A stretch of 64,000 bases of DNA. Origin: an uncultured Candidatus Rokubacteria bacterium (GTDB taxonomy: Bacteria; Methylomirabilota; Methylomirabilia; Rokubacteriales; CSP1-6). Of the stretch, positions 1 through 64,000 are shown piece after piece. Both the position numbers and the translations under genes were made by a program. The notes beneath the pieces were generated by a model. It was not told the origin of the DNA. It saw only the letters and a program-made list of their open reading frames with translations, and ran no database searches. The DNA is taken from positions 352,001 to 416,000 of the forward strand of contig CAVWWD010000005.1 in assembly GCA_963758635.1 (NCBI GenBank). Reading direction: 5' to 3'. Each line of letters begins with the position of its first letter. Positions within the stretch are counted from its first letter, which is position 1.

Positions 1-420
1 GGTCGCCTCGCCGAGGCGGCCGAGGCTCCCGTGCACCTCGGCCACGACCTGCGTGGCGCGATCGAGCCGCTCGCCGATGGCCGTCTGGCTGCCCGAGATG
101 AGCCGCATCCCCTCCTGGAGCTGGCGCGCGACCTCCGCGCTCACGCTCTTGAGCTCGCCGGCCACACCGAGGCGCAGCTCGCTCGCGTCCTCCTTCAGGC
201 GCAGGGAGAGCTCGCCGAGGTCCTGGACGAGCGAGGCCTGCGCCGCCCGCCCCTCCGTGCGGACGGCCTCGATCTCGCGCTGGAGGACGCCGACGAGCGC
301 GGCGGCCGGCGCCTCGCGGCGGAGCGCCTCGACCTGCCGTCGCGTCGCGAGGAGCGCCCACACGACGGCGATCAGGGCCACGAGGAGGGCGCCGGCCAGC
401 GCGGCGGCGAGGGGGTTCAC
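1..420 (-). CDS. rmuC: DNA recombination protein RmuC family, N-terminal part (runs off window)
   Basis: Manual translation from GTG at 420: MNPLAAALAGALLVALIAVVWALL (TM anchor), then coiled coil ...IGERLDRATQVVAEVHGSLGRLGEAT; GTGA overlap with upstream stop. The nuclease domain is outside the window. Confidence 0.65.
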   Translation of the reverse strand, partial: MNPLAAALAGALLVALIAVVWALLATRRQVEALRREAPAAALVGVLQREIEAVRTEGRAAQASLVQDLGELSLRLKEDASELRLGVAGELKSVSAEVARQLQEGMRLISGSQTAIGERLDRATQVVAEVHGSLGRLGEAT

Positions 421-1291
421 GCGCGGCGCCCTCGCCAGTGGCGGCAGACCACCCGGAGGCCGCACGGCGCGCACACGACGGCGTCGCGGCGGCCCAGGCA
501 GTCGCCGGACATGCGCTTGTGGCAGAGCGCGAAGTCGTACTTCACGGGATCGTCGGGGTCGAGCGCGCGCAGGCGCGCCGTGATCTCCTCGGCCATCTTC
601 CAGTTCCGGCTCCGCCGCCGCGTGAGCCCCACGGCGCGCGCCATGTGCTCGATGTGCGTGTCCACCGGTATCAGCAGCGCGGCGGTCGGGATGTCGCGCC
701 ACAGCCCGAAGTCCGGCGGCTCGCGGCGGACCATCCAGCGCAGGAAGAGGTGCAGCCGCTTGCACGGCCCGCCCGTGGACGGCCGCGGGAAGAGGTGCCG
801 GTAGCCGTAGGACAGCCGGTTGCCCGGGAACACGGCGGAGAGGTCACGGTCGAGGAAGCCGCCGACGAAGCGCTCGAGGGCCGGCCCCACCGTGCCGTCG
901 CCAGGCGAGAACCCGGCCGCGAAGAACGCGCCGAGCGAGCCGTGGCGCGCGAGGAGGTCGCGCGTGGCGAGGCAGAACGCCACGATGTCGCGCGGGCGGT
1001 TGAAGCGGTAGCGGAAGCCGTCGAACCTGGCCCCGTGCCGCCGGGCGCGAAGCCACGGACGAACGCGGCGGGCGAGGCGCCGAGGCGCGCGAGCAGCCAT
1101 TCGAGCTGCGCGCCGAAGAGATCGACGCGGCCGTAGGCAAGGCACGACGAGAGGAGCGCCACGACCTCGCGATCGGCTGGCTCCGGGTAGCGCATCGGGT
1201 AGCGGATCGCGTCCTCGGCGGCGCGGGCGGCCCAGTCGAAGCCTCGATACAGCGCTTCGAGCGGCGCCTTGAGGCGGGGCGATGGAGTCAC
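417..1291 (-). CDS. TIGR02757 family protein (HhH-GPD-like) with C-terminal Cys cluster; one frameshift near 1030
   Basis: DREVVALLSSCLAYGRV, KRLHLFLRWMVR, LLIPVDTHI, DPDDPVKYDFALC motifs split over two frames. Confidence 0.85.
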
Positions 1292-1325
1292 GCAGCACTT
1301 GCTCCGGGAGGATTCTAGCACGCGC

Positions 1326-1439
1326 GCTCCGCTCGCCTGCGGCTCGGCGCTTTGCGGTAGTCTCCACTGCATGTCAACGGTGTGCGGTTGTTTCCAGAGC
1401 ATTTCCATATACGCTCACCTCGCCTGCGGCTCGGCTCGC
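1326..1439. repeat. Repeat family A (about 56 bp): full copy at 1384-1439 plus degenerate partial copies upstream
   Basis: GCGGTTGTTTCCAGAGCATTTCCATATACGCTCACCTCGCCTGCGGCTCGGCTCGC matches 15310-15365 and the reverse complement of 16637-16692. Confidence 0.85.
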
Positions 1440-1531
1440 AAAGCAGTACCCGCAAGGGCCCCCGTCGGGTAGTCTCGGGGCGTTGGCCGCGGCAGCGGAG
1501 CGTTCGCGCCCGGCCGCAGGAGGCGGAAGGC

Positions 1532-2312
1532 ATGGTGAAGATCGGCATCGTGGGCATGGGCGTGATCGGCCAGGCCATCGCGCGCGCGGCGACAACGGGC
1601 ATCCCCGGCATCGCGCTGGCCGGCGTCACCGTGCGCGATCCCGCCCGCGCCGCGGGCCATCCCGCGCTGCCCCTCGACCAGCTCGTCGAGCGCTCGGACC
1701 TGGTCGTCGAGGCGGCCACGCAGGCCGCGCTCCGGGAGTTCGGCCCCACCGTCCTCGCCGCGGGCCGGGACCTGATGGTCCTCTCGGTGGGCGGGCTGGT
1801 CGGCGTGCTCGACGAGTGGGCCCGGCTCGCCGAGAAGCACGGGTGTCGCATCCTGGTCCCGTCCGGGGCCATCGCGGGGCTGGACGGCGTCAAGGGGGCC
1901 CGTGAGGGCGCCATCACCGCCGTCACCATGGAGACGCGAAAGCCACCGCGCGGCCTCGCCGGCGCCCCGTGGATCGTCGAGCAGAAGATCGACCTCGACG
2001 CGATCCACGAGGAGACGCTGATCTTCGAGGGCACGGCCACCGACGCGGTGCGCGCCTTTCCCGCCAACGTCAACGTGGTGGCCGCGCTGTCCCTGGCCGG
2101 GATCGGCCCCGAGCGCACCCGCATCAAGGTGCACGCGGTGCCCGGCCTCACGCGGAACCAGCACCGGATCGCGATCGAGGGCGAGTTCGGCCGGCTGCGC
2201 ATCGAGGTCGAGAACGTCCCGTCCGAGAACCCGCGCACGGGGAAGCTCTCGTACCTCTCGGCCATCGCGATGCTGCGTGAGCTGGGCGCGGCGACGCGCG
2301 TCGGGAACCTGA
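1532..2312 (+). CDS. nadX: L-aspartate dehydrogenase (NadX); stop probably at 2310-2312, displaced by a 1-bp indel
   Basis: [13 protein letters not shown]ossmann motif, [38 protein letters not shown] upstream. Confidence 0.85.
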
Positions 2313-2431
2313 GCCGCGCCCGCTCCCGAGCGTCAGACCACGACGACCTGACCGTCCTGCGCGCGCTCGAGCGTCACCTCCGTCGCGCCGCGCGCCGAGC
2401 ACGTCCCGGCGCCGACGTGTTCGTGTGCGGA

Positions 2432-3488
<1,057 letters not shown>

Positions 3489-4251
3489 TCAGCCGCGAGG
3501 ATCCTCGCGAGCTCTCCGAGGTCCCGGATGTCGAACTCCGGCGGGCGCGCGCCCGCGGGCACGAGCTCGCCGGCCCGGTTGATCCAGGCCGCCTGCATGC
3601 CCACCGCCTGCGCGCCCGCCACGTCGAGATCCATGCGGTCGCCGACGAAGAGCGCCTCCGCCGGCCGGACGCCCAGCGCTGGCCGAGCGCGCGCTCGAAG
3701 ATGATCGGGCGCAGGCTTGCGCCAGCCGACCTCGTCCGAGACCACGATGGCATCGAAGAGGTCGGCGACGCCCTCCCGCTCCAGCACGTGGCGCGCGGTG
3801 GGCGTGTAGTCGAAGTTCGACACCACGGCGAGCCGGTGGCGGCGCCGGAGGCCGTCGAGGAGGCGCGGTGGTGGTCGGGGAACACCATGGCGCCGGACAG
3901 CTCGCGCATGTGGGTGGCGAGCAGCGTCGGGATCGCCTCGGGCGGCAGCGCCGCCGGGATCGAGCGCCGAGGCGGCGGAACAGCGTCTGCCGAACCGCTC
4001 CGGCGCGGCCACCTCGCGGTGCGTCTCGTTCCGGATGCGCTCGGCATCCTGCCAGCTCCGCGCGCAGCGCCGCCACGAAGTCGGCCAGCGGCACGTGCGG
4101 GGCGAAGCGGCCGGAGCGCCTCGTGCAGGTGCCCGGCGGTGGAGCGCACGGTGCCGGCCGTTCACGGTGATCTCGGGCAGCCGCTCCCGCTCGAAGAGCA
4201 CCAGCGTGTCGAACAGGTCGAACAGGCATCGCAGCCCGGCACGGCGGTCAT
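3489..4251 (-). CDS. HAD-superfamily hydrolase (frameshifted; 3' end approximate)
   Basis: FDLFDTLV motif [29 protein letters not shown]. Confidence 0.85.
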
Positions 4252-4686
4252 GGCAGCGGCTTCCGGTTCGCGTAGCCCTCGTCGAAGCCGTGCCAGAAGC
4301 GCACCGCGTCCTCGCCGTGCTTCCAGCAGAGGTTCACGGGCGTGTCGCCATGCCTCGGCACGCGGCCCGGGAAGTCCACCAGGCCCATCTCGAGGTCCTT
4401 GACCGACCCCGCCCAGCTCGGCGATGGCCTCGACGGCTGCGCGCACCTCGATGCCGAGGCCGTCGAGGCGCTCGGCTCGCGCCTTCCAGTCCGCCGGTCG
4501 ATCAGCGCGCCGCCGGCGGCCTGCGACCCGCTCCGCGCTCGCGCCCGGAGGTCGCGCGCGAGCGCCGCGGCCTGGCGATGGCGGTCGATCATGGTCTCGC
4601 ATCAGAGTCGGCGAGCCGCGGCAGGAGCGCGTCCACCTCGTGGTCCCTCTGCCCCGGGTCCGGTGATAGCGGCCGCGGCAGCTCAC
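4248..4686 (-). CDS. DUF2203 family protein (frameshifted)
   Basis: VKDLEMGLVDFP...NLCWKHGEDAVRFWHGFDEGYANRKPL. Confidence 0.85.
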
Positions 4687-5422
4687 GAGCCTCCACGAAC
4701 ACCGCGTGCACGTGCTTGGGCCCGTGGACGCCGCGGGTCAGGGTGAGCTCGATGTCGGCCGTGCGCGACGGCCCGGTGATGAAGTTGATCATCGCCCCCG
4801 ACATCGAGCGCGTCGGGATCGACGTGGAGCGCCTCCAGGAGCACGCCGACCTGCTCGAGCGACTCGACGAGCGCGTCCCGGCCCGAACACCGCGACGTGG
4901 GTCTCGGGCAGGAGCGAGGTCGAGCGCGGCCGGCCGGCGCCGGACACGCAGGACGAGCGTGCCCGTCTCGGCGAGCGCCAGGTCCACGCCGGTCACGCCG
5001 AGGTGCGCCCGCGCCGCCTCGCTCGCGATGGCGCTGGCGCGGCCGCGCTCCTCCGCGGCCGCGGCGCGCGGGCACCGCGAGGCCCTCGCGCCGGTGAGCG
5101 CCGGCCCGAGGTCGAAGCCGAGCGCCGCGGCATCCCACGTCACGATGTCGCGCGCGCCGCGCTCGCGCGGCGATGGCGCGGATCACGCGCGGGCACCTCG
5201 GCGGGCGTCGGCGCGCGGTGGAACACGCCGGCCGACGCGCTCGAACTCCTGCTGGAAGCGCGCGAGCGCCTCGGGCCAGCGCTCGGCCATCTGCGCGGCG
5301 CACCGCCTCCGCGGCCTCCGCCGGATGCCGGGCGCGCGGCGGTCGGCCGCGGCGGAAGAGGCGCGGGCGTCTTCCGCATCTCGGCGCGGACCCGCCCGAG
5401 GAACTCGGCCGCGCGTGGTCAC
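4683..5422 (-). CDS. lutC: Lactate utilization protein C (LUD domain), frameshifted
   Basis: GVTGVDLALAETGTL, FITGPSRTADIELTLTRGVHGP; downstream of lutB. Confidence 0.85.
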
Positions 5423-6850
5423 GGCCGCGCCGATGCTCCAGCTCGTCCCACCGCTCCGTGAAGGTCCGCGGCGCCACCGGCGGCAGGTCGCGCGTCGCCG
5501 TCCACCGTCCGAAGAAGAGCGGCAGGCGCCGCAGCCGGCCGCTCGCGGAGCGAACGGACCGCTGGAGCAGGCGTCCGACGCGCGCGCCGAGCCGGAACAG
5601 CGCGGGCGAGGCCATGAGCCGCCGGCGGGCCTGCGGAACAGCGCGCGCTCGCCCGCCGGCGCGACCGCTCGTGCTCGACGCTGCTCGCGCAGCTCGACCA
5701 GCATGCGCGGGATGTCGATGCGCACCGGGCACACGTCCTTGCACGCGCCGCACAGCGACGAGGCGTGCGCCAGGTCCTTCACCGACTCCGTGCCCTTGAG
5801 CATCGCGGTGAGGAGGATGCCGATGGGCCCCGGGTACGTGTGGCCGTAGGCGTGGCCGCCGATCTGGCGGTACACCGGGCAGACGTTCAGGCAGGCGCCG
5901 CAGCGGAGGCAGTAGAGCGCCTCGCGGAGCGTGCCCGCGATCTGGCGCGATGCGCCCGTTGTCGAGCAGGATCAGGTGGAACTCCTCGGGCCCCTCCAGC
6001 TCGCCCGGCCGCCGCGGCCCCCGCACGAGCGTGGTGTACGAGGAGAGCTTCTGCCCGGTGGCGCTCCGCGCCAGGAGGGCGAGGAAGACCACGAGGTCGG
6101 TCATGGACGGGATGACCTTCTCCATCCCCATCACCGCCACGTGGATCCGCGGCAGCGAGGTGACCATGCGGCCGTTGCCCTCGTTGGTCACGAGCACGAC
6201 GGTGCCCGTCTCGGCCACCGCGAAGTTGGCCCCGGTGATCCCCATGTCGGCCTCGAGGAACTTCTGCCGCAGCTCCTTGCGCGCCACCGCGGTCAGCACC
6301 TCGGGATCGGCCGGGAACTGCGCCGTGGAGCGCCTGCGAGAACAGCTCCGCCACCTGGCCCTTCGTCTTGTGGATGGCGGGGGCGATGATGTGCGACGGC
6401 TTCTCGCGGGCGAGCTGGATGATGTACTCGCCGAGGTCGGTCTCGATCGGCGTGACGCCCGGCTGCTCCAGCGCCTCGTTGAGGTCGATCTCCTCGGTGG
6501 CCATCGACTTCGACTTCACCGCCGTCCGCACGCCGCGGTCGCGGCAGAGCCGGAGCACGATCTCCCGCGCCTCCTCGGCCGTCGCCGCCCAGTGCACGTG
6601 CCCGCCGAGGCGCTCGACGTTGTCGGCAAGCCGCTCGAGGTGCTCGTCCAGGCGCTGGAGCGTGGCCTCCTTGATCCGGCGCGGCCTGGTCGCGGAGGGC
6701 CTCGCCTGCCGGGAAGCCCGCGAAGGCCTCGCGGCGCAGGTCGATGAACTTCGTGGTGGCGATCGTGAGCGCCTCCTGCAGGAAGCGCGTCCGGAGCGCC
6801 GAGCGCGCGCGCGTGCGGGAAACGGCGTGCTGAGCGTGTCGCTCGCTCAT
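5419..6850 (-). CDS. lutB: Lactate utilization Fe-S protein B (LutB/LldF), frameshifted
   Basis: VKSKSMATEEI, ETDLGEYIIQL, PSHIIAPAIH, GITGANFAVAETG, TNEGNG, SSLCGACKDVCPVRIDIP. Confidence 0.92.
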
Positions 6851-7599
6851 CGAGCCCGCGCCGTCCTCGCCGGCGAGCACCTGGGCCAGGTGCAGCGCGC
6901 GCACGCGCGAGCCGCGTGCGCGACAGGCCGCCCCCCATCTGCATCAGGCAGCCCGCGTCGCAGGCGACCAGGCAGTCGGCCCCTGTGGCTCTCGACGCTC
7001 GGCGAGCTTCTTGTCCAGGATGGCCGTCGACACCTCGGGCAGCCGCACCGAGAAGGATCCGCCGAAGCCGCAGCACTCGTCCGCCCCGGGCAGCTCGACC
7101 AGCTCCACGCCGGGCACGCCGCGCGAGGAGCGCGCGCGGCGACCGCGACTCGCCGAGCCCGCGCAGGAGGTGGCAGGAGTCGTGGTAGGTCACGCGGCCA
7201 CGGAACGGCGACGGCACGCTCGTGACGCCGAGCACCTCGACGAGGAACTGCGAGAGCTCCCGCGTGCGCCCGGCCAGCGACTCCGCGGCGGCGCGCCGCT
7301 TCGGGTCGCCGGCGAGGAGGCCCGGGTACTCGGTCTTCACCATCCACGCGCAGGAGCCGGACGGGACCACCACGTGCTCGGAGGCCGTCGAAGAGCTCGA
7401 CGGTGCGCGCCGCCACCTCCGCCGCCTCGCGGTGATAGCCGGAGTTGAAGAGCGGCATCCCGCAGCACGTCTGCCCGGCGGGAAAGTCCACCGTGACGCC
7501 GAGCCGACGGAGCAGCCGCACCATCGCCTCGCCGACCTCGGGGAAGAACAGATCGCCGAGGCAGGTGATCATGATCGAGGCGCGCGCCGGCGGGGTCAT
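6847..7599 (-). CDS. lutA: Lactate utilization protein A (CCG Fe-S binding), frameshifted
   Basis: ITCLGDLFFPEVG, QTCCGMPLFNSG, PSGSC, TYHDSCHLLRGL, DAGCLMQ. Confidence 0.9.
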   Translation of the reverse strand: MTPPARASIMITCLGDLFFPEVGEAMVRLLRRLGVTVDFPAGQTCCGMPLFNSGYHREAAEVAARTVELFDGLRARGGPVRLLRVDGEDRVPGPPRRRPEAARRRGVAGRAHAGALAVPRRGARRHERAVAVPWPRDLPRLLPPPARARRVAVAARAPRAACPAWSWSSCPGRTSAAASADPSRCGCPRCRRPSWTRSSPSVESHRGRLPGRLRRGLPDADGGRPVAHAARACARCTWPRCSPARTARAR

Positions 7600-7613
7600 C
7601 AGCGCGGCCGGCG

Positions 7614-7952
7614 TCACCCGCGCTCCATGTGCGGCGGCGGCGGCGCCACCACGACCAGCACCAGCAGCGGGTCGGTACCATCGTTCACGAGGCCGTGCTC
7701 GACCCCGGCGGCGGCGACGAGCGCTTCGCCCGCCCCGAGCCGGTGCTCCTCGCCGCCGAGCGTGAACCGGCCGGCGCCCCTCGAGCACGTAGTAGATCTT
7801 GTCCTGGTCGTCGTGGGTGTGGACGCGCTGCGACTGGCCCGGCGCCCACGCAGTAGAGGTCGAGCTGGCTCCGCTCGGTGGTGGCCAGCGCGATCCTCGC
7901 CATCTGGTCGGCGGCGAGCTTCGACGTGGTCCTTCACGCGGATCTTCGTCAT
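7614..7952 (-). CDS. Cupin domain protein (frameshifted)
   Basis: [15 protein letters not shown]...[21 protein letters not shown] cupin motifs. Confidence 0.85.
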
Positions 7953-7995
7953 GCGCGACATCATAAGCCTCGGGCTGCCGCGCCGCGCGGCGTGC

Positions 7996-9291
7996 TCATT
8001 CGGCGAGGGCGCGGCCGAGCAGCTCGACCGGGTGCACGACCTCCACGGCCAGACCCTCCTCGCGGCACTGCCGCGCGATCTGCATGAGGCAGCCCGGATT
8101 GCCGGCCGCCAGCACGCGCGCTCCGGTCTCGCGGATGCGCTGGACCTTGCGGCGGCGCGAGCTCGCCGGCCATCTCCGGCTCGAGCAGGTTGTAGATCCC
8201 CGCGCTGCCGCAGCAGAGATCGCTCTCGGCCAGATCCACGAGCGTGAGGCCGGGGATGCGCCGCAGCAGCGCGCGCGGCTCGGCGCGGACGCGCTGCCCG
8301 TGGGCGAGGTGACAGGCGTCGTGATAGGCCACCGTCGCCGGGCAGCTCGCGCAGCGGCAGCTCGGCCTCGGCGAGCACTTCCGTGACGTCGCGCACCGCG
8401 CGGCAGCCGGCCCACCGCGCCGTCGTCGCCGAGCCAGTGACGCGCATTCCTTGAGCGCCGAGCCCGCAGCCCGCGGCGTTGGTCACGATCACGTCCACGT
8501 CACGGCCAAGCGTCGCCATCAGGTCGCGCGCCATGGCGCGGAACTCGTCGAGCCGTCCCGCGTGCAGGTGCAGCGCGCCGCAGCAGCCCTGCTGCGGCCG
8601 GCGCCACCACGTCCCAGCCCGCCGCGGCGAGCAGGCGCGCGGTCTGCGCGTTGACGTGCGGGTAGACGAAGCGCTGGACGCAGCCGAGGAGGAGCGCGGC
8701 CCGCCCGCGCCGCGTCGCCGCGCGCGGGGGTGAAGCGCGGGCAGCGGCGCCGCCGCCGGGAGCGCGGGCAGGAGCGCCTCCATGCGCCTGGAGCTCCGGA
8801 CGCGAGGCGGAGCATGCCGAGCCCGCGCACCGGCCGCCTGCAGGCCCGATCGCTGGTAGAGACGCAGCGCGCCCATCAAGCGCGCCGAGGCGCCGCGGGT
8901 CCGGGAACGTGCGGAGGGCGAGATCGAGCGTGCGCTGCCGTCGCTCGGGCGGTCGGACGCCCTGCGCGCTCGAGCTGGCCACGCGTCGCCTCGAGGATGT
9001 GGCCGAAGGGCACGCCGGAGGGACACGCCGTCTCGCAGGCGCGGCAGCCCAGGCAGAGGTCGAGGTGACGCGCGAGGCTCGGCGTCAGCTCGGCCCGACC
9101 CTCGGCCGCCGCGCGCATCAGGTAGACACGGCCCGCGCGGCGAGTCCATCTCCTCGCCGAGCAGCCGGTAGGTCGGGCACTGGGGCAGGCAGATCCCGCA
9201 GTGCACGCAGGCGCGCAGCCCGTCGATCGTGGGCGGATCCTGCGCGTCGAAGGCGCCGAGCTGCGCCGGCGCGGCGGCTGGGCTCTCTCAC
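7996..9291 (-). CDS. glcF: Glycolate oxidase Fe-S subunit GlcF-like (frameshifted)
   Basis: [71 protein letters not shown]. Confidence 0.9.
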
Positions 9292-10615
9292 AGGCCGCCC
9301 ACGAAGCGGCCGGGGTTGAGGATCCCCTCCGGATCGAACTCGCGCTTGAGGCGCGCCATGATGCGCGAGCGCGTCCGGGCTCGACGGGGCCCCAGACGTC
9401 GAGGCCGCGCTTCAGCGCGGCGCGGCGCGCGCTCGACGACGAGGCTGCCGCCCTCGGCGGCGAGCCCGTCGCGGACCGGCCGGAGGAGGCCACCGTCGAG
9501 GCGCGTCCGCCGTCGGGCTCCGCGCGAGGCCGACGATCCCATGCCGGTCCCGGCATCCGCCGCCATCGGCCGCGAGGCCGAGCGCCGAGGCGCGGCGCCG
9601 CGACGCTCGGCGAGCCAGGACGCGAGACGCGGCAGCGTGGCCGCGAGCTTGAGCCGGATGGGCGCGGCCAGCGTCGCGCCAAGGCCGGACCAGAGACGCG
9701 GCGGCGCGCCGCCGCCGACGCCACCGTGCTCCGCGGCCAGCCGCGCGAGCGCCGCGCCCTGGCTCGCCACCGCCTCGGGCACGCTCTCGATGGACACCGC
9801 GACGGCCAGCGGCGCGCGGCCGCTGAGTCGCGGCGAGCGCGCGCGGCGTCGAGCAGCGCCACGCGAGCGGGCTCGATCGCGGTATCGAGCAGCGCGGCCA
9901 GGAAGCCGCCGGCCGCCTCCGCGGACGCGAAGCGGATCAGCCACGAGCGCCTCGGCGGGCGGGACGCGGATGCAGACGGAGCGTCGCCTCCGACGAGGAC
10001 GCCGAGGGTGCCCAGCGAGCCCACGAGGAGCTTCGGCACGTCGTAGCCCGTCACCGACTTCACCACCCGGGAGCCGCCCCACGTGATCGTGCCGTCCGCC
10101 TGCACGAAGCGCACGCCGAGCAGCGAGGTCGCGCGCGGTGCCGTAGCGGAAGCGGAGCGGCCCGCTGGCCCCGGTGGCGAGCACGCCGCCGACGCTGCGC
10201 CCCGCCCCCCGGCGGATCGACGGGCCAGCGCTGGCGGTGCTGGCCGAGCCGCGCCGCGAGCGCGCCAGCGCGACGCGCCCGCCTCGACGCTGGCCACCAT
10301 GTCCTCGGGCACGTAGCTCGTGATCGCGGCGAGAGCACGGCAGATCGAGCGACGAGGTCGAGCCGGCGCGGGGCGGCGCCGAGCGCCACGCTCGAGCCGC
10401 TCGCCGCGCGGCGCCACCGCAAGGCGCTCCGCCGAGGCCAGGCGAGGAGCCGGCTCACCTCTCGGCGTCGCCCGGCCGGGCCACCAGCGCGGCGTGACGC
10501 CGTCCACCGCGTGCGCGGCGAGGACGCCGGCGTCGTCGGAGACGTGCGCCGCGCCCGACGATCTCGACAGCGCGTCGCGCAGCGCCGCCACGGAGACGCC
10601 ACAGTGGCTCAGCAT
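9288..10615 (-). CDS. glcE: FAD-binding oxidoreductase GlcE-like (frameshifted; start approximate)
   Basis: ATGASGPLRFRYG, GSRVVKSVTGYDVPKLLVGSLGTLG, KREFDPEGILNPGRF. Confidence 0.85.
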
Positions 10616-12101
10616 CCCAGGTGCCGTCGGCGCAGCGGGCGCTCGGCAGCGCCGGGCCGCGCCGGCCGGAAGCCCTCGCCGCAGGCGGGATGCGACGGCA
10701 GGAGCTTGTCGGGGTTCATGATCGACGTCGGGGTCGAACACGCGGCGCAGCCGCGCCATGAAGTTGAGGTCGGCGTCGGCGAACTGCAGCGGCAGGTTCT
10801 TGGCCTTGTCGAGGCCCACGCCGTGCTCGCCCGTCACGCTGCCGCCCAGCGCGAGGCACGCCTGCAGCAGCTCCTCGTTGGCCTGCTTGGCGCGCGCCAG
10901 CTCGTCGGGCACCCGGTCGTCGTAGCAGATGATCGGGTGGAGGTTGCCGTCGCCGGCGTGGAAGACGTTGGCGAACACCAGCCGGTGGCGCGCGGCGATG
11001 GCCAGCATCTCGCGCATGATCTGGGGCAGCTTGCGACCGCGGCACCACCGCGTCCTGGAGCAGCCAGGCCGGGCGTGAGGCGGCCCACCACGCCCGCCGC
11101 CTCCTTGCGGCCCTTCCAGAGGAGCGCGCGCTCGGCGTCGTTCTTCGCCACGCGGATCTCGAGGGCCAGGCGCTCGCGGCAGATGGCCTCGACGCGGCGC
11201 GACTGGGCCTCGATCTCCTCGCGCGGGCCGTCGAGCTCGATCAGGAGCACGGCGGCCGCGCCCTTCGGGTAGCCCGCCCCCACGCCCTCCTCGATGGCCC
11301 GGATCATGACCTCGTCGAGCATCTCGAGGGCGGCGGGGATGATGCCGTCGGCGATGATCGCGGAGACCGCCTCGGACGCGTCCTCGATGCTCGAGAAGGA
11401 CGCGAGGACGGTCTTCACGCCCTCGGGCACGTGCATGAGGCGCACGGTCACCGCGGTGACGAGCCCGAGCGTGCCCTCGCCGCCCACCACCACGCCGGTG
11501 AGGTCGTAGCCCGGCCGCTCGCGGGTCTTGCCGCCCAGCCAGACCAGCTCGCCCGCGCCCGTGACGACCTGCAGGCCGAGCACGTGGTTCACGGTGATGC
11601 CGTACTTGAGGCAGTGCGGGCCGCCGGCGTTGGTGGAGGCGTTGCCGCCGATCGAGGACACCATCTGGCTCGACGGGTCGGGCGCGAAGTAGTAGCCGCG
11701 GGGCCGGGTCGCCTCGGAGAGCGCAGAGGTTGATGAGGCCGGGCTCGACGGTGGCGGAGCGGTTCGGCAGGTCGATCTCGAGGATGCGGTTCATGCGCGT
11801 GGTCGCCACCATCACGCCGCCGCGCGGGGCCATCGCGCCCGCCGATCAGCCCCGTCCCCGAGCCGCGCGGCACGACCGGCACGCCCTCGCGACGGCAGAG
11901 CCGGACGACGTCGGCCACCTGCGCCGCGCTCTCCGGCAGCACCACCACGTCGGGGGCGCCCTTGAAGAACGTGTGCATGTCGCACTCGTAGGTGAGCCGC
12001 CCCTCCACGGAGGCGACCACGCCGCGCGCCCCGACGATCGCCTTGAGCTCGCGGAGGAGCGACGGCGTGGCGGCGCGGTCGGCCGGCCTGGCTGTGTCCA
12101 C
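10609..12101 (-). CDS. glcD: FAD-linked oxidase GlcD-like (frameshifted; 3' end approximate)
   Basis: VPRGSGTGLIGG, SIGGNASTNAGGPHCLKYG, GGEGTLG, FHAGDGNLHP, TGEHGVG. Confidence 0.9.
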
Positions 12102-12114
12102 TACCCTCCTCGTG

Positions 12115-12179
12115 GCCCCGCCTCGGGGGCGTGAGCGGTCGCTCGAAATGCGACCGCCGGTCCCGTCACCGGGACCGGC
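12115..12179. other. Cluster of GC hairpins between korB and glcD (terminator or processing site, no U-tract)
   Basis: GCGGTCGC-N7-GCGACCGC (12135-12157) and GCCGGTCCC-N6-GGGACCGGC (12156-12179). Confidence 0.5.
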
Positions 12180-12215
12180 AGTCGGTGCTTCACGCGGGCG
12201 CGGCAGCGGCCGCGC

Positions 12216-13256
12216 CTACTTGATCGTCCAGGTCTCTCCGGAGCGGAGCAGCGCCGCGATGTCGCCCGGGCCGCGGCTCGCGATGGCCTTCTGCTCCTGG
12301 TCGAGCACGATCTGCTCGTAGATGGGCGCGTCCGCCTCGTTGGCGAGCACGCCGAGCGGGATCGGGTACTCCGGCGCCCACAGCTGGGCCAGGATGAGGG
12401 AGGTCGCGCGATCGGTCTCGTCGTGCACCCAGAGCGCGCTCTCGGGCACGTCGGCCACCCGCACCACCTTGGGCTTCACCGCCTCCAGCACGAGCCCGCG
12501 GCGATCGTCGGCCGGCCCGAACGTGAGGGGCTTGCCGTGCTCGAGGCGCAGCTCGTGGTGCACCTTCTGCTCCCGGTCGTAGAGGAGGTTCCACGCGAGG
12601 TCGTTGTACACGTTGCAGTTCTGGAGGATCTCGACGAAGGCCGCGCCCTTGTGGTGCGACGCCCGCCGCACGACCTCCTCCATGTGCGGGATGTTCCGAT
12701 CCACCGTGCGCGCCACGAACGAGGCGCCCGCGGCGAGCGCAAAGGCGCAGGGGCTCACCGGCCGGTCGGCCGAGCCGGCCGGGGTGGACTTCGTCACCTT
12801 GCCGAGCTCGCTGGTCGGCGAGTACTGGCCCTTGGTGAGCCCGTAGATCCGGTTGTTGAACATCAGGATCGTCACGTCCACGTTGCGCCGGAGCACGTGC
12901 AGGAGGTGGTTCCCGCCGATGCTGAGTCCGTCGCCGTCGCCCGTGACCACGAACACCTTGAGGTCCGGGCGCGCGAGCTTGAACCCGGTCGCCACCGCGG
13001 GCGCCCGGCCGTGGATGGTGTGGAAGCCGTACGTGTTCATGTAGTACGGGAACCGGCTCGAGCAGCCGATGCCCGAGATGAACACGATGTCCTCCCGCGG
13101 GATGCCGAGGTCCGGCATCACCTTCTGGATGGCGCTCAGGATGGCGTAGTCGCCGCATCCCGGGCACCAGCGCACGTCCTGGTCGGACTCGAAGTCCTTC
13201 TTGGTGTACCGGGGACCGCCGGGCTTGGTGCTCGCCGCGTTCTCGATGGTGCTCAC
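12216..13256 (-). CDS. korB: 2-oxoacid:ferredoxin oxidoreductase subunit beta
   Basis: WCPGCGD, SGIGCSSR, HGRA, GDGDGLSIGGNH, NNRIYGLTKGQYSPT. Confidence 0.95.
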   Translation of the reverse strand: MSTIENAASTKPGGPRYTKKDFESDQDVRWCPGCGDYAILSAIQKVMPDLGIPREDIVFISGIGCSSRFPYYMNTYGFHTIHGRAPAVATGFKLARPDLKVFVVTGDGDGLSIGGNHLLHVLRRNVDVTILMFNNRIYGLTKGQYSPTSELGKVTKSTPAGSADRPVSPCAFALAAGASFVARTVDRNIPHMEEVVRRASHHKGAAFVEILQNCNVYNDLAWNLLYDREQKVHHELRLEHGKPLTFGPADDRRGLVLEAVKPKVVRVADVPESALWVHDETDRATSLILAQLWAPEYPIPLGVLANEADAPIYEQIVLDQEQKAIASRGPGDIAALLRSGETWTIK

Positions 13257-15126
13257 CGCGTGGCCTCCAGCAGCTGGTTGATGGCGTCGACGAGCTCGTG
13301 GGTCATGAGCGGCACCCCCCGCACACGGTTGTAGCCCACGGCGTCGACGAGGTACTCGGACCGCAGCACGCGGACGAGCTGCCCGCTGTTGATCTCCGGC
13401 ACGAGCACCTTGCGGTACTGGCGCAGGATCTGGCCGAGGTCGGGCGGCAGCGGGTTCAGGTGGCGCAGGTGGATCGAGGCCACCGCGCGCGCCCTCCATC
13501 TGCACTTCCTCGACCGCGGCCGTGATGGTGCCGTAGGTCCCGCCCCAGCCGACCACGAGCACGTCGCCGGTGTGGGGGCCGTTGATGCTCGTGGGCGGGA
13601 TCTCCTGGGCGACGCGCCGGACCTTCTCCGCCCGGGTCCGCACCATGTGCTCGTGGTTCTCCGGGTCGTACGAGATGTTGCCCGTCACGTCCTGCTTCTC
13701 GAGGCCGCCGATCCGGTGCTCGAGCCCGGGCGTGCCGGGACGCACCCACGGCCGCGAGAGCGTCGCGGGGTCGCGAAGGTACGGGAAGAAACCCTCGGGA
13801 TCCGTGCGGAAGGCCACGGGGATCTCCGGCAGGGTCTTCGGGTCCGGGATGAGCCAGGGCTCCGAGCCGTTGGCGAGGTAGCCGTCGGAGAGCACCATCA
13901 CCGGCACCATGTACTTGATGGCGATGCGCACCGCCTCGTACGCGATGAAGAAGCAGTCGCCGGGCGTCGCCGGCGCGAGGACGACGATCGGGCGACTCGC
14001 TGTTGCGGCCGTAGAGCGCCTGCATGAGGTCCGCCTGCTCGGTCTTCGTGGGCAGCCCCGTGCTCGGCCCCCCGCGCTGGATGTCGAAGATCACGAGCGG
14101 CAGCTCCGCGGTGACCGCGAGGCCGATGGCCTCGCCCTTGAGCGCGATGCCCGGACCGCTCGACGCCGTCACGCCGATGGCGCCGCCGAACGAGGCGCCG
14201 ATGGCCGCGGTGGCGGCGGCGATCTCGTCCTCGGCCTGGAAGGTCCGCACCTTGAACCGCTTGTGCATGGCCAGCTCTTCCAGGATGCTCGACGCCGGCG
14301 TGATCGGGTACGCCCCGAAGACCATCGGGATCTGCGTGCGCTCCGCGGCGGCGAGGAGCCCCCACGCCAGCGCGCGGTTGCCGGTCATGCTGCGGTACGT
14401 CCCCGGCGCCATCTCCGCGGCGTCGACCCCGTAGTGCTCGCCGAAGATCTCCGCCGTCTCGCCGAAGGCGTGTCCGGCCTTGAGGACGCGGATGTTCGCC
14501 TCCACGAACGTGGGGTTCTTCGCGAACCGCTTCTTGATGGCGTCGAGGGTGGGATCGAGGGGGCGCGTGTAGATCCAGGACACCAGGCCCAGCGCGAAGA
14601 AGTTCTTGCAGCGGTCCTTCTCCTTCGCGTTGAGCGGCAGGTCCTCGAGCGACTTCTTCGTGAGCCCGGTGATGTCGACGGGATGCAGGCGGTACTTCTC
14701 GGCCAGCCCCGGCTCCTCGAGCGGGTTCGACTTGTAGCCCGCCTTGGTGAGGTTCCGGTCCTCGAAGGCGGCGGTGTTCACGATGAGCAGGCCGCCCGGC
14801 TTCAGGTCCGGCAGGTGCACCTTGAAGGCGGCGGGATTCATGGCCACGAGCGCGTCCAGCTGGTCGCCCGGCGTGTACACCCGCTGGCTCCCGAACTGGA
14901 GCTGGAAGCTCGACACGCCGAACAGCGTGCCCGCGGGCGCTCGGATCTCGGCGGGGAAGTTCGGCAGCGTCGAGATGTCGTTGCCGGCCCACGCCGCCTC
15001 CGTCGTGAACTGCTCTCCGGTCACCTGCATGCCATCGCCTGAGTCGCCCGCGAACCTGATGACCGCTCGCGTGAGGGTCCGGCGTGGCTTGGCGGCGGTG
15101 GGCACGGGCGCCATCGTGTCGCTCAT
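13253..15126 (-). CDS. korA: 2-oxoacid:acceptor oxidoreductase subunit alpha (gamma-alpha fusion), frameshifted
   Basis: IRFAGDSGDGMQ, FPAEIRAPAGT, YPITPAS, QAEDEIAA, QRGGPSTGLPTK. Confidence 0.95.
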
Positions 15127-15309
15127 GGCCTCTGTCCTTTCGATTCGTGACCCGGATCGAGACGCAGTATCCCCGGAGCTACACGGGACCAGCCGGGGGG
15201 ATCCCTCCTGAACGTCCGAGCCCAAGGGTCATGCTACTCAAAGCCCGACGGTTGCGCAAGGTTCTCCGTGGTCTGACCATCCGGCCACCGACCGTCGCCC
15301 TCGGCGGGG

Positions 15310-15365
15310 GCGGTTGTTTCCACTGCACTTCCATATCCGCTCGCCTCGCCTACGGCTCGGCTCGC
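15310..15365 (+). repeat. Repeat family A copy (supplies the MFS stop codon)
   Basis: GCGGTTGTTTCCACTGCACTTCCATATCCGCTCGCCTCGCCTACGGCTCGGCTCGC. Confidence 0.85.
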
Positions 15366-16594
15366 CCTTCAACGTCGGACGGCCGCGCGCCGCCGCTCAG
15401 CATGCGCCAGGCCACGGGCAGCATGAGCACGAGCGCGGCGAGCCCGTTGACCGCGACGGCGAGCGGCGCGCCGATCCGGCTGGTCAGGATCCCGATCCAG
15501 ACCGTCCCGAAGGGGCCGGTGCCGATGCACGCGGACAGGATGCCCATGGCGCGGCCGCGCATGTGCGGCGGCGCGCCCAGGAGGACCATGGCGCTCTGCA
15601 TGGTGGCGAAGCCCGACTCGGCCAGGCCCATCGCGAAGAGCAGCACGACCGAGAGCCCGTACCACGGCGAGGCGGTGAAGCCGAGCAGCAGGACGGCGGC
15701 GAGCATCGAGCCGCCCGCGAAGACCTGGCCGTGGCGGCCGAAGCCACGCTGCGCGGCCACGGCGAGCGCGGCGAGGAGCGCGCCGAGGCCGTCGGCCGCG
15801 ACCATCAGGCCGAGCAATTCGGGGCCGACATGGAAGACATCGCGCGCGAACACCGGGAGCATCTGCTGATACGGGAACACCAGCACGTTCATGATCACGG
15901 TGATGATGAGGACGACGCGGACCGGCCGCCGCTTCCACACCGCCTCGATGCCGGCCCGCCATCCGTCCGCGGCGCGGGCCGGGGCCGGCGCCACGCCCGA
16001 TCCGATGCCCCCGGGAAGGCCCCGCGTGAGGGCGATCGCGGTCACGTAGAGCACGGCGAGCGCCACGTAGCAGCCGATCGCGCCCACGCGTCCGAGGAGC
16101 AGGCCGGCCACCGCGGGACCGACGAGCTTGCCGATCTGCATCGAGAACGTCTCGAGCGAGATCGCGCCGGTCACGCCGCCCGAGCCCACGACCGCGAACA
16201 GCGCGGTGCGGCGCACCGGGAAGTCGATGGCCCACGCCAGCCCGAGCACGATCTCCATGGCCACGAGGCCGGAGTACGCGCCGCCGTGGAGGCCGAACAG
16301 GGCGGCCAGCCCGAGCGCGGCGGCCAGGGCCAGCGCCTGCGCGGTCAGGAGCAGCCGCCGCCGCGGCAGGCGATCGGCCAGGCTGCCCCCGAACGGGCCG
16401 AACGCGAGCAGCGGCACCGAGCGGCAGAAGGCGGCGATGCCCACCATGAGGGGCGAGCCGGTGAGCGTGAGCGCGAGCCAGCCCATGGCGAGCAGGTCCA
16501 CCCAGCGCGCGGTGTTCAGGCAGAGGCCGATGAGCCAGAGGCGGCGGTAGTCGGGGGCGGCGAGGGGCGCGAGGGCAGCGAATCGTGGCGGCAC
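15350..16594 (-). CDS. MFS transporter (MFS_3/H+ antiporter-like)
   Basis: About 12 hydrophobic segments, GSLADRLPRRRLL motif A, PHMRGRAMG. Confidence 0.9.
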   Translation of the reverse strand: MPPRFAALAPLAAPDYRRLWLIGLCLNTARWVDLLAMGWLALTLTGSPLMVGIAAFCRSVPLLAFGPFGGSLADRLPRRRLLLTAQALALAAALGLAALFGLHGGAYSGLVAMEIVLGLAWAIDFPVRRTALFAVVGSGGVTGAISLETFSMQIGKLVGPAVAGLLLGRVGAIGCYVALAVLYVTAIALTRGLPGGIGSGVAPAPARAADGWRAGIEAVWKRRPVRVVLIITVIMNVLVFPYQQMLPVFARDVFHVGPELLGLMVAADGLGALLAALAVAAQRGFGRHGQVFAGGSMLAAVLLLGFTASPWYGLSVVLLFAMGLAESGFATMQSAMVLLGAPPHMRGRAMGILSACIGTGPFGTVWIGILTSRIGAPLAVAVNGLAALVLMLPVAWRMLSGGARPSDVEGRAEP

Positions 16595-16636
16595 GGCCAG
16601 CGAGGGCGAGGCCCGGAGCGGCGCCGGCCTAGCCTT

Positions 16637-16719
16637 GCGAGCCGAGCCGAAGGCGAGGCGAGCGCACGTGGAAATGCAGTGGAAACAACCGCCCTCCGTG
16701 AAGGCGAGGCGAGCGCATA
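16637..16719 (-). repeat. Repeat family A copy (inverted, 16637-16692) plus partial copy (16700-16719)
   Basis: GCGAGCCGAGCCGAAGGCGAGGCGAGCGCACGTGGAAATGCAGTGGAAACAACCGC is the reverse complement of the family A consensus. Confidence 0.85.
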
Positions 16720-16748
16720 CGGAGGCGGCGCGGCGCGGGCGCCGAGGG

Positions 16749-17675
16749 TCATCCGCGCGCGGACCGCGGGGCCGTGGTGTCCGGCGCGGCGGCGTCGTCG
16801 GCCTTCTTGAGGAGGTCGATGAAGCGGGCCACCGCGGGGGTGAAGCGCCGCCCCCGCCGGTGGATGATGCCGATGGGCCGGACGAGCCCAGGCAGCGCGA
16901 GCGGCGCGCCGACGAGGGCGCGCACGCCGATCTCCTTCACCACGGTGGGACGCGGCAGGATGCTGATCCCCGCCGCGATGCCGATCGCCTGCTTGATCGT
17001 CTCGACGTTGTCGAACTCCATCACCACCTCGACCCTGACGTCGGCGTGGCGGAGCGCGCGGTCGATGGCGCGGCGGATGGCCAGCGCGCGGTCGAAGGCC
17101 ACGAACTTCTCGCCGGCGAGGTCCGCGGGCTGCACCATGCGCCGGCGCGCGAGGCGATGGCGGGGATGGGCTACGAGGATCATCGGCTCCGAGCGGAGCG
17201 GGATGACGCCGAGGGCCCGGGTCGCCGTAGGATACGAGAGGATGCCGAGGTCGGCCTCGTCGTTCATGACCGCGTCCACCACCTTGTGGGGGTGCAGGCA
17301 CTCGAGCAGCACGCGCGCGTGCGGATAGATGGACATGAACGGCTGCATGTGGCGGCTCATGTCGTGGAGGCCCACCGAGTAGATGGCGGCGACGCGCACC
17401 GTGCCTTCCACCCGCTGGCGCGCGGCGACGAGGTCGGCGCGCGTCTTCTCGAAGCCCTGGATGAGGGTGCGGCACGCCTCGTAGAAGCCGCGCCCCTCGC
17501 CGGTGGCGGACAACGGCCGGCGCGACCGGTCGAGGAGCATCACGCCGACCTCGGCCTCGAGCTGCTGGATGGCCTGACTCGCCGCCGACTGCGTCACCCC
17601 GTGGGCGGCGGCGCCGCGCGAGACGCTCCGGAGCCGCACCACGTCGCAGTAGAGCTTGAGGGTCTCGATCTGCAC
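16749..17675 (-). CDS. LysR family regulator divergent from gltB (GltC-like arrangement)
   Basis: MQIETLKLYCDVV...SVSRGAAAHGVTQSAASQAIQQLE HTH; EFDNVETIKQAI. Confidence 0.92.
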   Translation of the reverse strand: MQIETLKLYCDVVRLRSVSRGAAAHGVTQSAASQAIQQLEAEVGVMLLDRSRRPLSATGEGRGFYEACRTLIQGFEKTRADLVAARQRVEGTVRVAAIYSVGLHDMSRHMQPFMSIYPHARVLLECLHPHKVVDAVMNDEADLGILSYPTATRALGVIPLRSEPMILVAHPRHRLARRRMVQPADLAGEKFVAFDRALAIRRAIDRALRHADVRVEVVMEFDNVETIKQAIGIAAGISILPRPTVVKEIGVRALVGAPLALPGLVRPIGIIHRRGRRFTPAVARFIDLLKKADDAAAPDTTAPRSARG

Positions 17676-17730
17676 GGCGCCGAGACTATCACTATTAGAG
17701 ATCCTGATGCAGTGTTTTTTCTCTTTGCGC

Positions 17731-17759
17731 TTGGCTAATGCTTTTCCGTGGTGTAGTCT
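17731..17759 (+). promoter_or_regulatory. Putative sigma70 promoter of gltBD
   Basis: TTGGCT-N17-TAGTCT in the AT-richer divergent intergenic region. Confidence 0.55.
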
Positions 17760-17774
17760 CGCGGAACCTGAAGC

Positions 17775-17946
17775 GAGAGGTGGACACGGTAACGCGTGAG
17801 GCCGCGGAAGCGCGCGGTGGGGCCGCGAGGTCGGATCGCGACCGCTGGTGGAAGGTGAGAGAGGTGGACACGGTAACGCGTGAGGCCGCGGAGCGCGCGG
17901 TGCGCGAGGTCGGATCGCGACCGCGTGGCGTGGAACGTGAGAGAGG
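17775..17946 (+). repeat. Two tandem 82-84 bp units in the gltB leader
   Basis: GAGAGGTGGACACGGTAACGCGTGAGGCCGCGGA...CGCGAGGTCGGATCGCGACCGC begins at 17775 and 17859; a third GAGAGG at 17941 is the gltB RBS. Confidence 0.9.
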
Positions 17947-17953
17947 AGAAACA

Positions 17954-20900
17954 TTGACGACACCAGGGCTGCCGCCGGCGCAGGGCCTGTACGATCCACG
18001 GCACGAGCACGACGCGTGCGGCGTGGGCTTCGTCGTGGACATGAAGGGGCGGAAGTCGCACGCCATCGTGAGCCAGGCCCTCACCGTGCTGAAGAACCTG
18101 CTCCACCGCGGGGCCTGCGGCTGCGAGGTCAACACCGGCGACGGCGCCGGCATCCTCATCCAGATGCCGCACGCCTTCCTCGAGCGCGAGACGCGGCGCC
18201 TGGGCTTCGCCCTTCCCGCGCCCGGGCACTACGGGGCCGGGCTGGTCTTCCTTCCCCGCGATCCGAAGCAGGCGCAGGCGTGCGAGGAGATCCTCGCCCG
18301 CATGGTGGCCGAGGAGGGGCAGTCGATCCTGGGCTGGCGGGACGTGCCCACCGACGACGACCCGGTGGGCCCCACGGCGCGGTCCGTCGAGCCGCGGATG
18401 CGCCAGGTGTTCGTCGGGCGCGCCCCCGGCGTGCCCGACCGGGCGACGTTCGAGCGCATCCTCTACGTGATCCGCAAGCGCACGGAGCACGCGGTGGCGC
18501 GCGCGCGGCTCGACGACCGCAAGTACTTCTACGTGCCGAGCCTGTCGTCGAACACGCTCATCTACAAGGGCATGCTCTCGGCCGACCAGATCGAGACCAT
18601 GTTCCCCGACGTGACCGACCCCCTGGTGGAGTCGGCGCTGGCCCTCGTCCACCAGCGGTTCTCCACCAACACGTTCCCGTCGTGGCCGCTCGCGCACCCG
18701 TACCGCTACATCGCCCACAACGGCGAGATCAACACGCTCCGCGGGAACATCAACTGGATGCACGCGCGCGAGTCCCTGTGTCGCTCCGGCCTGCTCGGCC
18801 CCGCCCTCGAGAAGATCTTCCCCATCGTCATCGAGGGGGGCAGCGACTCCGCGACGTTCGACAACGTGCTCGAGTTCCTCGTGATGGCCGGGCGTCCCCT
18901 GCCCCTGGCCGTGCTCATGATGATCCCCGAGCCGTGGGCGGGCCACGAGTCGATGTCCGAGGAGCGGAAGGCCTTCTACGAGTACCACGGCTGCCTGATG
19001 GAGCCGTGGGACGGGCCGGCCTCCATCGCGTTCACCGACGGCACCGTGATCGGCGCCGTCCTCGACCGGAACGGGCTTCGGCCTTCCCGCTACTACGTGA
19101 CCAAGGACGGCCTCGTGATCATGGCCTCCGAGGTCGGCGTGCTCGACATCCCGCCGGAGCGCGTGCTCATCAAGGAGCGCCTGCACCCCGGGCGGATCTT
19201 CCTCGTGGACACCGCGCAGGGGCGCATCATCCACGACGAGGAGCTCAAGCGCGCGTTCGCCGTGCAGCATCCCTACGGGGAGTGGCTCAAGGCCTACAGC
19301 CGGCCCGTGGAGTCCCTGCCCGACCCCCCGAGCGTGCCGGAGCCGGACCACGACACCGTGCTCCACCGCCAGCTCGCCTTCGGCTACACCCACGAGGACC
19401 TGCGCATCCTGCTCGCCCCCATGGCCACGGGCGGCGAGGAGCCGATCGGCTCGATGGGCACCGACACGTCGCTCGCCGTGCTGTCGAACCGCGACCGGCT
19501 GCTCTACGACTACTTCAAGCAGCTCTTCGCCCAGGTCACCAACCCCCCGCTCGACGGCATCCGCGAGGAGCTGGTCACCCAGATCTCGACCACGATCGGG
19601 CCGGAGGGCAACCTGCTCGAGCCCACGCCGGAGGCGTGCCGGCAGATCAAGCTCAAGACGCCGGTGCTCGACAACGAGCTGACCGCGCGCATCCGGCACG
19701 TCGACCTCCCCGGCTTCCGCACCACCGACCGTGCCCATGCTGTTCCCGGTGCGCGAGGGCGCGGCCGGCGTCGCGCGGGCCCTCGAGGACCTCTGCCGCC
19801 GCGCCGCCCAGGCCGTGCGCGACGGCTCCACGTACCTGATCCTGTCCGACCGCGGCGTCAACGTGGAGATGGCGCCGATCCCCGCGCTCCTCGCCACGTC
19901 GGGCGTCCACCACCACCTGATCCGCGAGGGGCTGCGCGTGAAGGTGGGGCTCATCATCGAGACCGGCGAGGCGCGCGAGGTGCATCACATGGCGCTCCTC
20001 CTGGGCTACGGCGCGGGCGCGCTCAACCCGTACCTCGCCTTCGAGACGCTCGACGACATGATCGGGCAGGGCCTCCTCCCCGGCCTCGACCACCAGACCG
20101 CGATGAAGAACTACCTCAAGGCCCTCAACAAGGGGATCCTGAAGGTCATCTCGAAGATGGGCATCTCCACGATCCAGTCGTACCGGGGGGCCCAGATCTT
20201 CGAGGCCATCGGCCTCTCCCGCGAGTTCGTGGACCGCTATTTCACGTGGACCGCCTCGCGCATCGGTGGCGTGGGCATCGACGTGATCGCCGAGGAGGTC
20301 CTGGCCCGCCACCGCCGCGCGTTCCCGGAGCGGCCGGTGGGGGAGCCCGAGCTGGCGTGGGGGGGCGAGTACCAGTGGCGGCGGGAGGGCGAGTACCACC
20401 TCTTCAACCCGGACACGGTCTTCAAGCTCCAGCACGCCACGCGGAGCGGCCAGTACACGATCTTCAAGGACTACACGCGCGCGGTGGACGAGCAGAGCGA
20501 GCACCTCTGCACCCTGCGCGGGCAGTTCACGTTCAAGTGGGCGGACGAGCCGGTGCCCCTCGACGAGGTGGAGCCGGTCGAGACGATCCTGCGCCGCTTC
20601 GCCACCGGGGCCATGTCCTACGGCTCGATCGGCCAGGAGGCCCACGAGACGCTCGCCATCGCCATGAACCGGCTCGGCGGCAAGTCGAACACCGGCGAGG
20701 GCGGCGAGGACTCCGCGCGCTACGTCCGCGACGACAACGGCGACTGGCGCCGGAGCGCGATCAAGCAGGTGGCCTCCGGCCGCTTCGGCGTGACCAGCGA
20801 GTACCTGGTGAACGCCGAGGACCTCCAGATCAAGATGGCCCAGGGGGCCAAGCCCGGCGAGGGCGGCCAGCTCCCCGGCCACAAGGTGTACCCGTGGATC

Positions 20901-22523
20901 GCGAAGGTGCGGGCCGGCACGCCGGGCGTGGGGCTGATCTCGCCCCCGCCGCACCACGACATCTACTCGATCGAGGACCTCGCGCAGCTCATCCACGACC
21001 TCAAGAACGCGAACCCGCGCGCCCGCATCAGCGTGAAGCTCGTGGCCGAGGTCGGGGTCGGCACGGTGGCCGCCGGCGTGGCGAAGGCCCACTCCGACGT
21101 GGTGCTGATCTCCGGCCACGACGGCGGCACCGGCGCCTCGCCGCTCACCTCGATCAAGCACGGCGGCGTGCCGTGGGAGCTGGGCCTCGCCGAGACCCAG
21201 CAGGTGCTGGTGCTCAACAAGCTGCGCGACCGCATCACCGTCCAGACCGACGGCCAGATGAAGACGGGGCGCGACGTGGTCATCGCCGCGCTGCTCGGCG
21301 CCGAGGAGTACGGCTTCTCGACGGCGCCGCTGGTGGTGATGGGCTGCATCATGATGCGGGTGTGCCACCTCAACACGTGCCCGGTGGGCATCGCCACCCA
21401 GGACCCGAAGCTCCGCGCGCGTTTCGCCGGCAAGCCCGAGTTCGTCGAGCGGTTCTTCCGCTTCATCGCCGAGGAGGTGCGCGAGCTCATGGCGCGGCTC
21501 GGCTTCCGCGCCATGGACGAGATGATCGGCCGCGCCGACCGGCTCGACGTGCGGCGCGCCGTGGACCACTGGAAGGCCAAGGGCCTCGACCTGTCCGCCA
21601 TCCTCTACCAGCCCGTGGTGGGCCCCGAGGTCGCCACGCGGCGGGTCGTCGAGCAGGACCACGGCCTGGACCGGTCGCTCGACATGACCACGCTGGTGCC
21701 GCTGTGCCGCCCCGCGCTCGAGGGCCGCGAGCCGGTGGACATCCGCCTGCCCATCCGCAACGTCAACCGGACGGTGGGCACGATCCTGGGCTACGAGGTC
21801 ACCTCGCGGTACGGGGCCGCCGGCCTGCCCGACGACACCATCCGCATCCACTTCACCGGCTCGGCGGGGCAGAGCTTCGGCGCCTTCGTGCCGCGCGGCA
21901 TCACGCTCACGCTCGAGGGCGACTCCAACGACTACCTCGGCAAGGGCCTCTCCGGGCGGGAAGATCGTGGTGCGCCCGCCGCAGCGAGGCGACGTTCGTG
22001 GCCGAGGACAACATCCTCGTCGGCAACGTGGTGCTCTACGGGGCGACGGGGGGCGAGGCCTACTTCCGCGGCGTGGCGGGCGAGCGCTTCGCCGTGCGCA
22101 ACAGCGGCGCCGCGACCGTGGTCGAGGGGGTGGGCGACCACGGCTGCGAGTACATGACGTTCGGGCCGCGTGGTGGTGATCGGCCGCACCGGACGCAACT
22201 TCGCCGCGGGGATGTCAGGCGGCGTGGCCTACGTGCTGGACGCGGACGGCGACTTCCGCGCCCGCTGCAACCAGGGCATGGTCTCGCTCGAGCCCCTGGT
22301 GGAAACGGACGACGTGGAGATCGTCAAGGACCTCCTGTCGCGGCACATCCGCTACACACAGAGCCCGGTGGCCGCGCAGCTCCTCGTGAACTGGGCGGAC
22401 AGCCAGCGGAAGTTCGTCAAGGTGATGCCGAACGACTACAAGCGCGTGCTCCTCGCCATCAAGAAGGCCCAGGAGACCGGGCAATCGGTGGAGGAGGCGG
22501 TCATGGCGAGCGCGCACGGATGA
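17954..22523 (+). CDS. gltB: Glutamate synthase large subunit (frameshifts near 19730, 21960-21990 and 22165)
   Basis: [73 protein letters not shown] start after GAGGAG. Confidence 0.97.
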
Positions 22524-22576
22524 CCCGGGCGCGCGGGCCCAACGAGCGCTCTCCGGCCTCCCCCGCCGTTGACGCA

Positions 22577-22646
22577 AGGTGCGGGCGGGCGAAGCCCGGG
22601 TGCCCGCACCTGATGATCGGGCGGGCGAAGCCCGGGTGCCCGCACC
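22577..22646. repeat. REP-like palindrome family B, two tandem copies
   Basis: AGGTGCGGGC-GGGCGAAGCCCGGGT-GCCCGCACCT followed by a second, 5'-truncated copy; also at 29681-29714. Confidence 0.85.
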
Positions 22647-22652
22647 CAACAC

Positions 22653-24101
22653 ATGGGTAAGGTCACCGGGTTCATCGAGTTCAAGCGGGACAAGCAGCCG
22701 TACCGGCCGGTGGCCGAGCGGCTCCGGGACTGGCAGCAGGTCATGCTGCCCTGGCCCGGGGACAGGCTCGCCAAGCAGGGCGCGCGCTGCATGGACTGCG
22801 GCATCCCCTTCTGTCACCAGGGCTGCCCGCTCGGCAACCTGATCCCCGACTGGAACGATCTCGTCTACCGCGACCGGTGGCGCGAGGCCATCGACCGGCT
22901 GCACGCCACCAACAACTTCCCGGAGTTCACGGGCACGCTCTGCCCCGCCCCGTGCGAGGGCTCGTGCGTGCTCGGCATCAACGACGACCCCGTCACGATC
23001 AAGGCGGTGGAGCTCGCGATCATCGACCGCGCGTTCGCCGAGGGCTGGATCCGGCCCGAGCCGCCGGCCGCCCGCACGGGCAAGAAGGTGGCGGTGGTCG
23101 GCTCCGGCCCGGCCGGCCTCGCCGCGGCCCAGCAGCTCGCGCGGGCCGGCCACGCGGTGACGGTGTTCGAGCGCGCGGATCGCATCGGCGGGCTCCTCCG
23201 CTACGGGATCCCGGAGTTCAAGATGGAGAAGCGCGTGCTGGACCGGCGCCTCGCCCAGATGGAGGCCGAGGGCGTGAGGTTCGTGGCCGGCGCCCACGTG
23301 GGCGTGACCACGCCCGTGGACGGGCTCCGCCGCGAGTTCGACGCGCTCCTGCTCGCCGGCGGGGCGTGCGCCCCGCGTGACCTGCCCATTGCCGGTCGCG
23401 AGCTGCACGGGATCCACTTCGCGATGGACTTCCTGACCCTGCAGAACCGCCGCTGCGAGGGCGACCACGTTCCCGACGCGTCCTCCATCAGCGCCGCCGG
23501 CAAGCACGTCGTGATCATCGGCGGCGGCGACACCGGCGCCGACTGCCTCGGCACCGTGCACCGCCAGGGCGCGCGCTCGGTGCACCAGTTCGAGATCCTC
23601 CCCCGCCCGCCCGACACGCGGGCCGCGGACAATCCGTGGCCCCAGTGGCCGAACGTCTACCGCACGTCGTCGGCCCACGAGGAGGGCGGCGAGCGCGTCT
23701 ACGCCGTGTCCACGCGGCGCTTCCTCGGCGACGACCGCGGGCGTGTACGGGCGCTGGAGCTCGCGCAGGTCGAGATGGTCCGGGACGGCGGCCGGGTCTC
23801 GTTCCCGGAGGTGCCGGGGTCCGCGCGCGAGCTGCCCTGCGACCTGGCGCTCCTCGCCATGGGCTTCGTCGGGCCCGAGCGGCCGGGGATGATCGCAGAG
23901 CTCGGCGTCCGCCTCACCGAGCGGGGCAACGTGTGGCGGGACGCGCGGTGGATGACCAGCGTGCCCGGCGTGTTCGCGGCGGGCGACATGCAGCGCGGAC
24001 AGTCGCTGATCGTCTGGGCCATCGCGGAGGGCCGGAGCGCGGCCCGCGGCGTCGACACCTTCCTGATGGGCCGGTCGGACCTGCCCGCGCCGCTGGCGTG
24101 A
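22653..24101 (+). CDS. gltD: Glutamate synthase small subunit
   Basis: [54 protein letters not shown]. Confidence 0.97.
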
Positions 24102-24280
24102 GCGCGGCCGTGACCGCCACGACGCGCCGCCGCGCCCTCGGCCTCGCGGCCGCGGGCTTCGCCGTCGTCACCCACGCGCATCCGGCGTCGGCCCAGCTCG
24201 ACCGCTTCCTCAAGGGCCTGACCGGCGGCGGCCTGTCCGACGCCAAGATCGGCTCCGGGCTCAAAGTCTTCTCGAAGTAG
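24098..24280 (+). pseudogene. Truncated DUF4197-like secreted protein (Tat-type signal, about 60 aa remnant)
   Basis: TRRRALGLAAAGFAV...ASA-QLDRFLKGLTGGGLSDAKIGSGLK then stop; resembles the DUF4197 N-terminus (LSxxxIxxGLKEAL). Confidence 0.55.
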
Positions 24281-24368
24281 CTCGGAGCGGGGCTGTGCCC
24301 CCTCCCCTGCGGCGGTCGTCGGTCGCCGCGCGGGGTGACGATCGCGCACGGTACAATCCACTGCGCCC

Positions 24369-25073
24369 ATGGCTCCGCCCGCCGTCGAGTTGCGCCGCCT
24401 CACCAAGGTCTACCGGGAGGGCGAGAGCGAGCGGCTGGTGTTCCGGGACGTGGACGCGGTCATCCACACCGGCGAGATCGTGGTCCTGCTCGGCCGTAGC
24501 GGATCCGGCAAGTCCACCCTTCTGAACCTCGTGAGCGGCATCGACCTGCCCACCTCGGGCACGGTGCTCGTCGACGGCGTGGATCTCGGCGCGCTGTCCG
24601 ACGCCGCGCGCACCCGGCTGCGGCGCCGGCACATCGGGTTCGTGTTCCAGTCGTTCAACCTGATTCCCCTCCTCACCGTCGAGGAGAACCTGCTGCTGCC
24701 GCTCGAGCTGAACGGCCGCGCCGACGCCGCGGGCCGCGCCCGCGCCCACGACCTCCTGGCCCGCGTGGGCCTGGCCGACCGCGCGGCCAGCTTTCCCGAC
24801 CGGCTCTCGGGCGGTGAACAGCAGCGGCTCGCGGTGGCGCGCGCGCTGGCCCACGACCCCCCGCTGATCCTCGCCGACGAGCCCACCGGCAACCTCGACG
24901 CCGAGGCCGCCGCCCAGGTGCTGGACCTGCTGGACGGCCTCGCGCGCGAGCGCGGCAAGACGCTCGTGATGGTCACTCATGGGCGGGAGGTCGTCGGCGC
25001 CGCCGACCGCGTCTTCACCGTCCAGCACGGGCGTCTGGTGGAGCAGCCGCGGGCGCCGTCGGGCGGCCGATGA
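24369..25073 (+). CDS. ABC transporter ATP-binding protein (LolD/MacB-like)
   Basis: [27 protein letters not shown]. Confidence 0.95.
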
Positions 25074-27613
25074 TCCTCGGGCGGGCGAGCCAGCGCCACA
25101 TCGCGCGCCATCCGTGGCAGTTCGCCCTGGCCGTGCTGGGCATCGCGCTCGGCGTGGCGGTGACCGTGGCCATCGACCTCGCCAACGGCAGCGCCCGTCG
25201 CGCCTTCGAGCTCGCCACGGAGGCAGTCACCGGACGCGCCACCGACCAGATCGTTGGCGGCCCGTCGGGCGTGGCCGATGCCGTGTACGTGGACCTGCGC
25301 CTCCGGCTTCAGGTGCGCCTCGCCGCGCCGGTCGTGTCGAGCAACGTCACGGCGCCCGGGCGGCCCGGCGTGGTGCTGCACCTGCTGGGCGTCGATCCGA
25401 TCGCCGAGACGCCATTCCGCCCGTACCTGGAGCGCGGGGGCGGAGGCACGCCGCTCACCGCCCTCGGCGAAGTGCTCACCACGCCCGGCGCGGCGCTGAT
25501 GACCCGCGCGATGGGCGCGCGGCTCGGTCTCACCCTGGGCGACCGCCTGCCGATCCGCGTCGCCGGCGCCACGCGCGCCCTGCTCGTCGCGGGATGGATC
25601 GACCCGGAGGACGCGCTCTCGGCCCGCGCGCTCGAGCACGTCGTCGTCGTGGACGTGGCATCGGCCCAGGAGCTCTCGGGCACGCCAGGACGGCTGACCC
25701 GCATCGACCTCCTCCTGCCCGCCGGGCCGGCCGGCGAGGCGCTTCGCGCGCGGATCGCCGCCCGGCTGCCCGCGGGCGTGGAGATCACGCCGGCGGGCGC
25801 CCGCGCCGACTCGGCGGCGCGGCTCACGCGCGCCTTCTCCCTCAATCTCGCCGCGCTGTCGCTCCTCGCCCTCGTCGTGGGCATGTTCCTCGTGTACAAC
25901 ACGATGACGTTCTCGGTCGTCCAGCGTCGCGCCCTCATCGGCACTCTCCGGGCGCTGGGCGTCACGCGCGCCGAGGTGTTCCGGCTGGTGGGCGCCGAGG
26001 CGCTGGTCGTCGGGCTGATCGGCACGGGGCTGGGCATGGTCCTGGGCCTGGCGCTCGCGCACACGCTGCTCGCGCTGGTGAGCCGCACCATCAACGACCT
26101 CTACTTCGTGCTCGCCGTCCGCGAGGTGTCGGTCACCGCCGCCGACCTCGCGCGCGGCGCCGCCCTCGGCATCGGCGCCACCGTGCTCGCCGCGCTCGCG
26201 CCCGCGCTCGAGGCCACGGGCGCACGGCCGCGCGCCGCGCTCCTCCGCTCCACGCTCGAGGCTCGCGCCCGCCGCGCCGTGCCGTGGGTGGCGGCGGCCG
26301 GCGTCGTCGTGCTCGCGCTCGGCGCGGCGGTCATGGCGGCGCCCACGGGGACGGCGGCGAGCCTCGGCGGGCTCTTCGCCGTGGTCCTGGGCTGCGCCCT
26401 CCTCACCCCGGCGGCGCTCCTGGTCCTGCTGCGCCCGATCGCCCTCGCCGCGGAGGCCAGCCTCGGCATCCTCGGCCGGCTCGCCACGCGCGGCATCGCC
26501 GCCGCGCTCAGCCGCACCGCGGTGGCCATCGCCGCGCTGATGGTCGCCGTGGCCGCCACCGTCGGGGTCGGCCTGATGATCGCGAGCTTCCGCGAGGCGG
26601 TGGCGCGCTGGCTCGAGGGCACCCTCCGCGCCAACGTCTACGTCTCTCCCCCGAGCCTGATCGGCAACCGGAGCGACGCGACGCTGCCGCCGGCGGTCCT
26701 CGATCGCCTGGTCCGCACCCCGGGCGTGGCCGGCGCCAGCACCACGCGCGCCGTGGTCGCGCCGAGCCCTCGCGGCCCGGTGAACGTCCTCGCCCTCGGC
26801 CTCGCCTCGGGTCGCCGGCCCGGCTTCCGGTTCCGCGACGCGCCCGCCGCGTCGGTGTGGGGCGCGTTCGACGCCGGCGACGTGGTCGTCTCCGAGCCCT
26901 TCGCCAACCGCCACGGGATCCGCGCCGGCGACACCGTGCGCCTCCGCACCGACCGAGGCGAGGAGGACTTCCGCGTGGCCGGCGTCTTCTACGACTACGG
27001 CTCGCCGGCCGGCGTGGTCGCCATGGCCCGCGCCACGTTCGAGCGGCACTGGGAGGACCGCGCCGTGTCCGGTCTCGCCCTCGAGGCCGCGCCCGGCCAG
27101 GACGTGCCCGCGCTCGTGGAGGCGCTGCGACGGGCCGCGGGCGGCGAGGAGCTCCTGATCCGCTCCAATCGCGGCCTGCGCGAGGCGTCGATGGCGATCT
27201 TCGATCGGACCTTCGCGATCACCTCGGTGCTCCGCCTGGCCATCGTCGCCGTGGCCTTCCTCGGCGTGGTGAGCGCGCTGATGGCGCTCGAGCTCGACCG
27301 GACGCGCGAGATGGCGACGCTGCGCGCCCTCGGCTGCGCGCCCGCGCAGGTCTGGCGGATCGTGACGGGCGAGACCGCGCTCATGGGCGCGCTCGCGGGG
27401 CTCCTCGCGCTGCCCGTGGGCATCGGGCTCGCCGCCGCCCTCATCCACGTCGTGAACCGCCGGTCCTTCGGCTGGACCATGCCGCTCGACCTCTCGCCGC
27501 GCGTGCTCCTCGAGGGCCTGGGCATCGCGGTGGCCGCCGCCGTGCTCGCCGGCCTCTACCCCGCGTGGCGCATGGCGAGCGCGCCCGCCGCCGAGGCGCT
27601 CCGCGATGAGTAG
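25070..27613 (+). CDS. FtsX/MacB-like duplicated ABC permease (AttF/G-like)
   Basis: Two periplasmic + FtsX repeats; [33 protein letters not shown]. Confidence 0.9.
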
Positions 27614-28823
27614 CCGGCGCGCCGCCGCGCTCGCCGCGACCGTCGTCGCCATCGGCCTCATCGCCTTTCTCGCGCTGTCCGGCCCACCGACGCGCGCGCC
27701 GCGCGGAGGGATCCGCGCGAGCGTCTCGGTGGTCGAGGCCCTCGGCGCGGTCCCCGCGGGGTACGCGCGCGCCGAGGGCCCCCGCGAGTTCGCCTTCCCC
27801 GCGGACCACGGCCCGCATCCCGCGTTCCGCACCGAGTGGTGGTACTACACCGGCCATCTCCGGGCGCGCGATGGTCGGGAGTTCGGCTTCCAGCTCACCT
27901 TCTTCCGGACGGCGCTGACGCCCGCGCCGGCGCGGCGGGAATCGCCGTGGGCCGCGCACCAGCTCTACATGGCCCACTTCGCCCTCACCGACGTGCGCGG
28001 CGGCCGCTTCCTCGCCTTCGGCCGCTCCGGACGCGGCGCGCTCGGCCTGGCCGGCGCCCGCGCCGAGCCATTCCGGGTGTGGGTCGACGACTGGGCAGCC
28101 GAGGGCGAGCCGGGCCGCCCGCTGGCCACCGGTGACGCTCGCCTCGCCTCCGGCTCGGCTCGCACGGCAATGCGCCTGCGCGCCGCCGAGGCGGACGCCG
28201 GGATCGACCTCGCGCTGGACGCCACCCGGCCACCCGCATTCCCCGGCGAGCGGGGCTGGAGCCGCAAGGGGCCGGAGCCCGGCAACGCGTCGTTCTACTA
28301 CTCCCTCACCCGGTTGTCCGCGCGCGGCACCGTGCAGGCCGGCGCGGAGCGCGTGGAGGTCGAGGGGCAGGCGTGGATGGACCGGGAGTGGAGCTCGAAC
28401 GCGCTCGCCGCCGACCTCGTCGGCTGGGACTGGTTCGCGCTGCAGCTCGACGACGGCCGCGACCTGATGCTCTACCGGCTCCGGCGGCCCGACGGATCGG
28501 CGAGCCCGTGGAGCGGCGGGATCCTCGTCGACCCGGACGGACGCACGTCCACCCTCGGCGCCCAGGACGTCGTGGTCGACGTGACGCGCGCGTGGACCAG
28601 CCCGCGGTCCGGCGTCCGCTATCCCGCGGGGTGGCGGCTCCGCTGGGCGCCCGCCGATCTCACGCTGGATCTGACGCCGCGGGTCCCGGATCAAGAGCTG
28701 GACGTGGGCGTCCGCTACTGGGAGGGCGCGGTCACCGTGGCCGGCCGCCAGGCCGGCCGCGCGATCGCCGGCCTCGGCTACGTCGAGCTGGTCGGCTACG
28801 GCGAGCGGCGCCCGCGGCCCTGA
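27606..28823 (+). CDS. Lipocalin-like AttH/CrtC-family secreted protein
   Basis: FPADHGPHPAFRTEWWYYTG, FGFQLTFFR, SFYYS, AWMDREWSS, GWDWFALQLDDG, YWEG. Confidence 0.9.
   Translation: MSSRRAAALAATVVAIGLIAFLALSGPPTRAPRGGIRASVSVVEALGAVPAGYARAEGPREFAFPADHGPHPAFRTEWWYYTGHLRARDGREFGFQLTFFRTALTPAPARRESPWAAHQLYMAHFALTDVRGGRFLAFGRSGRGALGLAGARAEPFRVWVDDWAAEGEPGRPLATGDARLASGSARTAMRLRAAEADAGIDLALDATRPPAFPGERGWSRKGPEPGNASFYYSLTRLSARGTVQAGAERVEVEGQAWMDREWSSNALAADLVGWDWFALQLDDGRDLMLYRLRRPDGSASPWSGGILVDPDGRTSTLGAQDVVVDVTRAWTSPRSGVRYPAGWRLRWAPADLTLDLTPRVPDQELDVGVRYWEGAVTVAGRQAGRAIAGLGYVELVGYGERRPRP
28136..28163 (+). repeat. Family A half-repeat located inside the attH-like CDS
   Basis: CGCTCGCCTCGCCTCCGGCTCGGCTCGC, 1 mismatch to 15338-15365. 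Confidence 0.75.
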
Positions 28824-28924
28824 CGGCCACGCGCGAACGTGGGGCGCTAGGAGCCTCGCAGAATACGGTAACCGCCACGGGCCTCTACAATCCTACCGCT
28901 CGGCAATCGTCTGATGCGCGGGGC

Positions 28925-29662
28925 TCATGAGGGAGCGCTTCCCTGGGCCGCGCGGCTCTGCCACGCCACGTGCCCGACGAAGAACGGCCCGAGGCGCTCG
29001 ATGTACTGCAACGTCTGGGTCGTCGCGCGCATGGCGTGGACGATGTGGGACAGCGGCTGCAGCTCCCGGCCGACCAGCCCGATCACGAAGTCGTTGTCGT
29101 GCTGATCGAGCCCGTGGCAGGCCAGCCGCACGTCGTGCGCGAGGTCCGCCTCGCCGTACGCCCGACCGATGGCCCCGTGCTCGCGCAGGATCGTCCCCTG
29201 CTCCGCCGCGGTCAGCCGCGCGAAGGTGCCCGAGCGGCGCAACGGATACCAGATCCCCCACGGCCACGCGGCGTTCAGCACGGTGCGGCGCGGCCGGTGG
29301 AGGAGCCAGTCGTCGAGGTCCGGCTCGTGCCCCGAGGCATACGTGCGCCCGAGCATGGTGAGCTCTGGCCGGTGGGTGAGCGCGGCGAACGGCTCAGCGT
29401 TGAGCAGCTCGCGGAGGCCGGAGAACAACGCGGCCGCGTCCGCGCCGAAAGCGAGCACGGCCACGCCGCGCGGGTCGTTCACGTCGGCGTAGAGGACGGC
29501 CTCGACCCCGCTCGCCTCTATCGCCGCCGCGAGCGGCTTCGGGTCGGGCGCGCCGGTGAAGGCCTGGAGCTGCATGTAGAGGCGGCGCGTCGAGGTCTTG
29601 CCTCCGGCGCCCCGCTCGCTCACGTCCACCTTCGGCGCGTCGCTTTCCGCAGGCGTGCTCAT
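28925..29662 (-). CDS. Chlorite dismutase / coproheme decarboxylase (Cld/ChdC) family heme protein
   Basis: WYPLRRSGTFARL..EQGTILREHGAIGRAY, GLDQHDNDFVIG, LGPFFVG. Confidence 0.85.
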   Translation of the reverse strand: MSTPAESDAPKVDVSERGAGGKTSTRRLYMQLQAFTGAPDPKPLAAAIEASGVEAVLYADVNDPRGVAVLAFGADAAALFSGLRELLNAEPFAALTHRPELTMLGRTYASGHEPDLDDWLLHRPRRTVLNAAWPWGIWYPLRRSGTFARLTAAEQGTILREHGAIGRAYGEADLAHDVRLACHGLDQHDNDFVIGLVGRELQPLSHIVHAMRATTQTLQYIERLGPFFVGHVAWQSRAAQGSAPS

Positions 29663-29680
29663 GGCGGCAAGGCTATCACG

Positions 29681-29714
29681 AGGTGCGGGCGCCCGGGCTT
29701 TGCCCGCCCGCACC
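29681..29714. repeat. REP-like palindrome family B (inverted copy)
   Basis: AGGTGCGGGCGCCCGGGCTTTGCCCGCCCGCACC is approximately the reverse complement of 22577-22611. Confidence 0.8.
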
Positions 29715-29771
29715 CTGCGGCCACAGAGGTCTGAGGACGAGGCCCGTTGCTGGTGCAAGCCCGTCCGTGTC

Positions 29772-30959
29772 CTAGCGGCGGGCGGTGTGGAGGCAGCCGC
29801 GGAGCGCGTCGGCGAGGCTGGCCACGTCGGGCTCGTTCACGAGCGTGGCGCCCTCGCACGCAATCTCGTGGACGCTCAGCCCGCCGCGGGCCAGGGCGGC
29901 CCAGCCGAGGTCCGAGGTGCCGTGGTGGCGCCCGTCGTGTCGCCGCCCCGGCACCAGGAGCGTGACCCGCCCCGGATACGGACGCGGCGCGTAGCGGGCG
30001 ATGGCTGCCTCGTGCCCGGCGGCGATGGCGCGCAGCTCGCGCTCGGCCGGCGAGTCGCCCGGCGCCGGCTCGCTCGGCGCGCGCGGCGGCGCCGCCAGAC
30101 GCTCGTGGGCCCGCCCCGCCGCGTAGGCCGCGCGCGTGAGGACGAAGCCGGCCCGGTGCTCGCGCGGCGCGTGCGCGATCGTGTCCAGCTCGACCACGAC
30201 CCGCCGGGCCGCGCGCTGCGCCCGCGCGAGCAGGCCGCGGGCCGCGTCCGGGCGCTCCGCCTCGACGAGGGCCAGGAGCGCCACCTGCTGGCCCGTGGCG
30301 TGGAGCTGGCAGGCGATCTCGTAGGCGAGAATGCCGCCGAAGCAGTAGCCCGCGACGTGGTATGGCCCCGCGGGCTGGAGCCCGCGGATCGCCTCGACGT
30401 AGCGCCCCGCGATGTCCTCGATGCGGTCCAGCCGAGAGCGGAGGTGGCTCGCCTCCGGCCGGAGCCCATAGACGGGCTGCTCCGTCCCCAGGCGCCGGGC
30501 CAGGGCCTGATAGCAGAAGATCTGCCCGCTGTGCTGGTGGACGCAGAAGAGCGGTAGGGAGGCGCCCGCGGGCTGGATGGGGACCAGCGCCGACGGGATC
30601 TCACGCGGCTGCCTCAGGAGGTTCGCAAGCGCCTCCACGTTCGGCGCCTGCAGGATCGTGGTCAGGGGCAGCTCGCGGCCGAAGGTCCGCCAGACGCCGG
30701 CGAACAGCCGCACGGCCAGGAGCGAATGCCCGCCCAGGTCGAAGAAGTTGTCACGGATGCCCACCGGCCGGACGGCGAGCGCTTCCTCCCAGATCGCGGC
30801 GAGCTTGGACTCGACCTCGTCGCGGGGCGCCGTCGCGGCCTGCCGGCCGGGCGGCGGCGCCGGCAGGGCGCCCCCGCCGGGCGGGCGCTCGGCGAGGAGG
30901 GCACGGACCAGCGCCCGCCGGTCGGACGACCAGCCGAGCACGCCGTTGACGCCGCTCAC
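29772..30959 (-). CDS. Stand-alone PCP + thioesterase-fold didomain protein with N-terminal docking-like helix
   Basis: APRDEVESKLAAIWEEAL...DNFFDLGGHSLLAVRL (intact Ppant Ser); PLFCVH, GPYHVAGYCFGGILAYEIA; GTGA overlap with the upstream stop. Confidence 0.9.
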   Translation of the reverse strand: MSGVNGVLGWSSDRRALVRALLAERPPGGGALPAPPPGRQAATAPRDEVESKLAAIWEEALAVRPVGIRDNFFDLGGHSLLAVRLFAGVWRTFGRELPLTTILQAPNVEALANLLRQPREIPSALVPIQPAGASLPLFCVHQHSGQIFCYQALARRLGTEQPVYGLRPEASHLRSRLDRIEDIAGRYVEAIRGLQPAGPYHVAGYCFGGILAYEIACQLHATGQQVALLALVEAERPDAARGLLARAQRAARRVVVELDTIAHAPREHRAGFVLTRAAYAAGRAHERLAAPPRAPSEPAPGDSPAERELRAIAAGHEAAIARYAPRPYPGRVTLLVPGRRHDGRHHGTSDLGWAALARGGLSVHEIACEGATLVNEPDVASLADALRGCLHTARR

Positions 30960-33900
30960 ACGCTCACCGCCAGCGGGTGGCCGTCCGCGCGCCACGCGCG
31001 GGCCAGGTCCACCATGTCCGGCCACCAGCAGAGGAGCTCGCCGAACTGCCGCACCAGCTCGCGCGAGAGGGCCCGTGCGTCCTCGGGAGAGCGGCCGTCC
31101 AGGAGGTCCAGGGGCGTCAGGTAGTCGGGCCGGGTCAGGGCCTGCGCGAGGAGGTCGAGATAGCGCCGTACGTCGTCGGCCCAGAACGCGGGCTCGCTCT
31201 CGTGGGCGTCGAGCGCGGCCTCGGCGGCGGCGGCGAAGCCGCGGGTCGCCCGCACGTGCTGCTCGAGCACGTAGTGCTCGAAATCCGCGAGACGCAGCTC
31301 GCCGATCTCGCGCAGGTGGCCGCCCAGGGCGCGCTGCCGCTGCCGCTCGTCGCCCGCCACGCGGGCGCCGTCCCACCCGTGCAGGCAGGCGAGAATCAGC
31401 TTGCCGCTGTCGAACCCGCTGGCGGAGCGGAAGATCTCCCCGGGCCAGAAGCGGCGCATTTCGGCGGGCGCGTGCAGCAGCGTCCACGGCAGGTGGCCGA
31501 TGAAGCTCCCGGGCACGCACATCCACACCATGCTCGTGAAGATCACGTCGTGGGCGCGGCCCAGAGGCACGCGCGGCGGCAGGACCACGCGGTTGTCCAC
31601 CGCCATGAACGTCGACATCCCGAACGTGTCGTCGGACAGCGTCGGGCGCGGGACGACGCGCGCCATCTCGCGGCTCGCGCACGTCTCGCGATAGGACGCC
31701 TCCGATCCGACGAGCCGCCGGTGGGAGGCGTCCGGCATCAGGAGGTAGCCCATGGGGGCGCGCCAGAACCCGAAGGGCGCGCCCCACGCGCAGTCACCGA
31801 GGAGCCCGTGGAAGGTGGCGCGGACCACGCCCCCGCCGCGCTCGAGCCGCTCGACCACCGCCGAATCGGCGCCGTCCACGTGGAGGTCCGCCACGCCGCG
31901 CGCGATGTCGGCCACCCGGCGCCCGAGGAGCTCCTCGTGGAGCGCGAGCACGTCCCGCGTCTCGCGCGGCGTGTGCGCCTCGGCGGCCGCCCGGTCCGGG
32001 AAGAACCAGTATTCCGAGGGGTCGCGCGAGCCGCACAGCCCGAGCCCCCCGGAGGCGCGCGCAGGATGGGGCGCGACCCGGCACACCGTGTCGTCGTCGG
32101 TCTCGAAGAAAACCTCCCCCGCCGCGTGCAGGAAGAGCGCGTTGGTGTTCCCGCCGATGGTGGGCCCGGGCACGCCCTGTCCGAACGCGAAGCGCGCCAC
32201 GTCCTCGGGCACGCCGCCCTTGTCGACGAGGCGCCGCACGCAGGCGTCCTTCTCGGGCGCTCCCGCGTAGGACACGCGGGCGCCGTAGCGCGTCTTGAGC
32301 GACCGCAGGACGTCCAGGTACTCGGCTCTCGCCCGCGGCGATCGGGAGTCGTCGCTCACCACGAACTCGACCGCGCGCCCGTGGGCGCGGCAGTTGTCCA
32401 TGTAGCTGGCGAGGCCACGGCCGAGCGCCTCCACGCGATCGCAGGTCAGGATGCCGACCGTGGTGATCGGCGGGCCGGCGCCCGCTTCCGACGTTGCGTC
32501 CGCGGCCAGCGCGCGGCGGCAGCGGTCGGCGAGGTCGCGGCGCGCCACGAGCACGCCCGCCGCGGCGGCATCCGCGAGCCGGCTCTCGATCGCCGCCGGA
32601 TCGCCCCCGGACAGGCGCGCGAGACGACGCGCGTGCGTCTGCAGCGAGCCGAAGTCCGGGCACCGGACCGCGAGATCGGCGGTCGGCACGGGCAGCCTCG
32701 CCCAGCGCCCCCGGCCCGACGACACGACCTCGGTGCCGGCGTGGGCCACGCCGCGCTCGAAACCGAGGCAGCGGTAGAGCTCGGCACGCTCCGGGAGCTC
32801 CGCGGCGGCCGCACGCGAGGCGAGGCCCCGGTCGACGAGGCGCGCCGCGACCTCCTTGTCGGAGAGCCGATCGACCTCCGCCACCAGCGCGGCCACGCGC
32901 TCGAGATCGCGCCCGCCCGCGCGCTCCCGGATCGCTCCGGCGAGTCGCGCGACCGTCGGCACGCCCGCGACCGCCTCCGTGGTCAGCTCCACATCGAGCG
33001 CGTCGGCCAGCCAGCGGGCCACGGCGCGGGACTCGTCCGGGCCCGCACCGAGCCCCGACAGGTCGTCCTCGGGCGCCACGCGCGCGACGCGCAGCTGCCG
33101 GGCCCACGCGGCGCCGAGCAGGTCTTCCAGCGCGCTCGCCGGCCCGGCGGCGGCCGGAACATGCCGTGCCTGCCGCCACCGCTCCACGGCCTGGAGCACG
33201 TGGGAGGCGTCGTGCAGCCCGCTCGCGATGCGCCGGAGCGTGGCGGGCGCCCGACCGGCCGTGGGAGCGCGCTCGGCCGCGGCCTCGTCGGCCGCCTCGG
33301 ACGGGACGGGCTCGCCACGCGCGGGCCGCGCGGCCACGGCCACCTCGGTGGGGATCGCGAAGCGAAGCCCGGCGGTCGTCTCCTCGCGGTACGGTCCGCC
33401 GACCTCGGCGAGGAACGAGAGCGCCGGCTGATTCTTCGCGGTGGGCGAGAACGGGAGGTCGACGACCCGACATCCGGACGCGGCGGCGCGCTCGGCGAGG
33501 TGCGCGAGGACATGATGCTCCACGCCCCGCCCGAGGGCCCGGCAGCTCATGAGCAGGCTGTCCACGACGAACCGCGGGCGCGGCCGGGGAGAAGATCGCC
33601 ACGCCGACGAGCCCGTAGTCGCCGAAGCGGTCGGCGACGCTCACCGTGAGGCACTCGAGGCCCGCGGCGTCGAGCCCCAGCACCTCGCGCTCGGACCGGC
33701 GGATCGTGGTGGTGTTGAACTGGTTGGTGCGCTGCGTGAGCTGCGAGACCCGCGCGGCCTGGGCCGGCGTCATCGCGCCGATGTCCACACGGAGGTCGAG
33801 GCCAGCCAGGAACGTCTCGAACGTCTCGGCGGCATCGCGCAGCCGCGCGCGCGCCGCCTCCTGGCGATAGAGCGTCGTGCGCTGCCGGTCCTCCGCGGTC

Positions 33901-34955
33901 AGCGCGCCACGGTCGAGCGACCACACGCGGTCGAGGAACGCTGGAATCTCCGCGGGCGCGGGCAACGGCAGGACGAGGACCTCCGGACACGCGGCCTCCA
34001 CCTCGGCGCACTGGACGGGGTCGTCGTCGATGAAGACGAAGCTGTCGAGGCCGAGGTTCAGCTCCTCGGCGATCGCGTGGATGTTCTCGGACTTCGGCTT
34101 CCAGTTGACGCGCCAGGACACGAAGTGCTCCCGGCGGAGCCGCATCCCGGGATGCCGATCGAGGACCTCCAGCACGTCGGCCTCGGCGTTCTTGCTGCAG
34201 AGGCACAGGAGCCGTCCCGCCTCGTGCTGGCCGAGCATGAACTCCTGGAGGGCGACGCGGGGGGCGTCCACGTGGACGCCGAGCGCGCCGTCCTCACCGC
34301 ACACCCCGGTCCACAGCGTCTGGTCGCAGTCGAGCACGATGACCTTCGCCGGGCGCGCGAGCGCGCCATGAGCGCGGCGCGCGAGCGCGGTGCCGAGGGC
34401 GGCGAACCCCGCCGGCGTGTAGGGCACGTGTCCGAGCGCGAGCCCCTGGGGATCGTGCATCGCTTCCGCGGCGAGCCCGCGCGCGACCTCGGCCGAGGGC
34501 ACCACCGACACGCCGGCGAGCCCGCGAGCGCCCTCGGCGAACCGGCGCTCGAGGGCGGCGACGTGGGCCGCGCGGGCGGGATCGGCGAGCGCCGCCGGCG
34601 AGGCGGGCGCGAAGCCCACGACCAGGGGCGAGCGCGCTCGCGCCGCAAACCCGGACACGGCGGCCTCGAGCTCGCCGAGCGTCCGGGCCGCCGCGTCCGC
34701 CGCGCTTCCCTGCCCGGCCGCGGCCATCCAGTCCTCGAGGCGCACGAGCACGACGTTGAGGCCGCCCGCGTTCGTGGACAGCAGGCTGGACGGGTTCAGC
34801 AGCTCCTGGAGGACCTGGTTGTAGGCGGCGAACTCCACCCGAACGCCGAGGTCGAGCGCTTCCATCCAGAAGGACAGGGAATCCCCTACGGGCTCCGCCG
34901 TGAACGTCGCGGCGACGGCAACAATTGGCGCGGACCGGGTCGATTTGTCGCTCAT
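30956..34955 (-). CDS. FkbH-like glyceryl transferase/phosphatase fused to a degenerate carrier domain and a GT-A-like domain (about 1330 aa; one frameshift near 33575)
   Basis: AATFTAEP, VLDCDQTLW, CSKN, FIDDD, QRTNQFN, DRFGDYG, LMSCRALGRGVE; carrier-like segment about 33135-32925; GT-like ILTCDR, FVVSDDS, ETDDD; AAGGA RBS. Confidence 0.85.
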
Positions 34956-34998
34956 GTCCTTACTGCGACTGCGTGAGCTGGGAGTCGCGGAGTTTCTG

Positions 34999-35015
34999 AG
35001 CAATCCACACGCCAA
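34999..35015 (-). promoter_or_regulatory. Putative sigma54 (-24/-12) promoter
   Basis: TTGGCGTG-TGGA-TTGCT, exact GG-N10-GC spacing, about 45 bp upstream of the ATG at 34955. Confidence 0.65.
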
Positions 35016-35106
35016 CCACGAAACCGCATGGGGCAGGCACTTACAGCGCGCGCCAGTTACGGCTCTGCAGTTTTTTGGGCACCTACATACACATCCCGCA
35101 GTCTCC

Positions 35107-35143
35107 CCGGAAGGGGCGTGCAGAAGGTGCGCGGCCCTTCCGG
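35107..35143 (-). terminator. Hairpin downstream of moaA
   Basis: CCGGAAGGG...CCCTTCCGG inverted repeat 13 bp past the moaA stop; no U-tract. Confidence 0.45.
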
Positions 35144-35156
35144 AAGGAGAGGAGGG

Positions 35157-36180
35157 TCAGCCCCCGCGCGTGTGCATCTCCAGCCTGGGGTCCAGCTTGA
35201 GCGCGCCGATCTGGATGAGGGGGCCGCGGCGGGGCATGGCGAGCCGCGCCTCGGCCCCGCGATCGTCGCGGGCAGTCCAGCCCTGCCGGATCAGGGCGGC
35301 CAGCTCCGCCGCCGACGCGCCGGCGCGGAGCGGCCCGCGGAGATCGGTGCCGAGGGTCGCGTACAGGCAGAGGAACCACGTGCCGTCGGCGGTGAGGCGG
35401 CTCCGGTCGCACGCGCGACAGAACGGCTGGGTCGTGGAGGAGATGATGCCGAACACGAGCCCGTCGGCGAGGCGAAACCGATCGGCCGGCGCAGAGCCGT
35501 CCTCGCGCAGCGGCTCGATCCCTCCGTAGCGGCGCTCGAGGGCGGCCAGCACCTCGGCTCGCGACACGACCTGGTCCATCGACCAGCCAGTGGCGCCGCC
35601 CACGTCCATGTACTCGATGAACCGCACCTCCGCGCCGACGCCGCGGCTGTACTCGATCAGGTCCGCGATCTCGTCGTCGTTGACGCCGCGGATCACCACG
35701 GTGTCGAGCTTGAGTCCGCGCTGGAAGCCGGCGCGCCGCGCGGCCTCGATGCCCTCGAGCACGTCGGCGTGGTCGTCACGACGGGTGAGACGACGGAACC
35801 GGTCGGCCTGGAGCGTGTCGAGGCTCACCGTGAGCCGGTGCAGGCCGGCCGCGAAGAGCGCCGGCGCGCGGTCCGCGAGGAGCACGCCGTTGGTCGTCAT
35901 GGCGAGGTCGCCGATCGCCGGCTTCGCGGCGAGCATCCCCACCAGGCGCTCGAACGTCGCGCCGGAGCAGCGGCTCCCCGCCGGTGAGCCGGACCTTGTC
36001 GACGCCGAGGCTCGTGAACACGTCGACGAGCATCGACATCTCCTCGAACGTGAGGACGTCCTCGCGCGGCAGCCACGCGTACTCCTCCTCCGGCATGCAG
36101 TAGGCGCAGCGGAGGTTGCACCGGTCGGTGACGGACAGGCGCAGGTTGCGGAGCGGGCGCCGGAGGCGATCGACGATCAT
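35157..36180 (-). CDS. moaA: GTP 3',8-cyclase MoaA (frameshift near 35960)
   Basis: [46 protein letters not shown]-terminal GG. Confidence 0.96.
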
Positions 36181-36185
36181 GACCG

Positions 36186-36491
36186 TCAGGGAAGCTCCAC
36201 GAAGACCTCGCCGGCCTCCACGCTCACCGGGAAGCACGCGACCTTGACCGCGGGGTTGTTGGCGTTCGCTCCCGTCGTCACGTCCCAGCGCCAGCCGTGC
36301 CATGGGCAGGCGACGAGCGGCCCGTCCATGTCGCCGTCGCCCAGGGGGCCGCCCCGGTGCGGGCAGGCGTTGTCGATGGCGTGATACGCGCCGTCCACGT
36401 TGAACACGGCGAGGCTCCGCCCGTTGGCGTCGATCACGCGCCCTTCCCCGGCGGGCACGTCGGCCGCGGCCGCCACTCTCACGCGAGGCAT
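36186..36491 (-). CDS. Rieske [2Fe-2S] ferredoxin
   Basis: CPHRGGPL...CPWHGW. Confidence 0.92.
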
Positions 36492-38233
36492 GGCCCCACC
36501 TCCTGACCGGCCGCGACGGCAGCCGGGATCTCGGCCCGTTCCCACTCCTTGACGAGGCCTGCCTTCTTCACGCCCACCTCGAAGTGGTCCCACGGCAGCA
36601 CCTCGTCGAGCCTCCGGGCGCGGCGGGTGTAGAACGCGGGATCGCCGTCCCACTCTCGGAGGGCGCGCCGCCAGTCGCCCTCGAGGCTCGCCGCCAGCTC
36701 GACGAAATCCGCCACCCGACGGTCGCCGCGCGCGAGCAGCGCCTGCAGCGAGGCCTCGCGAGGGTTCTCGTGGAACACGCGGACGGTCGACAACCGCCCT
36801 ACCGCGCGCTTGATGATCTGGAGCTTGCCCTCGAGGCCCCGGGGCTCCACGAACGGGGCCCACTGGAACGGCGTCCAGGGCTTCGGCACGAAGGACGAGA
36901 TGGACAGCGTGAGCTTGCCGAAGGGCTGCCCCTCCGGCCCCAGCACCTGGAGCCGCTCGAGCAGGCGCGCGGCGAGGCGCGGGATGGCCTCCACGTCCTC
37001 GTCGGTCTCCGTCGGGAGCCCGATCATGAAGTAGCACTTGAGGTTCGGGATGCCGTAGCGGCGCACGAGGTCGCAGGCGGCCAGGAGGTCCGCGTCGGTG
37101 ATCGGCTTCCTGACGGCCCGGCGCAGGCGCTCGGTGCCGGCCTCGGGTGCCATCGTCAGCGTCCGGTGGCCGCCACGGGCGAGCGAGGCCACGAGGTCCT
37201 CGGTCAGGCTGTCGGCGCGCAGCGAGGAGATCGACACTTCGAGGCCGTGCTCCTCGAGCATCTTCATGAGCTCGCCGATCCACGGGTAGTCGGACACGCA
37301 CGCGCCGACCAGTCCCACGCGCCGCGGCCCGCCGGCCTCGCCCGCGTCCCGCGCGAGCGCAGCCACGGAGGCGCGGAGCGACTCCAGGCTCCGATGCCGC
37401 ACGGGCCGGTAGATCTGGCCCTCGAGGCAGAAGCGGCAGCCGCGGCCGCACCCCTTGCCCACCTCGAGGAGCTGCATGTGCCCGTACTCGGCCTTGGGGC
37501 TCTTCACCGCCGAGATGGTCTCGAAGCGGTTCACGTCACGCAGCCGGCGCTTGGTCACGATCCGCGGCACGTCGGGGCCGACGGGCGTCGTGGCGGCGAT
37601 CGTGCCGTCGGCGGCGTAGGACACGTCGTACGCCTCCGGGACGTAGATGCCGGGCAGACGCCCGAGCGCGCCGAGGAGCCGCCCGCGCGCCTCGGGGTCG
37701 CCGGCCGCGTACTCGCTCCGGTACGCGGCGACGATCTCGCCGACCAGCTCCTCCCCCTCGCCGACCACCACGAAGTCCATGAACGGGGCCAGCGGCTCCG
37801 GGTTGGAGAACGCGCACACGCCGCCCATGAGGATCAGCGGATGCTCGGGCCCGCGCGCGCGGGCCCGCGTGGGAATCCCTGAGAGCTGGAGCAGGCGCAC
37901 CACGTTCAGGTAGTCGCCTTCGTAGGTCACCGAGAAACCGACCAGGTGGAAGTCGGCGAGGGGCCGGAGCGATTCGAGGGAAAACGGCGCGACCCCGGCC
38001 CGCCGGTGCTCGTCCACGTCCTCGGGGTCGGGAAAGAAGACGCGCTCGCAGACCACGTCCGGGAGCGCGTTCAGGTGCTGGTAGATCGTCTGGAAGCCCA
38101 GGTTCGACATGCCCAGGGCGTAGGTGTTCGGATACACGAGGGCCACGGAGATCCGTCCGCCCCAGTCCTTGCGGACGGCGCCTTCCTCGGTGGCCAGGAG
38201 GGCCTGGGCTTTCTTCTTGAGCGACCAGGACAT
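36479..38233 (-). CDS. Radical SAM protein (B12-binding-like N-terminus; TIGR03960-related)
   Basis: [56 protein letters not shown]. Confidence 0.88.
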
Positions 38234-38435
38234 GCGATCCCCTCGTAACTATGCCGTCGTGTATACCGATCTGTCAGTGTAGCGCAATCGACAAGGGCGT
38301 CACGGCGTATCTGGGCGGCTGGTCGAGCGACGGCAAGGACGGCGGAGGCGCTGACCGAAAGCCCGGTGGCGCGACCGTCGGCGGCGAGTGAGTCGACCCG
38401 GGCGTCAGCGACCGGGGCGCGGCGCGAGGGCGGCG

Positions 38436-38861
38436 CTAGACTCCCATGATCTGGACGTCGATCGTCCGGGACCGGGGGCCGTCGAGCTCGGCGAAGATGA
38501 TCGACTGGAAACGTCCGAGGGCCAGCTCTCCGCCCGTCACGCCCACGGCCACGCTGCGGCCGAGGAGCGCGGCGCGGAGGTGGGAAGCGGCGTTGCCGCG
38601 CTCGCAGTCGGAGTAGCGGGGATCGTCGTGGCGGTAACCCCCTTCGGGGACGAGGCGCTCGACCATCGACTTGAGATCCTCCACCAGCGCGCCCTGGAAC
38701 TCGTTCACGAACAGCGCGCAGGTGGTATGGAGCGAATTGACGAGGATGATGCCGTCCTTCACGTCGGCGCTCAGCAGGATGTCGCGGATCTGCTTGGTGA
38801 TGTCGAGCACCTGCGTGCCCTTCTCGCTCAACATCGTGAAGGTCTTTCGGACCACCTTCAT
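38436..38861 (-). CDS. yjbQ: YjbQ/UPF0047 family protein
   Basis: HTTCALFVNE, YRHDD, NAASHLRA, LGRFQSIIFAELDGPR. Confidence 0.9.
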   Translation of the reverse strand: MKVVRKTFTMLSEKGTQVLDITKQIRDILLSADVKDGIILVNSLHTTCALFVNEFQGALVEDLKSMVERLVPEGGYRHDDPRYSDCERGNAASHLRAALLGRSVAVGVTGGELALGRFQSIIFAELDGPRSRTIDVQIMGV

Positions 38862-38921
38862 CGTCTCCACGTTGACGCCCTCCGTGGGCCTATGAGCCTT
38901 AGGGTTCACGGCCAGCGCTCC

Positions 38922-39011
38922 TGGTGCCGAGGGGGGGAATCGAACCCCCACGGCCCGGGCAGGGCCAGCGGGTTTTAAGCCCGCTGCGTCTCCCAGTTCC
39001 GCCACCCCGGC
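38922..39011 (-). tRNA. tRNA-Leu(TAA)
   Basis: GCCGGGG...GCGGG-CT-TAA-AA-CCCGC, long variable arm, GGTTCGATTCC, CCA end. Confidence 0.95.
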
Positions 39012-39035
39012 ACGACGGCGAGCACCCTGGAGGCT

Positions 39036-39111
39036 TGGAGGCGGCGAGCGGATTCGAACCGCTGAATAGAGGTTTTGCAGACCTCCGCCTTAGCCACTTG
39101 GCTACGCCGCC
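39036..39111 (-). tRNA. tRNA-Cys(GCA)
   Basis: GGCGGCGTAGCCAAGTGG...GAGGT-CT-GCA-AA-ACCTC...TTCGAATCC...TCCA. Confidence 0.96.
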
Positions 39112-39158
39112 CTGTACGCCCCAAGGGTCCCGCGACGCGGGCCCCGAATCGGTTTCAA

Positions 39159-39233
39159 TGGAGCGGGAAACGGGATTCGAACCCGCGACCCCAACCTTGG
39201 CAAGGTTGTGCTCTACCACTGAGCTATTCCCGC
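39159..39233 (-). tRNA. tRNA-Gly(GCC)
   Basis: GCGGGAATAGCTCAGTGGTAGAGC-ACAACCTT-GCC-AAGGTTG...TTCGAATCCC...TCCA. Confidence 0.97.
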
Positions 39234-39264
39234 ACGAACGACACGCCGCCGAACAGCGCGGATC

Positions 39265-39293
39265 ACTGTAACAAAGGCCTCGCATGGTGTCAA
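39265..39293 (-). promoter_or_regulatory. sigma70 promoter of the tRNA Gly-Cys-Leu operon
   Basis: TTGACA-N17-TACAGT with TGn extension; the -35 overlaps the galT stop. Confidence 0.8.
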
Positions 39294-40321
39294 CGCACGG
39301 ACGCCTCGGGAACCTCGCCGCGCAGATACTTCGCCGCCACCTCGGGGGGCGTCGGATTGATGAAGAACCCCGTCCCCCACTCGAAGCCCGCCATCCGCCC
39401 GAGCGTGGGGATGATCTCGAGGTGCCAGTGAAAGTGGTCCAGGGCCCCGGTCTTGAGCGGACGCGAGTGGAGCATGAAGTTGAACGGCGGGTCGCCGAGG
39501 ACGCGGTTCATACCGCGCAGCACGTCTCCGAGCAGCCGGGCGAGGGCGGCAAGCCCGTCGGCCTCGATCTCCTCGAAGGCCGAGGCGTGATCCGCGGGAA
39601 GGATCCAGGTCTCGAAGGGGAACCGCGGCGCGAAGGGGGCCAGGGCGACGAACTCGCCGGTGTCCAGGACGACCCGGCCTCCGTCGCGGCGCTCCTGGCT
39701 CACCACGTCGCACCAGATGCACCGCTTCTTGATCCGGAAGTGGCGGAGCGCCCCCTCCAGCTCCTCCTCGACCATGATCGGGACGGTCGGGGTGGCGATG
39801 AGCTGGGAATGCGGGTGCTCGATCGACGCCCCCGCCCGCTCCCCGTGGTTCTTGAAGATGATCACGTACTCGAACCGGGGGTCACGGGCGAGGTCCCTGA
39901 TCCGATCCCGGTACGCCCCCAGCACGGCGGCCAGGTGCTCGGCCGGCAGGGTGGCGAGCGACGCCGCGTGGTCGGGCGACTCGATGATCACCTCGTGGGC
40001 TCCCACCCCGCTCATCCGGTCGTAGATCCCCTCCCCCGAGGGCTCCAGCTCGCCCTCGATCCGGAGGGCGGGGAACTTGTTGGGCACGACGCGCAGGGTC
40101 CAGCCGGGCGTGTTGGGGCCCGTGTCCGGATCTCGAACGGCGAGCACCTCGTCGGGCGTCCTCGGCTCGTTGCCGGGACAGAACTGGCAACTGGCGGGCC
40201 GCACCACGGGAGTCGCCGGCGCGCCGCTGGTGTGGCCGATGAAGTCCGACGGCCGCCGGGCGCGCTCGGTGGAGATGATCACCCACCGACCGACCACTGG
40301 ATCCTTGCGGAGCTCGGGCAC
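39290..40321 (-). CDS. galT: Galactose-1-phosphate uridylyltransferase family
   Basis: PELRKDPVVGRWVII, CQFCPGNE, VVPNKFP, GAHEVIIE, GASIEHPHSQ. Confidence 0.93.
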   Translation of the reverse strand: MPELRKDPVVGRWVIISTERARRPSDFIGHTSGAPATPVVRPASCQFCPGNEPRTPDEVLAVRDPDTGPNTPGWTLRVVPNKFPALRIEGELEPSGEGIYDRMSGVGAHEVIIESPDHAASLATLPAEHLAAVLGAYRDRIRDLARDPRFEYVIIFKNHGERAGASIEHPHSQLIATPTVPIMVEEELEGALRHFRIKKRCIWCDVVSQERRDGGRVVLDTGEFVALAPFAPRFPFETWILPADHASAFEEIEADGLAALARLLGDVLRGMNRVLGDPPFNFMLHSRPLKTGALDHFHWHLEIIPTLGRMAGFEWGTGFFINPTPPEVAAKYLRGEVPEASVR

Positions 40322-40326
40322 GGCGC

Positions 40327-40543
40327 TCAGGTGTCCTGCGTGGTTGTGAAGGAATGCGGATTCCGACTCCGCCGAGCGGGCCAACACCGCGATTCTGCGT
40401 ACACACGCGGGGCCGTCTCGCCATTCATTCAGGTCTCCTGCACGGTTGTGAAGGAATGCGGATTCCGACTTCGCCGAGCGGGCCAACACCGCGATTCTGC
40501 GTACGCACGCGGGGCCGTCTCGCCATTCATTCAGGTGTCCTGC
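40327..40543. repeat. Repeat family C: two tandem 102-bp units bounded by three TCAGGT(G/C)TCCTGC direct repeats
   Basis: Units start at 40327 and 40429, third boundary at 40531; diverged copy at 63555-63645. Confidence 0.92.
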
Positions 40544-41592
40544 GGGGACAGGGCGTCCGCGGACGGCAGGGTGACGACCGGGTCCTCCTCGGGCCGCGGC
40601 TCCCGCGCGAGGAGGGCGGCCAGCGCGGCGGCGGCAGGTCGGCCCCCGAAGAGCACGGCGGAGACCGCCTCGCAGATCGGCATCGGCACCCCGACGCGCC
40701 CGGCGAGTTCGAGCGCGGAGGCGACGGTCTCCACGCCCTCGGCGACCATCGGGGTGGCGCGTTCGGCCTCCTCCAGGCTCCTCCCCCGCCCGACGGAGAG
40801 GCCGAGGCTCCTGTTGCGGCTCTGCCCCCCCGTGCACGTCAGGAGCAGGTCGCCGAGCCCGGCGAGGCCGGCGAAGGTCCGGGGCGATGCGCCCAGGGCC
40901 ACGCCGAGACGCGCGATCTCCGCGAGCCCGCGGGTGATGAGGGCGGCCCGCGCGTTGTCGCCCAGATCGAGGCTGTCGGACAGGCCCGCGGCGATCGCGA
41001 TGACGTTCTTGAGCGCGCCGGCGATCTCGACGCCCACGACGTCGCGGTTGGTGTACACGCGGAACTCCGGCGTGGCCAGCTCGCGTTGCACGCGGAGGGC
41101 GGCGTCCGCGTCGGCCGCGGCCACGACGAGGGCGGCGGGCTTGCCGAGGGCCACCTCGCGCGCGAAGGAGGGGCCGGACAGGACGGCGACCGGCCGGCCG
41201 GGGAGCGCGGCGCCGAGGACCTCGGACATCCGGAGCGTGCGGCGCCGCTCGATGCCCTTGGTGGCGGACACCACCAGGGCGGCGCGTGGCACCGAGGGGG
41301 CCACGAGGCCCGCGACCTGGCCGAGGAACCGTGACGGCACCGCGACGATCACGAGGCCGGCGTCGGCCAGCGCGTCGGCCGCGCGCGAGGTCGCGATGAC
41401 CCGCGCGGGAAGCCGCACGTCGGGCAGGTAGCGCGGATTCGCCCCGAGCGCCTGGATCTGATCGGCCCGGTCGGCATCGCGCGTCCACAGCCGCACCGGG
41501 TTGCCCCGGCGCCCGAGATGGACGGCGAGCGCGGTGCCCCAGCTCCCCGCGCCCACGATGGCGATCGACGCGGGCGCGTCGCGACCGGTCAT
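40531..41592 (-). CDS. gpsA: NAD(P)H-dependent glycerol-3-phosphate dehydrogenase
   Basis: GAGSWGTALA, SATKGIE, LSGPSFA, GALKNVIAIAAG, GLGDLLLTC..SRN. Confidence 0.96.
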   Translation of the reverse strand: MTGRDAPASIAIVGAGSWGTALAVHLGRRGNPVRLWTRDADRADQIQALGANPRYLPDVRLPARVIATSRAADALADAGLVIVAVPSRFLGQVAGLVAPSVPRAALVVSATKGIERRRTLRMSEVLGAALPGRPVAVLSGPSFAREVALGKPAALVVAAADADAALRVQRELATPEFRVYTNRDVVGVEIAGALKNVIAIAAGLSDSLDLGDNARAALITRGLAEIARLGVALGASPRTFAGLAGLGDLLLTCTGGQSRNRSLGLSVGRGRSLEEAERATPMVAEGVETVASALELAGRVGVPMPICEAVSAVLFGGRPAAAALAALLAREPRPEEDPVVTLPSADALSPQDT

Positions 41593-42188
41593 GAGACGGC
41601 GCGCTCGCCGAGGCGCGGCTCGGTGCCGCCGAAGAGGCGCTCGATGTTCGGCCGATGACGCAGGACGATGATCGCGCCCGCGGCCACCGCGGCGCCGACC
41701 GCGGCCAGCGGGTAGCCGAGCAGGAAGACCCCGATGGGCAGCTCCACGCAGGCCAGGATCGACGCCAGCGACACGAAGCGGAAGCTCGCCGTCACGATGA
41801 CCCAGACCAGGGCGGCCGGCGCGGTGGCGAGCGGCGCCAGCACCAGGAACGCCCCGAAGCCCGTCGCGACCCCCTTGCCACCCTTGAACCCGAGGTACAC
41901 CGGCCAGCAGTTCCCCACGATGGCCGCCACCGCGCCGGCGGCCGCCCCCACCCCGGACGGATCGATCGCCCGCGCGAGCGCCACCGCGCCGTAGCCCTTG
42001 ACGATGTCCCCCACCAGCGTGAGGGCGCCGGCCATCGGCCCGAGGGTGCGAAGCACGTTGGTGGCGCCGATGGTGCCACTGCCGTGACGGCGGATGTCGA
42101 CGCCGCCCCGCGCGCGCGCCACGACGGCGCCGACGGGAATGGCGCCCACGAGATACGCGGCGACGACCGCGAGGAGGGTCAGGGCCAC
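41589..42188 (-). CDS. plsY: Glycerol-3-phosphate acyltransferase PlsY
   Basis: AYLVGAIP, DIRRHGSGTIGATNVLR, FKGGKGVAT, RHRPNIERL. Confidence 0.95.
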   Translation of the reverse strand: MALTLLAVVAAYLVGAIPVGAVVARARGGVDIRRHGSGTIGATNVLRTLGPMAGALTLVGDIVKGYGAVALARAIDPSGVGAAAGAVAAIVGNCWPVYLGFKGGKGVATGFGAFLVLAPLATAPAALVWVIVTASFRFVSLASILACVELPIGVFLLGYPLAAVGAAVAAGAIIVLRHRPNIERLFGGTEPRLGERAVS

Positions 42189-42754
42189 CGCTCCTTCTCC
42201 TTCACCAGGTCTCCCGTCTCCGTGCGGAGGAAGAAGCCGTAGAAGTAGTGGGCGCCCGACAGTACGGTCACGATGAGCGCGACCCAGAGAGCCAGCGTGG
42301 ACACCACGTGGAACGGCCACGCCTCCGGCGGCACCCCCTTCTCCACGATCAGGATGGTGACGGCCACGTATTGCGTGACCGTCTTCCACTTGCCGAGCAT
42401 GGACGCGGGCACCAGGATGCCCATCGACAGAGCCACGCCGCGGAGCCCGGTCACGGCCAGCTCCCGGCCGATGATCACCACCGCCATCCACACCTCCACC
42501 ATGCCGATGTGCACGAGGGAGACCACGGCGGCGGCGACGAGCAGCTTGTCGGCCACGGGGTCGAGCAGGGTCCCGAGCCTGGTCACCTGGTTGAGCTGCC
42601 GCGCGATGCGGCCGTCCAGCCAGTCGGTGAGCGACGCCGCCACGAAGATCACGGCGGCGATCAGCACGTTCACGCGCTCCGAGGAGATCAGGAACACCAT
42701 CAGCAGCGGCACGAGCACGATCCGGACGAGCGTGAGGGCGATGGGAAGGTTCAC
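42179..42754 (-). CDS. pgsA: CDP-diacylglycerol--glycerol-3-phosphate 3-phosphatidyltransferase
   Basis: TDWLDGRIAR...GTLLDPVADK, IGRELAVTGLR, GKWKT. Confidence 0.95.
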   Translation of the reverse strand: MNLPIALTLVRIVLVPLLMVFLISSERVNVLIAAVIFVAASLTDWLDGRIARQLNQVTRLGTLLDPVADKLLVAAAVVSLVHIGMVEVWMAVVIIGRELAVTGLRGVALSMGILVPASMLGKWKTVTQYVAVTILIVEKGVPPEAWPFHVVSTLALWVALIVTVLSGAHYFYGFFLRTETGDLVKEKERWP

Positions 42755-43527
42755 CGCCGCGCCTCCCGGCCGTCGAGCCGTCCTGGGGCGCCGGCCCCGG
42801 CCGCGCGCGGATCCGGCACGACAACCCCCTCGGCGAGGAGCGGCACCGAGTCGACGGACGCCACCGCGATGCAGGCCGCGAGGTCGGCGGCGCGGCCCGC
42901 GCGATCGAGCGTGCGAGCCCACGTCGAGTCCTCGCGCAGGCGTGACAGGTCGGCCCCGTAGTGCTGGCCGACGCGCCGCGCCGCCATCGCCCCGTCGGAG
43001 ACCTGCGTCGCCGCCCGGCCGGCCACGAGGAGGTCGACCAGGAGCCCCGCGCACACGGTGTCCTCGAGGGAGAGCTCGCCTGTCTCGCCCGCGCACAGGA
43101 TGGTCACGTCGCGGCCCTGCTCCGCCGCCCACTGCGCCGCCGCCTCGATGTTGGTGAGGGCGGCGACCGCGCCGACCGCGGCGGCGGCGGCGGCGAGCAT
43201 CGCGCGCGTCCCGTTGGTCGTGGTCAGGACGATCGTGCGGTCGCGCACGCGGCTCGGCACGAACTCGAGCGGCGAGTTGCCGAGGTCGAAGCCGTCGATC
43301 GGCTCCCCGCCCCGTTCACCGGCGAGGAGCGCCTGCCCGGGGGGCAGGCCGCGCGCGACCGCAGTGGCGCGATCGGCGTCGGGCACCGGGATCACGGCGC
43401 GGCACCCCGCCGCGCAGGCGGCCACCACGCTCGTGGTCGCGCGGAAGACGTCCACGACCAGCGCGGCGCGACCGGCGAGGCTCGCGCTCCCGAACTCCGC
43501 CGGCGTGAGCGCCACGTGAACCCGCAT
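42751..43527 (-). CDS. comB: 2-phosphosulfolactate phosphatase family (ComB-like)
   Basis: VVDVFRATT, LAGERGG, FDLGNSP, LTTTNGT, SLEDTVCAG. Confidence 0.9.
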   Translation of the reverse strand: MRVHVALTPAEFGSASLAGRAALVVDVFRATTSVVAACAAGCRAVIPVPDADRATAVARGLPPGQALLAGERGGEPIDGFDLGNSPLEFVPSRVRDRTIVLTTTNGTRAMLAAAAAAVGAVAALTNIEAAAQWAAEQGRDVTILCAGETGELSLEDTVCAGLLVDLLVAGRAATQVSDGAMAARRVGQHYGADLSRLREDSTWARTLDRAGRAADLAACIAVASVDSVPLLAEGVVVPDPRAAGAGAPGRLDGREARR

Positions 43528-43538
43528 GGAGTCGGGGA

Positions 43539-45665
<2,127 letters not shown>

Positions 45666-45673
45666 GGGCTCGC

Positions 45674-46870
<1,197 letters not shown>

Positions 46871-46965
46871 CGTGTTTTCTCCTTTCTCGTCGCCGTCGGG
46901 CGGTCAACCCGCCTGCCTACTTCCTTCCGGCGCCCGATCTCCCCCCCACGTCGGTTCTTGAGGGG

Positions 46966-47826
46966 TCAGAGCGTGATCTCGGTGCCGATGCCCTCGTTGG
47001 TGAAGACCTCGAGGAGGATGGCGTGCGGCACCCGTCCGTCGATGATGTGCGCTTTCGCGGCGCCGCCCTCGAGCGCGCGCAGGGACGACTCCACCTTCGG
47101 CAGCATCCCGCCGTCGATCACGTTCGCCTTGATGAGCCGCGCCGCCGCCTCGCGGGTGAGCGTCGACACGAGAGTTCGCTTCTCGTCGAGGATGCCCTGA
47201 ACGTCCGTGAGATGGATCAGCTTCTCGGCCTTGAGGCCAGCCGCCACCTCGCCGGCCACGAGATCGGCGTTGATATTGTACGTCTCGCCGGCCGCCCCGA
47301 CGCCGACCGGCGCGATGACGGGGATCATCCCCTGCTCCTCGAGGAGCCGGATGACCTGCGGGTTGATGGCCTGCACCTCGCCGACGAGGCCGATGTCCAC
47401 CAGCTCGCCCGTCTCCGTCCGGTGCAACCGCCGGGTGGCCTGGATCAGGTTCGCGTCCTTGCCCGACAGCCCGACCGCGCGCCCGCCGTGCAGGTTGACG
47501 AGCCCGACGATCTCCTTGTTGATCTTGCCGACCAGCACCATCTCGACGATCTCGACGGTCTCCACGTCGGTGACGCGCATCCCGCCCACGAACGTCGGCT
47601 CCTTGCCGAGCCGCTTCATCAGGGCGCCGATCTGCGGGCCCCCGCCGTGCACGATGACGGGCCGGATGCCGACCAGGTTCAGGAGCACCACGTCGCGCGC
47701 GAACTGCTCCTTCAGCTCCGCGCGCTCCATGGCGGAGCCGCCGTACTTGATGACCAGCGTCTTGCCCCGGAACGTCCGCAGGTAGGGCAGCGCCTCCAGC
47801 AGCACTTCCGCCCTGGAACTGTCCAT
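46966..47826 (-). CDS. argB: Acetylglutamate kinase
   Basis: VIKYGGSAM, VHGGGPQI, YNINAD, GGMLPKV. Confidence 0.97.
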   Translation of the reverse strand: MDSSRAEVLLEALPYLRTFRGKTLVIKYGGSAMERAELKEQFARDVVLLNLVGIRPVIVHGGGPQIGALMKRLGKEPTFVGGMRVTDVETVEIVEMVLVGKINKEIVGLVNLHGGRAVGLSGKDANLIQATRRLHRTETGELVDIGLVGEVQAINPQVIRLLEEQGMIPVIAPVGVGAAGETYNINADLVAGEVAAGLKAEKLIHLTDVQGILDEKRTLVSTLTREAAARLIKANVIDGGMLPKVESSLRALEGGAAKAHIIDGRVPHAILLEVFTNEGIGTEITL

Positions 47827-47903
47827 TAGATGGGGGGGAGCGGCGCCGCTCCTCCCCCATGCCCCCCCACCGCATTCTTCGTTTGCGTTGCGGGACACTC
47901 CGG

Positions 47904-48075
47904 GCTCATGGCCACCTCGATCCTCTCCGACCGGTGTCCCCGCCGGCAATGCACTCGCGTGGCGCGACGTGTCGCGCTCATTGCCACCGCAACCCGCTCC
48001 GACTCGTGGCCCCGCCGGCAACGCACTCGCATGGCGGGACGTGTCGCGCTCATTGCCACCGCAACCCGCTCCGAC
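47904..48075. repeat. About 2.4 tandem copies of a 72-bp unit between hslU and argB
   Basis: CTCCGAC at 47925, 47997 and 48069; shared CCCCGCCGGCAA...GACGTGTCGCGCTCATTGCCACCGCAACCCG. Confidence 0.9.
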
Positions 48076-48099
48076 TGGGGTCCCGTCTGCGACCGGCGC

Positions 48100-49461
48100 T
48101 CACAGGATGTAGCGCGAGAGGTCCTCGTCCTTGACCACGTCGGCGAGGCGGGCGGTGGACGTACTCGGCGTCGATGACGATGGTCCGGCCCGACTCCGTC
48201 CGGCGCCGTGAACGAGATCTCATCGAGCAGGCGCTCCATGATCGTGTAGAGCCTCCGGGCGCCGATGTTCTCGGCCCGCTGGTTCGACCAGCGAGGCGAT
48301 CTCCGCGATCGCCTCGACGGCGTCGGGGGTGAAGCTGAGCGTCACGCCCTCCGTCTTCAGCAGCTCGACGTACTGGCGCAGCAGCGCGTTCTCCGGCTCG
48401 CCAAGAATGCGGACAAAGTCGGCCCGGGTCAAGGGCTCCAGCTCGACACGGATGGGGAACCGGCCCTGGAGCTCGGGGATCAGGTCGGCGGGCTTGGCGA
48501 CGTGGAACGCGCCGGCGGCGATGAAGAGCACGTGGTCCGTCCGCACCATCCCGTACTTGGTGCGTGACCGTCGGAGCCCTCGACGATGGGCAGGAGGTCC
48601 CGCTGCACCCCCTCCCGGGACACGTCGGGGCCCCGGCCCCCTTCCCGCCCCGCGATCTTGTCGAGCTCGTCGAGGAAGATGATGCCGGAGTTCTCCACGC
48701 GCTGGATGCCCTGCGCCACCGCCTCGTCCGCGTCCACCAGCTTCTGGGCCTCTTCCTGGGTGACGAGCCGGCGCGCCTCCGACACCTTGAGCCGGCGCCG
48801 GCGGGTCCGGCCGCCGGGCATGAGCTGGGAGAGCATGTCCTTGATGTTGATTCCGACCTCCTCCATGCCGTGCCCGGAGAAGATCTCGACGCATGGGGCC
48901 GCCGCTCGCCGCCACGTCCATCTCGATGATCCGGTCGTCCAGGCGGCCCGCGCGGAGCTGGGCGCGCAGCTTCTCGCGCGTGGCGTCGCGGGAGGCGTCC
49001 TGCGAGACCTCCTCGATGGTGCTCGACACGAACGCCTCGCCGGCACGGCGCGGCAGCAGGAGGTCGAGGAGCCGGTCCTCCGCCGCCGCCTCCGCCTTGT
49101 CGCGGACCGCCGCCGCCATCTCGGCCTTGACCATGTTCACCGACAGCTCGGTGATGTCGCGCACCATCGACTCCACGTCCCGGCCCACGTAGCCCACCTC
49201 GGTGTACTTCGACGCCTCGACCTTGAGGAAGGGCGCCTGGGCGAGGCGGGCGAGGCGGCGCGCGATCTCCGTCTTCCCCACCCCGGTGGGGCCGATCATG
49301 ATGATGTTCTTCGGCGCCACCTCGTCCCGCAGCTCGGGCGGCAGGTTCTGGCGCCGCCAGCGGTTCCGGAGCGCGATGGCCACCGCGCGCTTGGCGCGGT
49401 CCTGGCCGACGATGTAGCGGTCCAGCTCGGCGACGATCTGGGCGGGGGTGAGCGCGCTCAC
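48100..49461 (-). CDS. hslU: ATP-dependent protease ATPase subunit HslU (frameshifted)
   Basis: [52 protein letters not shown]. Confidence 0.96.
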
Positions 49462-50022
49462 GGCAGCGTCTCGACGGTGATGTGATCGTTCGTGTACACG
49501 CAGATGGACGCGGCGATCCGGAGCGCCTCCTCGGCGATGCCCCGGGCGTCCAGCGTCGAGTGCGCGCGAAGGGCGCGCGCCGCGGCGAGCGCGTACGGGC
49601 CGCCGGAGCCGATGCCCACGAGCCCGTCGTCGGGCTCGATCAGGTCGCCGGTGCCGGAGACGATGAACGACACGTCGGCGTCGGCGACCACGAGGAGCGC
49701 CTCGAGCCGGCGCAGCACGCGGTCCATCCGCCAGTCCTTGGCCATCTCCACCGCGGCGCGGGGGAGGTTCCCGCGATACTCCTCCAGCTTGGCCTCGAAC
49801 TTCGCGAAGAGCGTGAACGCGTCGGCCGCCGTCCCCGCGAAGCCCGCGAGCACGCGACCGTGGTAGACCTTCCGGACCTTGCGCGCGGAGGCCTTCACCA
49901 CGGTCTGGCCGATCGACACCTGGCCGTCGCCGCCCAGCGCCACGCTGCCGCGGTGGCGCACGCAGACCACCGTGGTGGCGCGCAGCCGGCGTGGCCTCGC
50001 CGCCCGGATCGGATCGCGCCAT
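49458..50022 (-). CDS. hslV: ATP-dependent protease subunit HslV (indel near start)
   Basis: [41 protein letters not shown]. Confidence 0.95.
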
Positions 50023-50925
50023 CACGCAGGGCCCGCCGCGGGGTGCGCGCGGGGGTGCGCCGCGTCGTACACCGTCATCAGGCGCTCCGGGCTCACGTGA
50101 GTGTAGCGCTGGGTGGTGGACAGGCGGCGATGGCCGAGCAGCTCCTGCACCAGGCGCAGGTCCGCGCCCTCGCCCATCATGTGGGTGGCGAAGGTGTGGC
50201 GGAACGTGTGCGGCGTCACGCGCCGGACGATGCCGGCCGCGCGCGCCTGGCGGCCGACGATCCGGTGCATGCTCCGCGTCGTCAGCCGTCCGCCGCGATC
50301 GTTGGTGAAGAGCGCGCCGCCCGTGGACGCGCGCGCCGACACGTATGCATCGAGGGCGCGTGAGGGCCGCGTCGCCGACCGGCACCACGCGCTCGTGTCC
50401 GCCCTTGCCGAGCACGCGGATCGTCCCCGGCCCCGGTCCAGGTCCGCCACGTCCAGGCCGCAGCACTCCGCCACGCGGATGCCGCTCGCGTAGAGGAGCT
50501 CGAGGATGGCGTGGTCGCGCCGGCCCGATGGCGTGTCGGCCGGCTCCCGGTCGAGCAGCTCCTTGGACTCGTCCTTGGGCAGGAACGACGGCAGGCGGTC
50601 GGGCACGCGCGGCGCCCGCACCTGGCGGGCCGGGTTCGACGCCACGAACCCGCGCCGGGCCAGGAAGCGGAAGCAGCTCCGGACCGCGGCGAGCTTGCGC
50701 GAGATGGACGCGCGAGCGAGCCCGCGCTGGTGCAGGCTCGCCACGTAGGCTCGTACGACGCGTGCGTCCACCATCGTCGGGCCCGGCCACGCGTGTCCGG
50801 TCGAGGAACTCCACGAAGCCCGCGAGATCGCCGGCGTAGCTCCGGAGGGTGTGCGGTGACGCGCGGCGCTCGCTGGCGAGGTATTCGAGGAAGGCGGCGA
50901 TGGGATCGGCGGGAGCACCAGCCAT
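50022..50925 (-). CDS. xerC: Tyrosine recombinase XerC (frameshifted)
   Basis: ASPHTLRSY, RDHAILELLYASGIR, VLGKG, TPHTFRHTFATH, VQELLGH..LSTTQRYTH; topA-xerC-hslVU context. Confidence 0.9.
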
Positions 50926-50940
50926 TGAGCGACCAGCGCC

Positions 50941-53193
50941 TCAGGCGACGGTGGGCTCCAGCTCGGCCTTGTAGCCGCAGCCTTCCTTGACGCAGGCCCG
51001 CACCGTCTTCCCGCCGCGCAGGAAGCGCTCGGTGAGGAACGGGGCGCCGCACGTGGGGCACGGCTCGCCCACGGGACGCTGCCAGACCGAGAAGGTGCAC
51101 TTCGGATAGTTCGCGCACGAGTAGAAGGTCTTGCCCCGCCGCGACCGCCGCTCGACGAGCTGCCCGCCGCATCCCTCCTGGGGGCAGACAATGCCGAGGG
51201 GCACCGGCTTGGTCGTCTTGCACTCGGGGTAGCCCGAGCACGCCACGAACTTCCCGAACCGTCCGTGCTTGACCACCATGGGCTTGCCGCAGGTCGGACA
51301 GCTCTCGTCCCACGGCTCGTCGGGCGGCTTCTCCCGCGCCCCCGCGAGGTCCTTGGTGAACTTGCAGTCGGGATACGCCGAGCAGGCGAGGAACTTGCCG
51401 TACCGGCCCCACTTCTCGACGAGGCCCTTGCCGCAGTCCGGGCACGCCTCGCCCGTCTTCACGCCTTCCTTCAGGTCTTCCATCTTCCGGCCGGCGCGGG
51501 CCAGGTCCTTGGCGAACTCCTTGTAGAAGGCCGCCACCGTCTCCACCCAGTCCGCGTCGCCCTCCTCGATCTTGTCGAGCGATTCCTCGAGCTGCGCGGT
51601 GAACTCGACGTCCATGACCTCGGGGAAGTGCGGGACCAGCATGTCCGTGACCTGCATGCCGAGGTCGGTGGGGAAGAGCGTCGCCCGCTCGCGCCGCGCG
51701 TAGCCGCGGTCCTGGATGGTGGACAGGATCTGCGCATAGGTCGACGGCCGTCCGATCCCGCGCTCCTCGAGCGCCTTCACCAGCGACGCCTCGGTGTAGC
51801 GCGGGGGCGGCTGGGTGAAGTGCTGCTTGGGATCGAGCGAGCGGAGCTTGAGCACCTCGCCCTCGACGAGCGGGGGCAGCGCGATCTCCGCCTCGTCCTC
51901 CGGCACCTCGTCGGACTCCTCGCGCGACTCCACGTACACCGCGGTGAAGCCCGCGAAGCGAAGGCTCGACCCGACCGCGCGGAACAGGGTCTCCCCGGCC
52001 ACGATGTCCACGGCCATCGTGTCGTAGACGGCGGGGAGCATCTGGCTCGCGAGGAAGCGCTCCCAGATCAGCCGGTACAGCGCGAGCTGGTCCTTGGTGA
52101 GGAAGCGGGTGATCGCCTTCGGCTCGCGCGCCACCGACGTGGGCCGGATGGCCTCGTGGGCCTCCTGCGCGCTCTTCTTCGACCGGTAGACGGGGGGCGA
52201 CGCGGGCAGGTACTCCGCGCCCAGCCGCGCCTGCACCCACTCCCGCGCCTCGGCCTGGGCGTCCTGCGAGACCCGCACCGCGTCGGTGCGCATGTAGGTG
52301 ATGAGCCCGACCGCGCCCTCGTCGCCCAGCTCGATGCCCTCGTAGAGCTGCTGGGCGAGCATCATGGTCCGCTTGGCCGTGAAGTGCAGGCGCCGGCCCG
52401 CCTCCTGCTGGAGCGTGGAGGTGATGAAGGGGGCGGCGGGGTTCCTCCGGCGCTCCCCGCGCGTCACCGACTTCACCCGCCACTCCACGCCGTGGAGCGC
52501 GGTCATCACCGCGAGGGTCTCGGTCTCGCTCGGCAGGCTCACCTTCTCCCCGCGGATCTCCCGCAGGGTCGCCTCGAACTCGGGCAAGGCCTGCGCGCGA
52601 AGCCGGGCGTGGAGCGACCAGTACTCGACGGGAACGAAGGCGAGGATCTCGCGCTCGCGCTCGGTGATGAGGCGGACGGCCACGGACTGGACGCGTCCGG
52701 CCGAGAGCCCGCGGCGGATCTTCTCCCAGAGGAGCGGCGACAGCTTGTAGCCGACGAGCCGGTCGAGGACGCGCCGCGCCTGCTGGGCGTCGACCTTCTT
52801 CTTGTCGATCTTGCCCGGGTGCTCGAACGCCGCGCGCACCGCCCGCTCGGTGATCTCGTTGAAGAGGATGCGGTGGGTGTGCGCCTTCGCCACGCCCAGC
52901 TCCTCGGCGAGGTGCCAGCCGATCGCCTCGCCTTCCCGGTCCGGGTCGGTGGCGATGTAGAGCTCGTCCACCTTGGCCGCGGCCTTCTTGAGCTCGTCGA
53001 GCACCTTGCGCTTCGCCGGCACCACCGTGTACGCGGGCTTGAACTTCTTCGCCGTATCCACGCCCAGCTTGGACTTCGGCAGGTCGCGCACGTGGCCCAT
53101 CGAGGCCTTCACGATGAAGCCGGGATCCAGGTACTTCTGGATCGTCTTGACCTTCGCGGGCGACTCCACCACCACCAACGACCGCTTGGCCAC
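50941..53193 (-). CDS. topA: DNA topoisomerase I with C-terminal zinc ribbons
   Basis: VVESPAK, ATDPDREGE, SAGRVQS, ITYMRTD, GIGRPSTY, C4 zinc-finger repeats. Confidence 0.98.
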   Translation of the reverse strand: MAKRSLVVVESPAKVKTIQKYLDPGFIVKASMGHVRDLPKSKLGVDTAKKFKPAYTVVPAKRKVLDELKKAAAKVDELYIATDPDREGEAIGWHLAEELGVAKAHTHRILFNEITERAVRAAFEHPGKIDKKKVDAQQARRVLDRLVGYKLSPLLWEKIRRGLSAGRVQSVAVRLITEREREILAFVPVEYWSLHARLRAQALPEFEATLREIRGEKVSLPSETETLAVMTALHGVEWRVKSVTRGERRRNPAAPFITSTLQQEAGRRLHFTAKRTMMLAQQLYEGIELGDEGAVGLITYMRTDAVRVSQDAQAEAREWVQARLGAEYLPASPPVYRSKKSAQEAHEAIRPTSVAREPKAITRFLTKDQLALYRLIWERFLASQMLPAVYDTMAVDIVAGETLFRAVGSSLRFAGFTAVYVESREESDEVPEDEAEIALPPLVEGEVLKLRSLDPKQHFTQPPPRYTEASLVKALEERGIGRPSTYAQILSTIQDRGYARRERATLFPTDLGMQVTDMLVPHFPEVMDVEFTAQLEESLDKIEEGDADWVETVAAFYKEFAKDLARAGRKMEDLKEGVKTGEACPDCGKGLVEKWGRYGKFLACSAYPDCKFTKDLAGAREKPPDEPWDESCPTCGKPMVVKHGRFGKFVACSGYPECKTTKPVPLGIVCPQEGCGGQLVERRSRRGKTFYSCANYPKCTFSVWQRPVGEPCPTCGAPFLTERFLRGGKTVRACVKEGCGYKAELEPTVA

Positions 53194-53207
53194 GTTCGTA
53201 CGCTCCC

Positions 53208-54226
53208 TCACGCGCCGCCCGCGCGGGCGAAGCGCTTGCCGGCGAGCTGTCGCACGGTTCCCTCGAGCTCCAGCGTCAGCAGCAGCGCGGAGGCGCGGCC
53301 GGAGCTCATCCGGCTGCGCTCGATGATGTCTTCGATGGATACGGCCTCGTCGTCGCCGATGGCCCTCAGCACGTGGCCCTTGTCTCGATCATCACCATCA
53401 TCAACATGCCTGTCGGCATGTTGACCGTGGTCGTCTCGGTCGCGAGCTTCCCGCTGTTGGCACGGCGGCGCGTGGCGCGACTTTTCCGCGCGCGGCGGGC
53501 CGGAGTCACGGTCACGCAGGCTCGCCACTGGGAGGGGAGCTGGTTGACCACGTCTTCCCAGTCCTCGGCGAGGATCGCGCCGTCCTTGATCAGGCGGTGG
53601 CAGCCGCGGCTCGCGGGGGACGTGACGCGTCCCGGCACGGCCATCACCTCGCGGCCGAGGTCGGCGGCCCAGCCCGCGGTGATCAGCGCGCCGCTCTTCT
53701 CTGCCGCCTCGACCACGACCACCACCAGCGAGAGCCCGGCGATCACCCGGTTGCGCTGGGGGAAGTGATACGGCAGCCCGCGGGTGCCCGGCGCGAACTC
53801 CGAGACCAGCGCGCCCCGCTCCATGATCTCCCCGGCGAGGTGGCGATTCTCCGGCGGGTAGATGACGTCCACGCCCGTGCCGAGCACGGCGATCGTGCGG
53901 CCGCCGGCGCGCAGCGCGCCGCGGTGAGCGGCGGTGTCGATGCCGCGCGCGAGCCCGCTCACGATCGTCACGCCCCGCCGCGCGAGATCGCCGGCCAGCC
54001 GCTCGGCCTGCTCGAGGCCGTACGCGGTGGCGCGCCGCGCGCCAACGAGCGCCACCGCGAGGGCGTCGCCGGCGTCGATGCGCCCGCGCAGCCACAGCGC
54101 GGACGGCATCCCCGTCACGTCGCGCAGCTGGACGGGAAACTCGTCGCTCGACGCGTTCACGAGCCGCGGCGCCGTCGTCGTAGCGACGGGGAAGACGCGG
54201 CGTTCTCCCGATGTGTCCGTATTCAT
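53208..54226 (-). CDS. dprA: DNA-processing protein DprA (short N-terminus; frameshift in linker)
   Basis: ALVGARRAT.YG, VSGLARGID, FPQRNRVIAGLS, EAAEKSGALIT; winged helix LLTLELEG in a second frame. Confidence 0.93.
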
Positions 54227-54328
54227 ACGCTTGTCGTCGAATTCGCTCGAGGCGCTCCTGGAACAGCGCGCCTCAGTATACCTTCGACGGTGATCGCGTC
54301 AAGAATCGGACGGAACGACCGGCGCCGC

Positions 54329-54565
54329 TCAGCGCGCGCTGCGCTCACCGGCGCGGCCCGCGAGCAGGCGGCGCGCGCGCGTCGCCGCCTCCGTGCCCGG
54401 ATGCTCGCGCACCACGCGTTCCCGCGTCGCGCGGGCGCGCGCCCCGTCGTCGAGGCGCTCGTGGCACGCGGCGATCCGCAGCAGCGCGTCGGGCGCTCGA
54501 GGGCTCTTCGGGTAGGCGTCGACGACGCGCTGGAACTCCACGACGGCCTGGCGGAAGTCACGCTC
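54329..54565 (-). pseudogene. C-terminal TPR fragment of a CpoB/YbgF-like protein
   Basis: DFRQAVVEFQRVVDAYPKSPRAPDALLRIA...HPGTEAA; in-frame stop just upstream, no N-terminal domain. Confidence 0.55.
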
Positions 54566-54657
54566 CCTTCACGGCAGTCGGACCGTAGCACTCGCCTCGA
54601 AGAAAAGTCAAATTTCCTGGGCGTTACGGCGCCGAGGGTGGTGCTAGCATGCGCCCC

Positions 54658-55659
54658 ATGGACGATCCCGCGTGGCCCTTCTGGGCGGCGGCGCTGCTCA
54701 CCGGCCTCGCGTTCGGCTTCGTTCTCCAGCGCGGCGGCTTCTGTCTCACTCGCGCGATCTCGAACCTGGCGCTGATGGGCGACGCGAGCATCATGCGCGC
54801 GTACGTGCTCGCCCTCCTCGTGGCGATCGTCGGCGTGCACGTCCTCATCGCCACCGGCCTGGTCGACGTGCCGGTGCGCCCGTTCCGCTGGGCCGCCAAC
54901 GTGCTCGGCGGGCTCCTCTTCGGCGTGGGCATGATCCTCTCCGGCGGTTGCTCGGGCAGCACGTGGTACCGCGTCGGCGAAGGGGCGATCGGCGCGTGGG
55001 TCGTGCTGCTCGGCTTCGCCATGGGCGCCACCGCGACGGCCGTGGGCGTGCTGGCGCCGGTGCGCGCCGCCCTCGCCGCGCCGGGCCTCACGATCGCGCA
55101 CGCGGGCGGCGGCTCCCCCACCCTCGCGAGCGTGCTCGGCCTCTCGCCGTGGATCGTGATCGCCGTCCTCGCGGTGGCGGGCGGGGCGTGGATCGCGCGC
55201 GGGGCGAGGGAGCCGGAGCACGGGAAGTGGCCGTGGCCGCTCACCGGCGTGGCCGTGGGCGTCCTGATCGCGGTGGGCTGGTGGACGTTGAGCTTCGGCG
55301 ACCGACCCGTGGGTATCACCTTCGCCTCGAACACCGGCCACCTGCTGACGTATCCCCTCGTGGGCTATCCCAACCGGGTGACGTGGAGCATGGCCATGCT
55401 GCTCGGCGTGCCGGTGGGCGCGTGGGTGGCGGCGTGGCGCGCCGGCGAGTTCCGCTGGAAGCTGCCGCCCGGCTGGAGCCTGGTGAAGATCTTCGGCGGC
55501 GGGCTCCTGATGGGCGCGTCCGCGCTCGTCGCCGAGGGGTGCAACATCACCCAGGGGCTCACGAACTCGGCCACGCTCTCGGTGGGGAGCCTGGTGGCGT
55601 TCCTGGCGATGCTCGCCGGCGCCTACGCGACGCTCTGGACGCTCTACCTCCGGAAGTGA
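54658..55659 (+). CDS. YeeE/YedE (TsuA-like) sulfur-compound transporter
   Basis: FGFVLQRGGFC, GGLLFGVGMILSGGC, GGLLMG..ALVAEGCNI (three conserved Cys). Confidence 0.9.
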   Translation: MDDPAWPFWAAALLTGLAFGFVLQRGGFCLTRAISNLALMGDASIMRAYVLALLVAIVGVHVLIATGLVDVPVRPFRWAANVLGGLLFGVGMILSGGCSGSTWYRVGEGAIGAWVVLLGFAMGATATAVGVLAPVRAALAAPGLTIAHAGGGSPTLASVLGLSPWIVIAVLAVAGGAWIARGAREPEHGKWPWPLTGVAVGVLIAVGWWTLSFGDRPVGITFASNTGHLLTYPLVGYPNRVTWSMAMLLGVPVGAWVAAWRAGEFRWKLPPGWSLVKIFGGGLLMGASALVAEGCNITQGLTNSATLSVGSLVAFLAMLAGAYATLWTLYLRK

Positions 55660-55697
55660 CGCGGAGACGCCGGGCCGGGCGGGCCCGCCCCTGCCAA

Positions 55698-56924
55698 TCA
55701 GTCGCGCAGCACGATCACGTCGACCCAGCCACCGGCGGGAATCGTCGTGTCGCCTGCGACCACGGCGAGCCCGTCCGCCGCGACCATCGACCGGAGGATG
55801 CCCGAGCCCTGGTCGCCGGTGAGGCGGGCGGCGAGCCCGTCTCCGTCGCGCGCGAGCGTCACGCGGAGATAGCCGCGCCGCCGGCCCGGGTTCGGGATGT
55901 CCTCGATCGCGCGCGCGCGAACGGTCGGACGCGTGACCCGGGGATGCCCGCCCAGCCGGAGCAGCGCCGGCCGCACGAACAGCTCGAAGGTCACCATCGC
56001 CGACACCGGATTGCCCGGCAGGCCGAACACCGGCACCGTCCCCTTGCCTGGCGGAGAGGCGGGAATGCTCGCGAACGTGATCGGCTTGCCCGGCCGCATG
56101 TTGACCAGCCAGAGGTGCTGCTCGGCGCCGAGCCGGGCCAGCGCCTCCTTCACGAAGTCGTGGTCGCCCACCGACACGCCGGCGGACGAGACGAGCAGGT
56201 CGCAGCCGAGACCCCACGTGAGGCGCTCCTGGATGTCCTCCAGCCGGTCGCGCGCCACGCCCAGGTTGACCGGCACCGCGCCCGCCTCCAGCACCTGGGC
56301 GGTGAGCGAGTACGTGTTCGAGTTGGGGATCTGCCCGCGCTCGATGCGGCCGCCGAGGTCCACGATCTCGTCGCCGGTGGACAGGATCCCCACGGTGGGC
56401 CGGCGCATCACGCGGACCTGGTGGCGCCCGACGGTGGCGAGGGCCCCGATGTCGGCGGCCCCGATCACCCGGCCCGGCTCCAGCAGGACGTCACCCGGAC
56501 GCATGTCCTCGCCGCGGGGTCGGACGTAGTCGCCCGCGGGCGCCGACCGCGGCACCAGCACGTCCTCGCCGTCGAGCCCCACGTCCTCCTGCGGCACGAC
56601 GGTATCCGCCCCGTCGGGGAGCGGAGCGCCGGTGAAGATGCGGTAGGCCTCGCCGGGCTCGAGCCGGCGGTCCGCCATGTTCCCCGCGGGCACGCGCCCG
56701 GCCACGCGCAGGCGCACCGGACGCGTCGCCGCGGCCTCGCGGACGTCCTCGGAGCGGAGCGCGTAGCCGTCCATCGAGGAGTTGGGCCAGGGCGGGAGGT
56801 CGCGGTTGGCCACCACCCGCTCGGCGAGCACGCGGTGGAGCGAGTCCATGAGCCCCACGCGCTCCTCGCCCACGCGGCCGATGCGCGAGAGGACCTGCTC
56901 GAGCGCTTCCTCGACCGAGATCAC
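55698..56924 (-). CDS. moeA: Molybdopterin molybdotransferase MoeA/Glp
   Basis: SSMDGYA, IFTGAPLP, STGDE, GVSVGDHD, RPGKP, GLPGNPVS. Confidence 0.96.
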   Translation of the reverse strand: MISVEEALEQVLSRIGRVGEERVGLMDSLHRVLAERVVANRDLPPWPNSSMDGYALRSEDVREAAATRPVRLRVAGRVPAGNMADRRLEPGEAYRIFTGAPLPDGADTVVPQEDVGLDGEDVLVPRSAPAGDYVRPRGEDMRPGDVLLEPGRVIGAADIGALATVGRHQVRVMRRPTVGILSTGDEIVDLGGRIERGQIPNSNTYSLTAQVLEAGAVPVNLGVARDRLEDIQERLTWGLGCDLLVSSAGVSVGDHDFVKEALARLGAEQHLWLVNMRPGKPITFASIPASPPGKGTVPVFGLPGNPVSAMVTFELFVRPALLRLGGHPRVTRPTVRARAIEDIPNPGRRRGYLRVTLARDGDGLAARLTGDQGSGILRSMVAADGLAVVAGDTTIPAGGWVDVIVLRD

Positions 56925-56981
56925 GACCCGATTGTATCGCGGGCGGCGCGCCGCGGGAGCACGGGCCGCGGGAGCGGGGGG

Positions 56982-58136
56982 CTACCGTTCCTGGCGGAGG
57001 AGCGGCCCGTACCGGTCGAGGAACCGCCCGCGCATCAGGACGAACAGCGCGAAGAAGCCGGCGGTGATCAGGAGCTCGGCGATCCCGATCGGCCACACGT
57101 TGGCCTTCGAAATCGACGGGAACACCACCATGATCCGCTCGAGGAAGATCGCCGTCCACCCCATGAAGATGATCACGATCAGGGGCTTGTGGGCGGTCGG
57201 CGGCCGGCCGGTGAGGCGCTTGAGGAGGTACGAGAACGGCACGAGCGCGCCCACGATGAGGATCACCCAGGCGAGCGTGCGCCACGGGTCGGCGAAGAAG
57301 CGCCGCAGGAAGAAGCGCGTCTCCACCGGCACGTTGCCGTACCAGATCACCAGGTACTGGGAGAAGAAGAAGTACATCCACATCACGCACATCGCGAACG
57401 TCAGCTTCGCCACGTCCTGGATGGCCGACGGCGACACGCTGGTGAGGCCGCGCGCGTTGGCCCGGATCGTCAGGAAGGTCACGAGGCCGAAGCCCGGATA
57501 GAGCGAGGTGACGACGTAGTAGCCCCCGAAGAGCCCGCTGTACCACGCCGGGTCCAGCGCCATCAGGAGGTCGAACCCCCACAGCGAGAGGACGATCACA
57601 TACAGAGCCAGCAGCGTGCCGGCGAGGCGGTTCCGGCGGCCCATCCCGGCGGGCTCGTTGGGCGTGGCCTCCGCGAAGACCGCGCGCGTGAAGGTCCACG
57701 CCACCCAGTAGAGGAGCGCCGCGCCGATGCCCGTGCGCAGCACGAAGAAGGGCACGTTGAGCCACTCCTTCTTCTTCACGACGAGCTGCGGGTCGTTGAC
57801 CCACGGGTACAGGGTGCCGATGCCGAAGGCCAGCAGCACCAGGAGGAGCACGAAGGACACGGGCAGGAACCCGGAGGTGGTGAGCGCCATCCGCTTCACC
57901 GTCGGGGACCAGCGCGCCTCGGTGAGCTGCATCATCGCGGCGATCGCGGGCCCGGTGATGGCGAAGCTCGACCAGAACAGCAGGTTCACCAGGTAGATGC
58001 CCCACGCGCGCGTGGCGTCGGCCTGGAAGATCCCGTGGAGGAAGGCGGCCGCCCCGGCGAGGGCCAGGACCCCGAGGACCATCTGCGATCCGCGCGCGCC
58101 GCCCGCGGCGGCGCCCGGGACGGTCACCACGCTCAT
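56982..58136 (-). CDS. actF: Alternative complex III subunit ActF-like membrane protein
   Basis: Multi-TM; EWLNVPFF, FDLLMALDPAWYSGLFG, SQYLVIWYGNVPVET. Confidence 0.85.
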   Translation of the reverse strand: MSVVTVPGAAAGGARGSQMVLGVLALAGAAAFLHGIFQADATRAWGIYLVNLLFWSSFAITGPAIAAMMQLTEARWSPTVKRMALTTSGFLPVSFVLLLVLLAFGIGTLYPWVNDPQLVVKKKEWLNVPFFVLRTGIGAALLYWVAWTFTRAVFAEATPNEPAGMGRRNRLAGTLLALYVIVLSLWGFDLLMALDPAWYSGLFGGYYVVTSLYPGFGLVTFLTIRANARGLTSVSPSAIQDVAKLTFAMCVMWMYFFFSQYLVIWYGNVPVETRFFLRRFFADPWRTLAWVILIVGALVPFSYLLKRLTGRPPTAHKPLIVIIFMGWTAIFLERIMVVFPSISKANVWPIGIAELLITAGFFALFVLMRGRFLDRYGPLLRQER

Positions 58137-58645
58137 CGCTGGGCCGCCAGGGTTCGCAGGAAGTTCACGACGTGCCAGCGTTCCTCAGCGGAGAGCGCCT
58201 CGGCGTAGGAGGGCATGACCGCGCCCCCCGCGCTCATGTAGCTCTGCCAGTACCCGTCGGTGCGGCCCTTCTGGAGGTCGGGGTTGGTGAGGTCGGCGGG
58301 GGGCACGAACTTGGCCGACACCAGGCCGTCGCCCTTGCCGGACGTCCCGTGGCAGGGCGTGCAGTACACCATGAACAGCTCGCCGCCCTTCCGCACCGAC
58401 TCCGGGCTCGTGGGCACCGGGTTCTTCCGCTGCGCCGCCGCCTCGCGTTCTTCTTTCGGGTAGTAGAGCTCGCCGCCCGTGCGCGGCACGCTGCCCACCG
58501 GCATCGCGAACGCCCGCTCGCCGGGCATCACCTTGGGGGTCTGGGTCATGTTGTCGACCCAGCGGATGGCGACGTTCATCCCGAGCAGGCCGGCGGCGCC
58601 GCCGACGGCGACGACCACCACCAGCACGAAGACGTACTTCATCAT
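58133..58645 (-). CDS. actE: Monoheme cytochrome c (ActE-like)
   Basis: N-terminal TM, single CTPCHG, distal [12 protein letters not shown]. Confidence 0.85.
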
Positions 58646-59151
58646 CGCCGGATCTCCTCGGCGCCCGCCGCGGTGAGCAGCGATCCCGCGGCGTCGGCCC
58701 GGTCCGGCGGACAGGACACCGCGACCCCGAAGCGGTCCAGCGTGAAGCGCGGATCATAGGTCGGCGATGGGGAGAGCTTCGGGAGCTTGCCGAGCACCAG
58801 CACGGACAGGAGCGTGGCGAGGCCGCACAGCAGGATGCTCAGCTCGAACGCGATGATGATGAAGGGCGGGATCGACACCGGGGCCTTGCCACCGGTGACG
58901 AGCTCCCACTTGAGCGAGGTCCAGATGGTCAGGAAGAACGCGGTGGCGGTGCCGGTCAGGGCGCCGGCGATGCTGAAGAGACGCACCTTCGAGAGCGCCC
59001 GCCCCTTCTCCATCTCCTCCTCGATCTCCTCGATGGGCACCGGCGTGTACACGGTGAGGTCGGAGAAGCCCTTGGCGCGGAGCTGGCGGATGGCGTCGAG
59101 GGTGGTGTCGACGTGGGCGAAGACCCCGAGGACGCGTGAGCCGGCCGCCAT
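58642..59151 (-). CDS. actD: DUF3341 family protein (ActD)
   Basis: [36 protein letters not shown]. Confidence 0.88.
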
Positions 59152-60506
59152 CAGTGATGCCCCCCGTGGTGGGCGTGCTTCATGGGGTGCGGGAGCACTT
59201 CCTTGACCTCCACGATCGACAGCGAGGGCATCACCCGGATGAACCCGAGGAAGAGGATGAAGAAGAACGCGAAGGAGCCGACGATGATCGTGGAGTCCGT
59301 CACCGTCGGGTAGTAGGTGCCCCACGTGTAGGGATAGAAGTCGTGGCCGAGCCCGGGGACGATGATGTTGAACCGCTCGAACCACATGCCGATCAGCACG
59401 AGGATCGAGACGACGTAGAGCGTGGGCGTGTGGACGCGCAGCCGCTTCGAGAACAGGACGAGCGGCACCACGCTGTTGCAGAAGTACATCGTCCAGTAGG
59501 CCCACGCGTACTGCTTGGTGGCCTTGGCGAACACCGACGCGCGCTCGAAGTGGTCGCCGCTGTACCACGCGGTGAACACCTCGCACGCGTAGAAGTACGT
59601 CAGCACGAGGCTCGTGACCAGGATCAGCTTGGCCATCGCGTCCAGGTGCCGGTCCGTGATGTAGCGCGTACCAGTTGAAGACGGCCCGCATGGGCAGGAG
59701 CAGGATGATGACCATCGCGAAGCCGGAGAAGATGGCGCCGTCGACGAAGAACGGCGGGAACAGCGTGGAGTGCCAGCCCGGCACCGAGGGCCATGGCGAA
59801 GTCGAACGACACCACGCTGTGCACGGAGAGCACGAGCGGGGTGGAGATGGCGGCGAAGATGCCGTAGGCCCGCCGGTAGTGGCGCCACTGGACGTCCGAG
59901 CCCTCCCAGCCCAGCGAGAGCACGGCGTAGATCTTCTTCTTGATGCCGGTCGACTGGTCGCGCAGCGCGGCGATGTCGGGCACGAGGCCCACGATGAAGA
60001 ACAGCACGCTGATGGTGAGGTACGTGGAGATCGCGAACACGTCCCACACCAGCGGCGACTTGAAGTTCGGCCAGAGGTAGCGCTGGTTCGGGTACGGCAT
60101 GAGCCAGTACGCGAACCACATGCGTCCGGCGTGGATCAGCGGGAACAGGCCGGCGGTCATGACCGCGAACACCGTCATGGCCTCGGCGCCCCGGTACACC
60201 GACGTGCGCCACTTGGCGCGGAACAGGTAGAGGACGGCGGAGATCAGCGTGCCGGCGTGGCCGATGCCGATCCAGAACACGAACGTCGTGATGTACATCG
60301 CCCACATCTGGGGCGTGCGCTTGCCCGCCGCGCCCATCCCCACGAAGACCTGATACGACCACGCGAAGAAGCCCGCGGCGAGGGTGAGGCCCACGAGGCA
60401 CATCCAGGCGAAGTACTGGTTGCCGGGCAGGCTGACCGTCCGCCCGAACGTCGCGGTTGACGTCGGCCCAGGTGGCCTGGGCAGGGGCGCTCGGGGAGAC
60501 GCTCAC
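59151..60506 (-). CDS. actC: NrfD/PsrC-family quinol-binding subunit (ActC), frameshifted
   Basis: [70 protein letters not shown]. Confidence 0.92.
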
Positions 60507-60508
60507 GG

Positions 60509-63505
60509 CTAGTGCCCCTTCTTCTCGGCGGCGCCGCCCTCGGCGCGCACGACCTTCTTGAGATAGGTCACGGCGGGCCGCGTGCCGAGCTCGTGGAGCA
60601 CGTGGTAGCCGCGCGGCGACCGCGAGAGCTTGCTCACCGCCGCGTTCTCGTCCTTCAGGTCGCCGAAGGTGATGGCCTGCGCCGGGCACGTCTGCTGGCA
60701 GGCGGTGAGGATGTCGCCGTCCTTCACCGGCCGGTTCCCGTCACGGGCGGCATCCTTGCCCTTCAGGATCCGCTGCACGCACATCGTGCACTTCTCCATG
60801 ACCCCGAGCTGGCGGACGGTGACCTCGGGGTTGAGCTGCTGGTCGAGCGGGGCCGGCCACTTGTAGTAGAACCAGTTGAACTTCCGCACGTGGTACGGGC
60901 AGTTGTTGCCGCAGTAGCGCGTGCCCACGCAGCGGTTGTAGATCTGGGCGTTCAGCCCCTCCTGCGTGTGGTACGCCGCGTACACCGGGCACACCGGCTC
61001 GCACGGCGCCACCTCGCAGTGCTGGCAGAACATGGGCAGGAACATGTTCTCGGGATGGTCCGGCGGGCCCTCCTGCCAGCGCTCGATGCGCAGCCAGTGC
61101 TGGATGCGGCCGTACGCCACCTGCGCCTTGCCCACCACGGGGACGTTGTTCTCCGACTGGCACGCGACCACGCAGGCCTGGCAGCCGGTGCAGCGGTCCA
61201 CGTCGATCGTCATCCCCCAGCGGTGATCGGGGTACTTGAGCGCCGGGTACATGGTCGGGTGGCTCGCGTCCTCGGGCGCGCCGCCGCGGAGCTCGAGCTC
61301 GCGGGCGGCGGCGAGGCCGACGTGCTGCGCCAGCTCGCGATCGTCCTGGTCGTGGGTGGCCTGGGGAATGGCCAGCGGCCGCCGCCCGCCCGTCTTGGCC
61401 AGCGCCACCTTCACTTGAAGATACGGGAAGCCCCCCGAGCCGGCCTCGGCCGGAGCGCCGAGCAGCGCGAGCGGATTGGCGCCCACGTTGACGGTCAGGT
61501 CCTTGATCGCGCCGCCGCTCGCGTAGGCGCCGGCGAAGGTGTGCCCCTGCCCCATGGCCACCGCGACCGCGCCGGGATGCAGGGACTCCGACGGGTAGGC
61601 CGGCAGCTCGATCTTGCCGTGCGGCGACGTCAGGCTGACCAGATCGCCGCGACCCACGCCCAGCTGCTTCGCGGTCTCCGCGGGCACCTCGACCCAGCCA
61701 TCCCAGGAGATCTGGGTCATCGAGTCGGGAGCCTCCTGCAGCCACGGCAGGTCGGCCGAGCGCCCGTCGTAGAACCGGGAGGACGGGTAGACGATGAGCG
61801 CGTGCGAGCCGCTGCCCTCGAGCGCGGCGGGCGCCGCCGCCGGACGCGCGGCCTCGGGCCGGAGCGCGACCGCGGCGGCCGCGGACGCCTCGCGCCACGA
61901 GCCGCCCCGGCGGAGCGACTCCTCCCAGAAGTCGCCGAAGGGCCGGTCGCGCGCCACCTGCCGGGCGACGGCCTTCCACTCCTCTTTCAGGAGAGCCTCC
62001 ATGCTCGCCCACGGAAGCGGCCCCTTGCCGTCCTCGCTGCCGAGGGCGCGCCGCCCCAGGACGAGGAGGATGTCGCCGGTCGACTTCGCCTCCACCGGCT
62101 TGCCGTCGATCTCCACCGGACCCATCGTCGGCTGGATGAGGGCGGTGCCGGAACCGGCCACGTAGTCGCCCCACGACTCGAGCCAGTGGAGCGCAGGCAG
62201 GACGACGTGGGCGCGCATGGCCGTCTCGGTGGGCCGGGCGGCCAGGCTGACCACCATGGGGACCTTGGCGAGCGCCTCGGCGAAGCCGGCCTTTGGCGGC
62301 ATGGCGTAGGCCGGGTTCACGTCGCCCAGGATCAGCACCTCGATCTCGCCCCTGGCCATCGCCTGGGTGAGCGCCAGCATGTCGGCGTAGGGGCTCGCCT
62401 TGGCGAACGCGGATTCTCCGACGAGCCTGACGCGCTTGCCGACGGCGCCGATCGCAACGTTCAGCAGGTTGATGGCCACGAGCATGTCGGTGGCGTCACG
62501 CCCGGTCACCGCGGCGCCGCCGCCCACGGCCAGCCCCCCCTGCGAGGCGGCCAGATCGTGCGCGATGCGCTTGATGGTCTCCGCGGGCACGCCCGAGGCG
62601 CTCGCCGCCGCGGCCACGTCGGCGCCCTGCGCGGCGGCGGCCAGGGACTTGCCGTCCACCCCCGGCGCGACCAGCCCCTCGTCGACGATCACGCGCAGCA
62701 TGGCGAGGGCCAGGAGCCGCTCCGTTCCCGGCGCGTTGCGGACCCACTGGTCGGCGTTGGCCCCCGTCATCGACAGCCGCGGCTCGACGTGCACGAACGT
62801 GCCGGCCTTCCCGCGGTGGAAGGCGTGCATCCGAGCGAAGTCGTACGCGTGCCCCACCGGCGACAGCCACGTCTCCAGGAAGTCGGCGCCGAACGAGACG
62901 AGGTAGCTGGCCTCGTCGATCGCGTGGTCGGGAATGGTGTCGCGGCCGAAGGCGATGCGGCTCGCCGCGCGGATGGGCTCGTAGGCGAGCGGCTCGTACG
63001 CGATGCGCGGACGCGCGCCCAGCGCCTTGACCCAGTCGTCCATGAGGCGGGCCAGCGTCGCCGTCTCGATCCCGGTGACGAGGGCGATCCTCTGCCCCTG
63101 CCTGGCCCCGACCAGCGCGGCGAGCTTGTCGGTGACCTGCTTCTCGGCCTGCGCCCACGCCACCGGCTTGCCGCCGGCGAGGGCGCCGCGGAAGCGGTCG
63201 GGATGGTAGAGCCCCTGGAGCGCGGCCTGGCCCCGGATGCAGAGAGCGCCGGCGTTCACCGGGTGATCGGGGTTTCCCTCGAGCTTGACGATCCGGCCAT
63301 CGCGGTTGCGCGCGAGAACGCCGCAGCCCGCCGGGCACTCGCGACAGACCGTCGCGAAGTGCGCGACCACGCCCGGAACGATGTTCTCGGGGGGAGAGAC
63401 GTAGGGAAGGAGCGTCTCGGCGGCGGGACTGCATCCACCGGCCGTCACCGCGGCCCCTCCCGTGGCCACGATCTTGAAGAACGCCCGGCGATCGATGCCG
63501 CTCAT
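60509..63505 (-). CDS. actB: Molybdopterin-oxidoreductase-like + 4Fe-4S dicluster fusion (ActB-like), Tat lipoprotein
   Basis: DRRAFFK Tat motif, TAGGC, CRECPAGC...LCIRG, CTGCQACVVAC, CQHCEVAPCEPVCP, RCVGTRYCGNNCPY, MEKCTMC, TACQQTCP. Confidence 0.9.
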   Translation of the reverse strand: MSGIDRRAFFKIVATGGAAVTAGGCSPAAETLLPYVSPPENIVPGVVAHFATVCRECPAGCGVLARNRDGRIVKLEGNPDHPVNAGALCIRGQAALQGLYHPDRFRGALAGGKPVAWAQAEKQVTDKLAALVGARQGQRIALVTGIETATLARLMDDWVKALGARPRIAYEPLAYEPIRAASRIAFGRDTIPDHAIDEASYLVSFGADFLETWLSPVGHAYDFARMHAFHRGKAGTFVHVEPRLSMTGANADQWVRNAPGTERLLALAMLRVIVDEGLVAPGVDGKSLAAAAQGADVAAAASASGVPAETIKRIAHDLAASQGGLAVGGGAAVTGRDATDMLVAINLLNVAIGAVGKRVRLVGESAFAKASPYADMLALTQAMARGEIEVLILGDVNPAYAMPPKAGFAEALAKVPMVVSLAARPTETAMRAHVVLPALHWLESWGDYVAGSGTALIQPTMGPVEIDGKPVEAKSTGDILLVLGRRALGSEDGKGPLPWASMEALLKEEWKAVARQVARDRPFGDFWEESLRRGGSWREASAAAAVALRPEAARPAAAPAALEGSGSHALIVYPSSRFYDGRSADLPWLQEAPDSMTQISWDGWVEVPAETAKQLGVGRGDLVSLTSPHGKIELPAYPSESLHPGAVAVAMGQGHTFAGAYASGGAIKDLTVNVGANPLALLGAPAEAGSGGFPYLQVKVALAKTGGRRPLAIPQATHDQDDRELAQHVGLAAARELELRGGAPEDASHPTMYPALKYPDHRWGMTIDVDRCTGCQACVVACQSENNVPVVGKAQVAYGRIQHWLRIERWQEGPPDHPENMFLPMFCQHCEVAPCEPVCPVYAAYHTQEGLNAQIYNRCVGTRYCGNNCPYHVRKFNWFYYKWPAPLDQQLNPEVTVRQLGVMEKCTMCVQRILKGKDAARDGNRPVKDGDILTACQQTCPAQAITFGDLKDENAAVSKLSRSPRGYHVLHELGTRPAVTYLKKVVRAEGGAAEKKGH

Positions 63506-63554
63506 TCGCGCCCACTCCTCACGTACGACTGCGCCACGCCAGACTCACCTCACA

Positions 63555-63645
63555 GGTCGTGAAGGAAATCAGACTTTGACGTCGGCGAGCGGGCACAACA
63601 CCGCGATTCTGCGTACACGCGGAGTGCCGTCTCGTCATCGTTCAC
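63555..63645. repeat. Repeat family C, diverged copy in the actB leader, flanked by TCACCTCA direct repeats
   Basis: GTGAAGGAA...CGAGCGGGCACAACACCGCGATTCTGCGTACAC...GCCGTCTCG shared with the 40327/40429 units. Confidence 0.85.
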
Positions 63646-63696
63646 CTCAGGGGACTGCCGACAAGCGGACCGTAAGCGTACCGGGCCGAAAAAACC

Positions 63697-63732
63697 TTGT
63701 GAACCGTATCACGTGGAAAAACGAGGTGTCAA
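63697..63732 (-). promoter_or_regulatory. Putative sigma70 promoter of actB with overlapping TGTGA-N6-TCACG dyad
   Basis: TTGACA (63732-63727)-N18-TACGGT (63708-63703); TTGTGAACCGTATCACGT at 63697-63714. Confidence 0.6.
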
Positions 63733-63739
63733 TAGCGTT

Positions 63740-64000
63740 TCACGACGACGCGATGCGCAGGGAGGCGGCGGCGGCGGCCGCGGCGGCGTCGAGGTCCGCC
63801 TCGGTGTGTGCCAGCGACACGAAGGCGGCCTCGAACTGCGACGGCGCCAGGAAGACGCCGCGCTCGAGCATGGCGTGGAAGTAGCGGGCGTAGCGCTTGG
63901 TGTCGGATCGGCGCGCCGAGGCGTAGTCGGTGACGGGCGCGTCGGTGAAGAACGCGGTCAGCATCGAGCCCACGCGGTTGACGGTGACGGGCACGCCCGC
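63740..64000 (-). CDS. hemL: Glutamate-1-semialdehyde 2,1-aminomutase, C-terminal part
   Basis: [35 protein letters not shown]. Confidence 0.93.

What the first reader, a model, noticed from the sequence alone, without database searches (positions are those of the whole stretch)
29772..35015. Self-contained two-gene thiotemplate system: FkbH-carrier*-glycosyltransferase-like fusion plus PCP-TE*, with no A, C or KS domains
Seen: two coupled genes (GTGA overlap at 30956-30959) sit between cld and moaA with their own putative promoter. Gene 1 is a complete FkbH (DxDxT, LMSCR Cys), a carrier-like domain and a roughly 500-aa GT-A-like domain. Gene 2 is an intact PCP plus a TE fold. No other BGC gene is in the window. 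Known: FkbH enzymes take 1,3-bisphosphoglycerate and load glyceryl onto a carrier protein, normally for PKS/NRPS extender units or tetronates. Inference: this minimal line could load glycerate on the PCP, glycosylate it while tethered, then release or transfer it. That would be a carrier-dependent route to a glycosyl-glycerate, or to glyceroylation of a glycan or lipid, distinct from the GpgS/MpgS/Mgs routes. I do not recognise this architecture as a characterised pathway.
Basis: partly seen in the sequence, partly recalled or inferred. Interest (0 to 1): 0.85.

Follow-up and report, generated by a model that had tools for sequence, protein, structure and literature searches.

The report
Two-gene carrier line glycosylating glycerate
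Two genes inserted into a housekeeping operon of a soil bacterium encode a stripped-down assembly line that likely loads glycerate on a carrier protein and is predicted to attach a sugar to it, using a large unnamed enzyme family whose predicted fold matches plant sugar-ring mutases; no paper found in our searches describes this.

Summary
Gene 1 (34955-30956) is FkbH, a Ser-less carrier, a docking-like helix, an RRE-like domain and a 500-aa domain X. Its frameshift is absent from 5 contigs in 3 other runs, and intact 1332-aa orthologues exist. Gene 2 is docking-like helix-PCP-TE. The pair is an insertion: moaA abuts cld in 27 of 29 relatives.

X is not a generic GT-A. Its model matches GT75 (MtdL Z 21.9, rice UAM2 21.5, next 14.8). 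It keeps the metal and base residues but lacks the self-glycosylated-Arg motif. In NRPS fusions, 9 of 13 modules directly before X carry Ser/Thr codes (2 of 25 in the host genome), which points to a tethered beta-hydroxyl as acceptor.

Corrections: the TE is non-canonical (Cys, no catalytic His); most FkbH-X fusions partner a C-(A)-PCP-TE gene, so this pair is a reduced form, though it recurs at about 50% identity; most X proteins are stand-alone; no promoter consensus was found.

Best reading (0.5): on-carrier O-glycosylation of glyceryl. The scan earlier noted an analogous FkbH+GT4 cassette on other DNA.

The parts
30956..34955 (-). Gene 1 (1332 aa in intact orthologues): FkbH - dead carrier - docking-like helix - RRE-like domain - GT75-like domain X; broken in this assembly by one extra base near 33576
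34350..34955 (-). N-terminal extension found in front of FkbH in the homologues
   Evidence: FkN profile
33400..34349 (-). FkbH HAD/glyceryltransferase; DCDQT at 34331-34317, LMSCR Cys at 33544-33542
   Evidence: TIGR01686
33576..33579 (.). One-base frameshift, absent from contigs of three other runs; probably an assembly error
32918..33136 (-). Degenerate carrier domain; attachment Ser replaced by Pro (33040-33038); wholly deleted in L023
32831..32899 (-). Internal docking-like helix (LVAEVDRLSDKEVAARL); role inferred
32501..32776 (-). RRE/winged-helix-like domain (beta3-alpha3)
   Evidence: weak Foldseek match to heterocyclase 4v1v/4v1u, E about 0.01
30959..32470 (-). Domain X, GT75-like GT-A fold: DDD 32098-32090, invariant Asp 31795-31793, R-x-x-D 31558-31547, metal His 31474-31472; no RG[FY]P motif
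29772..30959 (-). Gene 2 (395 aa): docking-like helix - PCP - non-canonical TE
30888..30932 (-). N-terminal docking-like helix (WSSDRRALVRALLAE), like the N-termini of C-A-PCP-TE partners in homologous loci
30606..30821 (-). Intact PCP; Ser79 at 30725-30723
29799..30554 (-). TE fold with HQHSG loop (30539-30525), Cys206 (30344-30342), Glu233 for Asp, Gly370 for catalytic His (29852-29850)

Best explanation
The two genes form a minimal carrier-protein line that likely loads D-glycerate onto the gene-2 carrier and is predicted to O-glycosylate it there with a GT75-like domain. Step 1 (family knowledge): FkbH takes 1,3-bisphosphoglycerate and makes glyceryl-S-PCP. Step 2 (inferred): its own carrier has no Ser, so it would load gene 2's PCP in trans, held by the retained docking-like helices; the genome has two PPTase genes. 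Step 3 (inferred): X binds Mn/NDP-sugar like GT75 but has no internal Arg acceptor, so its base Asp would activate the tethered beta-hydroxyl (C3-OH) as acceptor. Step 4 (weakest): the His-less Cys-TE would take the acyl group by transthioesterification and pass it to an outside acceptor such as a surface glycan, lipid or amine, rather than hydrolyse it. Sugar and final product are unknown.
For: Fold: AF2 pLDDT 94; MtdL Z 21.9 (rmsd 3.9, 318 aligned), UAM2 Z 21.5, next GT-A 14.8. DDD in 66/66, metal His 69/69, base Asp 67/69, R414 60/69 rows; 144-149 of 148-150 for DDD, His and base Asp in the 150 best representatives. RG[FY]P motif, which holds MtdL R159 (PMC9937993), is in 0 of 150. A domains directly before PCP-X: 9 of 13 have Ser or Thr codes, 1 Asn-like, 1 Cys-like, 2 lack Asp235 (Ser/Thr codes checked against PMC12283262 passages); host-genome background 2 of 25; about 6 of 9 after grouping X domains above 50% identity. 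FkbH or its N-extension lies in 36 of 47 loci found by pattern scans. C/A are dispensable: dead C (HPLVADF) in L012/L013; none in the window or L023; FkbH-PCP + X + phosphodiesterase/GMC loci lack C/A/TE. The TE signature (HQH, Cys, Glu, no His) is shared by P0049, P0058, P0059, P0056/L023, P0061, P0062. FkbH and X are more conserved (88-92%) than the dead carrier (76-80%) among three strains. Glycan genes flank several fused loci (L015, L021, L044, L126).
Against: No biochemistry. The wider family is mostly stand-alone: 70 RRE-X and 43 X-only against 37 carrier fusions among the best 150, and 9 of 10 loci fetched from alignment-based genome searches have no FkbH, carrier, C, A or TE nearby, so X does not need a carrier. 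The 36 of 47 count comes from a pattern biased to the query's clade and includes near-duplicates. 13 fused loci have a downstream C domain. The TE lacks the His that characterised Cys-TEs keep (PMC11298585 passages). The X-to-GT75 residue mapping rests on a weak profile alignment (hhalign prob 21%, E 0.001) plus motifs, not a residue-level superposition. The window clade has R218T where most have Arg. No acceptor, sugar-supply or export gene is in the insertion. Strain SNPs give only weak purifying signal: 13 of 31 synonymous against about 27% expected, from a table showing 40 of 78 sites.
Confidence: 0.5

Rival explanations
1. X is a protein or peptide glycosyltransferase: the RRE-like domain binds a protein substrate, and the fusion decorates a protein, with glycerate loading a separate or add-on step.
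For: RRE-X is the commonest form (70 of 150). 8 of 9 stand-alone loci lie beside secreted repeat or Ig-like proteins and the ninth is a tandem pair near a radical SAM/SPASM gene. GT75 glycosylates an Arg of its own chain (PMC9937993). The window keeps its RRE-like domain.
Against: No background control for those neighbours, which are common in such genomes (my knowledge). The RRE is not detected in 24 of 37 carrier fusions. The Ser/Thr bias of the preceding module is not expected if the acceptor is an unrelated protein.
Confidence: 0.17
2. The pair is a decaying remnant of a FkbH-PCP-X plus C-A-PCP-TE mini-NRPS and makes no product.
For: Carrier Ser lost, C and A lost, TE His lost; fuller forms are commoner among fused loci (13); rare in the phylum (close form in 1 of 251 genomes).
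Against: Both genes are open in strains 12% diverged; the same architecture and TE signature recur at 49-50% identity in L023, which keeps the docking-like helix after deleting the carrier; all catalytic motifs of FkbH and X are kept.
Confidence: 0.13
3. X is a true GT75 NDP-sugar pyranose-furanose mutase that supplies furanose donors to other enzymes.
For: Best structural matches are both GT75 proteins; DDD, His and R-x-x-D are kept. The title of PDB 7yua speaks of a covalent Arg mechanism (paper not read); if that Arg were R257, X keeps it.
Against: R159K abolishes MtdL activity (PMC9937993) and its RG[FY]P motif is absent from 0 of 150 matches' X domains, i.e. none has it; Q229 maps to Thr by motif. 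A mutase gains nothing obvious from fusion behind a Ser/Thr/glycerate carrier, and no other glycosyltransferase is in the insertion.
Confidence: 0.08
4. X acts on the tethered beta-hydroxyl but not with a sugar (nucleotidyl or phosphoryl transfer, or activation for release), with the Cys-TE possibly closing a beta-lactone.
For: X lies C-terminal to the carrier in all 37 carrier fusions, like a terminal domain; Cys-TEs ObiF and SulM make beta-lactone/lactam (PMC11298585); one clade pairs X with an alkaline-phosphatase-family enzyme.
Against: The kept residues correspond to sugar-binding and base residues of MtdL; the line continues to a C domain after X in many loci; GMC oxidoreductase and glycan neighbours suggest a sugar.
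Confidence: 0.12

Closest known systems
FkbH loading modules in NRPS/PKS (vioprolide, cystomanamide; PMC8949500 passages)
   Same: FkbH with DxDxT and Cys motif next to a carrier; glyceryl from 1,3-BPG.
   Different: There glyceryl goes to a C domain; here there is no C/A, the fused carrier is dead, and a GT75-like domain follows.
GT75 / RGP / UAM: MtdL, Hyg20, rice UAM (PMC9937993)
   Same: Three-part fold (Z 21.5-21.9), DDD, metal His, R-x-x-D.
   Different: About 500 vs 370 aa, 10-17% identity, no PF03214 hit, no RG[FY]P Arg motif, RRE-like N-domain, fused behind carriers.
Glucosyl/mannosyl-(phospho)glycerate synthases GpgS, MpgS, Mgs
   Same: GT-A fold (Z 12-13.7); a glycerate acceptor is proposed.
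   Different: They act on free (3-phospho)glycerate at O2 (my knowledge); here the acceptor would be thioester-bound and likely O3.
Cys-nucleophile NRPS thioesterases SulM, ObiF (PMC11298585 passages)
   Same: PCP-TE didomain with Cys nucleophile.
   Different: They keep a Cys-His-Asp triad; this TE has no His after the last strand and has an HQH loop.
DUF6271 (PF19787)
   Same: Language-model neighbour at 0.93; one homologue hits it at E 1.4e-4, below cut-off.
   Different: Function unknown; the window's X has no hit.

Membership tests
FkbH glyceryl transferase | TIGR01686 above cut-off | tested here: met
   235 bits for the N-piece vs cut-off 146.65; 304 bits for intact P0021
FkbH glyceryl transferase | DxDxT and SCR Cys motifs | tested here: met
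FkbH glyceryl transferase | Glyceryl transfer from 1,3-BPG to a holo-carrier | not testable with these tools
   needs assay
GT75 (RGP/UAM/MtdL) | GT-A plus core plus C-terminal helical fold | tested here: met
   Z 21.9 and 21.5, 318 aligned, rmsd 3.9-4.1; next 14.8
GT75 (RGP/UAM/MtdL) | DDD motif and metal-binding His (MtdL D109-111, H287) | tested here: met
GT75 (RGP/UAM/MtdL) | R257-x-x-D260 (phosphate binder and base) | tested here: met
   R414/D417 aligned to it; conserved
GT75 (RGP/UAM/MtdL) | Autoglycosylated Arg in RG[FY]P (MtdL R159) | tested here: not met
   0 of 150 have the motif; a spatial substitute (R376/R380) could not be checked
GT75 (RGP/UAM/MtdL) | Pfam PF03214 match | tested here: not met
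   no hit in 17 members at E 0.5 nor in the own genome
GT75 (RGP/UAM/MtdL) | Mutase or autoglycosylation activity | not testable with these tools
   needs assay
Type I NRPS thioesterase | Alpha/beta-hydrolase TE profile behind a PCP | tested here: met
   PF00975 93.7 bits
Type I NRPS thioesterase | Ser/Cys-Asp-His triad | tested here: not met
   Cys206, Glu233, Gly370 by alignment; His141/143 may substitute, untested
NRPS | A and C domains | tested here: not met
   none in the window
Peptidyl carrier (gene 1 copy) | Phosphopantetheine Ser | tested here: not met
   Pro in window, P0021, P0022
Peptidyl carrier (gene 2) | GGHS Ser and PF00550 above cut-off | tested here: met
   48.3 bits
RiPP recognition element | beta3-alpha3 winged helix | tested here: inconclusive
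   secondary structure fits; Foldseek to heterocyclase only E about 0.01; not folded alone

The most novel reading that the evidence does not exclude
A GT75-derived family of about 2,600 sequence clusters has lost its self-acceptor arginine and become an outward glycosyltransferase, recruited repeatedly as an in-line assembly-line domain that glycosylates carrier-bound glycerate, serine or threonine. This locus is its smallest form: a glyceryl-glycoside built on a carrier with no condensation step and handed on by a His-less cysteine thioesterase acting as a transacylase.
Probability: 0.4. Interest if true: 0.85.

Novelty: new variant of a known kind. Interest (0 to 1): 0.72.

Why it matters
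GT75 is described as a mutase/self-glycosylating family (PMC9937993). A large unannotated sister family that appears to face outward would extend its chemistry. An embedded domain that glycosylates Ser/Thr/glycerate on the carrier would be a new NRPS tailoring domain that standard Pfam/NCBIfam scans miss, useful for mining and for building glycopeptides. The two-gene version is the simplest test bed: two soluble proteins, one mass-shift assay. It also flags a widespread His-less Cys-TE subfamily with no assigned chemistry.

Tried and rejected
Sequence searches did not name X: Pfam/NCBIfam, PDB sequences with A1 and A2 (swamped by NRPS columns), plasmids (no match). Complex prediction of the two docking-like helices gave no answer (0.27, mark 0.32) and is used neither way. 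A single-sequence model of gene 2 was unusable (pLDDT 42), so TE geometry is untested. The X tree (quick mode, 72 rows; short and duplicate rows left out) does not group the window with L023, and its base is open; I did not test one clade, so one or two origins of the C-less pair is undecided. The DUF6271 genome search found nothing over cut-off; its handles match those of the Terriglobia phylum search, so actinomycetes were probably not sampled. RNA run X9 has contigs over both genes but contigs do not show transcription. Promoter scan negative. First motif-regex attempt at A-domain codes failed and was redone by alignment. Literature: 'DUF6271' 0 papers; FkbH+glyceryl+glycosyltransferase+thioesterase 0; searches listed nothing on a GT75-like domain with a carrier (listings only); subscription journals are largely missing from the library. 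Supplements of PMC9937993 (GT75 alignment, Fig. S3) were not viewed. Rejected: a GpgS/Mgs-type domain (Z 12-13.7 vs 21.9); a real pseudogene break at 33576; start at 35015.
Full report
Observation. Two minus-strand genes overlap by GTGA at 30959-30956. Gene 1 runs from ATG 34955 and is split by one extra base near 33576. Five contigs from three runs of three studies lack a base there (tables cut), intact 1332-aa orthologues exist at 88-89%, and the assembly has many NRPS frameshifts, so the break is probably an assembly error. Gene 1 holds FkbH, a carrier with Pro for Ser, a docking-like helix, an RRE-like domain and a 500-aa domain X. Gene 2 holds a docking-like helix, an intact PCP and a TE. 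No sigma-70 consensus was found. A 97%-identical gene-2 copy is labelled Candidatus Rokuibacteriota. In 27 of 29 family relatives moaA directly precedes the cld-like gene, and the close form of X is in 1 of 251 phylum genomes (two others have a distant X without FkbH), so the pair is a lineage-specific insertion. The genome has two PPTase genes.

What X is. X has no Pfam or NCBIfam name; 6 of 17 homologues weakly hit GT2 at the N-terminus. The protein atlas points to DUF6271 and RGP/STELLO. The model (pLDDT 94) matches MtdL (Z 21.9, rmsd 3.9, 318 aligned) and rice UAM2 (21.5), well above other GT-A enzymes (14.8 and below, including MpgS 13.7, GpgS 13.3, Mgs 12.1) (Foldseek agrees). From PMC9937993 (parts 1-4 of 7 read) the key MtdL residues are D109-111, H287, R257, D260 (base), D195 and R159 (nucleophile). 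Using a genome-derived MtdL relative as bridge, X keeps DDD, the His, R-x-x-D and an invariant Asp in the D195 loop, but none of 150 representatives has the RG[FY]P motif that carries R159. The bridge alignment is weak (prob 21%, E 0.001), so this is motif-level. X therefore works like a GT75 nucleotide-sugar site but fails GT75 membership.

Family and contexts. The family is large: 2,591 clusters at E<=1e-30. Of the best 150, 70 are RRE-X, 43 X alone (some fragments) and 37 carrier fusions. Pattern scans gave 47 loci, 36 with FkbH or its N-extension (biased to the query clade, with near-duplicates). Fused FkbH-PCP-X is followed by C-A-PCP(-TE) in 11 loci, by dead-C-PCP-TE in 2, by PCP-TE alone in L023 and the window, and by no partner or a contig end in others; L010/P0030 has the TE inside the fusion. 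A separate clade has X, FkbH-PCP, an alkaline-phosphatase-family gene and a GMC oxidoreductase, without C/A/TE. Alignment-based searches found X in 3 of 331 and 10 of 329 genomes of two other phyla; of 10 loci fetched, 9 were stand-alone, 8 of them next to secreted repeat or Ig-like proteins (no background control). This is the main evidence against a strictly carrier-bound role.

Acceptor clue. Where X follows an A-PCP module, 9 of 13 A domains have Ser or Thr codes, one Asn-like, one Cys-like and two lack Asp235; the host genome background is 2 of 25 (2 of 10 among codes starting with Asp). Grouping related X domains leaves about 6 of 9 lineages. Ser/Thr codes were checked against passages of PMC12283262; the Cys reading is recalled. 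Serine is the 2-amino analogue of glycerate, so the shared feature is a beta-hydroxyl on a thioester. This points to O3-glycosylation on the carrier.

Gene 2. Its N-terminus matches the N-termini of the C-A-PCP-TE partners, so it is a C/A-deleted derivative. The TE has Cys206, Glu233, no His at the usual place and an HQHSG loop; six other proteins down to 47-59% identity share this, whereas SulM/ObiF keep a His (PMC11298585 passages). L023 has the same gene-2 type and a gene 1 with the carrier deleted but the helix kept. Shared, conserved loss argues against simple decay; strain SNPs add only weak support (13 of 31 synonymous vs about 27% expected).

Mechanism. Shown: anatomy, fold, motif conservation, recurrence, insertion. 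From family knowledge: glyceryl loading (PMC8949500 passages). Inferred: loading in trans, O-glycosylation at C3, acyl hand-off by the Cys-TE. Confidence 0.5; rivals are protein glycosyltransferase 0.17, remnant 0.13, non-sugar chemistry 0.12, mutase 0.08.

Novelty. All parts are of known folds, but I found no paper on a GT75-like domain in a carrier line (open-access library only, listings seen). An earlier scan note describes an analogous FkbH-PCP + GT4 + TE cassette in Acidobacteria (unchecked). Verdict: real, probably functional, a new variant of thiotemplated assembly with an undescribed tailoring domain; interest 0.72.

Noticed in passing
L125, L127, L129-L134: Stand-alone RRE-X or X genes sit beside secreted repeat or Ig-like proteins (MopE-like, CTDC, TSP3, carboxypeptidase-regulatory, Big_9): a candidate protein glycosylation system.
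   Followed up: partly
L128:7215-13399: Two tandem RRE-X genes followed by a small ORF and a radical SAM/SPASM gene; RiPP-like.
   Followed up: no
L018, L019, L027, L031, L034, L038: Conserved cassette of GMC oxidoreductase, alkaline-phosphatase-family gene, X and FkbH-PCP with no C/A/TE: a second condensation-free glycerate line.
   Followed up: partly
L059, L061, L076-L079: A sister family of about 490 aa (hhalign 98.6% to X) that keeps a DxD in the D195 loop; stand-alone in cyanobacteria and the host phylum.
   Followed up: partly
P0058-P0175: Cys-type TEs are common among the best gene-2 hits (33 of 118) and many seem to lack the usual His; the regex count is rough.
   Followed up: partly
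L073:1345-2469: A close MtdL relative (E 3e-49) in a family member of the host; a likely true GT75 mutase.
   Followed up: no
L006/L007: Distant X beside PF14907 nucleotidyltransferase, GT4s, PqqD and HPr-kinase-like genes.
   Followed up: partly
window 35157-36303: moaA is split into two frames, probably another assembly indel.
   Followed up: no
window 28925-29662: The 'cld' gene hits the chlorite dismutase/heme-synthase family only weakly (PF06778 E 1e-11; HemQ models below cut-off); true chlorite dismutase activity is not shown.
   Followed up: partly
G000 contigs C3, C4, C7, C8: The host genome has several multi-module NRPS clusters and many A-PCP(-TE) genes with unusual codes.
   Followed up: no
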